Assembly: GCA_951406725.2 (NCBI GenBank)
Contig: OX597828.1
Location: 65,534,001-65,598,000 of the forward strand
Reading direction: 5' to 3'
DNA: 64,000 nucleotides
Origin: Octopus vulgaris
Taxonomy: Eukaryota
Every line of letters starts with the position of its first letter. Position 1 is the stretch's first letter. Of this stretch, positions 1-64,000 are shown piece by piece. The translations under genes and the position numbers were made by a program. A model generated the notes under the pieces. The model was not told the DNA's origin. It did no database searches and saw only the letters and a program-made list of their open reading frames with translations.

Positions 1-8
1 GTATAGCC

Positions 9-381
<373 letters not shown>

Positions 382-780
382 TATGATGGAGGGAGGGAGG
401 GAATTAGATTAGACTTTATTGAGACTAAAAGTTTTACCTTCGCACTTCAATAAGTCGCCAGTCAACTCTAACTTGATTAAGGAAATTTAATATTAGTTTA
501 AAAGTTCTACTATCAAGAAATTCTTGCTGTTTTTCTGTATTTATATATTGATTAAGAATATTACATTTACATGTGTTTGAATATGAGCTCTTATATACAT
601 ATATTATTATTGTTGTTGTTGTTGTTGTTACTATTATTATAAATGCTTTGCTGTTTATCTATATTCTTTTATTAACAACACAAAATATTACATTTATGTA
701 TGTGAATGTGTGAGTTTCTGTTTCTGTGTGCCTCAGTAGGTGTATGAATATGTGTGTTAATATATGTGGGTTTGCGTGTG

Positions 781-812
<32 letters not shown>

Positions 813-1319
813 TGTATGTATGTATGTATGTATGTATGTATGTATGTATGTATAATTATCTTCCTGCGCTGGTAGTCAAACATATAGATCGGTCTAATAC
901 ATTGAAACAAAATTAACAAAATTATTATTGATCAAGAAATATATTAAAAGTTCTGGACTAAAAAACAACAACTAATAGTTTTTCATCTGTCTGAAAGGTA
1001 TTCCCATGTCCGGGTAAGACCAGAAGCTTCAAAACAACCGATATGACTCCTCAGAGATTTGCTGTCATTCTGTTGAGTGTATGCGCACAGGAGATTAAAT
1101 TGGGAAAAATATACAGACATATTTCAACTTAGTTCGTTTTGAGTCCCATCTTTTTTATTTGTTGTTTTTTTTTTTCTTTTTATAAAATAAATGATATCAG
1201 CGAACATATTTAAAGGTATAAAATAATTTAAAAGACACCATAAAAAGCAATACTGAAGTGAAACATCAAATAAAATACATGTGAAAATATGTGCAAGTCA
1301 TTCATTTAAACACAGTAAC

Positions 1320-2340
1320 TCTCACAACGTCAAGGTCAGTTATTCTTGCTAAACAACATTGCTTCAAACATCGCACAGTATAACAGACACAGACGCTCAC
1401 CTACAGCAGCTCCAATACACACCCCATCCAGTAATTGCCGAAATCCTACCAGCTGCCGTTTCTCACAGGCTGTGGTCCGTAGAGCCACCCTCAATCCACT
1501 CGATGGTATTACAAGAAACTTCAGAGGAAGGTATACACAGCGTATGCGCTCGTTCGGGTGCAGAGATATGGAAAACTTCACTTCCTTGTTCTGTTTTACC
1601 TAGAGACTCGGTAATCATACTCACCAAGAACTCGCAATTGCGAACTCTGACTCTACGAGAGACCACGTACTCCACAAACCTTCAGTGTTCATCAACAAGA
1701 AAAATTATTATTGCTAGCAGAGGAATGCCCTGCTAATGAACAATTCAGCCTATAATCCCGATATACCACATAAGGCTTGACTGCTCCATTATAAAAGGCA
1801 CGGTAATTAACCCCTGCAGCCCGTATAAAGACTGCAGCCCCATCGATGGTCACAATCCAACCTTGCACCAAATTTTAGTCCACCACCACCAAATTTGGTT
1901 AATCCCAGTTAAAGGCCAATACCGCTAATAGGTATTTTCCACTAACCCGCGACAGCACACCGTTCTACTATGTGTAGTAGCAAAGGCAACGAACTGGTGT
2001 CGCTAAATAAGCCATACCGCAACCCCGATATTTCGGTGACAGCTACTAACCAACACCTGTTCGACCACATGGGTCTGATATTAAAGAAAGGAACTGGTGT
2101 CATTTCCAGACGAATAATACAACATGACGTGAGTTGATCAATAGAGGCTAACATCTTGAAGCCATCTTAAATTTGCCTCATGTCCTTTTACTTGATTTCT
2201 AGATACCTGACGATTACGTTCATTCTACGAGCTAAATAATCTAAAAGTCGCATGGAACTGAGTCAAACTGTTATTAAATAATACATGTAACTCATACAAA
2301 TTGTGTTGATTACCACTTTCTTTTCGTAGTCCACACATTC
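1320..2340 (+). mobile_element. Degenerate Penelope-like element: GIY-YIG region plus probable 3' UTR
   Basis: Translates (with frameshift) as NVKVSYSC/LNNIASNIAQYN...SNCRNPTSC...FRGRYTQRMRSF...ENFTSL, matching the PLE linker and GIY-YIG pattern KVSYSCMPN..CNCR..FKxRYxxHxxSF..STxLS; 3' extent uncertain. Confidence 0.7.
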
Positions 2341-2354
2341 GTCTCTCTCTCTCT

Positions 2355-2395
<41 letters not shown>

Positions 2396-2477
2396 GTCCC
2401 GGGTTGAGCCGGGGTTAACCACTGTAAATAAGGTACTCAATACATAGCTGAGTAAAGTAATTTTATTTTATAGAAGG

Positions 2478-2528
2478 AGCTTCAACAGGACTAGAACTGT
2501 TTCATTCAGATATAATCTTCAGGAAGCT
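2478..2528 (-). ncRNA. Type I hammerhead ribozyme in the left pLTR
   Basis: Minus strand reads AGCUUC-CUGAAGA-uuauaucugaau-GAAA-CAG uucuaguc CUG-UU-GAAGCU: intact core, 6-bp stem I, GUU triplet. Confidence 0.8.
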
Positions 2529-2980
2529 GGCTGTCAAAATAAGTTCTGGTATTTATGCATTTAGGCAGATTTAATAGAGTGGTGGTGGGGGGCGTTTTTG
2601 GGGTAGGTTGGTATTTAAGAGATAAACAGGACACAAGCTATTGTTCTTAGGGGAGTGGTCAAAAGGCCAGAGTGTTTTTTGAAATGAGAAGAATCAGTGA
2701 GAAAATAAATAAATGAATAAATAGAATAAATGAATAGAAACAGATATATGGGATGGGATTTTAGGTAAATTAGAAGACAATTGCTTTTTGGTGGTCAAGA
2801 AGAGGTAGGCGGTTTGTTATTGTTAGGTGGAGGGAATAAATGGATAAATATACATGAAAAAACATAAAATAAATATACATACAAACACGCATACATACAC
2901 ATGCGAATATACATATGTATACATACATACGCACATATATATATACATACATACACATACATACACATACACATAAACAT

Positions 2981-3020
<40 letters not shown>

Positions 3021-3084
3021 CATATACATATACGTACGTGCACCTACATACACACACACACACGCACATATATATACACATATA

Positions 3085-3134
<50 letters not shown>

Positions 3135-3176
3135 CACATATATATATATATATACAAATACACATAAGTATACATA

Positions 3177-3311
3177 TGCATTTCTGAGAGCTTGGAGATC
3201 TTATTCGCCAAAAGCCCTCTCCTCAACAAGATCTCGGAACACTCCCCAAACTGTATGCACAAAATCTATGCAAACTACAAAAATTACAGACCCACCCGGC
3301 CACCCGATTGA
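3177..3311 (+). pseudogene. C-terminal fragment of a PLE GIY-YIG endonuclease
   Basis: CISESLEILFAKSPLLNKISEHSPNCMHKIYANYKNYRPTRPPD*, matching the PLE C-terminal motif CLxEKLxIL...LLNKRSE..xCxH. Confidence 0.8.
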
Positions 3312-3553
3312 CGACACCCTACCCACAAAACCCATCACCCCCCCACCCCCGCCCCCACCACACCACCTTTCCTTCATCACCCCAATTACCTTCTCTCCTA
3401 AGACTATATACATATATATATATGTATACATATGTATATATGCACATATATGTATATATGTGCATATATATGTATGTGTGCATATGTATATGTACATGCG
3501 TATGTCTATGCGTATATATGTGTGTTTGTATGTATGTGTATGTATATGTATAC

Positions 3554-3595
<42 letters not shown>

Positions 3596-3596
3596 G

Positions 3597-3643
<47 letters not shown>

Positions 3644-4220
3644 GTTTGTATGTGTGTGTATGTATTTATTTATGTATGTATGTGTGTACATGTGTATATA
3701 TTTATATGTATGTATATGCATATGTATATGTTTATGTATTTATATATGTGTGCATATATGTGTATTTATATTTTTATATGTGTGTATGTATGTATATGTG
3801 TATATGGGTATATATTTATGGATGTATGTATATATATATATATATATATATAATGGGCATGTAGATTTATGTATGGGTATATATATATGTGTATATATGT
3901 AGATATGTATGTGTATGTAAGTGTATGTATGTGTATGTATGTGCATGTATGTATGTGTGTATGTATGTATATGCATGTGTGTATTTATATATGCATATAT
4001 GTATTTATATGCGTATATATGCTTATATATGCGTATATATATTTATATACACATAGGTTTTATATGTGCATGTGTGTTTATATATGCGTGTATATATTTA
4101 TGTGTGTGTTTGTTTGTACATACGTATTTATATGTATGTGTTTATATATGCATAATTATGTATATGTTTATATGTACGTAGGTATATTTATGTATGTATA
4201 CTTATATGTATTTGTATGTG

Positions 4221-4256
<36 letters not shown>

Positions 4257-4810
4257 TATGTATATATGTGTGTATATATGTATATATATGTGCGTGTGTG
4301 TGTGTATGTAGGTGCACGTATGTATATGTATATGTATATGTATATAATATATATATATATATGTGTGTATGTTTATGTGTATGTGTATGTATGTGTATGT
4401 ATGTATATATATATGTGCGTATGTATGTATACATATGTATATTCGCATGTGTATGTATGTATATTTATTTTATATGTTTTTTCATGTATATTTATCCATT
4501 TATTCCCTCCACCTAACAATAACAAACTGCCTACCTCTTCTTGACCACCAAAAAGCAATTGTCTTCTAATTTACCTAAAATCCCATCCTATATATCTGTT
4601 TCTATTCATTTATTCTATTTATTCATTTATTTATTTTCTCACTGATTCTTCTAATTTCAAAAGACACTCTGGCCTTTTGACCACTCCCCTAAGAACAATA
4701 GCTTGTGTCCTGTTTATCTCTTAAATACCAACCTACCCCAAAAACGTCCCCCACCACCACTCTATTAAATCTGCCTAAATGCATAAATACCAGAACTTAT
4801 TTTGACAGCC

Positions 4811-4862
4811 AGCTTCCTGAAGATTTCATCTGAATGAAACAGTTCTAGTCCTGTAGAAAGCT
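4811..4862 (+). ncRNA. Type I hammerhead ribozyme in the right pLTR
   Basis: AGCUUC-CUGAAGA-uUUCaucuGAAu-GAAA-CAG uucuaguc CUG-UA-GAAAGCU: intact core, GUA triplet. Confidence 0.8.
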
Positions 4863-4873
4863 CCTTCTATAAA

Positions 4874-4945
<72 letters not shown>

Positions 4946-4949
<4 letters not shown>

Positions 4950-5200
4950 GGAGAATTCACGTAAAAAAACAAAAGACGAAGACAGGTGGTGTACAAAACA
5001 AACAAATGTATTAGTATAACGCTACGCTCGGGAATTGAATAAGTCTTTTACGTTTCGAGCCTACGCTCTTCTACAGAAAGAAAAAAGGAGAGAAACAAGG
5101 AAAGAAAAAAAATGTGTGCAGTGGCGACCGATCTATAATGGCGACTGTCGGACAGAAGGGTCACAACAGGAAAGTTTAGAAAGTAGAAAAATAATAGTAA
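4946..5200 (-). mobile_element. PLE pLTR-like fragment with a minimal hammerhead (5045-5080)
   Basis: Minus strand CUUU-CUGUAGA-A-GAGC guag GCUC-GAAA-CG-UA-AAAG; abuts (TA)n; same module recurs at 15295. Confidence 0.65.
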
Positions 5201-5393
5201 TAATAATAATAATAGTTCTACGTAAAGTTCAAAGGTTGCAGACGTTGTGGTGTATTGCAAGGATTTTCACCAAAAGTAGAGTCCATATATATATTTATAT
5301 ATTCCCCTCTATGATTAGCCCCTTGTGGGTAGTAAAGAAATATATATATATATATATATATCTTTGTGTGTGTATGTATGTATGTATGTATGT

Positions 5394-5460
<67 letters not shown>

Positions 5461-5468
5461 AACGCACG

Positions 5469-5504
<36 letters not shown>

Positions 5505-5790
5505 GTGAGGACACATGGCCTAATGCACTCCCGATCGCTAGATCGTAATTTTAATTCCTAAACCGGGTGGTGTGTTGTGTTCTTGAGCAAAACACTTCAT
5601 CTCAGGTTTCTCTGCGATCGCTTCGACTACTGACGCGTGGTACACAATGCCCTCATTCAAACAACGTCGATTTGATGGAGAGAGTGAGGTAATGTGCGTC
5701 CCGAACATTTAATCACTATAAACAAATCTTTTGTGCAGATCGTTTAGTAAAAAGTGAACGCTCATATGTCGTCTTTGACAGGAGAGTCCA
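5505..5790 (+). mobile_element. Diverged tRNA-derived SINE related to family C
   Basis: Head resembles the 6565 copy; shares CCGGG...TGTTGTGTTCTTGAGCAA. Confidence 0.55.
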
Positions 5791-6564
5791 TCATATATGT
5801 GTATGGGTACATATATATATATGTGTCGATAAAATGAGTTCCAGTTAAACCCTGGAGTCGATGTTATCGACTACCCACTCCCTTAAAATTGCTGGCCTTG
5901 TGCCGAGATTTGAAACCATTATTAACGTTGTTGATGATGATGTTTCTCTTTATAATGTATTTTCTCTCTGCAGCACCAAATTTTATCTTCTCTGCATGTA
6001 TTTTGTTCTTTTTATGTGAAAATGAGTTTGATACATTCAGCTTACGGAGAAACCGATTTACGTAGAATGCTTGATGTACCATCGTTATTCTTTTGTGGTA
6101 TGTGGGAAATGGGCGTCAACGGGAATTTCATACTTTTTCTATATTTGTGTGAAACAGTTGTATCCCACATGTTTCTAAATTTATATTTACACTCTTTCAA
6201 CTTCCTTCCGGGCAGTGATCTTCCTTCTGATCAACCTATCTTTAGAAACACTGTCTAGATATATTGCCATGATTTCCGCGTTTCTTTGGACACATCCCAG
6301 ACTACTGTAACTTTCAATAACAGTTTTAAGAAGTATCTGTGCATTTTATTGTGTTTCCTGACTTGGTAGCGTTTGTATGTTTACCCAGTCAGCATAGCAA
6401 CATTATTTTATCATCTATGTTTTGTTCTAATTTAACCAAGACTGAAACCGAGACAATATGGTCAGTTGATTCTTAGTCTTTTCTACAAGCTTCATATTTA
6501 TTGCTTCTAACTTGATAAATTACATGTTTTAGACATTCCTTTTTTTGTGTATATGGTTTAGTGA

Positions 6565-6900
6565 AGGCGCATGGCTCAGTGGTTAGAGCGTCGAGCTTAG
6601 GATCGTGAGGTTGTGAGCTCGAATCCCGGACCGGGCTGCATGTTGTGTTCTTGAGCAAGTTACTTTATTTCACGTTGCTCCAGTTCACTCAGCTGTAGAA
6701 ATGAGTTGCGACGTCACTGGTGCCAAGCTGTATCAACCCCTTTGCCTTTCCCTTGGATAACACTGGTGGCGTGGAGAGGAGAAGCCGGTATGCATGAGCG
6801 ACTGCTGGTCTTCCATAAACCATCTTGCCCAGACATGTGACTAGGAGGGTAACTTTCTAGGTGCAATCCCATGGTCAGTGTCGTGACCGAAGGGGGTCCC
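6565..6900 (+). mobile_element. tRNA-derived SINE family C
   Basis: A-box TGGCTCAGTGG, B-box-like GCTCGAATCCC; 3' body repeated at 33575-33765. Confidence 0.8.
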
Positions 6901-7584
6901 GACCGACCGGGTTTAGTGTACCGATTATCAAATGTTCAGTTTTGCTGTTGTGGAAGTACTGGGATGCCTTTCACGTTTATCTCCTCACCATGTCCCAGTT
7001 TATCTGGACTCTTCTCAAAAGTCCTATCCCTGAAACCCTCAACGAACGTGATCAGCTCCTCTACATTTTTAACTTTTAGTGTGCATTTAATTATTTATTT
7101 TTCTAAAGAAAAGGGAATTTGCATTTTAATAACGTTCTCAGATTTTTGTATAGAAACTGTCCTTTCTTTTTGATCGCTCAGTATTTTCTTATAATTCTCT
7201 TCTTAGGAATCTTCTCTCACATTCAGTGAATAGTTAGTCCATGTTATAAGTTTCAGTGCATTGTAAAATTAAGTAGAACAAACAAGGAATGTTCATGTTA
7301 TCTTCACTCTTTTGTTCTATGACCTTTGGAGTCGAAGGTTAATATAGGTGTTATCTGTGTATTCAGAAGAACGAATCACTTTCAGAAACTTTATAATTAT
7401 CTTTATTATTCAAAATCTGGGAAATCATCAATTTTCTTCTTAAAGCAAGGATTGAGTGCATTGTGGAGAACATGCATAAAGGCGTTTGACATGAATATTG
7501 ATGTTCAAGCTAAATATTTTGTTGTTCAAGGTTTTGTTCTGTTTTATTTTTGTCCCCCACCTTGTGTTGTCCCCTCTATATACG

Positions 7585-8020
7585 GCCTTCGTGGCCAATT
7601 TCATAAAATAAAGAATTTTGCTTCCCAACCACATGGTTCTGTGTTCAGTCCCACTGCGTGGCGCCTTGGGCAAGTGTCTTCGACTATAGCCTCGGGCCGA
7701 CCAAAACCTTGTGAGTGGATTTGGTAGGCAGAAACTGAAAGAAGGCTATCGTATATATATGTGTGTGTGTATGTGTGTGTGTGTGTATGTATGTATATCT
7801 ATGTGTGCGTCCTTCCGTCTGCGGTTGTCCCACCACCACTGCTTGACAACCGGTGTTTGCGTCCCTGTAAATCTAGCGGTTCGGCAAAAGAGACCGATAG
7901 AATATGTATCAGGCTTTAAAAAAATCAAGTACAGGGATAGATTCATTCGACTAAAAAAGAATTCAATGCGCTGCCCCAGCATGGCCGCAATCTAGTGACT
8001 GAAACAAGTAAGAGAAAAGT
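7585..8020 (+). mobile_element. CORE-like SINE family B with internal microsatellite
   Basis: CCTTGGGCAAGTGTCTT...TGTGAGTGGATTTGGTAG..GAAACTGAAAGAAG, then TA/TG repeat and a conserved 3' half; multiple copies in window. Confidence 0.8.
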
Positions 8021-8912
8021 ATATATATATATATATAGGTGTATGTGTGTTATAAATACATGTATATATGGGTCTAACATAGTATCAATGGTTAATATAC
8101 AAGTACATTAGCGAGCACAGCATATTACTGAAAAAAAGTGAACAAGATCGCCTATAGGATTTGAACCATGCATCTGTCGAATACCACTTGACTGCGATAA
8201 CAGCAAAGCGACCCACCACTCGCTGCTACCGAATTTGGCACGAGCAAACATACCATTAGAGTAACCATTGTTTGCCTCTATTTGTATCTCACAAACTCCG
8301 TTGGTATTTTTGATAGCCTCGAGTGTGAGTGTGCGTGTGTGTACGTATGTGTATGTGAGAGAAAGAGAGAGAGGGGGTGAGGAAGAGAAGGAGAGAGTAA
8401 CAACTACACAAACATAAATGAACAGCAATGCAAGATATTTCATGTAAGTTGGCTGCGGGCACGAATCCAGAATAAATTTTAGAAATTCATCGCCGAACAC
8501 CAAACAAAATAATACTAAATTCTGACTGACGAAAATAATTTCCTAAACACAAGAATCTCCTAATCTTTATGTATATATGTATATTGCTAATTTTTCACAA
8601 ACCATCCAAATTCCAGACATGTATTATCCATGCAGATATTTTTAAACGTATAAATTATGATAGCTATCGAAATTCCTCTGCAGTCCCAGGCTGCTTACCC
8701 ACATCAGCAAGATGTCTACCGCCTTTAGGTTTGTTCTTTCCGTGCGTTTCTTTAACGCTATATTGTGTGTGGAATGACAAATAAAAAAGCTACACAAAAT
8801 ACCAGAAAATTCCTAATAGCTTTGTATATTGAGGGTAGAGCGTGGAGAGGTTCGCTCAGCGTAGTTATTTTTCTTTTTTAAAATGTTATTTTTTACAGTC
8901 GATTAATACACA

Positions 8913-9146
8913 GGCGCAGGAGTGGCTGTGTGGTAAGTAGATTGCTTACTAACCACATGGTTCCGGGTTCAGTCCCACTGCGTGGCACCTTGGACAAATG
9001 TCATCTACTTTAGCCTCGCGTTGAGCAAAGCCTTGTGAGTGGATTTGGTAGACGGAAACTGAAAGAAGCCTGTTATATATGTGCGTGTGTGTGTTTGTCC
9101 TTGACAACCGATGCTGGTGTGGTTACGTCCCTGTAACTTAGCGGTT
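8913..9146 (+). mobile_element. SINE family B, 3'-truncated
   Basis: GGCGCAGGAGTGGCTGTGTGGTAAG...GGTTCAGTCCCACTGCGTGGCACC head and core. Confidence 0.8.
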
Positions 9147-9339
9147 AGACCTGCAGAGTGATGGGTACGACCCAGTCTAAAAGTATCCAGAACATTTCGT
9201 ATGTTATGATTATGCTTCTACGCCGCCAATATGTTAAGTACCAGTAATATGTCACGGCACATATGTAAGTTTACCTTTTTCTGGTGTTTTTCTTTTTGTG
9301 GTTTTGATTTAAACATCGTTGTTATCCATTCGTAAATAC

Positions 9340-9737
9340 TGGTTTCAAATGTTTTCACAAGGCCAGCAATTTCAAGGAGGGGATAAGTCGATTACATCGA
9401 CTCCAGTTCTCAACTGGTACTTATTTTATCGACCCCGAGAGGATGAAAGGCAAAGTCGACCTCGGCAGAATTTGAACTCAGAACGTAGCGGTAAACGAAA
9501 TACCTATTTCTTTACTACCCACAAGGGGCTAAACACAGAGAGGACAAACAAGGACAGACACACGGATTAAGTCGATTATATCTTCCCCAGTGCGTAACTG
9601 GTACTTATTTAATCGACCCCGAAAGGATGGCAGGCAAAGTCGACCTCGGCGGAATTTGAACTCAGAACGTAACGGTAGACGAAATACCGCTAATCATTTC
9701 GCCCGGCATGCTAACGTTTCTGCCAGCTCGCCGCCTT
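9340..9737 (-). mobile_element. SINE A with a nested or chained second SINE A
   Basis: Two cores in tandem, junction at GAAATACC|TATTTCTTTAC; TSD-like TTATCCATTC(G/A)TAAATACT on both sides. Confidence 0.85.
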
Positions 9738-11077
9738 TATCCATTCATAAATACTAAAGACTGCCCTTGGAAAGAATGTCTAAAATTTGTAATTAACTGT
9801 AAACTATATCAGTGCTTATGAAATACAACTTAATACAACCGTATTATCTTATATATAATATATTCGTTAAAAGTAACTGAGAAGATAAAGCAACAAGATT
9901 CTTTTACCTAGTTTTCAGAACCAACAATCTCATTGTTGGCGTTACATCGTGTTTCTGAATGACTTCTTTGAACTCTATTTACCGAAACGATTTCCGTGTA
10001 GCAAATATATCCCTGCTGCATATCTTTGGTTTTGATTACATTCCGTAAAATTATGGATCTTTTAACCTCTTAACTGTCTTAGGCTGAAGCTTGCATATAT
10101 TTCATTCTCTGCATCGTCTTTAATTCGCTTAGTTGTGATACAGTAGAATGCTAATAATTCCTCCAAGCCTACCCCATTCGTTCTCTTCTCTTCCCTCAAT
10201 CACATTTACTGCATCTTACTTCTAGATTTTCTACGAATCTCATTTAAAATCATTCCCGTCTCTCACCCCTCTAAAATTGCTTTCGGCTCCGATTATTTTT
10301 TCTTCCAGATACTACCTAGTATTCATTGATCTCATTGCAAAACAACACAACATCTCGAGCAATGCTATAATCGCATCAATCTGATCCAGTTCTTTTCATT
10401 TCCTATCTTGGAAAATTTGAAATAAGTATATCTAACCTTGGTACTAACAAAAAAGCTTCCAGAGTCGAGGTCCAATTTTTGTAAACTTCCAAAATTCACA
10501 GACGCAAACATTCATTACTTTTTACAGACGAAGATAAACTGCAAAATAGACTGTTTATGGCTTTTTTTCAATGACGATAAGGTAATAATTGGATGTCTAT
10601 TCAAGCTGTGAATGGAAAGCAACTCACAAATGTAGCCCACTGAGTACTGACTGTTGAGTAATTTCGTACTTTTATACAAGTCCACAAATTTCAACCGAGA
10701 GAGACATAGAGACATAGAGAGACTGGTACTTATTCTTCTATAAACTCTTGTGGTGAGATAAAAGTTAAAGTCAATGTATTCTTCACTTGAATGTAGGGCA
10801 TAAAATAGTCAAACAAATAGTGATATCAGAATTTAAGGATTTCTAATTTATGTACAAAGACTCCAATTTTTTGTGGGTGGGATGTTAGTCCAGTGCACGG
10901 ATCCCACCACGTGGTTGGTTCTTTATTTCATCGATTCTGAAACGATGTAACCTAATGTTGACTTCTAAGTTTGAACGCAAAAAGACAGAAAAATGCTGCT
11001 ATGTAAAACTATGCATAAAAAATGCAAAACTCTAACGACTCCGCTAATCCACAACCTTAAATGTGCCCAAAAAAATC

Positions 11078-11772
11078 ATCGGTTTCAAATTTTGACACAA
11101 GGCCAACAGGTGTGGAGAAGGAGGGGGTAAATTGATTACATCGACCCCAGTGCTCAACTCTTATTTTATCGACCCCGAATAGATGAAAGGTAAAGTCGAC
11201 CTCTTCGGAATTCGAACTCAAGCATTTTGTCCGGCATGCTAGCGATTCTGCCAGTTCACCACCTTCTACCAAACATTGGTTTCAAATTTTGGCATAAGGC
11301 CAGCAATTTCGGGGAAGACAATAAGTGAATTATGTCGACCCCCCGGTATTGGAGTGGTACTCATTTTATCGACTCCAAAAGAATGAAATGCAATGTCGAC
11401 CTCAGCGAAATTCGAACTCAGAACATAAACACAAACCCGATGTGCTAACGACTCTGCCAGCTCGCCACATAATATCAAAGAAATATTCATTCGTGCTTTG
11501 TCAGTAACGAGATCTGAACTCGCAACACGTGAGCAAAGATACCCATTTCTTTACTACCCACAAGGGGCTAAACACAGAGGGGACAAACAAGGACAGACAA
11601 ACGGATTAAGCCGATTACATCGACCCCAGTGCGTAACTGGTACTTAATTTATCGACTCCGAAAGGATGAAAGGCAAAGTCGACCTCGGCGGAATTTGAAC
11701 TCAGAACGTAAGGGCAGACGAAATACGGTTACGCATTTCGCCCGGCGTGCTAACGTTTCTGCCAGCTCGCCA
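11078..11772 (-). mobile_element. Three tandem SINE A copies
   Basis: Copies at ~11078-11265, 11276-11468 and 11545-11772. Confidence 0.85.
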
Positions 11773-12750
11773 CATGATATCAAACAAATATTCATTCGTG
11801 CTTTCTCAGTAACGAGATCTGAACTCGCAACACGTGAGCAAAGATACCGCTTTGCTAATCCACCATCACTGCTTTCTTTGTATCACTCGATAAAGTCAAT
11901 GACGACATCAACCTATATTAAACGATCCACACCTGTTTAAGTGACTTCTATTAAAGAAAAGAATATTAAAAAAGAGAACGAATTGAAAAACGAGAAACTA
12001 AAACAAGATAGAAAATTGATATAAAGGTTTAAGAAGGAATACCGAAACATGAAAGATGCTTCGTAATATATTCTGGTGAGCTGTCCATCTAAACTGATCT
12101 ATAAATCAGTCGTATCGATTTTTATTATGATTGCTGAATGATATAAAACACAGCTGATGGAGCAAGATATTGGTAACGATACACTACGCATGCGCACACC
12201 AACAAACACAAACTTTAGAATATGTAATTACTCAGGCAGAAATATGTGTGATGTATATATGCATGTGTATATGTGTGTGTATATATGTATACATATGTAT
12301 ATGCGAGCGTATATTTGTGTTTGTGCGAATTCATATGTGCATACATATATATAATATTTTATATGTATTATGTATGAACATGTATATGTATTTATGTACA
12401 TACACAGAGGCATACATATATATATATATATTATTATATCTATATTTGCATATGTAATGCAATTGTATATGTGAGTGTATATAGCTTTATACATTTTCTA
12501 CACATTCACTAGATAAACAGTACGATTGGATTTTAGTGAAATTACATTATCAAATGGATGTGTATCAAGAATTGGTAAGTTCAATTAAAGTTGGAGCTTA
12601 ACTCAATATCTGGAATTGGCAAGATACAAGCGGTCAAGATATGTTTTTGGATCAATGACAATTATTCTCAAACAACATATACACGCACAACAATACACAC
12701 ATACATGTATATTTACATAGCCATACTTATTACAAATATTGATTATAGAT

Positions 12751-12799
<49 letters not shown>

Positions 12800-12821
12800 G
12801 GATAGATAGATGCAAGATGGA

Positions 12822-12852
<31 letters not shown>

Positions 12853-12937
12853 ATATATATATATATATAACACAAATATATATATGTATGTGTGTGTATA
12901 TATATATATATATATATACATATATACATATATATTC

Positions 12938-12997
<60 letters not shown>

Positions 12998-13974
12998 ATA
13001 TATAAATAAACATATATATAAACATATATATATAAACATATATTGTATGCAACGTATACATGCAATGTGTGTGTATGCGTGTGTGTGGGTGGGTGTGTGT
13101 GTGAGTGTGTGTGTGTGTTTGCGTGTGTCCGTGTTAGTGTGGGGCGGGTTGTTCTGATCTGTGCTTGTGTATGGTATTTGTGATAAGAAGGGATAAAATT
13201 ACCGAAGACTGAGAAAAAAAAATCCCTCTTCGCAAGAATTCTTCATTGTATTCATGCTTTTCTTTCATTTGATTTTAATCTACTGTGTTACTGTGTTGAC
13301 ATTGTGTAAAACCAAAATTAGATTACCACGGTCGTATAAAAGCTTCTGCTGTTCCTTTGTGAACAACCAGAGATAAATAAGAGATAAATATAAGAAAGTA
13401 AGAAAAGAAACACAAACATCACGAAAAAAAAATATCTATAGTAATTTGATAATATTGTAGAGATACGTAAGTTTTTATCCAACAATGCCACTGTGGTCCA
13501 AGCTGAATGTCCACTGAATAAGGCAATGCCCAGAACACTATTTAATAAGAATTTCGATTGGGTTTGCTTCGAAAATATATGGTGAGAGAATTCTGTTTGT
13601 CTATTCGTACTTATCTTGACATAATATATGTTATAGGTACACAAGGACAGGTATAAGATTTTGGGCCGTTGATTTTTGATGCCCGATTGGAACAATTTCT
13701 TTTCAAGTCTTTATTTACGATTCTTATGCTCTTAAGAATGGCATGAACATCACACAGGCTTATTTTCCTTTCATATTCCCTTATAAATCTAGGCCTTCAG
13801 TATAGAACGAATTTCACTTACACTAACAGTACTTTTCAAGCGGTTTTCTACAAGTTTCTGTAATAAATATACATACATACATACATACATACATACATAC
13901 ATACATACATACATACATACATACATACATGCATGCATGCATGCATGCATACATACATGCATATGTGTGAGTGG

Positions 13975-14385
13975 TGTCATAAGGTTCCCAGACTACTTCT
14001 GTAGCACGCCAACAGATGGGTCGCCCGTTTGCGTCAGCAGTAAGAGCTGACAGTGACCTTCATGAGACAGTGTGCCAAGTGACGACGCTGCATTTACTTC
14101 GCAAGCTGTGAAATCTGTGTTTTTATGATCACGTGTTTGCTGTAGTCTGCGATTTTGTCACGAACAGGAAGTTGAAACGAAAGAGCCAACGTGAGATTTT
14201 GCGTTAAACTTGGGAAGTCTGCTACAGAGACATTAAGTCATGTTTCGGCAAGCTTATAACGAGGAGGCAGTGGGTCTTACGCAATGGTTCGAGTGGCACA
14301 GGCGTGTTTTGGTAGGCTTATAACGAGGAGGCAGTGGGTCTTACGCAATGGTTCGAGTGGCACAGTCGTGTTTTGGTAGGCTTAT
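13975..14385 (+). mobile_element. Mariner 5' fragment (HTH) with an internal tandem duplication
   Basis: RANVRFCVKLGKSATETLS/MFRQAYNEEAVGLTQWFEWH; ~62-bp segment repeated at 14251 and 14316. Confidence 0.75.
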
Positions 14386-15223
14386 CATAGGACCTCGAAT
14401 TTCCCAATCCCTATGTATCACTGTACAGAGATACTCCTGAGAACTTGTTTAGACAGGTTATTTACTTGCAAAGAAAAACGTACACAGTTGGCTCTCTATT
14501 TCGCATTTTTGCAAGTCAGAAATGGAAATTAAAAGCGAGATGGTATCGAACACGCGGCCGACCTCGTTAACACATTATCAGAGTCAGCAACCAAGTGTGT
14601 CTATTAGGTATATCTTAATCATAAATTTTACATACAAAGTACTCCATCAGCAAAAATGGTCAACGTAAGTAGGCATCCGTTTGGAAAAAGAATGAAAATG
14701 TTTCTTTTATTATATATTCTATAGCTATTGTGTTATTTCTCATTAGTTTTCGTATTGTAATTCGGAAATAGCAAACGAAATGTTCTCTAAAATTTGAAAG
14801 TAATTCAGGAAAAGTCATAAACAGCGTAACAATGACACTTTAAAGGAAGCCATTAGTGAAGGAATATAAGAACAATTCTTACTTCGCCAATGAAACAGAT
14901 ATGTTCTTGTCATGTGACATAAATGTATCTGCTAAATGAACATGGAAAAAAGAAATGACAGATATTTGTATTGTTAAATAAGCTTTATTTGTCTATTAAT
15001 TAATGCAACGTCGTAAATGCAGCCATTTGGCAAAACCTTAATTCCAAAACATTTCTCGTTTTTTTTTTTTTTTTTGAAGCAACGCAAAAATTATATCCGA
15101 TAAGCCCATTGAATCGTAGCTACTGTAAATTCTGTAATTGTTAAAGGTATAATGATAACATACAATCATAACGGATCCACATATACACATATAAATTGAA
15201 TTGTATATACATATATACGTACG

Positions 15224-15257
<34 letters not shown>

Positions 15258-15262
15258 TGTAT

Positions 15263-15296
<34 letters not shown>

Positions 15297-15385
15297 GAGC
15301 GTAGGCTCGAAACGCCAAAGACTTCAAACTAATACACTTTATTGATACCTCTGTTTTTGTTTTTGTATCTATTTGTATGTATACA

Positions 15386-15445
<60 letters not shown>

Positions 15446-15488
15446 GGCGGGCGAGAGTTTTGTATGTATAAATGTCTATATGTATGTA

Positions 15489-16360
15489 TAGCGTGTGTTC
15501 AGGCTGAATTTTAATATCTTTATGACTCCCTTTTTCGGGAACAACTCGATATATAGGTGAACATGGTGAATAATCAACGGCGTTGGAGAGCAAAAAAATT
15601 TAAATTGTAGTTGAGAAAAATTAGCTGACATGGAGTACTGGAAGACAGCAAAATACTGGGAAAAGAGTTGCCTGTATCATGAGGATTTGCACCAGGTATC
15701 AAAATGCCGGCATAATGATTGCTGCTCACTGTTCTGTGAACAGTGTAAGACGTGATATGAACAGTTGCCACGGAGACAACAAAACCGTGGCCAACAGAGA
15801 GAGATACAGCAGGCCTTTTGACTACATCCGCACGCCGGGAATCGTCTCTACATCTTTGAACAAGGACTTAGGCTCAAAAATAGGCTAAATTCTGACGGTT
15901 GTGTGAAACTGCTGGAGAGCGTTGCTGCTGGAAGGCCGTATTTGTGGCAGCAGGATTTGGCTCCTTGCCGTAACTCCGGAAAAATTCACAAGTGATTGTC
16001 GCAGAATTTCTACAACTTCACCAGCCCCAATTTCTGGCCTGCTAATTCCCCCAATTTTGATCTCATAGATTACTATACGTGAGACATGGTTGAGAAAAGA
16101 CACCGACAGCTCTGCCTGCAGCATCAAAGCCGAGCTGGTAGTCAAGCTCAAGGAGGAATTCGAAGGTCTACCCAGGGACTATGAGGAACGCATGCACCAG
16201 ATTTCGAAGGCATCTTGAAGCCTTGGTGAATGCTGAGGATGGCTACTTTGAACAAACTGTTTATCTCCCAGCCATGATTAAATTGATATTGTGTTAGTCT
16301 TTTTTTAAATACTTTTATTTTTCAATGAGACATTGTGTTGTCTTTTCCTTCTATGCAAAC
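15489..16360 (+). mobile_element. Decayed Tc1/mariner element (maT/DD37D-like)
   Basis: GRPYLWQQDLAPC and FWPANSP motifs; homologous to 44205-45281; left end resembles the reverse complement of that copy's TIR. Confidence 0.7.
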
Positions 16361-16449
16361 TTATATTTTTTATAATTTGTACATATGTATTTGGTAGATG
16401 CCTTTTACCTTTTATGCATTTGGTACATTTTACATGTAATTGGTACATG

Positions 16450-16646
16450 TCCAGTCATTGAACTACGGCCATGCTGGTGCACTGCCTTCGACAGTTTAAT
16501 CTAAGAGATCGACCCCAGTACATTTTCGTAAGTCCGATACTTATTCTATCGGAGTCTTTTGCTGCACTGCTAAGTTGCATTTCCGCTCTGTATTCGACTG
16601 ACGCTTCGGTATTAAGCATCGCAGTGCCTAAGCGAAGTATTAGTTA

Positions 16647-16735
<89 letters not shown>

Positions 16736-16738
16736 TGC

Positions 16739-16813
<75 letters not shown>

Positions 16814-16970
16814 CGACTGTGTCTTTCAGTTTCTGTCTACTAAATCCGCTCACAAGTCCTTGGTCAGCCCGGGGCCACAGCCGAAAACATTTTCCCAATG
16901 TGCTGCACTGTGGACTGAACCCGAGCCCACATTGGTTGGAAAACAAACTTCTCAACCATACACCCACCTC
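16450..16970 (-). mobile_element. SINE family B with expanded internal TG/TA microsatellite
   Basis: Head and core at 16812-16970 and 3' half at 16450-16575, both reverse complement. Confidence 0.7.
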
Positions 16971-17256
16971 AGTGTTTATGTATGTATGTATGTATGTATG
17001 TATGTATGTATCTATGTATGTATGTATGTATGTATGTATGTATGTATGTATGTATGTATGTATGTATGTATGTATGTATGTATGTATGTATGTATGCTTG
17101 CATGTATATGTATGTATATGTGCATGTATGTATGTGTGTATGTACGTGTGTATATGTGTACGTATGTTATGTATGATATGTATGTGTATATGTGTTTGTA
17201 TATGTATGTATGTGTGTATGTATGTCTGTATGTGTGTGTGTATGTATGTATGTATG

Positions 17257-18730
17257 CATACTGGACAAAATAATGGAACCACCACTTTATATTTTATTAT
17301 TTTTTCTGTCGGTTACATGTCAAATTCCTAACTGTTTGTATACATTATGTAAGCTTTCTGCTTCATCGTATAGCAATTCGTCTTGGTTTCTGTTTGTTTT
17401 TTTGTTCTGTTCTTGATAGGGAAAGATATTTATATCTAAATAAGTTAAAATGCGTGACATTTCTGATTTCCAAAGAGGATAAATTGTCAGAACGCAAATG
17501 GCTGGAGCTTCATCAGTAAAATTGCTGACTTGTTTAATATTTAGAGAAGTACACGCTCAAGACCGTGTTGACATTCTAAAGCCATGGTTAAACTATCTCT
17601 AACAAGCATAATTGTAGACAAAAGCAAGGGACCGAAGAACAGTGAAACGTGTTGTGTGTAAGAACCATCGAACAACCGTAGCGAAAGTGAAAGTAGAGCT
17701 TAACCAACACCGTTCCAACTTTTTATCAACGAAAACCAGTCTTCGTGACATCTATAAAGGTGAATACCATGGGAGGGTTGCATTTGCTAAACGTCTCTTA
17801 TCCCTATCAAAGCTGATTAGCGGGAAAATTATGTCTAGACTATCAATGGAACAATGTTATCGTCTCTAACGGATCATCATTCGACCTTTTTGCCACTTCG
17901 GGGCGAGTTTATGTCTAAAGACATTCCAAAGTAGCCTTCAACTCTGACTGTTTAGCCGCTACTGTGAAGCATGGGGGGTGACTCTGTGAGGATTTGGGCA
18001 AGCCATATCGCAAAATTCTTTTGGCCCATAACTTGTTGTAACAGCAGGGTCAACGCTAAGGATTATCTAAATAATTCAACTGTTCATGTCCACCTTATGG
18101 TACAAACATTGTTTCCTGGTAGTAATCTCCATCCAGAATGATGATCCACTGACTCAAACGGTTAATGTGATTCAAAATTGGTGCGAAGAGCACAAAAGTT
18201 AAGTAAACCACCGAGTTTGGATCCCACAATCACTGGATCGTAATATAATCAAATATCCATGGTGCATTTTGGAGTAGCTTTAAGGAGCCGCTTCCCTCTG
18301 CCAGCTTCACTGAAAAAGCTAAAGTAGGCTTCACCTGAAAAAAATGGCTCAAAATTCCCCTAACAGCCGTTCAGAATTTGTAGAGTCAATTCCTCGACGT
18401 ATTAAAGTTGTAATTGATGTCAAATGTAAACCAGCTTCGTATTAAATAATGGTTTCAAACTTCGGGACAAGGCCAGCAATTTCGGGAGAGGGGTTTCAGT
18501 CAATTACATCGAGCTCAGTGTTCAGCTGGTACTTATTTCATTGACCCCGCAAAGATGAAAGGCAAAGTCGACCTCCATGGAATTTGAAATCAGAACGTAA
18601 AGGTGGAAGAAAATGCGGCTAACCATTTTGCCCGGCGTACAAACAATTCTACCAACTCGACACCTTGACTTCGTATTTAATAATAAAACTTCTATTTCAC
18701 AAGTTGTTCCATTATTTTGCCTAATGCTGT
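17257..18730 (+). mobile_element. Full-length decayed Tc1-like transposon
   Basis: TIRs GGACAAAATAATGGAAC / GTTCCATTATTTTGCC; frameshifted transposase MRDISDFQRG..., KRVVCKNHRTTVAKV, TVKHGGDSV, WIPQSLDRNII (WPPQSPDLNxIE). Confidence 0.85.
18451..18666 (-). mobile_element. SINE A inserted in the Tc1
   Basis: 16-bp TSD CTTCGTATT(A/T)AATAAT at 18435-18450 and 18669-18684. Confidence 0.85.
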
Positions 18731-19227
18731 GCGCATGTTTTTATTCGTTCCCAGATCAAGTGTGCACGAGCAAACCTAGAATCAAATGCATTCCAACCAC
18801 TAATTCTCCTGTTTGCATGTTTATGACAACAATACTCAATGTGTGTTTCTTTAAGACAAAAGGTTGCTAATTGAAAGGATTTGACAAGTATTTCTAGTAG
18901 GTCGAGTGTTCCTCATTTCGCTGCTCCCTCGTTGACATTCATGTACTTATCCTGGCATTGAGTCGTCATGAAAAAAGGCACTTAAATTCCAGAGCCATAT
19001 TTTCTTGTTTTATATTCATATTTTGAAATATTTTGCAGTTACTTACTTAAAATTAAAAACTTAATTTAGAAAATAATAATGCAGTTACTGAATGATATCC
19101 AAGAAATCGGAAAAGGCTACTCGGAAGACATGACAATAATGGGAAGACAATTTCATGAAACAAATTGGGCCGAGATGGAAAAGAAAAGCGTAATCAAGAG
19201 AGAACTGGAAGTACATTGAGACCAGTC

Positions 19228-19453
19228 GGCGAGCTGGCAGAATCGTTAGCACGCCGGGCGAAATGCGCAGCCGTATTTCGTCTGCCGCTACGTTCTGAGT
19301 TCAAATTCCACCGAGGTCGACTTTGTCTTTCGTCCTCTCGGGGTCAATAAATTAAGTACCAGTTACGCACTGGGGTCGATGTAATCGACTTAAGCCGTTT
19401 GTCTGTCCTTGTTTGTCCTCTCTATGTTTAGCCCCTTGTGGGTAGTAAAGAAA
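19228..19453 (+). mobile_element. SINE A, full length
   Basis: GGCGAGCTGGCAGAATCGTTAGC head through GGGTAGTAAAGAAA tail. Confidence 0.9.
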
Positions 19454-20684
19454 CAAATTTATAACATCAGATAGTCTGGTGAATACACGCGATGCAGGCG
19501 ATTCCAATATTCCCATTATTTCCTTTTGTATTCCTTTCTTGTCTTTTTATAAATATTTAACCCTTTCTCTCCTTCTTTACTTTTTGGTCTGCTTATATTT
19601 ATTCAGCTTCTCTGAACAAATGTTTAAAACATTTTGTTTATTAACAGATCTGAATACTGGATTCAATGCTCATTTTCCCAACAGGTATCTTAGACTGGGA
19701 TGGTCAATGCTATTAATTATCAGTGTTTCGTTGTTAATAAGATGATACTGTGAAAGGAGTGAGCCTAGAGAAGGAACTACGAGATCGAATAAATAAATAT
19801 ATGGTCCAAATGTTAAGTTGATGAGAGGAGATAAGGATGGTGAAGCAAGTGGGTTTAGTTTGAATGGTACTCAGCAAGTAAGTTCGGCGAGCAGAATCAA
19901 TTCTAGTGCCTAGAGAAATCACAGAAAAAAAGGACATTGCATTTGAGTATTAATGGTTGTACTGTTTTGGCAAATGAAGGTTAGACTATCAAACAGATAG
20001 AGCAAGGTGAGTTTATATTCTTGTTGCGTACTATTAGCTACGAAATAAATGTTCAGCATAAAATGTCACATCAGATTATGAGATCTAGCATCTGTATAAA
20101 CTACGAAGCATGTTTAACTGCGTGATAGCGTGTCTAATGAATGCCTGCGGTAGTATCTATATGGACGTTTTCTATCTTTAACAGAGAATATCTATTTCCT
20201 ATGTTTATTAAAGTATTGCTCGTGTATTCTATCAGGTGCCTCATTTTAAATACAATCATTAATTCCCTGAGTTTCATTGATTAATCATTTCGATTGCCTA
20301 TATCAAAATAATATTCGCACCATCTGTTTTCGGTGCTAATTTAATAAACCAATAATACTCTTCTATGATTTTAGCTTTCTTCTATATATCATGAATCTTT
20401 TTGGCCTGTTTGTTTTGCTTTGTTTTATTTTGTTATTTTTTTTACAAATATTTGTAAAGCCGTTGTCGAAAAAATGCCACTATCAATTGTCTGTCCACAT
20501 ACTCTGTCCTATGGATTTCCTCTGTTGAACATATCCCTGTCGCACCATCTAATACAGCATCCGCCAGCTCATCAATTAACTAACTTTAGCTAACTTTAGC
20601 TCATCAATTTAACAAGGGATGGCTAATTTATACACTTTTTCTTTGCATCAATTTCCGACATATTTGTTATCACCGCTAATCCAC

Positions 20685-20970
20685 GCTCTCTCTCTTTCTC
20701 TCTCTCTCTCTCTCCCTTTCTCTCTCTCTCTCTCCTTTTCTCTCTCTCACTTTCTCTCTCTCACTTTCTCTCTCCCTTTTTCTCTCACTCTTTCTCTCTC
20801 ACTTTCTCTCACTCTTTCTTTCTTTCTCTCACTCTTTCTTTTTCTCTCTCCTTCTTTCTTTCTCTCTCTCTCTTTCTTTCTTTCTCTCTCTCTTTCTCTC
20901 TCTCTCTTTCTTTCTTTCTCTCTCACTTTCTCCCACTTTCTCTCTTTTCTCTCTCTCTCTCCCTCTTTCT
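20685..20970. repeat. Degenerate (CT)n polypyrimidine tract
   Basis: Visible CT/CTTT repeats. Confidence 0.9.
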
Positions 20971-21297
20971 TATCCTGATGACGAAATTGTCTATGTCCAT
21001 TTTATCTCCTTTTTCCATATATCGTCCACACACAATATTTTCACCCAACATTGCAAGTTATTCCTGCAGGAAAACCTGAAAAATAGTCTTGTAATAATGA
21101 TTTGACAACTTATGTTCATTCAACTGCAATAAAACGTTTACAGTAGACATATCTCGTAATTGACTATATTCTTCTAAAATCAATACTAACTTTCAAATGC
21201 TAAGTAACAATTTTGGACAACCTTGTAAGGAAGTCGCACTTTTCATAGCTAAGAGTGCTTCGCAAAATCTGCTTCTTTTAGAAAGTCAATATATATC

Positions 21298-21329
<32 letters not shown>

Positions 21330-21366
21330 TGTATGTATGTATGTATGTATGTGTGTCTGTGTATAA

Positions 21367-21610
21367 AATTATAATTTAGGGTATCTAAGAGATACCACCA
21401 CGCTGGAAATAGCAGTCAAAACCTGACTCTAAAATCACATTAAATGTTAATTTAATGTGGTTTTAGAGTCAAGTGGTTTTAGGGTATCACCACGCTGGAG
21501 ATAGCAGTCAAAACCTGACTCTAAAATCACATTAAATTAACATTTAATGTGGTTTTAGAGTCAAGTTTTGACTGCTATTTCCAGCGTGGTGATACCCTAA
21601 ATTATAATTT
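21367..21610. repeat. Nested fold-back (compound inverted and direct) repeat
   Basis: Outer IR AAATTATAATTTAGGGTATC / GATACCCTAAATTATAATTT enclosing two GACTCTAAAATCACATTAAAT hairpins. Confidence 0.9.
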
Positions 21611-21688
21611 AAATAATTATTACTTTTGAAGGTTTTTATTTCTCATGCTGGCCATCTGATAAGATCGGTATTTAAATATCGATCTTAT

Positions 21689-21746
<58 letters not shown>

Positions 21747-22695
21747 TCAGAGGTTGAGTGAGAGAGACAAACAGACTACTTGCGAGTAGTCCTCATATAT
21801 CTGGGGAAGTGCCCATAATCTTTTTGACCAATCAAAAAAATTGCCGTCCAACTGGTTGGCATTATTTTCTGTGTCTCTTCTACCACTACTTTGAGTGATC
21901 TAAAACAATCCACTCCTTGCAAAAACTTGGCATTTCTCCGTCATCTGCGATATTCTAAATCTAATGCACCCTTTTTCCTACAAGAACAGCATCTCTTTGG
22001 AGCAACATCCTGCCTACGTCTTTTCACCAATTGCTAACCTTCAAATTTTCAATATGAACATTATTAAACCTCTTATTAAGCAGCTATTGCAATACAGATT
22101 TAATTATAACTACACATCACTTATTTACTAATAACACATCAATACTAGTTACAATTTATGTATATGCTCTCTTGGTTATTTTCCTCACTGGTTGACTTGT
22201 AGAGAATGAAGCGTCCATGTTATTTAATTTACGAAGAGCAAATGTTTTATCGGTTTTTTCTTCTTCCACCATATTCATTAACACGTTCTATAATAGTCCA
22301 ACTATTATCATATTGCTATTAAGGAAGATGGAATATTCTTATACAGCTGTATAATCTCGAAATACAGACAGCAAAAGACCATCGTTTCTCTTCAAGCGTC
22401 CATTTTGTCTCGTAACTGATTCCAGCTGTCGTTACTAAACAGTGATTACCTTTAGTAAAGCAAGAATCAATCGAAACCAAATCAAAATTGTGGAAGAGAA
22501 TATTGTTTCACTATTTTCTAACGTAATTAGCCATTTGAAGAGCGATTTGCAGCTTTTCTAAATAAATAACTCTTTTGTAAATAATAAAGATTTTCTTTTC
22601 TTGTTTAAATATTCGAAATAATATTCATTAATAGGATACCGGGACACACACACACACATAATATATAACACACAGGCACACATAGGTGTTTAAAC

Positions 22696-23219
<524 letters not shown>

Positions 23220-23599
23220 TCTACAAAAGTTTTCGTCTTTTTATTTTCTTTGAAATGTACACTAAAGATGTAAATTTTCTCGATGCAACTCTAAACTCCA
23301 AGCAATATTCGGAAATGGCCAGAAGAAATATCAGTAGCAAACTTTTTGCTAGACTTAGCATTTTGAGTTTAGCTGTAAAACGCAATATTTCGGAGATTAC
23401 CTAAATTTTATGAATATTAAAGATAACTACTGGTACAGAAATAAATTTTGTGTGTGCGCGTGATATACGTATTATATCGTCAAGTTTTAGATAACAGTTA
23501 TTAGACTGTGGGTCTTCCTTCGAGGAATTTTAATCGTTTATGTAGTGGTGTGCAGAAGAGTTCTCATCGTTACAGCTGTCAGAAATTTTCTGCAAACTG

Positions 23600-23900
23600 T
23601 GTTATTAATTTCGATGTTTCAACGGAATTTTTTTGGATATTACAGACCACAATTCTTGATATTGAAACAATAAATGTCATAGCTATCTTATCAATAAATA
23701 TTCCAAGATTCTTTTCAATAAGAGAATACATAGCATCTATTTGCAATGAAACCCAAGTTGACGTCCTATGCTTATAACCATTCCACAGAGGCCTTCGGGA
23801 CATCTAAAATAAATGGCATTATTAAAGCAAGTGAACAAGCAAATTGATGTGACATTATGAAGTATAACAAAAAGAATTCGAAAAGTTATAAGAATCTAAA
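23600..23900 (+). mobile_element. LINE AP-endonuclease N-terminal remnant
   Basis: ILSINIP...EYIASICNETQVDVLCL*PFHRG resembles the APE start (SxN...DVLCLQETH). Confidence 0.45.
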
Positions 23901-24249
23901 ACTCACAAACCTCCCAGTACATCCTTTCTGTCTTCTGAAGTAGTTCATGTAATCTCATCAAAACCCCCAAAACAGCATTGTACATCTGAAAAGTCTTAAT
24001 GTTGGATTCACGAAATTGCTAACACGACTGGAGCCAGAGAAGTTCATTCTGGGAAGAAACCAATCAGCTTAATCTATAATGCTTTACCAAGAAAAATTAT
24101 TTAATAATAAACGTTGGATATGTATATACAGTACAGATTTCGCGATTGTAACTAATCAAATATCTATAAAATCTAAGACCAAATTCTCCCTACCCAAACA
24201 CTCCTCCCAGAATGGTACAACATAATCCCAATGTGAATGACCACAAGTA

Positions 24250-25076
24250 AAATGGTTCTTTGACAAAAGGACTCTGATAAAGGCAATGCAGTGTATAATT
24301 ACCGGCCTGAGTTTGTTCACTGGAGATTGTATGAGAAGTATGGTCTTGAAAAAATACGGAAACGGTACGAAGATAAACCAAAATAATGAATTTAAAATTT
24401 TATGGAATATTACAATCTAATCTGACACACTAATTGATGCTTGGAGACCAGACAACGAGGCAATTTCTACACTTCTCCTCTGAAAGCCATCTACTCGCAA
24501 TACCAGAGGGCGCACACTCTCCTACCCTGATATAATCTCCAGGGAGACAGGCATCCAGCAACAGGACCTCCATAATGCTATGATGGACCGTGAAGTCTGG
24601 CGTAGCATAGTAAATTCCATTGTCTCGACCAGGTCGAACAATGATGATGATGAAACCAGACATTGTTGTGGTGGTTCAGAGGAAGAAAGAAACCAAGATT
24701 ATAGATATTGCCACACCTGCGGACCAACGCGTGAGTGACTAAAAGCTAGTAAAGATGGGAAAATGCAAGCTACCAGAAGACGAAATTGCACGTATGTGGG
24801 AAATGAAGAAATTAACTGTCATCCTAGTAGTTGTAGCGGCACTCGGAGTACCAACAACCAGGTTTGAGAAATATGTCGGTGAAATAAGAATTGATATGTA
24901 AGCGGAACGTGCTCAAATACTGCTCTATTAGGGACAGCGAGGATCTTGAGACTGGTACTTGGGTGTTAAGTATCGTGGAAAGAGACCTTGTGATACTTTT
25001 GACAGCGGGTTGTTGTCTGCTCTTACAGAATTAACCGCAGCGAATAAAATCGAGAGCTCTGAGAAGTAAAATGGAA
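24250..25076 (+). mobile_element. R4/Dong-like non-LTR 3' region (restriction-like endonuclease) ending at (AAT)n
   Basis: NNEFKILWNITI...KPDIVVV..KETKIIDIATP...EIARMWEMKKLTVILVVVAALG...GTARILR; followed by an AAT run. Confidence 0.8.
24441..24652 (+). mobile_element. RTE-like LINE 3' end nested in the R4/Dong remnant
   Basis: DLHNAMMDREVWRSIV-type C-terminus, (GAT)n tail, flanking ACCAGACA repeat. Confidence 0.6.
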
Positions 25077-25094
25077 ATAATAATGATAATAATG

Positions 25095-25170
<76 letters not shown>

Positions 25171-25506
25171 GTGGATGAGCATCATAGCCGTGTGTTAAAA
25201 GGAATTCTTGGAAGTTTGGATAATTCACCTTTGGAAACATGGGTGGTTCGTTCGACATACTTAAACGATCCTTATTCAGGGACCTTTTGAGCGGGATGGG
25301 CTACACGACCAGAAGAAAATTCTAACTGAGCCCCGCCTGCAAGGTCATGTGCTGTTTATCTTGATATGAGATCACCATGTCACGCACATATGTTTGTGAT
25401 GCATGTGCCTAATGTACCCTTATCAGATGGGTAGTCATGATAGGTATACTGGGCTTCGTATATTTACCCCAGTGTCACTTTGATGGCATGCACTGCTCGC
25501 TCACTC

Positions 25507-25508
<2 letters not shown>
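25171..25508 (+). mobile_element. Retroposon 3' segment between AAT runs
   Basis: Distinct block ending CTCACTC-(AAT)n and bounded by AAT on both sides; family not identified. Confidence 0.5.
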
Positions 25509-25590
<82 letters not shown>

Positions 25591-26001
25591 GTGATCTAAT
25601 ATTTAATTTAGAGTTTATTTCGTCGATCTCGTAAGATTCGAAATGTAAAGTGGGAATTAAGGACGAAAGGACACAAGTAGGATGGAGAAAATACTACACG
25701 AAGTATTTATGTGCACTTGCCTATCTCTTTGAGTCTAATTGTGTAAACACTGTTATATGAACAAGAAAGAGAAAAGAAAAGTACTCAATACTATAGTATA
25801 CTTGAAAACAAAACTTCACATATCTCAAATGCCTATTGTCTGGATCACAAGTTACTTTTCATACTTTGATTTCACGAAATTCTATTACAAAGTTAACAAA
25901 GCAGAAAATTTTAGACCAGTATCTGTATCTAATCCCTTGCGCTTGTTCAACTATTTTAATTCTGTAAAATATCTCTTAAACTATATCACTTAATTTATAT
26001 G

Positions 26002-26381
26002 CGTCGCCAAAGTCCCTCCCCTCCTCACCGTGGTGGGGACGCTGGCAACGGGTAGTGTCAGAGCTATGCCGTCGGGAACTTCGGTCCCTAGTAGGGCCAC
26101 CCAAGGCGGATTGGTCTGACACCGAGTGGTATTAGGACCACAACCCGGCAGGCGGGGCTCAGGTAAAAATCCTCGGAGTGTCTGTTTCGCCAACCAACGG
26201 CTCCTCGGCCGTTCTGTCCCTGCGTCTGCGGACAATCTGCGGCAAACAGGATGTCTCTACATGCGGGATTGTTGGGGACCCCTTGTGAAATCCACATATT
26301 CCCACGAAAATTCTTCCATGAGTAGAAGAAGCCGACTAAACCTGCCCAGGGTGAATGTCGCCACAAGTACAAGTAGTAAGT
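26002..26381 (+). mobile_element. Non-autonomous RTE-derived (bipartite) retroposon
   Basis: 14-bp TSD ACTTAATTTATATG (25988-26001, 26382-26395); RTE 5'-UTR-type motif GAGCTATGCC...GTAGGGCCACCCAAG; short AAGT-repeat tail. Confidence 0.75.
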
Positions 26382-26812
26382 ACTTAATTTATATGTGGCA
26401 GTATTCCTATTTAATGGTTCATTTTTAGAATTTTTTTGGTGTACCGCAAAATCATTTCAAGTTAAGGTATAATCAGCATAGGTACACTAAAAGAAACTTG
26501 AGAGTTCTAATGAGAGGTTATATAAACAAATTTGAAAATTGGGATATAACACTTTTAGACTTTAAAATTACATAGTATTTACGAGAATAACCAAACATTA
26601 TATTTAGATAACAGTGGTTGTAAATTTTGCATTTGAGGAGTGGATGTATTTGCCTCATAAGGATTCAGTCCGAAATACTACAAGTTCTGAGCAAATATCA
26701 TTTTGTCAACAGAAATTAAAATTTTTATCAAATTATTTTAAAACACCAGCTGGTTGAACGCTGCCTGTATAATCCCGTTAAACACTTTAATCTAATATAA
26801 AGGGCTTTTTTA

Positions 26813-27025
26813 AGGCGATGAGCTGACAGAATCGTTACCGCACCGGAAAAATTGATTAGCGACATTTCTTCCGGCTTTATGTTCTGTGTTCAAATGCTGC
26901 CGGGGTCGACTGTGCCTTTCATCCTTTCTGCGTCGATTTAAATAAGTACCAGTTGAATACTAGATCGACGTAATTGACTTGCCCCTCCCTCTAAACTGCT
27001 GGCCTTGTGCCAAAATTTGAAAGCA
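26813..27025 (+). mobile_element. SINE A, older subfamily
   Basis: Diverged head and core; alternative tail GCTGGCCTTGTGCCAAAATTTGAAA; TSD-like AATATAA(A/G)GGCTTTT. Confidence 0.8.
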
Positions 27026-28349
27026 ATATAAAGGCTTTCTTTTGTTTACATATATCTTACATTCAACAGTTATTTACTTCGCATATCACTATAAAATCTT
27101 GTGTTTAATTTCAAATACCTTTTAACAATCAGGGTGTCGCACACATAACAATCGGTTTTATATTTCTTTTTATCCATTTCACTCGTTAATTTCCAACATT
27201 TCTTCATCTTTCCCCAAAGCATTTGCAGCTTCTTGATTGCAAATTTTGGGAGAAATGGGAAGTAGACTTGTGTGTCTCAGCACATAACTGGTATAAAAAG
27301 TAAAAAGTAAAGAGTAACATTGACTCTGGTGAGATTTGAACTCAGAATATGGCAAATGAGTTGCGGCTAAATGCCAGAAGGGAACTCTACTCTTTCTTCC
27401 AATTCTAGTAGAACGATTTGATTTTACTTCGGAAATTTATTTTTGGTTCGTAATGTAACTCGATGAAGCTTACATCTACACAAACATAACACATGCATAC
27501 AAATGCATATTAATCTGGATATACATTGACGATCTCTAAGCGAAAGAAAAACAAGATGTAACACTGATTATGTCATTTATTTTTTTGCTTCTCATCTAAA
27601 TCTAGGAAATCTTATGTTTAAGCATCATGTAACATTTCCTGCTAAATACTGTTTTTGCATCTAAAATCAAGACTGGAGAAAAACAACGTAAAATCAGTTA
27701 ATGAGATGAATGAAAAAATTAAATGTATTTCTGAAGTAGACGGGGAGAAAGAGGGTGCTAATGAGATAAAGATAGTGACAGTGATGTGAGCTGATCAGAT
27801 AAGTGAGAAAGAAGTAGGGAAGGAGAGAAAGTGACAGTTCAGGTGACAGTGAAGTAGGAAAGAAAATAAATTTTATGATACACCACGAATAAAATGCCTC
27901 TCGAATTTCTGATCAAATTAGTTTACTCTTTAGATTCTAGCACAGCTTGAATAATTTCAAATCCATAACAGCTGGAATAGTTTGTAACATTCAGGATGTT
28001 AGCTGCCAAAATAATCGACCAAACCTTTTTCGTATGACTCAAGTATCCGTTTCTGGAATTCTGTGAGTTTTCTTTTTCTTAGTTTAATTTCATTTCAGTT
28101 AATGAAACTTGAAAAGATTGTCATATATTATTACATGAGAAGATCGGCGGTTCAGTTTCCAATTTTCCTTTGTTATAAATAACTTCATAGAGCAACTAAA
28201 TCCTTACTTGTTTCTATATGTAAACATAATGTAGGTCTTGTATTTCTTTAATCTTTTCAATCTCTGTAAATAACAGAATTTAAAAATTTGTTGCGTAACT
28301 GAACTGATAGCTCGTGCTCCAGTTTTATTTACAATTCTCCATAGCAAAA

Positions 28350-29046
28350 ATTGCTTTAAAATTTTGGCGCAAGGATCGGAAGTTCGATGGATGGCGTAAG
28401 TTGATTACATTGAACCCGGTGCTCAACTGGAATTTATTTTATTGAAGGTGGCGAGCTGGCAGAAACGTTAACACGCCGGGCGAAATGCGTAGCAGTATTT
28501 CGTCTGCCGTTACGTTCTGAGTTCAAATTCCGCCGAGGTCGACTTTGCCTTTCATCCTTTCGGGGTCGATTAAATAAGTACCAGTCACACACTGGGGTCG
28601 ACATAATCGGCTTAATCCGTTTGTCTGTCCTTGTTTGTCCTCTCTGTGTTTAGCCCCTTGTGGGTTGTAAAGAAATAGGTATTTATTTTATTGATCTCGA
28701 AAAGAGAAAAGGCAAGGTCGACCTTTGTGGCACTTGAACTTACAACGTAAATACGGATGAAATGCCGCTAAGCCTTTCAACCGGAGTTCTAACAATTCTG
28801 CCTGCTTGCCACCTTATTGCATAGCAAATATTGATTTCAAACTTTGGCATAAGGCCAGCTTTTTGGGGGGAGATAGAAGTCGATTACATTGACCACCAGT
28901 GTTCGACTAGTATTTATTTTATCGACCCAGAAAGGATGGAAGGCAAAGACGACCTCAGCGGAATTTGAACTCAGAACGTAAAGGCAGACAAAACGTTGCT
29001 AAGCATTTTGCCCGTCCTGCTAACCATTCAGCCAGCTCGCCACCTT
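28350..29046 (-). mobile_element. SINE A cluster: two old minus-strand copies plus a young plus-strand copy nested at 28446-28680
   Basis: Nested copy has TSD ATTTATTTTATTGA; CATAGCAAA-containing target sequence occurs three times. Confidence 0.85.
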
Positions 29047-29616
29047 AACTCCATAGCAAATACTGAAAATGATTAGTATCCTGCATTTGATAAATGTGGG
29101 CTTAGAGTGCAGTCAGATTTAACTTCTTCCACAACCATATATTATATGCTAAATTCTATAACATCTTTCTGTTTCATAAAAATCAAGATATTTGGAACCT
29201 AATGCTAACTCGTCCTTATCCCGATTTAAATCTCTGGAAATTATTCAAGAAGATAAGGTTATAAACTGTATTACATTCCATTATCAGAAAATCAAAAAAG
29301 AAACTTAGAAAAAAGATAATCTAAGATAAAATATGTTGGCAACTGTTTGTCTGAAATGAAAACATGGATTTAATGTTTTTAACATCGGAAATAACCACTG
29401 AAAGGTTATATGCAGAGGTTAGGGAAACATTAGTGGCTGTCTGAGCAAAAGAAACAAGCCCAAGGCTTTGTCAGCGGTGATATTGCCAACGTTATCCTTT
29501 AATGGCTGTACAGTAATTATCCTTTATGCTTCGTCATAAGTGATTTGTTTCTAAATATTGTTGTTAATATTTTTAGTTCATTTGTCTCGTTTTATCTTGT
29601 TTATATTCGAAAGTTC

Positions 29617-30028
29617 GGATCTTTTCGGTTTCAACGACAGTTTTTTCTAGCGGTGTCATATGAAATTGCCACCCATAATTCTGACCCTAGTATCGATCTA
29701 TTGCATTTCAGTCTGTTTTACGGTTAGGAGTGAAGGGAAGGGTATCTTTTTTTTTTTTTCACAAATGTAAATAAACCCAATCTGTTTCTTAAACGAGGGA
29801 CATATTCATACGGCACAGAATGTTTTCACCTCAATAGACGTCAGTGATTGGTTGAAATTGCAGAAATTGAAGAAAAAAACAGCAAATATCTTACAAACTA
29901 TAGAATTTTCTCAATAAAGCCAAGAGAAAAAGAGGTTTTATAAACACATTCTACCAGTATACGAAGTTTAAAAGTGTTTAGTTACCTATAAATTACGTTA
30001 AAAACTGCCGTTCAAACCGAAAAGATCC
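29617..30028. mobile_element. MITE with ~29-bp TIRs, flanked by a 101-bp direct repeat
   Basis: GGATCTTTTCGGTTTCAACGACAGTTTTT ... AAAAACTGCCGTTCAAACCGAAAAGATCC; direct repeats at 29516-29616 and 30029-30129. Confidence 0.85.
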
Positions 30029-30238
30029 ATTATCTTTTATGTTTCGTCATAAGTGATTTGTTTCTAAATATTGTTGTTAATATTTTTAGTTCATTTGCCT
30101 CGTTTTATCTTGTTTGTATTCGAAAGTTCATTTCTTTTCGTCTCTTTTGTATCAAATGCTTATTTCCTTTTTGTATTTTCTTGAGTGCTTATCATATTTA
30201 AAAAGTATATTTTGTGAGACATAACCATGTCTCACCAT

Positions 30239-30650
30239 AGGCGCAGATGTGGCTGTGTGGTAAGTAGCTTGCTTACCAGCCACATGGTTCCGGGTTCATT
30301 TCCACTGCGTGGCACCTTGGGCAAGTGTCTTCTACTATACCTTCGGGCCGACCAAAGCCTTGTGAGTGGAGTTGGTAGGCGGAAACTGAAAGAAGCCTGT
30401 CGTATATATGTATATATATATAAGTGTGTGTGTGTATGTTTGTGTATCTGTGTTTGTTCCCCTAGCATTGCTTAACAACCCATGCTGGCGTGTTTACGTC
30501 CCCGTAACTTAGCGGTTCGACAAAAGAGACCGATAGAATAAGTACTAGGCTTACAAAGAATAAGTCCTGGAGTCGATGCTCGACTAAAGACGGTGCTCCG
30601 GCATGGCCACAGTCAAATGACTGAAACAAGTAAAAGAGAGTAAAAGAATT
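30239..30650 (+). mobile_element. SINE family B, full length
   Basis: Head, core, microsatellite and 3' half ending GAAACAAGTAAAAGAG. Confidence 0.85.
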
Positions 30651-30677
30651 TGTCACGTGTGTATTATATGCAATATA

Positions 30678-31008
30678 ATGGTATCAAATGTTGGCAGAGA
30701 GCCAGTAATTTTTGAAGGCGGGGCAAATCGATCACATCAACCCCAGTACTTGACTAGTACTTATTTTATCGATCCCGAAACAATGACAGTCAAGGTCGAC
30801 CTCAGCGGAATTGGAACTCAGAACATAAATACATATGAAATATTGTTATGCATTACTAACTGTTCTGCCAGCTCGCCACCGTCAGGACAATATTTGGTTT
30901 CAAAATTTGGTATAAGTTCAGCAACGTATGAGGAGGGAGTAAGTCGATAACATCGACCCCAGTGCTCAACTGATATTTATTTTATCGTCCCCGAAATTAT
31001 GAAAGACA
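30678..31008 (-). mobile_element. Two diverged SINE A copies
   Basis: Core motif TTTTATCGA.CCCGAAA...AAGGTCGACCTCAGCGGAATT. Confidence 0.7.
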
Positions 31009-31013
31009 GAATC

Positions 31014-31075
<62 letters not shown>

Positions 31076-31076
<1 letters not shown>

Positions 31077-31418
31077 TGGGAACTGCTCATTGGAACTGCT
31101 TATATCCTACGCAAAATACTTTCTATGTAATCTCAAGTTTTAAAACAAACATAATTTTCGTATGGTTTTTTAGACATTCACTAGTACAACACTAAGTACA
31201 AAACCAAATATATGGCACCCTAGGCATAACACCAACACGAACTTCCAACTTGTTGTCTCTTGAGGATTTGAACAGAGGGACAGAGGAAATGGGCATAAAA
31301 CCATTGTCATGTCATTGGAGATAGCTAGGATACTTAGGAGGGTTCTTGGCATCAAAGGTTATTTGTTGTAGCACGATGTTAAGGGTTTTTCTCTTCCAGC
31401 AGTTTAATCTATTATGTG

Positions 31419-31420
<2 letters not shown>
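31076..31420 (+). mobile_element. Two fused R4/Dong-like 3' ends inside (AAT)n
   Basis: GTAYILRKILSM* and IARILRRVL termini; AAT runs on both sides. Confidence 0.65.
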
Positions 31421-31465
<45 letters not shown>

Positions 31466-31596
31466 TAATAATAATAACACTTTAGCCGTCCCAGTTATAA
31501 AGCTTCACTTTAGCCGTTTCCTATACCATCTCATTCTTTCTCTTATTAACTTACATCGTCTGTCGTTCCATCGTTGATTACTAATACCTCTTACAA

Positions 31597-32168
31597 GCGG
31601 CGAGCTGGCAGAATTGTTAGCACGCTGGACGAAATACTTAGCTGTATTTCGCCCGTCACTACGTTGCAAGTTCAAATTCCACCGAAGTCGACTTTATCTT
31701 TCATCCTTTCGGGGTCGATAAATTAAGTCCCAGTTGAGTACTGGGGTCTATGTAATCGACTAGTCCCCACCTCCAAATTTCAGGCCTTGTGCCTATAATA
31801 GGAATGATTACTAATACCTCCTCTTACAGCTACATCAGAAAAGAAAGTCATCTTAAACAACCTACACACAGCGTCTTAATTCATTTTAATAATATTTTAA
31901 ATATATAATGTATACTATATAAATATATAATGAAAGAAGGCGGCGAGCTGGCAGAAACTTTAGCACTCCGAGCGAAATGCGTAGTCGTATTTCGTCTGCC
32001 GTTACGTTCTGAGTTCAAATTCCGCCGAGGTCGACTTTGCCTTTCATCCTTTTGAGGTCGATAAATTAAGTACCAGTTATGCACTGGGATCGATGTAATC
32101 GACTTAATCCGTTTGTCTGTCCTTGTTTATTCTCTCTATGTTTAGCCCCTTGTGGGCAGTAAAGAAAT
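31597..32168 (+). mobile_element. Two SINE A copies (31597-31805 old tail, 31939-32168 young tail)
   Basis: Full heads and cores; TSD-like flanks ATTACTAATACCTC and ATAAATATATAAT. Confidence 0.85.
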
Positions 32169-33322
32169 ATATATAAATATATAATAAAAGACACGCTTTT
32201 GTCTGTTTCTGGTTTTAGGATAAACACCCAAACATTTGGAGATCTATTGTCTGCGAAACGAAAAAAAATAACTTTCCATTGGTCGATTCGTTGCGGTAAT
32301 GTTGAGAAAGATTTTTTTACGAATTTTGGAGATGGGGCACAGTCAATTATATCGACTTCAATAAATGAGTGTTGCTTTATTTTATACACGAGAAGGATGA
32401 AAAGCGAAATTGATCTCGGCAGAATTTTAACTCAACGTAAAGGGCTGGAACAAATAACGCAAGGCATTCTGTCCAACGCTCTACCGATTCTGTCAATCCA
32501 CCAACAACTTGAACGACTATCAATGAAATTTTCATAAGATGTAACATAATTAAGCAGAACAAATACGTGTTGCTTCTGATCTTTTAGAACCAAAATTTAT
32601 GTTGATAAATGGATGCTTAAATGTCAAGTCATCCGAAAAATTAATTTAAAAAATTCTTCCTTTTGTTGCGTGAACTATTATTAGAGTAGTCTTAATAATT
32701 TGGAATGAAATCGATGAAGACATTTTTCCAATAGAAATAAAAGCTAAGATCGAATGTGATAAGGACCTAGATGAAAGAACTGAACGGAGCATTTCAGATA
32801 AAAACCAGATGAAAGACGGTTTTTTTTTTTCCAAATGACAGCAATGTCTTAGAAGCACTTGATTAATTGTAGTTTAGGATTTAGTTTAGACTTCAAGAAC
32901 AACTAAATCTTCTGTAATGCACAATAAGAAACATCCCTCCTCTAATATAGGATTTTTTTTTTAAATTGAAGTTATGATTCTCTTTGTTTAACTTGGTCAA
33001 GTAAACAAGTGAGGTAGAACAAGTAATCTTATCTTTATTGCATGACTGAAATTCTGTTGAAGATTTAGACTTCCTCTTTCGTTAATCAGTGAAATAATAA
33101 ACCAATAGAAGCATGGTCAAAATCAGTGTTCCGGTTCATTTCTAAACCACAATATTGAATTTAATATATCATCTTTCACATCAGAGATATTCGTTTCTTG
33201 TCCTCGTGATATTGAGTAAACTGTTTTGTATGAAACATCACTATAAGTTTCCACTAGTATAAAAAAAAATTAACTTGATACTACCCGAATGTTACAATAA
33301 TTGAATATTAGTATTATGAATA

Positions 33323-33765
33323 AGGCGGCGAGCTGGCAGAAACGTTAGCACGCCGGGCGAAATGCTTACCAGTATTTCGTCTGTCGTTACGTTCAAATTC
33401 TGCCGAGACCGACTTTGCCTTTCATCATTTCAGAGTCGATGAAATAAGTACCAGTTACGTACTGAGGTCGATGTAATCGACTTACCCCTTCCCCTGAAAT
33501 TGCTGGCCTTGTGCCAAAATCTGAAACCAATATTACTATTATATATTTCTTTACTACCCACAAGGGGCTAAACATTGCACGTTAATAAATGAGCTGCGAT
33601 GTCACTGGTGCCAAGTTGTATCGGCCTTTGCCTTTCCCATAGATAACATCGGTGGCGTGGAGAGAGGAGGCCGATATGCGTGGGCGACTGCTGGTCTTCC
33701 ATAAACAACCTTGCCCAGACTTGTGCCTCGGAGGGTAACTTTCTAGGTGCAATCCCATGGTCATT
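33323..33765 (+). mobile_element. SINE A followed by an inverted A tail and a SINE C 3' body
   Basis: Family A at 33323-33530; tail fragment at 33546-33573; family C body at 33575-33765 matches 6700-6880. Confidence 0.75.
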
Positions 33766-34485
33766 CATATAAAGAAAAATTAACAAAATTAACAAATAGA
33801 AGTTCTAAAAGACTACCAGCTTATTCGTTGTTGAAAATTCATAATGTTAACCGATTATGAAGTCAGAATGATTATAGCCTTAATTATTTTTTCCTAAATT
33901 ATACAGAGTCTCTGACAGTCACAAAGAGGGGATAACGTTCAACGTTTTCTTCTAAAACGGCCAAGCCATAACTAAATTCCTTCTTTGTTGCCACTTCTAT
34001 AACAGTACAATATTATTGATTTGAAATAATTATATACATCCCAAACACATTTCTTTTTGGTTAACTGCTCATTTGTAATAATGTTGTTAACATCATAGAA
34101 ATATCCTTCCTGTATTTTAGACTTTATATGTATATCTTAAGTTCTAGCATGCAATTAGTCGAAGTTCTTTACGTGAGCAACTTTGTTCTTTGCCTTTATC
34201 TTTCCAGTAGAGCCAACCAGCCTGGTATATTGAATTTCTACATTGGCTGTTTGCAACTAAACATTGGTAAGATATTGATAGAAAGATTTTTTCCGCTCTC
34301 ATCTGACGCTTTGCTGTTCTTTACGTTTTTTGTTGTTTTATTTTTTGTTTCTTTTTCTTTCTTTTTTTGACACCTTCCCGAAGTGAAACTGTAATATTAT
34401 ATGGGAACAATATTCAGGTCCTATTTTGTCAAATCACAAAGTAACTTGGTTACAAACACTGTAGAAACTCACAATTATAATATAT

Positions 34486-34708
34486 ATTTCTTTACTGCCC
34501 ACAAGGGGCTAAACACAGAGGGGACATACAAGGACAGACAAAGGGATTACATCGACTCCAGTGCGTAACTGGTACTTAATTTATCGACCCCGAAAGGATG
34601 AAAGGCAAAGTCGACCTCGGCGGAATTTGAACCCAGAACGTAACGGCAGACGAAATACGGCTACGCATTTCGCTCGGCGTGCTAACGTTTCTGCCAGCTC
34701 GCCGCCTT
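34486..34708 (-). mobile_element. SINE A, full length
   Basis: TSD TCACAATTATAATATA on both sides. Confidence 0.9.
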
Positions 34709-35130
34709 TCACAATTATAATATAGCGAGTTGAAAGCCTCGACAAACTAATTATGCAAGCAATAAATACGCAGAAAAAATGCTATCGAGATCTACAATCT
34801 AAAAACGGGAAGGGAGATAACTCTAAATAGATCAGTTCATCAAATCATTGGCTAATTAAGTCAACGTAGACAGTTATCTGGGTTAGGAGGTTAACTAGAG
34901 GATACAACGAACATATATCGAGAGTATTAAACAGGATCGATGGAGCTCATTGTATTCTTTAAAGTAGCAGCGAAGTGCGAGTACAATCAGTCTGCGATGG
35001 ATTGAGGGGACAATGAATCATGTGATGTGATATTTATTGTGGTGAATGTTTTAGTTTATAACAGTAATACATTTTAATGCAGGCATTTTATAGCATGATA
35101 GACACACGCATATATGCATGCAGATGTGTG

Positions 35131-35193
<63 letters not shown>

Positions 35194-35242
35194 TAAAAAA
35201 GGAAAATACGCACATTTACATAGTTTTAATATAATTTTTGAT

Positions 35243-35277
35243 ATATCGACCGGTTTCGCTATCGCTATTCATGATAT
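35243..35277 (-). ncRNA. Degenerate minimal hammerhead
   Basis: AUAUC-AUGAAUA-GC gaua GC-GAAA-CCGG-UC-GAUAU: stems and palindromic CCGG intact, two core substitutions; lies between TA runs. Confidence 0.55.
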
Positions 35278-35416
35278 TATGTTTTACTTATTTGAATATA
35301 TATTTTTTTCTTAAGAAAAAATTTGGTCCATGTTGTTAATTTCTTATATATATTAATTTCATATATACATTACAACTCACCACGTGGGGATAATCGAAAT
35401 TCCTCTTTTCTGTTAC

Positions 35417-35454
<38 letters not shown>

Positions 35455-35518
35455 GGGGGAGGAGGAGAGAGAGGGAGGGGGAGGAGGAGGTTTCTAACAA
35501 TAATAACGATAGTAATGA

Positions 35519-37200
35519 TTTCTTTCATTTTCCACCAGGCGACAGTTCAGTGGCCGGTATAGGAATAAATAGAAAGCGAGGGGCTACACAAAAACTCGAA
35601 TGACTAAAAAAAACTATGAAACATAATTACATGATATACAACATCAAGGAAATATGGTGATGATGGTGGTGGTGGTGGTGGTGGTGGTTCAGTCATCCTG
35701 ATAGAGATCTATACTTCCATCCACTCTTTCCATTTTCGCCACTTTTACCCATAATTCAATAAATTCAATCGAAGACACGTTCCTTTTGAAATAAATCTTG
35801 AAAAGGTCGATGAGAGATGAAGCAAAGAGAAAAGTGTCTCACTTAAGACCTTTAGGCCTCGCCCAGCGCACAACTTCTTTGGTTACAGAGAAAAACCACT
35901 TTCCTGTCCGGTTAAAGGCGGGTGTAGCCATAGAAAGTACAATCAATACACTGGTTAACCGGATTTGTCCGATATGCGACAGCAACTATTCGATATCACT
36001 CCAAACAGCAATTCAACCTGCAACTGGAAAGCCGCATGTAATAGTGGGAAAAGTGTAGCACCCACCTATCCTGTTCTGTCAGATACTGGATTGTGGTTTT
36101 GTTGTCTGTCGTACCTCCACTTCTAGACGTCTAAACAGACATAGGCTGTCAGGACAGACACTGAAACTAGGGACCACATCGCTGCAGTCAAAGACAAACA
36201 ACTTACCATCCAAGTCATGGGAGAATCTCTCGAGATATAAGATTTTCCGAGATAAGGCTTCCACTCTACTGCCCGTTCCCCCGACGGATCATGAGATGAG
36301 TACACCTCGTATTCGTCGAAAATGTGGACGAGTGCATGTGCTCCACGGAACCTGGTCTCGTTAATGACTACTACATCTATGTGTTGCTACCTGAAATTGT
36401 TGAACAAGTGACCTTGCTTCGAAACCGAGCTCAGGCCATGTACATTAGAAGAAAGCCATATTTGCCGGGGAGAAAATGAAATAGGTCATTCACCTTGATT
36501 CTTGAAAAGGACGTTTGATCTGGTCACCTCATTGGTTGAGCTGGATGTTTTAAAAAGACCTTCGTAAAGCCTATTGGGCATTTTTCTAAAGAAAATCTCA
36601 CCATCAAGAGAAAAATTTCCCCTTTGTTTTTCTGTATGTCTGTGAGTTAGTATTAATGGTCTGTCCTTAGGAGATTTGTGGAGCTCTTCAAAATTTTCCT
36701 CAATGGAGATAATGTTTTTGTTGCTTATTATCACCTCCATCAATTCATTGCTGTTCTTTTGAACAACAGTAGAGTTGTTGTTGTTGGTGGTGGTGGTTTC
36801 TTATGTTCTTTTATTGATCTTGTGACTGATTTTACTTTACCTCCTTTTCTTTTTTTTTTGCGATTATGATCACGGTGTTTTTTAAGTTTTTCGATTAAGT
36901 TTGCTGTAGTTGATAATACCGATGTTGTTTCTGTTGTGTTTTTGTAACAGTTGAGATCGTTGCAGAGATTGCAGAGTGGACGTGTTGTGTGTTTGGGACA
37001 TCTGCCGCTTCTTTGAATGAACTGCCTTTCATCTTCGGGCGGTTTTTGTTTCTCATTTTTGTCTTCTTTTTCTGTCACAAACCACTTTAGTCTGGTTTCT
37101 CACCTTGTCCCTGATTCAAGGAGGTATGTAATAGCTGACCGTAAGGGATGTTAGCATTAATGCGTATTCGAGTTTGGGAGTGGGGGGTGGTGGGCATTGC
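35519..37200 (-). mobile_element. Decayed L1/Tx1-like LINE (ORF1 end plus AP endonuclease, internally deleted)
   Basis: RPLCNLC in an ORF1-like segment; LSSVSKQGHL..IDVVVINETRF..YEVYSS; DLDGKLFVFD; many stops and frameshifts. Confidence 0.65.
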
Positions 37201-37382
37201 TGCGATTTTTTTGCGTGGGTTTTTTTTATATTGCGGTCTGTTGTTGCTTTGGGACGCTTGTTGTTCGTGGGGGAGGGGGAGGCGGTGCTAGTGCTGCTGC
37301 TGCTGCTGTTATTGATTGTTCTGTATTGTCTCTAAATTTGTTGCTGCAGTTTCTGCTGATGTTGTTGTTGCCATTAAATCGA

Positions 37383-37474
37383 AAGCAGCAGCAGCAGCTA
37401 CAGAGGCAGCAGCAACAGCAGCAGGAGAAGAAGAAGAAGAAGAAGAAGAAGAAGAAGAAGAAGAAGAAAACGAA

Positions 37475-37509
<35 letters not shown>

Positions 37510-37640
37510 AGAAGAAGAAGAAGAAGACGAAGAAGAAGAAGAAGAAGAAGAAGAAGAAGAAGAAGAAGAAGAAAAGAAGAAAAACAACAACAACAAGAAA
37601 AGAAGAAGAAGAAGAAAACAAGAACAACTACTACTACAAT
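37383..37640. repeat. (CAG)n/(GAA)n trinucleotide tract
   Basis: Visible repeats; source of spurious poly-E/K/S ORFs. Confidence 0.95.
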
Positions 37641-38364
37641 TAAGTATATAAATTGAGCAATAAGCTAAAGAAATTAACTTCATAAATATTACTCCCACGT
37701 GACAATAAATAAATTCTAGCTCTATTGGGCCGCTCCTAATCTGATATTTCAGCCAAAATTGTCCCACTTTTCGATAATCGATAAAGAGAACAAACCACAG
37801 CGGATCTAGAACACCGTTTATCTCATTATTAAAGAAATCACGTGGAAACACTTGATTTAGTAGTTTTTACATTCTGTGTTCACAACACCCCCTGGAACAA
37901 CTTTGGTTTTCCTCTTTACAGAGTCCTTAAGGTAAAGTACCAGACACGTACCAATTCGATGGCATCGACTAACAGCTTCCCACCAAAGTTTCGTCCTGGT
38001 TCCTACTTATCTGCGGCAACGATGGCAAAATGAACATAACCATCTCTACTTAGCACTGATCTTAGTGACCTTTGTGACCTCAAGGACTTCACTCAATGAC
38101 CTCACAGACCTCAGCGATCGTCCGTCCCTCTACTATTAACACACCACATTATCTCCGCTATCCAATCACCATATCTATCATTATGGCAACCGAAACTAAT
38201 AGTCGTCATCGTCGTTGCTTTGGTCATGAACTATTACTACTGTTGCAATTATTACAATTATTACTGCTGCTGCTACTACTACCACTACAATTACTACTAA
38301 TACTACTTCTAATGCTACTACAAATAATAATGATGATGATGATGATGATGATGACGATGATAAT

Positions 38365-38978
38365 AGTTTCAGATTTTGCCACAAGGGCAGCAATTTTGGT
38401 GAATGGGGTTAAGTCCATTACATCGATCCCAGTGTTTCATTGATACTTAATTTATCGACCCCGAAAGGATGAAAGGCAAAGTCAACCTCGGCGGGATTTC
38501 TTTACTACTCACAAGGGACTAAACACAGAGAGGACAAACAAGGACAGACAAATGGATTAAGTCGATTATATCGACCCCAGTTCGTAACTGGTACTTATTT
38601 AATCGATCTCGAAAGGATGAAAGGCAAAGTCGACCTCGGCGGAATTTGAACTCAGAACGTAGCGGCAGACGAAATACCGCAAAGCATTTCGCCCAGCGTG
38701 CTAACGTTTCTGCCAGCTCGCCGCCTTCCACGGCAGACGAAATACCTATTTCTTTATTACCCACAAGGGGCTAAACACAGAGGGGACAAACAAGGACAGA
38801 CAAACGGATTAATCGATTACATCGACCCCAGTGCGTAACTGGTACTTAATTTACCGACCTCGAAAGGATGAAAGGCAAAGTCGACCTCGGCGGAATTTGA
38901 ACTCAGAATGTAACGGCAGTCGAAATACGGCTACGCATTTCGCCCGGCGTGCTAACGTTTCTGCCAGCTCGCCGCCTT
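38365..38978 (-). mobile_element. Head-to-tail SINE A array (three cores)
   Basis: Junctions at ~38497 and ~38746 (GAAATACC|TATTTCTTTA). Confidence 0.9.
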
Positions 38979-39642
38979 CGTCCATTTTTACGTTTCGTTC
39001 ATCATCTCGGTGCAACAATACGATGATTAACATCTCGGCCTCACTCACTAAATTTAATTAGCGTAGAAGACCATCAACAGTTGGATACATTTCAGCCAAT
39101 AACAATGATCAAATCGACTGGAATCTTCTACTCCAAAATATGACTTTAAGGACTTCACTAGGTGGTGCTAAGTTAGACATGGCTTGGATCATTAATGACC
39201 GACACCTCTCTGTTATCAAAATTATCTGTGTGTGGTGATGTGTGAGTCTGGGGGTGCGTACGTGCCTGCATGTCATTGTGCGTATTCTTGTGTGTCTGTG
39301 TATGTGTGTGAATGTGTACGTGTGTGTATGTGTGTGTGTGTGTGTGTGTATGTGTGTGTGTGTGTGTGCATGTATGTATATATTGACTTAAGATCAATTA
39401 CTCAACAAGTAACGAATATTTACTGAAGAGATTCATTCAACCGAAACCTGTTCTTAGTCACTACTGGTCATAACTAGGAATTGAAAAGTCAGTCAACCGC
39501 GATAATATTTGATTTCAGATTGTAGAAAGGATGTTATTAAATATTGTAAGGACTTTTTGAACGGTATTCTGTTCTTCCTCGCAATGCCTGAATGGCTTGT
39601 GAGTAGTTGTGTGTGTAGAATATATGTACATAAGTACACACG

Positions 39643-39687
<45 letters not shown>

Positions 39688-39744
39688 CGCACATACATAT
39701 CGATAATACTGATTCGCATATATATGCATGTTTATATATATATA

Positions 39745-39807
<63 letters not shown>

Positions 39808-40326
39808 GTATGTATATACATACACACATACACACATTACATACATACTTACACAGACGCACATACATACACAGACGCACAACAACAATATATATGTATA
39901 TATATATGTATATATGTATATATATATTTGTTGTTGTTGCTGCTGTTGTTGTTGTTGTTGTTGTTGTACGTGACATTTTCTTCTGCGTCTTCTAATGTCC
40001 TGGCTGCATGCTGTTAAATATAATTTACACATAATTAAAAATCATTAGATTCCTCTTATCGCAGATATCCTGGAGATTTCTCACTTATTTTATAATATCA
40101 AAAAAATACTTGCCACTATTTTCCTCGAGGTATCCAACAGGAATTATTATCTTAAACGTCCTATCCTATCTTTAATTGTCTCATTAATGACAAGTAGAAA
40201 TTAAGTCTTGATCGATGGCAGTAACAGTTGGCAGAATTGAATGTTAAAAAGTACAAGTTAATCTCTTCGTGTAAAATTTTACATGAGCTTAATACATGCT
40301 TCATATGCTTCATATGCTTCATATGC

Positions 40327-40366
<40 letters not shown>

Positions 40367-40592
40367 CAGCCGTTCAAGAATTTGGACCTGGAGATCTCCA
40401 TTTCCAGCGACTTCGAGAGCCACCTCCCAGTGGTGTCGGGCGTCGACGAAGAGCCCTCGACTACAAGACGACCAAAGCATTTTTTTCCAAGGTCTGGGGT
40501 CTCCCGCCCCTAAGCCCTAAACCATCACCCTTACCCGTCTTGTTCCTTAACAACAACAACAACAACAGCAGCAACAGCAGCAACAGCAGCAG

Positions 40593-40656
<64 letters not shown>

Positions 40657-41519
40657 CTACAGTATTACAGAAAGTTTGCAGTTTTAGTGTAACTGTCTTG
40701 TAAGAGAGTGGCAATTTTTTATAAAAATATTACAACATATCCTGTTTTGTAATGTCCCTTGGCAAAATAATTATCCCTTTTACCTTTTACATCTCTTTTA
40801 GATAATGTTGATGTAGTGTCATTGATTGGATCTGATTGTAGATTAATCCTTTTGTTAGCATATTTTTGTTGAAATACACTTCGCTAGTTTCAATTAATTT
40901 TTAAAATAATGAAGAATTTAGTAAAATAACTGTCACCATTAAACTAGTGTTTAGAACATAAATTAACATCAAATTTTGCAGGAAGATTTAAATTTATATC
41001 ATAGAACTAGGGATGGGATCAGGTTGGTTGGTATTAAAAGAGTATAAGTACTTAACGTAACATTTACCATGAAAATTGATCTAAAAAATATTTAACGCGA
41101 ATATCACAAATCTCAATACAATATGACATGGGAAATTCTTCTTCAGCAGCCAGGTAACTATTGTATGACTTGTAAAAAGGCTTAGTGACAGTTCTGTCAC
41201 AAGCTTATTATAAATGGGAATGCAGGAAAGGGTGCTGTACACTCCGGAATCAGTCATATGCCGGATTATGAGGATAGATGGTATCTTATAATACTCTGAT
41301 TGAAATCTTTTACCTAACTTCATTCCAAATGCTACAAGTAAAAAAAAAATCCTCTGGCGTTCTTTCCCTCGCCCTCCAACAATAAGCTCAAGAGCTGGCA
41401 TCTACCCTCACCAAATACTTCAATCTCTATTTCTCTCCCTTCTTTTCTCCCCTTCTCCGTCTCTCTCTCTCTCTCTCTCCTCCCTTTCTCTCATTCCCCA
41501 TTTCTCTCCATCTCTTTGG

Positions 41520-43060
41520 ATAGTGTTTGCAAATATGTCAAAATGCATTCCATCACGAGAACGGCTCTCCGGTCTTACCAACTTCTTATCTATTGCTGTT
41601 GTTTTTGACACATCGAGAGTAACTGGAACAGCATCTTCATCACTTTGAGAGCATCCTTTCGATAACCAGACAATAACTGAGGGAGAACCAGATCTACCGA
41701 GGACTTGTTCCTGCATGTTACTAAATAGTTGATTTGCCCTTGAAAATTTTGGCAAAAGCAATGTAGTTGCATTTGACATCAGTAAATACTTCAAGCATGA
41801 GGACTAATTAGCTTCGTCATCCGCCTATGGGGTACATCTGTTTCTAATTACATGGATCGGAATATTCCCATCAGACCGCACCAATTTCAGTGTGCATTGA
41901 TGAAACTCCCTCAGGAGTTTAAATGCTGATGTTCCTCAACATGTGGTAATATCTACCACAATCTTCTTTCGGGACAATATATTTGTCATTCCTAGCTGAT
42001 ATTGTTTTTTACTCCGCCTCAATATTCCGCGCACATACATCGTTTACATACTGCATAGACACCTCACGCCAGATATACACTAACTCCATAAAAAGAGACC
42101 TTGAGAGCATCCTATAATTTTTTCTACTCTTGGCACAAGGCCAGAAATTTGGGAGGAGGGAGCCAGTCGATTACATCGACCCCAGTACGTAACTGGTACT
42201 TAATTTATCCACCCCGAAAGGATGGAAGGCAAAGTCAACCTCGGCAGAATTTGAACTCAGAATGTGAAGTCAGACGAAATACCCATCTATACTACCCACA
42301 GAGAGGACAAACAAGGACAGACAAACGGATTAAGCCGATTATATCGACCCCAGTGCGTAACTAGTACTTAATTTATCGACCTCGAAAGGATGAAAGGCAA
42401 AGTCGACCTCGGCAGAACTTGAACTCAGAATGTGAAGTTAGGCGAAATACCTATTTCTTTACTACCCACAAGGGGCTAAACACAGAGAGGACAAACAAGG
42501 ATAGACAAGTGGATTAAGTCCATTATATTGACCCCAGTGCATAACTGGTACTTAATTTATCGACCCCGAAAGGATGAAAGGCAAAGTCGACCTCGGCGGA
42601 ACTTGAACTCAGAACGTAGCGGCAGGCGAAATATCGCTAAGCATTTTGCCCATCGTGCTAACGGTTCTGCCAGCTCGCCGCCTTAGAGAACATCAAATAA
42701 TGAGATAATGCTAATCGAGACTACACCAACCTCGGTTGCTAAGCGATGACTCATTCAAAAGGCACGATCTCAATCATTAGACAAATCTAAGAAACAGCTG
42801 TGTATCTCGCCTCATCTTGTCAGGAACAATACACAATTTTAAACTTCAAATTTACTGTACATTCCAGGTCTCACAATCACAATTCATCGTGGAAACAACC
42901 ACACATCCACATATAATGATATAACATTTCTAAAAATGCATCATAAAGACCGTATCCAAAAGTTCTATCAGCTAATTGGCAAATATTCACTTACCAGCAT
43001 CACTTCAACCCTCTTAGATCACAGACTTTTTTCTTCTTTTACTTCTATATATTTGAGAGC
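41520..43060 (+). mobile_element. CR1/Jockey-like reverse-transcriptase remnant interrupted by a SINE array
   Basis: RSTEDL, AFDISK and NADVPQ (GVPQGS) motifs, heavily degenerate. Confidence 0.6.
42128..42683 (-). mobile_element. Head-to-tail SINE A array (three cores)
   Basis: Junctions at GAAATACC (~42280, ~42450); flanks TTGAGAGCATCCTATAAT / TTAGAGAACATCAAATAAT. Confidence 0.9.
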
Positions 43061-43074
43061 TGAGATAGCGGTCA

Positions 43075-43780
43075 TACTCAGAAATAGATTTCCTCTCTCT
43101 CACTCCTTCTATCTCCCTCCTTATATTTACGTAGACACTCCCTCTCCCTCAGAGACAAAAACAAAAAACATGCGACATCCCTGTCAAACATAATATGGAC
43201 ATTGAAAGAAGGTAAGATAAGCAACTCCCAGATAGAGTGGAAAATTATTGCTAAAGCTAAAAAATACAGAGGACGGGGCATTACTGCATTACTGAAAAAT
43301 TAAATATTATTTAATCAACAGACAACATCCTTAAACCTTAGGGATGAAACCTTCTCTCCCTAACAATATTTTACACCCGAATACTTTAAAGAAGTCCCCC
43401 TATAAACGAGGATAACTACAAACGAGGGCAACGCTACAAGGATAGCCTCTCTATATACGTGAACACACATAGCACACAAATTTCATACAACAAAGAAGAA
43501 ATGTCACAAACTCCACACAAAGAAGAAACGAGTTCCCACATACAAGTCCAAAACACCATGCCCAGAATAAGATCATACAAAGAATGCAAAAAATTAAGAA
43601 ATTTACTTAAAAGACAAATCCAAACGAGACAAACCCCAAAAGATGCCTTCTAGAGTAGGGTCTCTTGATTCATTGTTTTACTTACATGAATTTACGAGGA
43701 ATCCCGTGAACGAAACAAGATTGTTTTCCAAAGTGGAGGCGAGCACCTTTCTCCATGTGATCGGCTTGAAAAATTGTTAA
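43075..43780 (+). mobile_element. Penelope-like element GIY-YIG remnant
   Basis: KKHATSLSNIIWTLKEGKISNSQIEWKIIAKAKKYRG...CITEKLNII; 3' extent uncertain. Confidence 0.75.
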
Positions 43781-43900
43781 AATACTTGGATATCTTCCTA
43801 CTCTTCGTAACATGAAACCAATGGTAGCCTTAATTCACAAATAAAGAAATTATTTATCCACCAACGCGGTGTTGACCACTCATTCCAGCGTTCTACATTT

Positions 43901-43959
<59 letters not shown>

Positions 43960-43960
<1 letters not shown>

Positions 43961-44122
43961 GCGCAGGAATGGCTGTGAGGTAAGAAGCTAGCTTCCCAAC
44001 CACATGGTTCCGAGTTCAGTCCCACTGCGTGGCACTTTGGGCAAGTGTCTTCTACTATACCCTCGGGCCGACCAAAGCTTTGTGAGTGGATAAGGTAGAC
44101 GGAAATTGAAAGAATCCCATCG

Positions 44123-44125
<3 letters not shown>
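43960..44125 (+). mobile_element. SINE family B 5' half
   Basis: Head plus core. Confidence 0.8.
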
Positions 44126-44153
<28 letters not shown>

Positions 44154-44204
44154 CTGTCTGTCTATCTGTCTATCTGTCTGTCTGTCTGTCTGTCTGTCTG
44201 CTTG

Positions 44205-45281
44205 TCACCCAGAACATCAGGTGACTTTCCACAATCCATATGATGTCCGACGTATCATGAAACCCAAGTTCTGCCGAACTGAGACGGTCTTTGGGTGTGT
44301 CTCCAATGAGGGTGACGTCATGTTGCCCCAAATCTTTGAACAGAGCTTAAGGCTCATTTCAGACGGCTCAGTGAAGCTGCTATTGCTGTTGCTGTTGAGC
44401 GAAGCGGTCTTCGTCCTCTTGGGAGAAGTCCGAAACGTGGTCCTTTGCTATTCGTAAGACCTGCAGAAAAGGAAGCAGGTCAACCCCCGAGACCGAGAGC
44501 ATCGACTGATGGATAAATGCGCATCCAGGCTCAGCGGTTGCATAGGAAGTCGGGAACAAGAAACAGGAAGAAAGAGTGAGAGAAAGTTGGAGCGAAAGAG
44601 TACAACGGGGGTCGCCACCACCCCCTGCCGGAGCCTCGTGGAGCTTTAGGTGTTTTCGCTCAATAAACACACACAAGGCCTGGTCTGGGAATCGAAACCG
44701 CGATCCTCCGACTGCGAGTCCGCTACCCTAACCATTGGGCCATTGCACCTCCACTTCTGTGAAGCTGCTGGAAATTATGGTCAAACCCTGGCTGGAGAGG
44801 GTTGCTGCTGGAAGGTCATATGTGCAGTAACCGGATTCAGTTCTTTGCCATACTTCCGGAAAGAGTCAGTCGTGGTTGTCGGAGAATTTCTACAATTTCA
44901 CCAGCCCCAATTCCTGGCTTCCTAATTCCCCCGATTCTATTTTCATGTATAACTATATGTGGGATGCGTTTCAGAAAAATACCAGCAGCTCTGCTTACAA
45001 CATCAAAGCCGAGCTGGTAACCAATTTCAATGAGGTGTTCGAAGATCTTCCCAATAACACAGTGAGGAACGCATGTGCCAAGTACGGAGCTGACTTGAGG
45101 TCGTATTGGAAGCTGAGAGCAGATACTTTGAATTAAACCGTTATCTCTCAGCCATAATCTAGTTGATATTTTTTGATATTTTAAAATACTTTTATTCGGG
45201 GTTTTTGTTTTTGCTTTTTTGTGGGGTTTTTTTTTTTTTGCCTTTAATGCAAACTAGCAAATTTAGTCCGAACACCCTGTA
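44205..45281 (+). mobile_element. Decayed maT/DD37D-like transposase 3' half with right TIR
   Basis: VFGCVSNEGDVM, VKPWLERVAAGR, WLPNSPD...YMW motifs; TIR ...CCGAACACCCTG-TA. Confidence 0.75.
44382..44758 (-). mobile_element. tRNA(Arg-like)-derived SINE family D
   Basis: TSD GTGAAGCTGCT; head GGTGCAATGGCCCAATGGTTAGGG...GACTCG...GGTTTCGATTCCC; short CAA/CAG tail. Confidence 0.85.
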
Positions 45282-45747
45282 AATAGTATTTTTTAAGAGG
45301 GCAGGGTGTGATTTGAAGGAGATTTGACTGCTATTTCTAGCAGATCGATCGACCAGGCAGAGGATCCCTGATTGCCTCATATTGAAAAGGTTGCTGATTA
45401 AATGGTGGCAGTGATGAGTTCATAGCAACAAGGTGATAGTTCCTTTAGTCTTCGTGTGATTGTTGTTTTCTTGTTTTCTAATGTAAATGACAGAAGGCAG
45501 TGATATGTCCCGAAGCAAGGCTGATTAAATTAGTAACAGCGTAAGAGAATCAACTGATATTTCTACACCGATAAAAGAAACTTCGACAACTTTTAGTTTG
45601 GAAATGATAAATTCTATTTTCGTGTGGTTTGCTCTAAACCATAGAAGAATAGTTTCAAGTGAACGGATGAGATTTATGTCCACATGTCCTTTTACTCGAC
45701 TGGAATATCTCTGTACGATCTACTGCTTATGACTTTCAGTTTAGCAG

Positions 45748-45823
<76 letters not shown>

Positions 45824-45873
45824 GTGTGTGTGTGTCCATTATCCTAAAGCACACACACACACATATCCATTAC

Positions 45874-46034
45874 CTGAAGCACAAATACAGCTGGTGGTGT
45901 TGTTATCAGCTCTAGTGATAATATTGATAAGAGTGACAGCAGATGTTGCAGGTGATGTTTGGGAAGATGGGATCGATGATAATGAACGTGGTGACGAATG
46001 GAATGCTGTTGTGATAGGGAATAATGGTAGTTTT
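45874..46034 (-). other. Candidate host exon (161 nt)
   Basis: Acceptor ttttatttacttgttctctcAG, donor CAG/GTaatg, two open frames; no homology recognised. Confidence 0.35.
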
Positions 46035-46559
46035 CTGAGAGAACAAGTAAATAAAATTCCAGGTGTCATATATTCTACAAAACTAAGCGATATATATTTT
46101 AGGAAAAACTTGGTTACTATAACACGTGCAGATTTGAAAAGTTTAATACAGCTCACTCAGAGACACCACATTACCAAGAGATATAAATCACATCGAATTA
46201 TAAATAATAATTACAAAATTTGGTTTGATTAGTCTCAATAGCGACAGAAATGAAATTTGATACTGAGAACCATTAAGTAATCTGTCCAGGCTACTAAACC
46301 TACTTAGTTAAGCCATTTGGAGCTAAACAAAAGAGAAAACAATTGAAACTCAGACCTCAATTATCGTTGGATTTATTGCATCCTCATCAGGCTATCTGTG
46401 AATGTTTCCCATTATGAGGCTGAAATCAATCCCCAATCACAATTTCTTTCTCCTTTTCATGTGTAGTGAGATCGTCTATTGGTAATATAAAGATGTTGGG
46501 ACACATTTAGAATTGTGATGTTGAATCACATGAAATCTTGATAATAGATTTATAATTCA

Positions 46560-46923
46560 CTAGCACTATGACTCGGCAACACCGGGTCATAGTGCTAGTG
46601 CATGCATATACAGCTGCGTGTGTGCGCACATACACTCGAGTACTGTCCAAATCTCCGACCAATCACATACAGCTAGCTGGCATTCAATTGGAGTATCAAG
46701 TTTCAGGCACTTTGATTGGGTTTTGGATAGAAAATTCACAAAAAAGTCACTTCTATTGATTTTTTAATGGCTTTCTGGGGTGACTGGGGGAATGTAAAGA
46801 TATGCAAGACCACCCTTGGACGGTTTTGAATAACCATAGAAAGTGCGAGCCCTCTAACTGAAAAATTGTGGATTTGTATAAAGGACACACACACAGACAT
46901 TTTGCCGTTTATATATAGAGAGA
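46560..46923 (-). mobile_element. Non-autonomous Helitron
   Basis: Minus strand A|TC...hairpin...CTAG|T termini, no TSD; 19-bp terminal stem CACTAGCACTATGAC(T/C)CGG. Confidence 0.75.
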
Positions 46924-47802
46924 TTAATTATGGGTTCATAGGTGCTACGTAATTTCCATTACAAAACAGAAATTAGATATCCCAAAATTGAATTCTTTCA
47001 ACCACTAGTTAGAGAATTTTTCCCTGTGAAGATTATGTCAACAAAAAAAAACCCAGATATATCTCAATTTCGATAGTCTGGTTCCGCACACATCAGTCTG
47101 GCAACGATGAGAAATGCTCAGTGATGATGCTGCAGCCTAAGAGTGCAAAACTGTATTCTGACTTTATACGACACCCAGACATTAATCCATTAATCTGTAT
47201 CAGTCATGCTATTTCAGGTCAAGTTGAAACTTGCAAATTCTATACTGAAAATACCTCACCAGCATAGTATGAGTACAATCACAGTTGTTAAGAAACAATC
47301 TGTCACTACCTCGTTGAAAGAACGAAAAAAGAAATAATTTATGGTGAAGTTAATGCTACGAGAACTCGGCATGAATAAGAGCTGATTTATCTTTCACCTT
47401 GCAGCAGTATTTTACTCTATCATTTACTTATCGTCAAAAATAGCAAATTAAATATACATAATTGCTTTTCCAGTTGACTAACACTAGTTAATGATATTCA
47501 AGGAGATATACTTTATCTATTACAATAATTAAAATGTCTTTTACGATTTGTCGGAAGAGCTTTCCATTGATATTAAATGGGTTTTGCTTACCTTATTACA
47601 AACGAATAAATCAAAACATTTGAAAAGTAAGGTTTCATTAGATATTTTATTTGGATTGACATTTAACAAAGGCCACTTGAGAATTATTGCGCATATCTTT
47701 GACTCTTATCATTTTCTGCGTAAGGATTATATCACATAGAAACTGGTTATATGATAGTCCACAAACTATAGAAGAACAATGATAAATTGCTATTTTATAT
47801 TG

Positions 47803-47859
<57 letters not shown>

Positions 47860-48079
47860 TACCAGCAATTATCTATATGGTACATGCTAAACGAAAGCAT
47901 CCTGTGAAATGATATTAGGAATTACTTTCTAATCTCGCTTAATCTAATCTAATTCATTTACGTTCAGTGATATATACTTGTCTTGGAATTTATGTCCCTT
48001 GTAAATTTATCAATCATTACTATAGTCAGTCGATGTAATGATTGTAAAGAGGAACGGTTGAATTTACGCGCACACACAA

Positions 48080-48124
<45 letters not shown>

Positions 48125-48365
48125 CTTTATTTAAAAGCAGCAGAAATATAACAAAAGCTGTTACTCGGAGGTTCACGTTGCCGTAAGTCGGACAGTTTTG
48201 TTAAAATAGAACCTATTTTAACAAAACTGTCCGACTTACGGTAACGTGAAACTCCGAGTAGCAGCTTTTGTTATATTTCTGCTGCTTTTATATAAAGCAT
48301 ATTACTCTACTTCTGGTATTGAGTACTCTTTTTTCCACCTTGTTTCACATTTATGTGCTTACTCC

Positions 48366-48367
<2 letters not shown>
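48125..48367. mobile_element. Fold-back PLE pLTR (85-bp arms) carrying a mutated hammerhead in each arm
   Basis: Arms 48125-48209 and 48213-48297, loop AAC; CUGU-CCGACUU-ACG guaa CGU-GAAA-CUCCGAG-UA-GCAG; tail ATTACTCTAC..GTATTGAGTAC like the tail of the 2394 element. Confidence 0.7.
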
Positions 48368-48410
<43 letters not shown>

Positions 48411-48564
48411 TATTTATTTATTTATTTAGGGAGTTGCAATTATACTTATTCTAGATTATTGTAATTTTAGTCTATCATTTCGTATGTCATTAGTATACAT
48501 TATGTTACTAGTATGTATGTTATTAGTATATTATTAGTATACATCTAATAAGCTAACTTGCAGA

Positions 48565-48660
48565 TTGAAGGAAACAGTTTTTGCATTAAACTGGAAAAAA
48601 ACGCTACAGAAACATAGGGAATACCCCAGACTGCTCATGATTAAATTTTTCGCTAGCACA
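48565..48660 (+). mobile_element. Mariner HTH fragment
   Basis: FCIKLEKNATET motif. Confidence 0.5.
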
Positions 48661-48849
48661 AGAGATTCAAAGACAGTAGAGAGGAGGTGAGATACGATTA
48701 GAGTTGTGGGAGAGAGAATGGCGTGAGAACATCAGAGCTGGTAGAGAAAATTTGCAGTTTTCTGAATAAAGATTTCGTGTATCTATAAAGACGATAAGCT
48801 TATAGTTGGAGTTGGGGTGGCAACTGTACACAGAATTATTCATAAAGAT

Positions 48850-49062
48850 CTGAACCCGTAATGTGACCTCGTGTGTACCGTTGGTGATTTTTTTCCTCTG
48901 TCTTCCCTTCTCTGGATCTTTCCTTCTCCTATGTTTCCGACGAAGAGCTCCGCTCGAAACGTTAAACCCTCCTTCTTTCCTTCCTTCCTGAGCGTCCAAT
49001 AATACTATATTTGTTCCACTTCCTCGCGTTGTTGTGTTTTTTGTGCTTTCTTTTTTGGATTA

Positions 49063-49066
<4 letters not shown>
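48850..49066 (+). mobile_element. PLE pLTR-like fragment with a minimal hammerhead (48933-48967)
   Basis: GUUU-CCGACGA-A-GAGC ucc GCUC-GAAA-CG-UU-AAAC; ends at (TA)n. Confidence 0.65.
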
Positions 49067-49122
<56 letters not shown>

Positions 49123-49123
<1 letters not shown>

Positions 49124-49355
49124 GGGTTTGGCCAAAAGTCACCCGACATTAAATCAAAATTCCATAAACTGTATCTGTAATTCTGTATTGATTCGAATGG
49201 GGAAATGTGTCGCTGAAGAAGGACTTCAGTTTGAACAATTTTCCTGATGTTTCATATTTAGACGCTTTTATAAAATTCATTTACTTGTTAAACATAAATA
49301 AATCATGGAATTAAATGGTTTTGATTTACTGTCAGGTGACTTTTTGCCAACCTTG
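49123..49355 (+). mobile_element. Tc1/mariner-derived MITE
   Basis: TIRs CGGGTTTGGCCAAAAGTCACCCGACA / TGTCAGGTGACTTTTTGCCAACCTTG; TA on both sides; retains transposase end RMGKCVAEEGLQFEQFS*. Confidence 0.8.
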
Positions 49356-49379
49356 TATATACATACGCGCGTGTGTCTG

Positions 49380-49410
<31 letters not shown>

Positions 49411-51106
49411 TCCGGCTCACGTTATTTATAATGAAGAGAAAAGGACTCGATACATTATGTAGAGTATAATTATCTTTATCCGGTGATACTTTCTGCAACT
49501 ACTTTACGTTTCCAGAAAATTCGTTCTACCAATCAGTCATGTCGGTTGACGAAAACTTAGAAACATTATTAATTAGAAAACTTATATACTTGACAAAGTT
49601 TAACACTGTCTACGCAAAAACGGAACCTTGCCTAAAGAACCTTCCACAATAAATCACATCGAACAGCAGGAATAGACTTACTGTAGATGAAGTATTATAT
49701 ATAATTATGTTGGCAGCATTACGTTTCAGTAACCCCAATGACAACAGGGATAAAACTGAATGGAGTGTTTGCAACAAATTGCAAAATGTCTGGGAAGATC
49801 ATCAAATATATTTTGGTCGGGTAAGTTACTGGAATCGGATCAAAAGAGAAAGCAATAGAAATCCAAGCTTCGGTTATCATTGGATTCATTACTTTCTCAT
49901 CAAGCTGGCTGTCTGTTTTCCATTATGAGACTGAAACCTATACCAGATCACAACTTCTTTCTCTCTCCTCGAGTGTAATATTGAATAGTGAGATTTTCAT
50001 TGATAATAAAACGAAACGAGACACATCTCGGACTGTGACGTCGAATCATATGAAATATTCATATAAAATGTTCAGTATCTAAACAGACCATATAGTGAAA
50101 TAATATAACAATGGGCTAATAATTTATGAGTTATAAGTTTGTAGATGTCGTATCCTATCAGGTGGTGCCATTAAGTTAGACATGGCTTGCGCCAATCTTT
50201 GGCCGAAACATATCTAAGTTATCCAAGTTATCTAAGTTTTCTTTCAGCAATGAAGTTAAATATTGTAGTTAATTCTAACACAGATAGAAATTAGTTAACA
50301 AAAATAGGTTTGAATATCGACAAACCTTTCTGAAGTTATCAACTTGGAACTAGAAAAATGTTCGTTATAGAGAATATGTCGAAGAAAATAGATATCTCCA
50401 TTCTGCCAGCGTGGTCCCGGAAACATCGGCCAAACAACGATGGAAAACGCTTCTTTATGTCCCAATCCAAGATTGCCAAAGAGCCATATGGAGGTCGAGG
50501 CCCAAAGCCGAAAGTTATGGAAAGAAAAGCGGAAGACATAGTAGGGGGGGGGGGGAGGATGGCTAATTTGACTGATTTTTTATTTTATTTTGCCTACTTT
50601 TCGTTTTTATGTGACTATGATTTGTTGCGCAGTGTCTTTCTTGGCGAGTAAAATTTTGTAGACGATATCGCGCAAGTTTAGATTTTACAATTACTTTTAT
50701 TAGAAATATTGTTAAATCGACTGACAATGGTAATGATTTTATACCATTATTAGAGCTTAGAAATTGTCCTGATTTGACATTTATAGTATTTAAACTATAT
50801 TTGCCGATTAATCCGATTTCATTCCTGGATGAATTAATTAATCTAACGTTAAGGGCGGGGATCAAATTTATTTTTATGATCTGCCAACGTGATGTATGCT
50901 TCATACTTGGCTAAACAATCTATTCGTTGCTCTAGCTTTAAGCTGGTAGAGATGTCTACGAGTTCAGTATTAATAGCTTTATATCTATAGCAATTAGCTT
51001 TCTATAGTTTTTAGGGATATAAGAGCTGAGAGTAAATGTCATTCACATATTTTCAGGAAATGCAAACCTTTTACATTTAATGTTTTGTAATATTGGTATT
51101 TGTTAA

Positions 51107-51415
51107 GACGCAATGGTCCAATGGTTAGGGCAGCGGACTCGTGGTCGGAGGATCGCGGTTTCGATTCCCAGACCGGGCGTTGTGTGTGTTTATTGAGCGA
51201 AAACATCTAAAGCTTCACGAGGCTCCGGCAGGGGATGGTGGCGACCCTTGTTGTACTCTTTTGCCCCAACTTTTTCTCACTCTTTCTTCCTGTTTCTTCA
51301 GTAACGCTGCGATGGACTGGCGTCCCGCCCAGCTGGCGGGTGACACATACGCCATAGAAACCGGAAACAGGGCCCATGAGCCTGACTAGGCTTGAAAAGG
51401 GGCATATCAATAAAA
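51107..51415 (+). mobile_element. SINE D head with V-SINE-like domain
   Basis: Same head as 44382; CTGCGATGGACTGGCGTCC resembles the V domain; TSD AATATTGGTATTT. Confidence 0.8.
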
Positions 51416-51980
51416 AATTAAAATATTGGTATTTAGTTTATGTTGAAGCTATTATGGTGCTTACTTTATTTATCATTTCCAAGATTTCATATTCAAAGAG
51501 TTAAAGATGAGAAATTGCTCGTTCTTATGCCAAAATGGTTCAGAGTCTGTTGACCACCGTTGCTCGTATCCTAGAATTGTGCCTTTAACTTTATTCATTT
51601 GACAACATCTCCTACTTTTCCTATTAACCGCTTCAGGTAATAATTATTGATTAGTGTTGGGAAGCACTTCATCGAGTCTAATAAATTGTGCAGTTTCATT
51701 ATTGAAAGGCTATTAAACTTGGTCATGGAGACCGTTCTGCTGTACAGGAGCCATATAGCATAATTATTTCTAACAGGTTTTACGGATACTGGTATGGTAG
51801 CATGTAGCTAAATATTCAATCAATACACACACACTCACTCAAATCAGCACCACCACCACCACACACACACACGCATGCACAAACACACACCACCACTACC
51901 AGTACAATCACACCTACATGCACACACCAGCTCTACCGCCACCACACATACACACATATAGAGGGAGAAAGAGCAGTGGT

Positions 51981-52023
<43 letters not shown>

Positions 52024-52153
52024 AGAGAAAGAGAGAGAGAGGAGGCAGATAGAGAATGAGAGTTAGATATATATTAGATATACATACACACACACATATA
52101 TATACATCTATTTTTATACATAGATGTGTGTGTGTACACTCATATTACATGGA

Positions 52154-52227
<74 letters not shown>

Positions 52228-52639
52228 TGACTGGAAAGAAAGATCTGTCGCATTTCAAGATCGGAAAGAAAGAAATTTATCTTCGATATTAATTGATACA
52301 TTTAATCAAGGTAATATTTTCCCTCTTTACTGATAACATAATGTTATCTATTTGACAATTGGCGTAAAATTCTTCAAGCTTCGAAGTAAAGAAACACTCA
52401 GTACAAATATTTCCTGCTGCTTTCGTTGGTGAAGAGCGCCTTTTGTATTCGCGCAGTATGCAGTGCCTGAAATGGGTCTAAACTCATTTTTAAAAAGGTA
52501 CAATCGATACGAATTTAACGATTATGACACAAAGTAATCTGCAGAGAAAGGAAAATTGTTAGAACGTTAAAATGAATGATTATTTTACTTAAATATTGTA
52601 AAAGCAACCCAAAAGAGGCCATGTCAAAAATGCGTGTGA

Positions 52640-54340
52640 ACTTAAGAGTTAAGAGTTGACGTTAACCAGTCTTTTTAACGGTAGGAAGGACATCTTCGTG
52701 GTTTTTGCCCAGTAGTTGATTGACTGAGGAGGATCCCACAAAGAAATCTATTTTTCTTTTCATTCTAACAATTTGTTGGAACCGTCATAACTGGTTTTCG
52801 TCGTGATTGATGCTATACTTCAACTGCTGGTTTTCCTAGGAAAGCACTGAGCCAAATTTTGGTTGATGGAAATAAACCAGATTTTTCTACCGGTGATAAC
52901 GTCTCCATGTTTCATTACAGTTAAATAAGGTGGAGATCTGGATTTTGGGTTCAATGAATGCTTCTTAAAGATTCGTTTTGCCAGTTTTCTCAAAAGTCGA
53001 ATGGGTTGGTCCATGCCCTTATCAGTGGAAAAAGTCATCCAAGATAGAAAAAATATAACCAACTTATACGAGAGATGTATCGGAGATGGAAGACTAGTTT
53101 TCGGAGAAGGTTGGGAATGACATTGGTTTCATTGATATTTACTGTGAGGCCAAAGCTATATATACGTTGGTGAAGTTGTCAGCGACATTGAGATTCGAGG
53201 AGAACTTTTCCATCTTGTTCTAAAGACGGCTAGAAGAATTCAAATATTTTTCTCAGAATAGGGATCAGTGACACTCCACGATAATTCCCTTAATATTTTC
53301 ACCCTCTTTCTTGAACATTGTGATAATAACTGCGTCACTAAATTCGTTTGAGATTCGGTGGCTTCAAAGATCAGAGTGAAAAGCTTTTTTTTTTTTTAGT
53401 CCCCCTTGTTTCAGTAACTCAAGAGGGATGTTGCCAGGTCCTTGTAATCTTCATCTGTTGTTGAATCTCGATTTAGCAGTGAGGAATATATTCCTTCCAG
53501 CGCTCGCAAGAATGTTGGTGTCGTCTGCAACCAAGTCCACTGGAGATGTATTCTCATGTCACTCGCTATTTGACTCCCGATTTAAAAATTCGGTGAATTA
53601 ATGTTTTCCACGAGACATCAAAGCCATTCGAGCGTGTCTAACATAAAAATTTCCATCAAAACTTCCTGCTTTGGCTCTACTCTCATCTCTTGGATCGATA
53701 TCTTAGTCCTAACAGTAAAACCAACTGTTTGTTTCTTTTCCCTCCTTCCTTTTTCCCTTTCCAAAAAAAAGTATAGCTAAAGTGCGTCTCTCAAAGTTTT
53801 TCTTCTTTTTTGGGAGCTGCTTTTTTTTTTATACTAGCGAACGATATCACTATTGAAACAAGAGAGTTCTTTCGGGATTAGAGTTGAAAGTCTTTGTGGT
53901 CTTTCACTGTTAAGACTAAGAAATCTTCTCACATTCTATGTTCGTTTTCTTAGAATTTCGACAGCATGGAGGGCGACCTGCAGAGTACAGTTACCCAGCC
54001 AGGTGTTGAAAAGTTGCATCTGAATTTTCGCCTACGTGTTCAAGGATCATTCCCATTCAGGATGGGTAATGGTATTGCCGAATAGAACTTCCAAAGCACA
54101 GATGTAGAATCGGAATTCCCAAACAGTCACTGGCTTTTGAGAAGGCGACCGTCACATATCTGTCGCCAGCACGCCGGTCCAGACTTGCAACTTCGAGCAA
54201 CACCAGACCTGTTTCCACCGTCCTTATCTCATCACCGTTGAGATTTTCGAGTGAATTAAATAAAATTGAAATGTTGAAGAAAATATCGGCGGGAAGAAAT
54301 AGCGATGACAATTTCTTTACGGTGGCTATCAACATGTAAT
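52640..54340 (-). mobile_element. Highly decayed L1/Tx1-like LINE remnant
   Basis: Broken coding-like frames with VKIL.. and NVYIA.. motifs typical of the region after RT; weak support. Confidence 0.4.
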
Positions 54341-54654
54341 AAATTAACTACACGCTATGACTTCAGGACTATTTTTTTTTTTGGCACATACTGAATGAGA
54401 GATGCAATAACAGTTTGAGGAAATTATAACGGACTGCTGCTGGCTCAGGTGTACAAGAGGAATAAGAGGACAAGCTGAAAACCCGGCCAATCACCTGAAT
54501 GCCCCGAATGACAAGTGGCGGTAGGAAACAACAATGGCTGATCTCAATAATGTCAGAAGTGGTGGAATAGGGCAACGCCAGATGGACTAAGAGGGTGTCA
54601 CTCGATACTAAAACTTGCGTGCGCGTGCATGTATGTGTGCTGAGAATAAATTCA

Positions 54655-55052
54655 TACGCATGCATGGCTGTGTAGGTAAGAAGCTCGCTTTGAAACTACG
54701 TAGTTTCGAGTTCAGTCCCAGGGTGCATCACCTTAGACAAGTGTCTTCTACTATAGCTCCGGACCAACCAATTCTTTGTGGGTGAATTTGGTTGATGGGA
54801 AACTGTGTGGAAGCGCGTCGTATATACATGTGTGTGTGTGTGTGTTTGGATGTCTCTGTGCTTGTATTTATTCTACCACCATCGCTTGATAACTGGTGTC
54901 GGTTTGTTTCTGTTCCAGACAAAAGAAACAGATAGAATAAGTACTAGATTTAAAAATTATAAATACTGGAATCTACTTTTTAGGCAGAACCTGTTTCAGA
55001 CAATGCCCAAGCGTGGCTGCAATCCAATGACTAAAACAAGTAAAAGATACAA
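54655..55052 (+). mobile_element. SINE family B, diverged
   Basis: Head, core, TG repeat and 3' half. Confidence 0.75.
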
Positions 55053-55900
55053 GATACATTCAGTGGTGTAACCATAGTGTTTTCTCTACGGGATGACTCG
55101 AGAATAAAACTAGTTTCGACCGGTTATTGTCATCTTGTCAAACTATTTAAATGAATTGTACCGAGGCAGGTTATTGTTTAAATTTCTATAAGTAGACTTA
55201 CGCTGCTATTACTCGGCATTTTGGGAAGGAAAGGTAAACACGTTTCGTTAAGTTGCTAAATAACAATGAAAGCGGTCGATTCAGTTATCAACCCAAGCTG
55301 TTTTAAATACTCTCTGTGGATTTAATTTCACAGCCAGACTAAATACAGATGGAATCATTAACTTATAACGCTACGTTGTTATTGTATAGTAAACTTACCT
55401 ATTGTTTGATATACGGACGACGTCTTTGAAAAACCTTTGCCTATGAATTCGCTCTTTCTCTTTTTTATATCCTCCTCCCTCGTTGTCTTCCCTTTCTCTC
55501 TTTGTCACGCTATCTAGACGATATATTAATGGTTATCAGATGACTGTGAAAGTTAATTTGAACAAAATTTTTCACAATCAGATTTTTTTAATACATTGCC
55601 TACATCTATGAAGCATCCAGAATTGTGTGTGTGTGTGTGCGTGTGCGAGCATGTGCGTGCAAATCTTTTCGCATCTGCCAAATACATGCAGTTCTTTTGA
55701 ACCGACTTACCAAATTGATTTTGTGAGTTCCCAATAACTTTTCGATAGCTGAGATTCCGGTCATGTGAAGAACTTGAACTTAGAACGCAAAGAGCCAAGG
55801 CGGTTGGTGTATGGCAGGAATTAACTTTTTGTATCTTTTAAGTCTCTTTCCCGTGTTAGATACTGCATCTCCCTGCACTGATACTATATATATATATATA

Positions 55901-56126
55901 TTTCTTTATTACCCACAAGGGGCTAAACACAGAGGGGACAAACAAGGACAGACAAAGGGATTAAGTCGATTACATCGACCCCAGTGCGAAACTGGTACTT
56001 TATTTATCGACTCCGAAAGGATGAAAGGCAAAGTCGACCTCGGCGGAATTTGAACTCAGAACGTAACGACAGACGAAATACCGCTAAGCATTTCGCCCGG
56101 CGCGCTAACGTGTCTGCCAGCTCGCC
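55901..56126 (-). mobile_element. SINE A, full length
   Basis: TSD CTGATACTATATATA. Confidence 0.9.
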
Positions 56127-57000
56127 TGATACTATATATATCAACCCCAAAAGGATGAAAGACAAAGTTGACTACGGCTGGATTAGAACTCATGACGGAG
56201 AGGACAGGATGGTATTCTATCCGATGGTCTAACAACTCACCTAATTTGCCATCTATGCATGTGTGTTGGTGTGAGAGTGCGTGTATATGCATGAGCATGC
56301 ATGTATATGCATGTCTATGTTTGAACGTGCGTATTTGCGTATACGTATGATCGTATGTCTGTGTGTATGTATACGCATGAGCGTGCGTGTATATGTATGT
56401 GTGTATATCTGCATGAACGTACATGCATATGTGTGCATATGAATTAGTGTGTACGTATGAGTGTGTGTGTGTGTATATATGTAAGTACATGCATGAGCGT
56501 GCGTGTATGCATATGTGCGTATATGTATGAGCGTGGGTGTGTACGTATGTGAGTGTATTGTATGAGCGTGCATGTATATGTACGTGTGTTGTATGAAGTG
56601 CGTGTATATATACGTTTATATATGTTAGTGTATGTGTATATATAAATACGGTGTTCTACATCGTATCCAATTACAGCGTTAAGCACTGGAAAGTTACATC
56701 CATCCAACAGCCTAAAGTATAGCCCCCTTCTAGTGGTAATTTACTCTTAGCGCTGAGAACTAATTAAGCATTCATCAATCAGGCAATTAAACGGCATTTT
56801 TTTCCCGATTCTTTACAACAATGAAACCTTCTTTTGTATTAAAATCTATTTGCGCTTCGCTACTTTTGAGCCTCTTTTAACCACATGCCAAAAAGAGGCT
56901 GAGGAGGAAGTCACACTAAACGGTCACTCGGCCAGCTAGAATTAGCGGAGAAATCTCCCTCAAAATCACATCTGTCTTTAAAACAAATGTTTCGTTGTAT

Positions 57001-57322
57001 GGTGGTGGTGGTTGTGGGAGGGGTGGTGGTGGTTGTGGCGGTGGTGGTGGTGGTGGTGTTGGTGGTGGGGGTGGTGGTGGTGGGAGGGGTGGTGGTGGTT
57101 GTGGCGGTGGTGGTGGTGGTGGTGGTGGTGGTGGTGGTGGTGGTGGTGGTATGGCAGCGTCGGCGGCGGCGGCGGCGGCGGCGGTGGTGGTGGTGGTGGT
57201 GGTGGTGGTGGTGGTGGTGGTGGTGGTGGCAGTGGTGTAGGTCATCGTCGTTGTGTTGGTTTTTAAGTTTCGTTATCCTTTTTGCTGTTCCAGCACAGTA
57301 GCAGTAGTAGTAGTGGTTGTAG

Positions 57323-57388
<66 letters not shown>

Positions 57389-57435
57389 CAGTAGTAGTAG
57401 TAGTAGTAGTGGTGGTTGTAGTTGTTGTTGTTGTT

Positions 57436-57475
<40 letters not shown>

Positions 57476-57545
57476 CAGTAGTAGTAATAGTAGTAGTAGT
57501 AGTGGTGGTTGTAGTTGTTGTTGTTGTTGTAGTAGTAGTAGTAGT
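57001..57545. repeat. Compound (GGT)n/(GGC)n/(GTA)n/(GTT)n tract
   Basis: Visible repeats with block duplications. Confidence 0.95.
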
Positions 57546-57841
57546 CCTCCGGAGAGATCTGGCCTAGCGAGGTGTGAAAATTTGATAAGCGTCTCTCTAG
57601 AACGTAATTTATTACAGCCTATGCTAAAATGTCTATTGTGTGAGAAGTTGCGTAGGAGGGGGGGGGAATAAGGGTAGGAATGTAAAGGACATGAAGTAAT
57701 AAAGAAGAAGGGTCAGAGAGAGAGAGAGAATGAGAAAGTGGGAGAGAAGAGTTACAAAGACCAGTTTAAAAATATTCAATATATACGCAAACACATACAT
57801 GTATGTATATACATACATAAATACATGTATATATACATAAA

Positions 57842-57920
<79 letters not shown>

Positions 57921-58096
57921 ATACATGTATATATACATACATACCTATATATATATATATATATACAGAGAGAGGGGGAGAGACAGATAGACATATATAC
58001 ACACTTTATGTATGTATGTATGTATGTATGTATGTATGTATGTATGTATGTATGTATATATATATATATATACATATACACAGACATACACACATA

Positions 58097-58135
<39 letters not shown>

Positions 58136-58317
58136 CACACATATGATGGGACCTCCGGTCGATAACGACGTCTAAGAGTTCAGTAATAAGGACAGAGGCA
58201 AGACTAACAAACTCGAACGAATAAGCGGATAACTGGCAAATGGCTCGTTGCACTGGAAAGTCACGGACTACGAACACAAGAAATGGCACACAACCACAAC
58301 AACACTGCATCCACAGA

Positions 58318-58500
58318 TAGATTTCTTTATTGGCCACGCAGGGTTGAACACAGAAGGGACAAAATACAAAATAGAGCTTTTCTTTTTGGGGGAAGAAGAG
58401 AAGGGGAAAAAACTGGGTCGAATTCCGATCAAAAGGGATCGTGAAGAAAAAAAAAAGATAGAAATCCCGCAATATAGTCAATTTCTGTTCTTTATTTACA
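58318..58500 (-). mobile_element. LINE-like 3' UTR sharing its tail with SINE A
   Basis: TTTCTTTATTGGCCACGCAGGGTTGAACACAGAAGGGACAAA aligns with the SINE A tail; AATAAA on the minus strand. Confidence 0.55.
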
Positions 58501-58509
58501 ATTAAAATA

Positions 58510-58745
58510 TCTTTATCTTTTATCTTTTACTTGTTTTAATCATTAGACCGCGGCCATGATGGGGGCATCGCCTTGAAGAATTTTTAGTCGAATGGAGCGA
58601 CCCCAATACTTATCTTTTTAAGCCTGGAACTCATTAAATGGGTCTTTTTGGCGGAACCGGCTGGTTACGGGGACGTAAACGGACCAACACCGGCTGTCTG
58701 TCAAGCAGTGGAGGGGGGAACAAATACAGACACGAAGGCACACGC
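58510..58745 (-). mobile_element. SINE family B 3' half
   Basis: Reverse complement of the B-family 3' module. Confidence 0.7.
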
Positions 58746-58755
58746 TCACACATAC

Positions 58756-58815
<60 letters not shown>

Positions 58816-58841
58816 TGTATATATATATATATATATATATA

Positions 58842-60129
58842 CGAGGGGCGTTCAATAAGTAATACCTCTGACCCACTTGCCGTTGATTGATCTAGCTGAG
58901 ATTTTGCATGTGTAATTATTTATATCTCTATAGATTAAGTGGCAAATTACAGCTCCGAACGAATAGTGGTTTCTGATTTACATGTGTTTGAAATGAGTCA
59001 AGTGGGAAATGGAGCCTGTTGAGTGTCGAGAAATGATCCGGTTTTTGTATTTGAAATGACGCACACCACAGGAGACTTTTGATGAAATGAAAATAACTTA
59101 TGGTGATGATGCCCCATCATATGACCTTGTAAAACGCTGGCATCGTGAATTCAAACATGGTCGGAACTCTGTGGAAACAGCTCCCAGATCTGGTCGCACC
59201 CCTTCTACCATTGATGAGGCATCTGTCCGTCAAGTTGAGGCTGCCATTTTGGAAGATGGACGCATAACTATTCGCCAAATAGCCCATGAGGTCAAGATTA
59301 GTACCGGGTCTGTGGAAACTATCATTCACGACCATTTGCATATGCAAAAGGTGTCTGCCAGAGGGATTCCCAGGTTGCTCACGCTTTTCCTGAAGCAAGA
59401 ACGCGTCGAGTGCTCGAGGATGAATTTAGGGATGTGCCAAGAAGATGAGTCAAAAGTTTTCAAAAGACTGATTACACAGGATGAGACCTGGGTCCTTCAC
59501 CATGATCCAGAGACCAAAGCCCAGTCAATGCAGTGGAAGCACCATGACTCACCTCCTCCAAAGAAGGCAAGGGTGCAGCCCTCCGCTGGCAAGGTCATGC
59601 TCACAGTCTTCTGGGACCAGGACGGAGTAGTGATGACAGATTTCCTGGCAAAGGGTACCACAATTACAGGAGCCTATTATGCTTCACTTTTGAGGAAATT
59701 AAGAGAAGCTATCAAAACCAAGAGGCGGGGCAAGATCAGCAAAGGCATCCTCCTGCAGGACAACGCTCCGGTTCACAACTCGCTTGTCGCCAGATCAGAA
59801 GCACAGGCGTGCGGCTATGAACACTTCCCCCATCCCCCTACTCTCCTGACCTTGCACCCTCTGATTTTCACCTCTTCCCAGCCATGAAGTTGTTTTTGAA
59901 AGGAAAGCGTTTCCCAGATGATGCAGCCTTGATTTCTGAAGTCACGTCGTGGTTGGAGGACCAAGCTGGGGTCTTCTATGAAAACGGTATCCAGAGCTGT
60001 ATCAAACGATGGGAGAAATGCGTAACTCTGGGTGGTTCCTATGCTGAAAAAGACTAATACCTGTGCCAAGTTTCGTTGCTCTACTGCTATGGGAAGTGGG
60101 TCAGGGGCATTACTTATTGAACGCCCCTC

Positions 60130-60130
<1 letters not shown>
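58842..60130 (+). mobile_element. Full-length mariner transposon (1289 bp) inserted in (TA)n
   Basis: TIRs CGAGGGGCGTTCAATAAGTAAT...GACCCACTT and its reverse complement; TA on both sides. Confidence 0.95.
59009..60057 (+). pseudogene. Mariner DD34D transposase pseudogene
   Basis: ATG at 59009, in-frame TGA at 59057, motifs TQDETW and QDNAPVH, 1-nt frameshift at HPPYSPDLAPSDF (~59830), ends GSYAEKD*. Confidence 0.92.
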
Positions 60131-60213
<83 letters not shown>

Positions 60214-60379
60214 TGTACATTTAAACACATGAGAGGTATCCATCATAGGATTCCTTTCATGCTACTAGAAGGAACAGTTAAAATCCAAACCACTATTAGG
60301 GATAAAAACTCGAAGGGAATGAAAAATAACATCATTTACCATCTATCTCCTGGACCATAGGTTTCTGACATTTTTTAGC

Positions 60380-60665
60380 AAATAGAATAATTTGCTAGGC
60401 GAAGTCTTCATGATATGAGATCTCTCTAACAAAATCTAAGGGGACTATTTGAGCTTAGTAAAAATGGTTGCTCTCCTAGCCTGTCTGCCGAGGAAAAATT
60501 TCTTATAGATCGACAAGATATCATAAAACATAGAGTAGAACACTCTAAATAAGTGATCAATATAGAAATAAAAGTAGACACGAATGTAATTGATAATCTT
60601 CCTCTGAATCCTGTGAAGCAGTCTCTTGCATCAGCACCATCGGTAGCAGAAAAAAATAAAGAAGA
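60380..60665 (+). mobile_element. RTE-like LINE internal remnant
   Basis: DRQDIIKHRVEH...VIDNLPLNPVKQSLASAPSVAE resembles the RTE EN-RT linker. Confidence 0.5.
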
Positions 60666-60689
60666 AAGAGTCTGTGACAAGGGTCCAGA

Positions 60690-60852
60690 GCACCTTCACT
60701 TTGGAGGACTTTCATAGGTCGTGGAGCACTATAAACAAGTGCATTGAAGTCAGGGGCCCTACTATTAAAGAAATTGGGGTTTTGTACTTCTTTGAAATTA
60801 ATAAATGTCGTTCCTGAAAGAAACCTAAAAACTTATGGGAGGTACCTTGTGT
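60690..60852 (+). mobile_element. Mariner 3' end
   Basis: NKCIEVRG terminus and TIR-like AAAAACTTATGGGAGGTACCTTGTGTA. Confidence 0.5.
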
Positions 60853-60875
60853 ATGTGTGTGTGTGAGAGAGAGAG

Positions 60876-60938
<63 letters not shown>

Positions 60939-61029
60939 ACTGAAGTAATGAGTTATATACATTTATTATATGTATATGCATTTATGATATCCATACATAT
61001 ATATATATTTAAATTTATATTTATATATA

Positions 61030-61067
<38 letters not shown>

Positions 61068-61081
61068 AATTTATATTTATA

Positions 61082-61134
<53 letters not shown>

Positions 61135-61158
61135 AACAAAAATGAAGGAGTAGTTTAT

Positions 61159-61280
61159 AATATCACTACACATATTTCAATAGTGTGGTTTAATTCAAAT
61201 ACGAGTCCATTACATAATTTATTCGGTAGCATTACGTAAATTCAATTTGTTACCCACCAGCAATTTCTTCTGGTGATATT
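61159..61280 (-). ncRNA. Hammerhead-like motif with a long stem-II insertion
   Basis: AAUAUCAC-CAGAAGA-AAU...AUU-GAAA-UAUGUG-UA-GUGAUAUU; perfect 8-bp stem I; U4A core variant. Confidence 0.55.
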
Positions 61281-61440
61281 CCACGAAGTATATTAGCAAT
61301 ATATATTTATAACTTTTATGAGCAAAGTTGACAGTGACTTCGACCAATGACTTGTGAGTAAATTTGATGAACTTTGTGAAAGTCGTCATATTTGCATGTA
61401 AGAGAGAGAGAAAGAGAGAGCGTGTGTGTGTGAGTGTGTG

Positions 61441-61506
<66 letters not shown>

Positions 61507-61514
61507 TGTGTGTG

Positions 61515-61690
61515 TTGATCTCCGAAATTAGTGCGCTTATGTTCTCGTAACTTAGCAGCTCGGCAATAAAAACCGACAAAATAAGTACCAGACTTTAACA
61601 TTAATTGGTATCGATTCGTTCGACTAAAACTCTTCAAAGCGATGCCCCAGCATCGCCGCAGTCCAATGATTAAAACAAGTGAAAGATAAA
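61515..61690 (+). mobile_element. SINE family B 3' half
   Basis: GTAACTTAGC...AATAAGTAC...CCCCAGCAT...AAACAAGTGAAAGATA. Confidence 0.7.
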
Positions 61691-62153
61691 ACATGCTTCT
61701 ATATAATACACATACACATGCACACACACACACAGACACACAGACACATAGTAAGTAGCTCTAAATGCTCGAGATTTCTATATATGTATGCATTTATATA
61801 TATTTGGATATATAGATGCACGTTTGTATGCATATATTTAAGTATGCATATATGTATGTATGCATGTATGTATGAATGTGTGTATGCATGTATGCATATG
61901 TGAGTGTATGTATGCATGCATGTATATATCTATATATATATAAGTATGTATGTACGTATTTATGAATGCATACATTTAAGAACGTATGTATGCATGCATG
62001 TCTATATGTATGTATGCATATATGTATGCATTTATATATGCATGTATATATGTGTGTATGTATGTATGCATGTATGTTATGTATGCATGTATGGATGCAT
62101 GCATGCATGCATGCATAGATGCATGTATATATGTATGCATGTATGTATGAATT

Positions 62154-62187
<34 letters not shown>

Positions 62188-62272
62188 TGTATGTATGTAT
62201 GTATGTATGTATGCGTGTATGTATGTACATGTGCATGCATGCATATATGTGTAAATATCAGACCCATAGAAC

Positions 62273-62336
<64 letters not shown>

Positions 62337-62611
62337 ATAAGAAAGCAGAGTCGTTCCAAGTTTACTCTGAACAAGACAATTTGTAAATAACCCGCAATTA
62401 ACGTTTTATTTCTTTCTTTCTTTCTTGTTATTTATCATTTTTCTTCTCCACTTCTACGCCATTGCTATGGTAAAGGTGACGGCGGTAGGTTTGTCTTATT
62501 TTATTACAAACTAACGATGGCTAGCTGGGTCACAGAGTAAAGAACATCACGATGTTCTTTCCAACTCTGCTCGAGAAGTATTTGCACACATACACGCGCT
62601 TTACGTATGCC

Positions 62612-62672
<61 letters not shown>

Positions 62673-62960
62673 TCTAATACACACAGGTATACTCATACAA
62701 GTACATACACACATGTACGGATATTAATAACCAGACGATGTTTTCAAGCAAACGCAAACATTACATAAGCGTAATGCATATATACGACGCGTTAATGCAT
62801 ATATACATCCGCAGATTCTTACGCACCTGTGTATATGCATGTACTCATATGTACACGTACACTCGCACATATGTATGTACGTATGTATGTATGCATGTAT
62901 GTATGTATGTATGTATGTATGTATGTATATGCGCATGTGGTATAAACATTTGCAAATGCA

Positions 62961-63016
<56 letters not shown>

Positions 63017-63095
63017 CATACATACATACATACATACATACATACATACATACATACATACATACATACATACATACATACATACATACATACAT

Positions 63096-63128
<33 letters not shown>

Positions 63129-63913
63129 TACACACATACATACATACATATAGAAGAATAAAGAAACCAGTAAATGCTGGCCAATTACCACACGTGTGTA
63201 GTAAACATGTTTCCAGGGAACGTGGTATTGTTACAGAGGGATTCGATTTTCCTTGGTGAACAAAATGTTCTTTACATTATTGGAAATTACTTAATGGAAT
63301 TCAAACAAATGAAATGTCAATCGCCACCAACTCCGGATATCACTGTGTGTTCTGTCTTAGTACAATATAGGGTAGTATGGTACGATATGGTATGATATAA
63401 CGTTTTATGGAAATTTTAGGTTAGCGATTGTTGCTTTTTTGTAATGGCTTAATCCAATGAGATTAATGAAGGATGGAGGAAGTTATTTTCGGATCATAGC
63501 CCTGGCCCAAATGCCAGCAGCTAAACAGACCCCACTTGATGTAGCCAAAGGATGAGTTGATGATGTTAACACGGCGAAAAATTAAGGTTACCACCTAAGA
63601 AAGGTGTAGTGAATCCAACTACCTATCGACTGAGAAACGTTTTAGTCGACCAAAATATCACTCACAAACCTTGGATCGACCCAGGGCTGCGATAGAAGTC
63701 ACTTGCCAAGTTACTGCGTAACCCAAAACCTTACAGCAATATCTGTTCAATATTTGCATGATGTTTATTCCTATATCACTAAAGAGCGAAGTCTATACTT
63801 AAGTACATTGCACATACTCGACTAAAATACTTGACAGACTTCTCGGTTAGGAACAAACGTTTTCAACTACTTTGGCTGAAACTATCATTTCTCGGCTGAT
63901 GTTCTGTCTCTAC

Positions 63914-64000
63914 CTATTTTTTTACTACCCTCAATGGGCTAAACACAGAGGGGACAAACAAGGACAGACATAGGTATTAAGTCATTTACATCGACCCCAG
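63914..64000 (-). mobile_element. SINE A tail, cut by the window edge
   Basis: CTAAACACAGAGGGGACAAACAAGGACAGAC. Confidence 0.85.

What the first reader, a model, noticed from the sequence alone, without database searches (positions are those of the whole stretch)
2394..4878. Penelope-like insertion with inverted ~700-bp pLTRs, each carrying an intact hammerhead ribozyme
Seen: 2462-3176 is the reverse complement of ~4194-4878, including mirrored microsatellite patterns. Between the arms sits a 44-aa GIY-YIG C-terminus. Both arms contain stem I-CUGAAGA-stem II-GAAA-stem III-UH hammerheads pointing outward, with GUU and GUA triplets and a palindromic CUAG in loop 3. Known: PLEs have tandem or inverted pLTRs containing hammerheads, and minimal ones can act as dimers. 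Inference: a fairly young 5'-truncated, inverted insertion. A read-through transcript of either strand would carry one self-cleaving ribozyme and could fold into long dsRNA, a potential ADAR or small-RNA substrate. The element also carries microsatellites inside its own repeat, so it may be spreading them.
Basis: partly seen in the sequence, partly recalled or inferred. Interest (0 to 1): 0.8.

Follow-up and report, generated by a model that had tools for sequence, protein, structure and literature searches.

The report
Two-armed Penelope insertion with damaged hammerheads
This is a real but dead, two-armed remnant of a Penelope-like jumping gene whose two self-cutting RNA motifs both carry mutations; it matters because about 950 tiny mirror-image relatives in the same genome likely record where the element's RNA starts and suggest that each insertion is built from two separately primed DNA copies.

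Summary
The inverted repeat is real (2462-3176 vs 4193-4878; 97.3% over the 414 non-repetitive bases). The 44-aa peptide is 93% identical to the C-terminus of a 713-aa RT-endonuclease protein with the motifs of the Hydra clade of Penelope-like elements. The insertion starts at 2392: the left arm carries a 70-bp tail, and both ends sit in (TA)n. The hammerheads are not intact: each has a lesion seen in 1 of 249 family arms. The internal microsatellite is element-borne. Family-wide, 75 of 76 two-ended insertions have one tailed and one short end. About 950 head-to-head twin-hammerhead palindromes of about 200 bp join at the ribozyme's first bases, 29 nt below a TATA-like box. There a non-templated G precedes the first base in 37 of 68 (TA)n-joined ends, against 1 of 51 and 0 of 24 at control positions. 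Likely mechanism: a capped, uncleaved sense RNA starting at the ribozyme is primed at two sites, and the two cDNAs are joined head to head. Cleavage, capping and transcription of this locus are untested. The locus is ordinary; the family pattern bears on an open question.

The parts
2354..2391 (.). Left (TA)n target tract
   Evidence: 129 of 132 tailed ends with a located end run into (TA)n
2392..2461 (-). 70-bp tail, left arm only; in full-length copies this is 5' UTR leading into the ORF; ends just past a small AC-rich hairpin (hairpin read by eye)
2462..3176 (-). Left arm: 5'-truncated inverted copy of the distal 3' UTR/pLTR, including about 310 bp of microsatellite
2478..2528 (-). Left hammerhead, damaged (stem II broken by two changes; GUU triplet, site between 2484 and 2483)
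2551..2557 (-). TATA-like box 29 nt upstream of the left hammerhead's first base (predicted promoter)
   Evidence: position read
3177..3311 (+). 5' end of the right arm: last 44 codons and stop of the Hydra-type RT-endonuclease ORF
3312..3404 (+). C-rich proximal 3' UTR
3405..4464 (+). Element-borne degenerate TA/TG microsatellite block in the 3' UTR
4465..4878 (+). Distal 3' UTR/pLTR of the right arm with the short end about 20 nt below the cleavage site
4782..4788 (+). TATA-like box 29 nt upstream of 4811 (predicted promoter; predicted start site 4811)
4811..4862 (+). Right hammerhead (GUA, site between 4855 and 4856) with a private one-base insertion in stem I
4874..4946 (.). Right (TA)n target tract
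   Evidence: 134 of 136 short ends run into (TA)n

Best explanation
This is a dead, 5'-truncated, two-armed insertion of a Hydra-clade Penelope-like retrotransposon in a (TA)n tract, and it was likely made by two separately primed reverse-transcription events on sense RNA from one source copy. Inferred steps: the endonuclease would nick both strands of the (TA)n target; one nick would prime at the distal site (tailed end) and the other at the proximal site (short end); the two cDNAs would stop at different points (about 785 and 1700 bases) and be joined head to head. The source RNA likely starts, capped, at the first base of the hammerhead and is likely uncleaved when copied. When priming uses the 5'-proximal copy of these sites, both cDNAs would run off the RNA end, giving the roughly 950 palindromes of about 200 bp. 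The two hammerheads in this window have since mutated and are predicted to cut poorly.
For: SHOWN. Clade motifs in a natural 713-aa ORF (vs section 11 of PMC8557442). One tailed plus one short end in 75 of 76 two-ended pairs, with no short/short pair, although tailed and short arms are equally common (134 vs 136). In this window neither arm is nested in the other; the short-ended arm reaches further upstream in 6 of 20 larger pairs. Partner arms are nearest neighbours among 45 arms in 6 of 6 other testable pairs. The window's arms share 3 variants found in no other of the 45. Junction hot spot: 958 matches at the ribozyme start; 61 for this subfamily against 2 in a window a little further upstream. 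TATA-like box at -29 in 115 of 128 arms with an intact upstream region, where the -1 base is never G. G at -1 in 37 of 68 distinct (TA)n-joined ends (my count of the first 100 of 157 rows), against 1 of 51 at +3 to +7 and 0 of 24 at the cleavage site. 18 of 66 mini junctions are perfect zero-loop palindromes, which two annealed cDNA ends explain without added bases. KNOWN. Purified anole Poseidon protein nicks and extends both strands, starts at two internal sites that delimit the tail, and uses uncleaved RNA (PMC11167929).
Against: No transcript 5' end, cap or cleavage was observed directly. Copying of a cap as an extra G is recalled; searches found no paper for it. G follows 37% of (AT)n run ends in this DNA (1468 of 4002), so the cap reading rests on the two positional controls, and those differ in sequence context. 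31 of 68 ends have another base at -1. The right arm's partner ranks only 5th of 44 by distance. Shared private variants could come from gene conversion between arms. Non-nested arms could come from later central deletions. 4 of the 50 junctions listed extend upstream of +1. 69 junctions lie in loop 3 or near the cleavage site, so some templates may be cleaved. One tailed/tailed pair exists (L077, arms 8 kb apart).
Confidence: 0.68

Rival explanations
1. Fold-back or self-priming: one cDNA (or an antisense RNA, as proposed in PMC3846280) is copied back on itself to give a palindrome, and central deletions later make the arms unequal. Element identity is unchanged.
For: Explains the same-source arms and the one-tail rule simply. 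The second commonest mini junction (18 of 66) fits a small snap-back loop. Short ends are ragged while tailed ends are precise. Long palindromes tend to lose their centres (own knowledge).
Against: Needs deletions inside the tailed arm in 6 of 20 larger pairs, about 985 bp in this window. Zero-loop junctions (18 of 66) and a one-base loop with an extra base on both arms (L189) are hard to prime by snap-back. An extra G on the sense 5' end points to a sense template.
Confidence: 0.22
2. The mini-palindromes amplify as their own non-autonomous unit, and their junction marks a structural stop of reverse transcriptase rather than the RNA start.
For: High copy number; two junction forms make up 36 of 66; stem I could stall the enzyme.
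Against: 25 junction forms among 66, across three subfamilies whose markers match on both arms in 64 of 66. Single-armed and full-length copies begin at the same base. The TATA-like spacing and the extra G are unexplained.
Confidence: 0.07
3. This locus is a functional ribozyme/dsRNA module.
For: The arms could form a very stable duplex (-709 kcal/mol). A>G differences absent from a comparison run appear in family contigs of runs guessed to be RNA.
Against: Both hammerheads carry private lesions. The arms are no better conserved than other copies (10 and 8 minority substitutions in 411 bases against a median of 1.5%). The A>G hint concerns another subfamily's copy.
Confidence: 0.03

Closest known systems
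Hydra clade of C-terminal EN+ Penelope-like elements (Craig et al. 2021, PMC8557442), including Hydra-1_Obim
   Same: Single RT-EN ORF; RW[KR], DKT, CxCx5C, CxxC and CxH motifs; (TA)n targeting; type-I hammerhead with U next to both core boxes, as in many entries of its File S2; inverted 5'-truncated copies (noted for Penelope-13_HM).
   Different: A different family from Hydra-1_Obim (protein and hammerhead differ by eye; not aligned). Unit about 3.9-5.2 kb against generally under 3 kb, owing to a microsatellite-filled 3' UTR. Loop 3 has 8 nt against at most 3 nt in the Hydra entries of File S2. Tail 70 bp against the usual 30-40 bp.
Poseidon from Anolis (PAc) in vitro system (Frangieh et al. 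2024, PMC11167929)
   Same: Two internal start sites delimiting a tail, AT-rich target, both strands extended, uncleaved RNA as template, AC-rich stem-loop near the start.
   Different: There the hammerhead overlaps the start codon and priming is described as non-homologous. Here both ends coincide with AT-rich bases that match the target, and the text I read has no count of one-tail-per-insertion, run-off minis or a start site at the ribozyme.
Adineta vaga Penelope insertions with inverted pLTRs, tail and junction palindromes (Arkhipova et al. 2013, PMC3846280)
   Same: Head-to-head inverted pLTR, tail on one side, TATA plus initiator-like sequence in the pLTR.
   Different: That paper favours self-priming on an antisense template and leaves the question open; the data here favour a capped sense template and two primers.
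Minimal hammerheads of PLEs (Cervera and De la Pena 2014, PMC4209133); animal non-LTR retrozymes (10.64898/2026.07.22.740005)
   Same: Type-I motif, palindromic stem/loop 3; pairs on opposite strands about 100-700 bp apart were already noted.
   Different: Longer loop 3; minis are head-to-head with a gap of about 8 nt at one fixed point, not tandem repeats like retrozymes.

Membership tests
Penelope-like element, EN+ | Single ORF with RT and C-terminal GIY-YIG endonuclease | tested here: met
   713-aa ORFs in 2 of 39 ORF starts. The protein itself has no Pfam RT or GIY-YIG hit; relatives at 37-41% identity hit GIY-YIG (E 1e-5, above cut-off) and RVT_1 (below cut-off). YRDD and YIG motifs are aligned.
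Penelope-like element, EN+ | pLTRs in tandem or inverted arrangement, tail at one end | tested here: met
Penelope-like element, EN+ | Hammerhead motif in the pLTR | tested here: met
   Motif in 249 parsed arms; no Rfam hit
Hydra clade | RWK-type N-terminal motif and DKT in place of DKG | tested here: met
   RWR and DKT in P0001; RWK in 8 of 9 aligned relatives
Hydra clade | CxCx5C linker, CxxC and CxH around the conserved E and N, no CCHH motif | tested here: met
   Read; absence of CCHH judged by eye
Hydra clade | Insertion into (TA)n | tested here: met
   263 of 268 located ends
Hydra clade | Phylogenetic placement with named Hydra families | not tested
   Named sequences were seen only in a paper supplement and were not used in a tree
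Hydra clade | Generally short (<3 kb) | tested here: not met
   Tandem period 5193 bp in L155; descriptive rather than defining
Hammerhead ribozyme (window copies) | Core boxes plus three intact stems | tested here: not met
   Core boxes present; stem II broken (left), bulge in stem I (right)
Hammerhead ribozyme (window copies) | Self-cleavage | not testable with these tools
   Needs an in vitro assay
Naiad/Chlamys PLE | N-terminal endonuclease, no canonical hammerhead | tested here: not met
   Endonuclease is C-terminal
Non-LTR retrozyme | Head-to-tail tandem repeats each with a hammerhead | tested here: not met
   Arms are head to head

The most novel reading that the evidence does not exclude
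The genome holds a fossil record of about 950 abortive Penelope reactions showing that the element's mRNA is capped at the first base of its hammerhead, that each insertion uses exactly one distal and one proximal primer on sense RNA from one source, and that the ribozyme's palindromic loop 3 serves mainly to dimerise two template RNAs for this twin priming, with cleavage as an off-switch that removes the cap. The B-subfamily variant with a longer loop palindrome (predicted dimer -15.2 vs -12.8 kcal/mol) would fit this.
Probability: 0.25. Interest if true: 0.8.

Novelty: new variant of a known kind. Interest (0 to 1): 0.52.

Why it matters
How Penelope-like elements form their inverted ends and one-sided tail, which strand is the template, and what the hammerhead does are stated as open in PMC3846280, PMC8557442 and PMC11167929. 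This family gives countable genomic predictions (one tail per insertion, a fixed start base, an extra G) and a natural intact ORF for a direct in vitro test. It also seeds hundreds of short hairpin-forming palindromes and carries about 1 kb of microsatellite per long copy, though against 2.8 Gb that is a small share. The single locus in the window is an ordinary decayed copy.

Tried and rejected
Rfam: no hit at gathering score, no hammerhead family at E<=10. Plain folding did not give the hammerhead fold for either arm and z-scores were not significant; the common copy also has a low predicted share of that fold (0.001), so this says little. Pfam found nothing meaningful on family proteins or the window peptide; no PDB match. 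Naiad and selenocysteine recoding: rejected (C-terminal endonuclease; the intact ORFs read through with ordinary Cys codons). Assembly artefact: rejected (see observation check). In vivo cleavage from junctions at the cut site: inconclusive; 24 (TA)n-joined ends lie there, and 20 are explained by TA microhomology. Expression: no RNA holder listed; only contigs were available, which cannot show starts, strand or level. Target-site duplication: hidden in pure (TA)n; one clear 15-bp case and one possible 18-bp case among 58 minis. The binomial test used a count that does not match and is not relied on. Literature searches that did not turn up the mini-palindrome, start-site or cap pattern; the library lacks most subscription papers, and Lunse et al. 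(PMC5785218) was not held. Supplements of PMC11167929 and PMC3846280 were not read and may bear on novelty.

Full report
OBSERVATION. The window lies on contig C15 of a 2.8-Gb assembly. The host looks like an octopus-type cephalopod; that is a recalled resemblance and was not tested. Bases 2462-3176 are the reverse complement of 4193-4878 (91.3% with slippage; 97.3% over 414 unique bases). The left arm continues 70 bp further out, to 2392. Both ends run into (TA)n. The junction at 3176/3177 is abrupt. The right arm begins with the last 44 codons of an ORF, followed by a C-rich stretch, about 1060 bp of degenerate TA/TG repeat, and 414 bp of unique sequence ending about 20 nt past the hammerhead's cut site.

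IDENTITY. A DNA search found 1332 candidate places, 40 of them scored. Of 39 ORF starts examined, 2 give a 713-aa protein whose end matches the window peptide at 41/44. It shows RWR, DKT, YRDD, CxCx5C, a YIG motif, CxxC and CxH, conserved in 9 aligned relatives. These are the features given for the Hydra clade (PMC8557442: abstract, passages, sections 11 and 12, supplement searches and part 2 read). That supplement lists one octopus family, Hydra-1_Obim, which differs by eye. No tree with named members was built. At least three subfamilies exist (stem II variants in 125, 95, 14 and 7 of 249 arms); the window copy belongs to the second.

HAMMERHEADS. The U next to each core box is usual for Hydra hammerheads, and U or A at the cleavage position is common there, so GUU alone is not fatal. 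Within this family, however, 248 of 249 arms have GUA, and the left arm's broken stem II and the right arm's extra A each occur once. Predicted energies of the catalytic fold are +0.2, -2.9 and -6.7 kcal/mol for left, right and a common copy. Loop 3 has 8 nt, longer than in the listed Hydra entries; the segment is predicted to dimerise at -12.8 kcal/mol, or -15.2 in one B variant. PLE hammerheads are reported to cleave poorly and as dimers (PMC4209133, parts 1-2 of 4 read; PMC6765202, passages). Cleavage is untested here.

MICROSATELLITE. The block is homologous across copies (94-311 of 693 informative 14-mers shared, against 2-16 in controls), so the element does carry it. Units are about 3.9 kb (this subfamily, estimated from its parts) to 5.2 kb.

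AGE. The arms differ at 11 of 411 sites, 3 of them at an alignment edge. If the host is an octopus and the calibration quoted in PMC13282606 applies (distance 0.09 = 25 My; passages read), that is roughly 3-4 My. Gene conversion would make this an underestimate.

FAMILY PATTERN. (1) Among 88 distinct outward-facing pairs, 76 have two terminal ends: 75 are tailed/short, 1 tailed/tailed, 0 short/short. The other 12 have one arm running on into the ORF. (2) Partner arms are nearest neighbours in 6 of 6 other testable pairs. In the window they share 3 variants absent from the other 43 arms, although the right arm ranks its partner 5th. (3) A junction pattern at the ribozyme's first bases has 958 matches, a few double-counted. 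For this subfamily it is 61 against 2 a little further upstream; 69 junctions lie further downstream, in loop 3 or near the cut site. The 58 minis measured have a median length of 198 bp, and 91 of 116 arms keep the core, stems II and III and the 3' strand of stem I. Their junctions take 25 forms among 66. (4) A TATA-like box lies 29 nt above that base in 115 of 128 arms with an intact upstream region, and the templated -1 base is C, T or A, never G. Where the 5' end joins (TA)n directly, -1 is G in 37 of 68 places (C 13, T 10, A 8; counted by hand from the first 100 of 157 rows). The controls give 1 of 51 and 0 of 24. Against this, G follows 37% of (AT)n run ends generally. A contig of a separate run also shows one G inserted before this base (table 5c).

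MECHANISM. Shown: the counts above and the non-nested arms of this insertion (tail only on the left; ORF tip and about 985 extra bases only on the right; the short arm is the longer one in 6 of 20 larger pairs). Known: the anole Poseidon protein extends both strands from two internal sites and uses uncleaved RNA (PMC11167929, parts 1-2 of 4 read), and Penelope transcripts start in the upstream pLTR (PMC2377424, passages). Inferred: a capped sense RNA begins at the ribozyme; two primers are used per insertion; the cDNA ends anneal or are end-joined; minis are run-off products from the 5'-proximal sites. The extra G as a copied cap is recalled knowledge. The main rival is fold-back with later central deletion, close to the self-priming model of PMC3846280 (passages read). 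Whether one RNA or two sister RNAs serve as template cannot be told.

RNA. On a B-subfamily copy (L143:2715-3600), contigs from two of three runs guessed to be RNA show A>G at three places upstream of the ribozyme (one place also at low depth in the third run) that the fourth run lacks, plus loose ends with several A>G changes. The runs are not recorded as RNA and are not matched to an individual, so this is only a hint that inverted copies are edited. It says nothing about this locus. No host gene was identified around the insertion; this was checked only by a long-ORF scan.

EARLIER NOTES AND PRINT. Unchecked notes from this scan report similar 200-bp palindromes in other genomes, so the by-product may be general; they are leads, not support. 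Inverted arms, tails, (TA)n targeting and opposite-strand hammerhead pairs are all in print. I did not find the fixed start site, the extra G or the strict one-tail count in searches. Also seen: 10.64898/2026.07.22.740005 (part 1 of 5) and PMC9977147 (passages).

VERDICT. Real feature, known kind of element, overstated ribozyme integrity; the family pattern lifts interest to about 0.5.

Noticed in passing
G000 genome-wide; e.g. L097, L104, L111-L125, L180-L219: About 950 twin-hammerhead palindromes of about 200 bp in (TA)n, plus single-armed versions that start at the same base.
   Followed up: yes
L151:3051-3973, L160:3020-3389, L164:3057-3386 (oriented coordinates): ORF fragments of 197-788 bp joined directly to the ribozyme's first bases, as if reverse transcriptase jumped from the RNA 5' end to an internal site.
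   Followed up: partly
L130-L156 ORFs: 11 of 39 ORF starts stop at 501 aa and 6 at 234 aa, at shared frameshifts in C-rich stretches; both intact ORFs have a substitution in the first. May be homopolymer errors of the assembly or shared real lesions.
   Followed up: no
L152 and L155 (C1:68.81-68.82 Mb): Tandem array of near full-length units with a period of about 5.2 kb; a mini-palindrome sits inside one 3' UTR.
   Followed up: no
L106:1390-1640: Mini insertion in an interrupted TA tract shows a 15-bp target-site duplication.
   Followed up: partly
window:59060-59884 (+): Mariner-type transposase reading frame (Pfam Transposase_1, E 2e-25).
   Followed up: partly
window:85-317, 9384-9732, 11118-11853, 38496-38979, 42297-42633: Abundant SINE-like dispersed repeat, partly in short tandems.
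   Followed up: no
P0002-P0121: 1118 relatives at E<=0.001 among 8000 scored candidates, mostly unnamed, about 40% identical; the clade looks much larger than the 27 families listed in PMC8557442.
   Followed up: no
L064:7793-5457 (-), L070:8838-8329 (-): Other RT- or GIY-YIG-like reading frames inserted in or near copies of this family.
   Followed up: no
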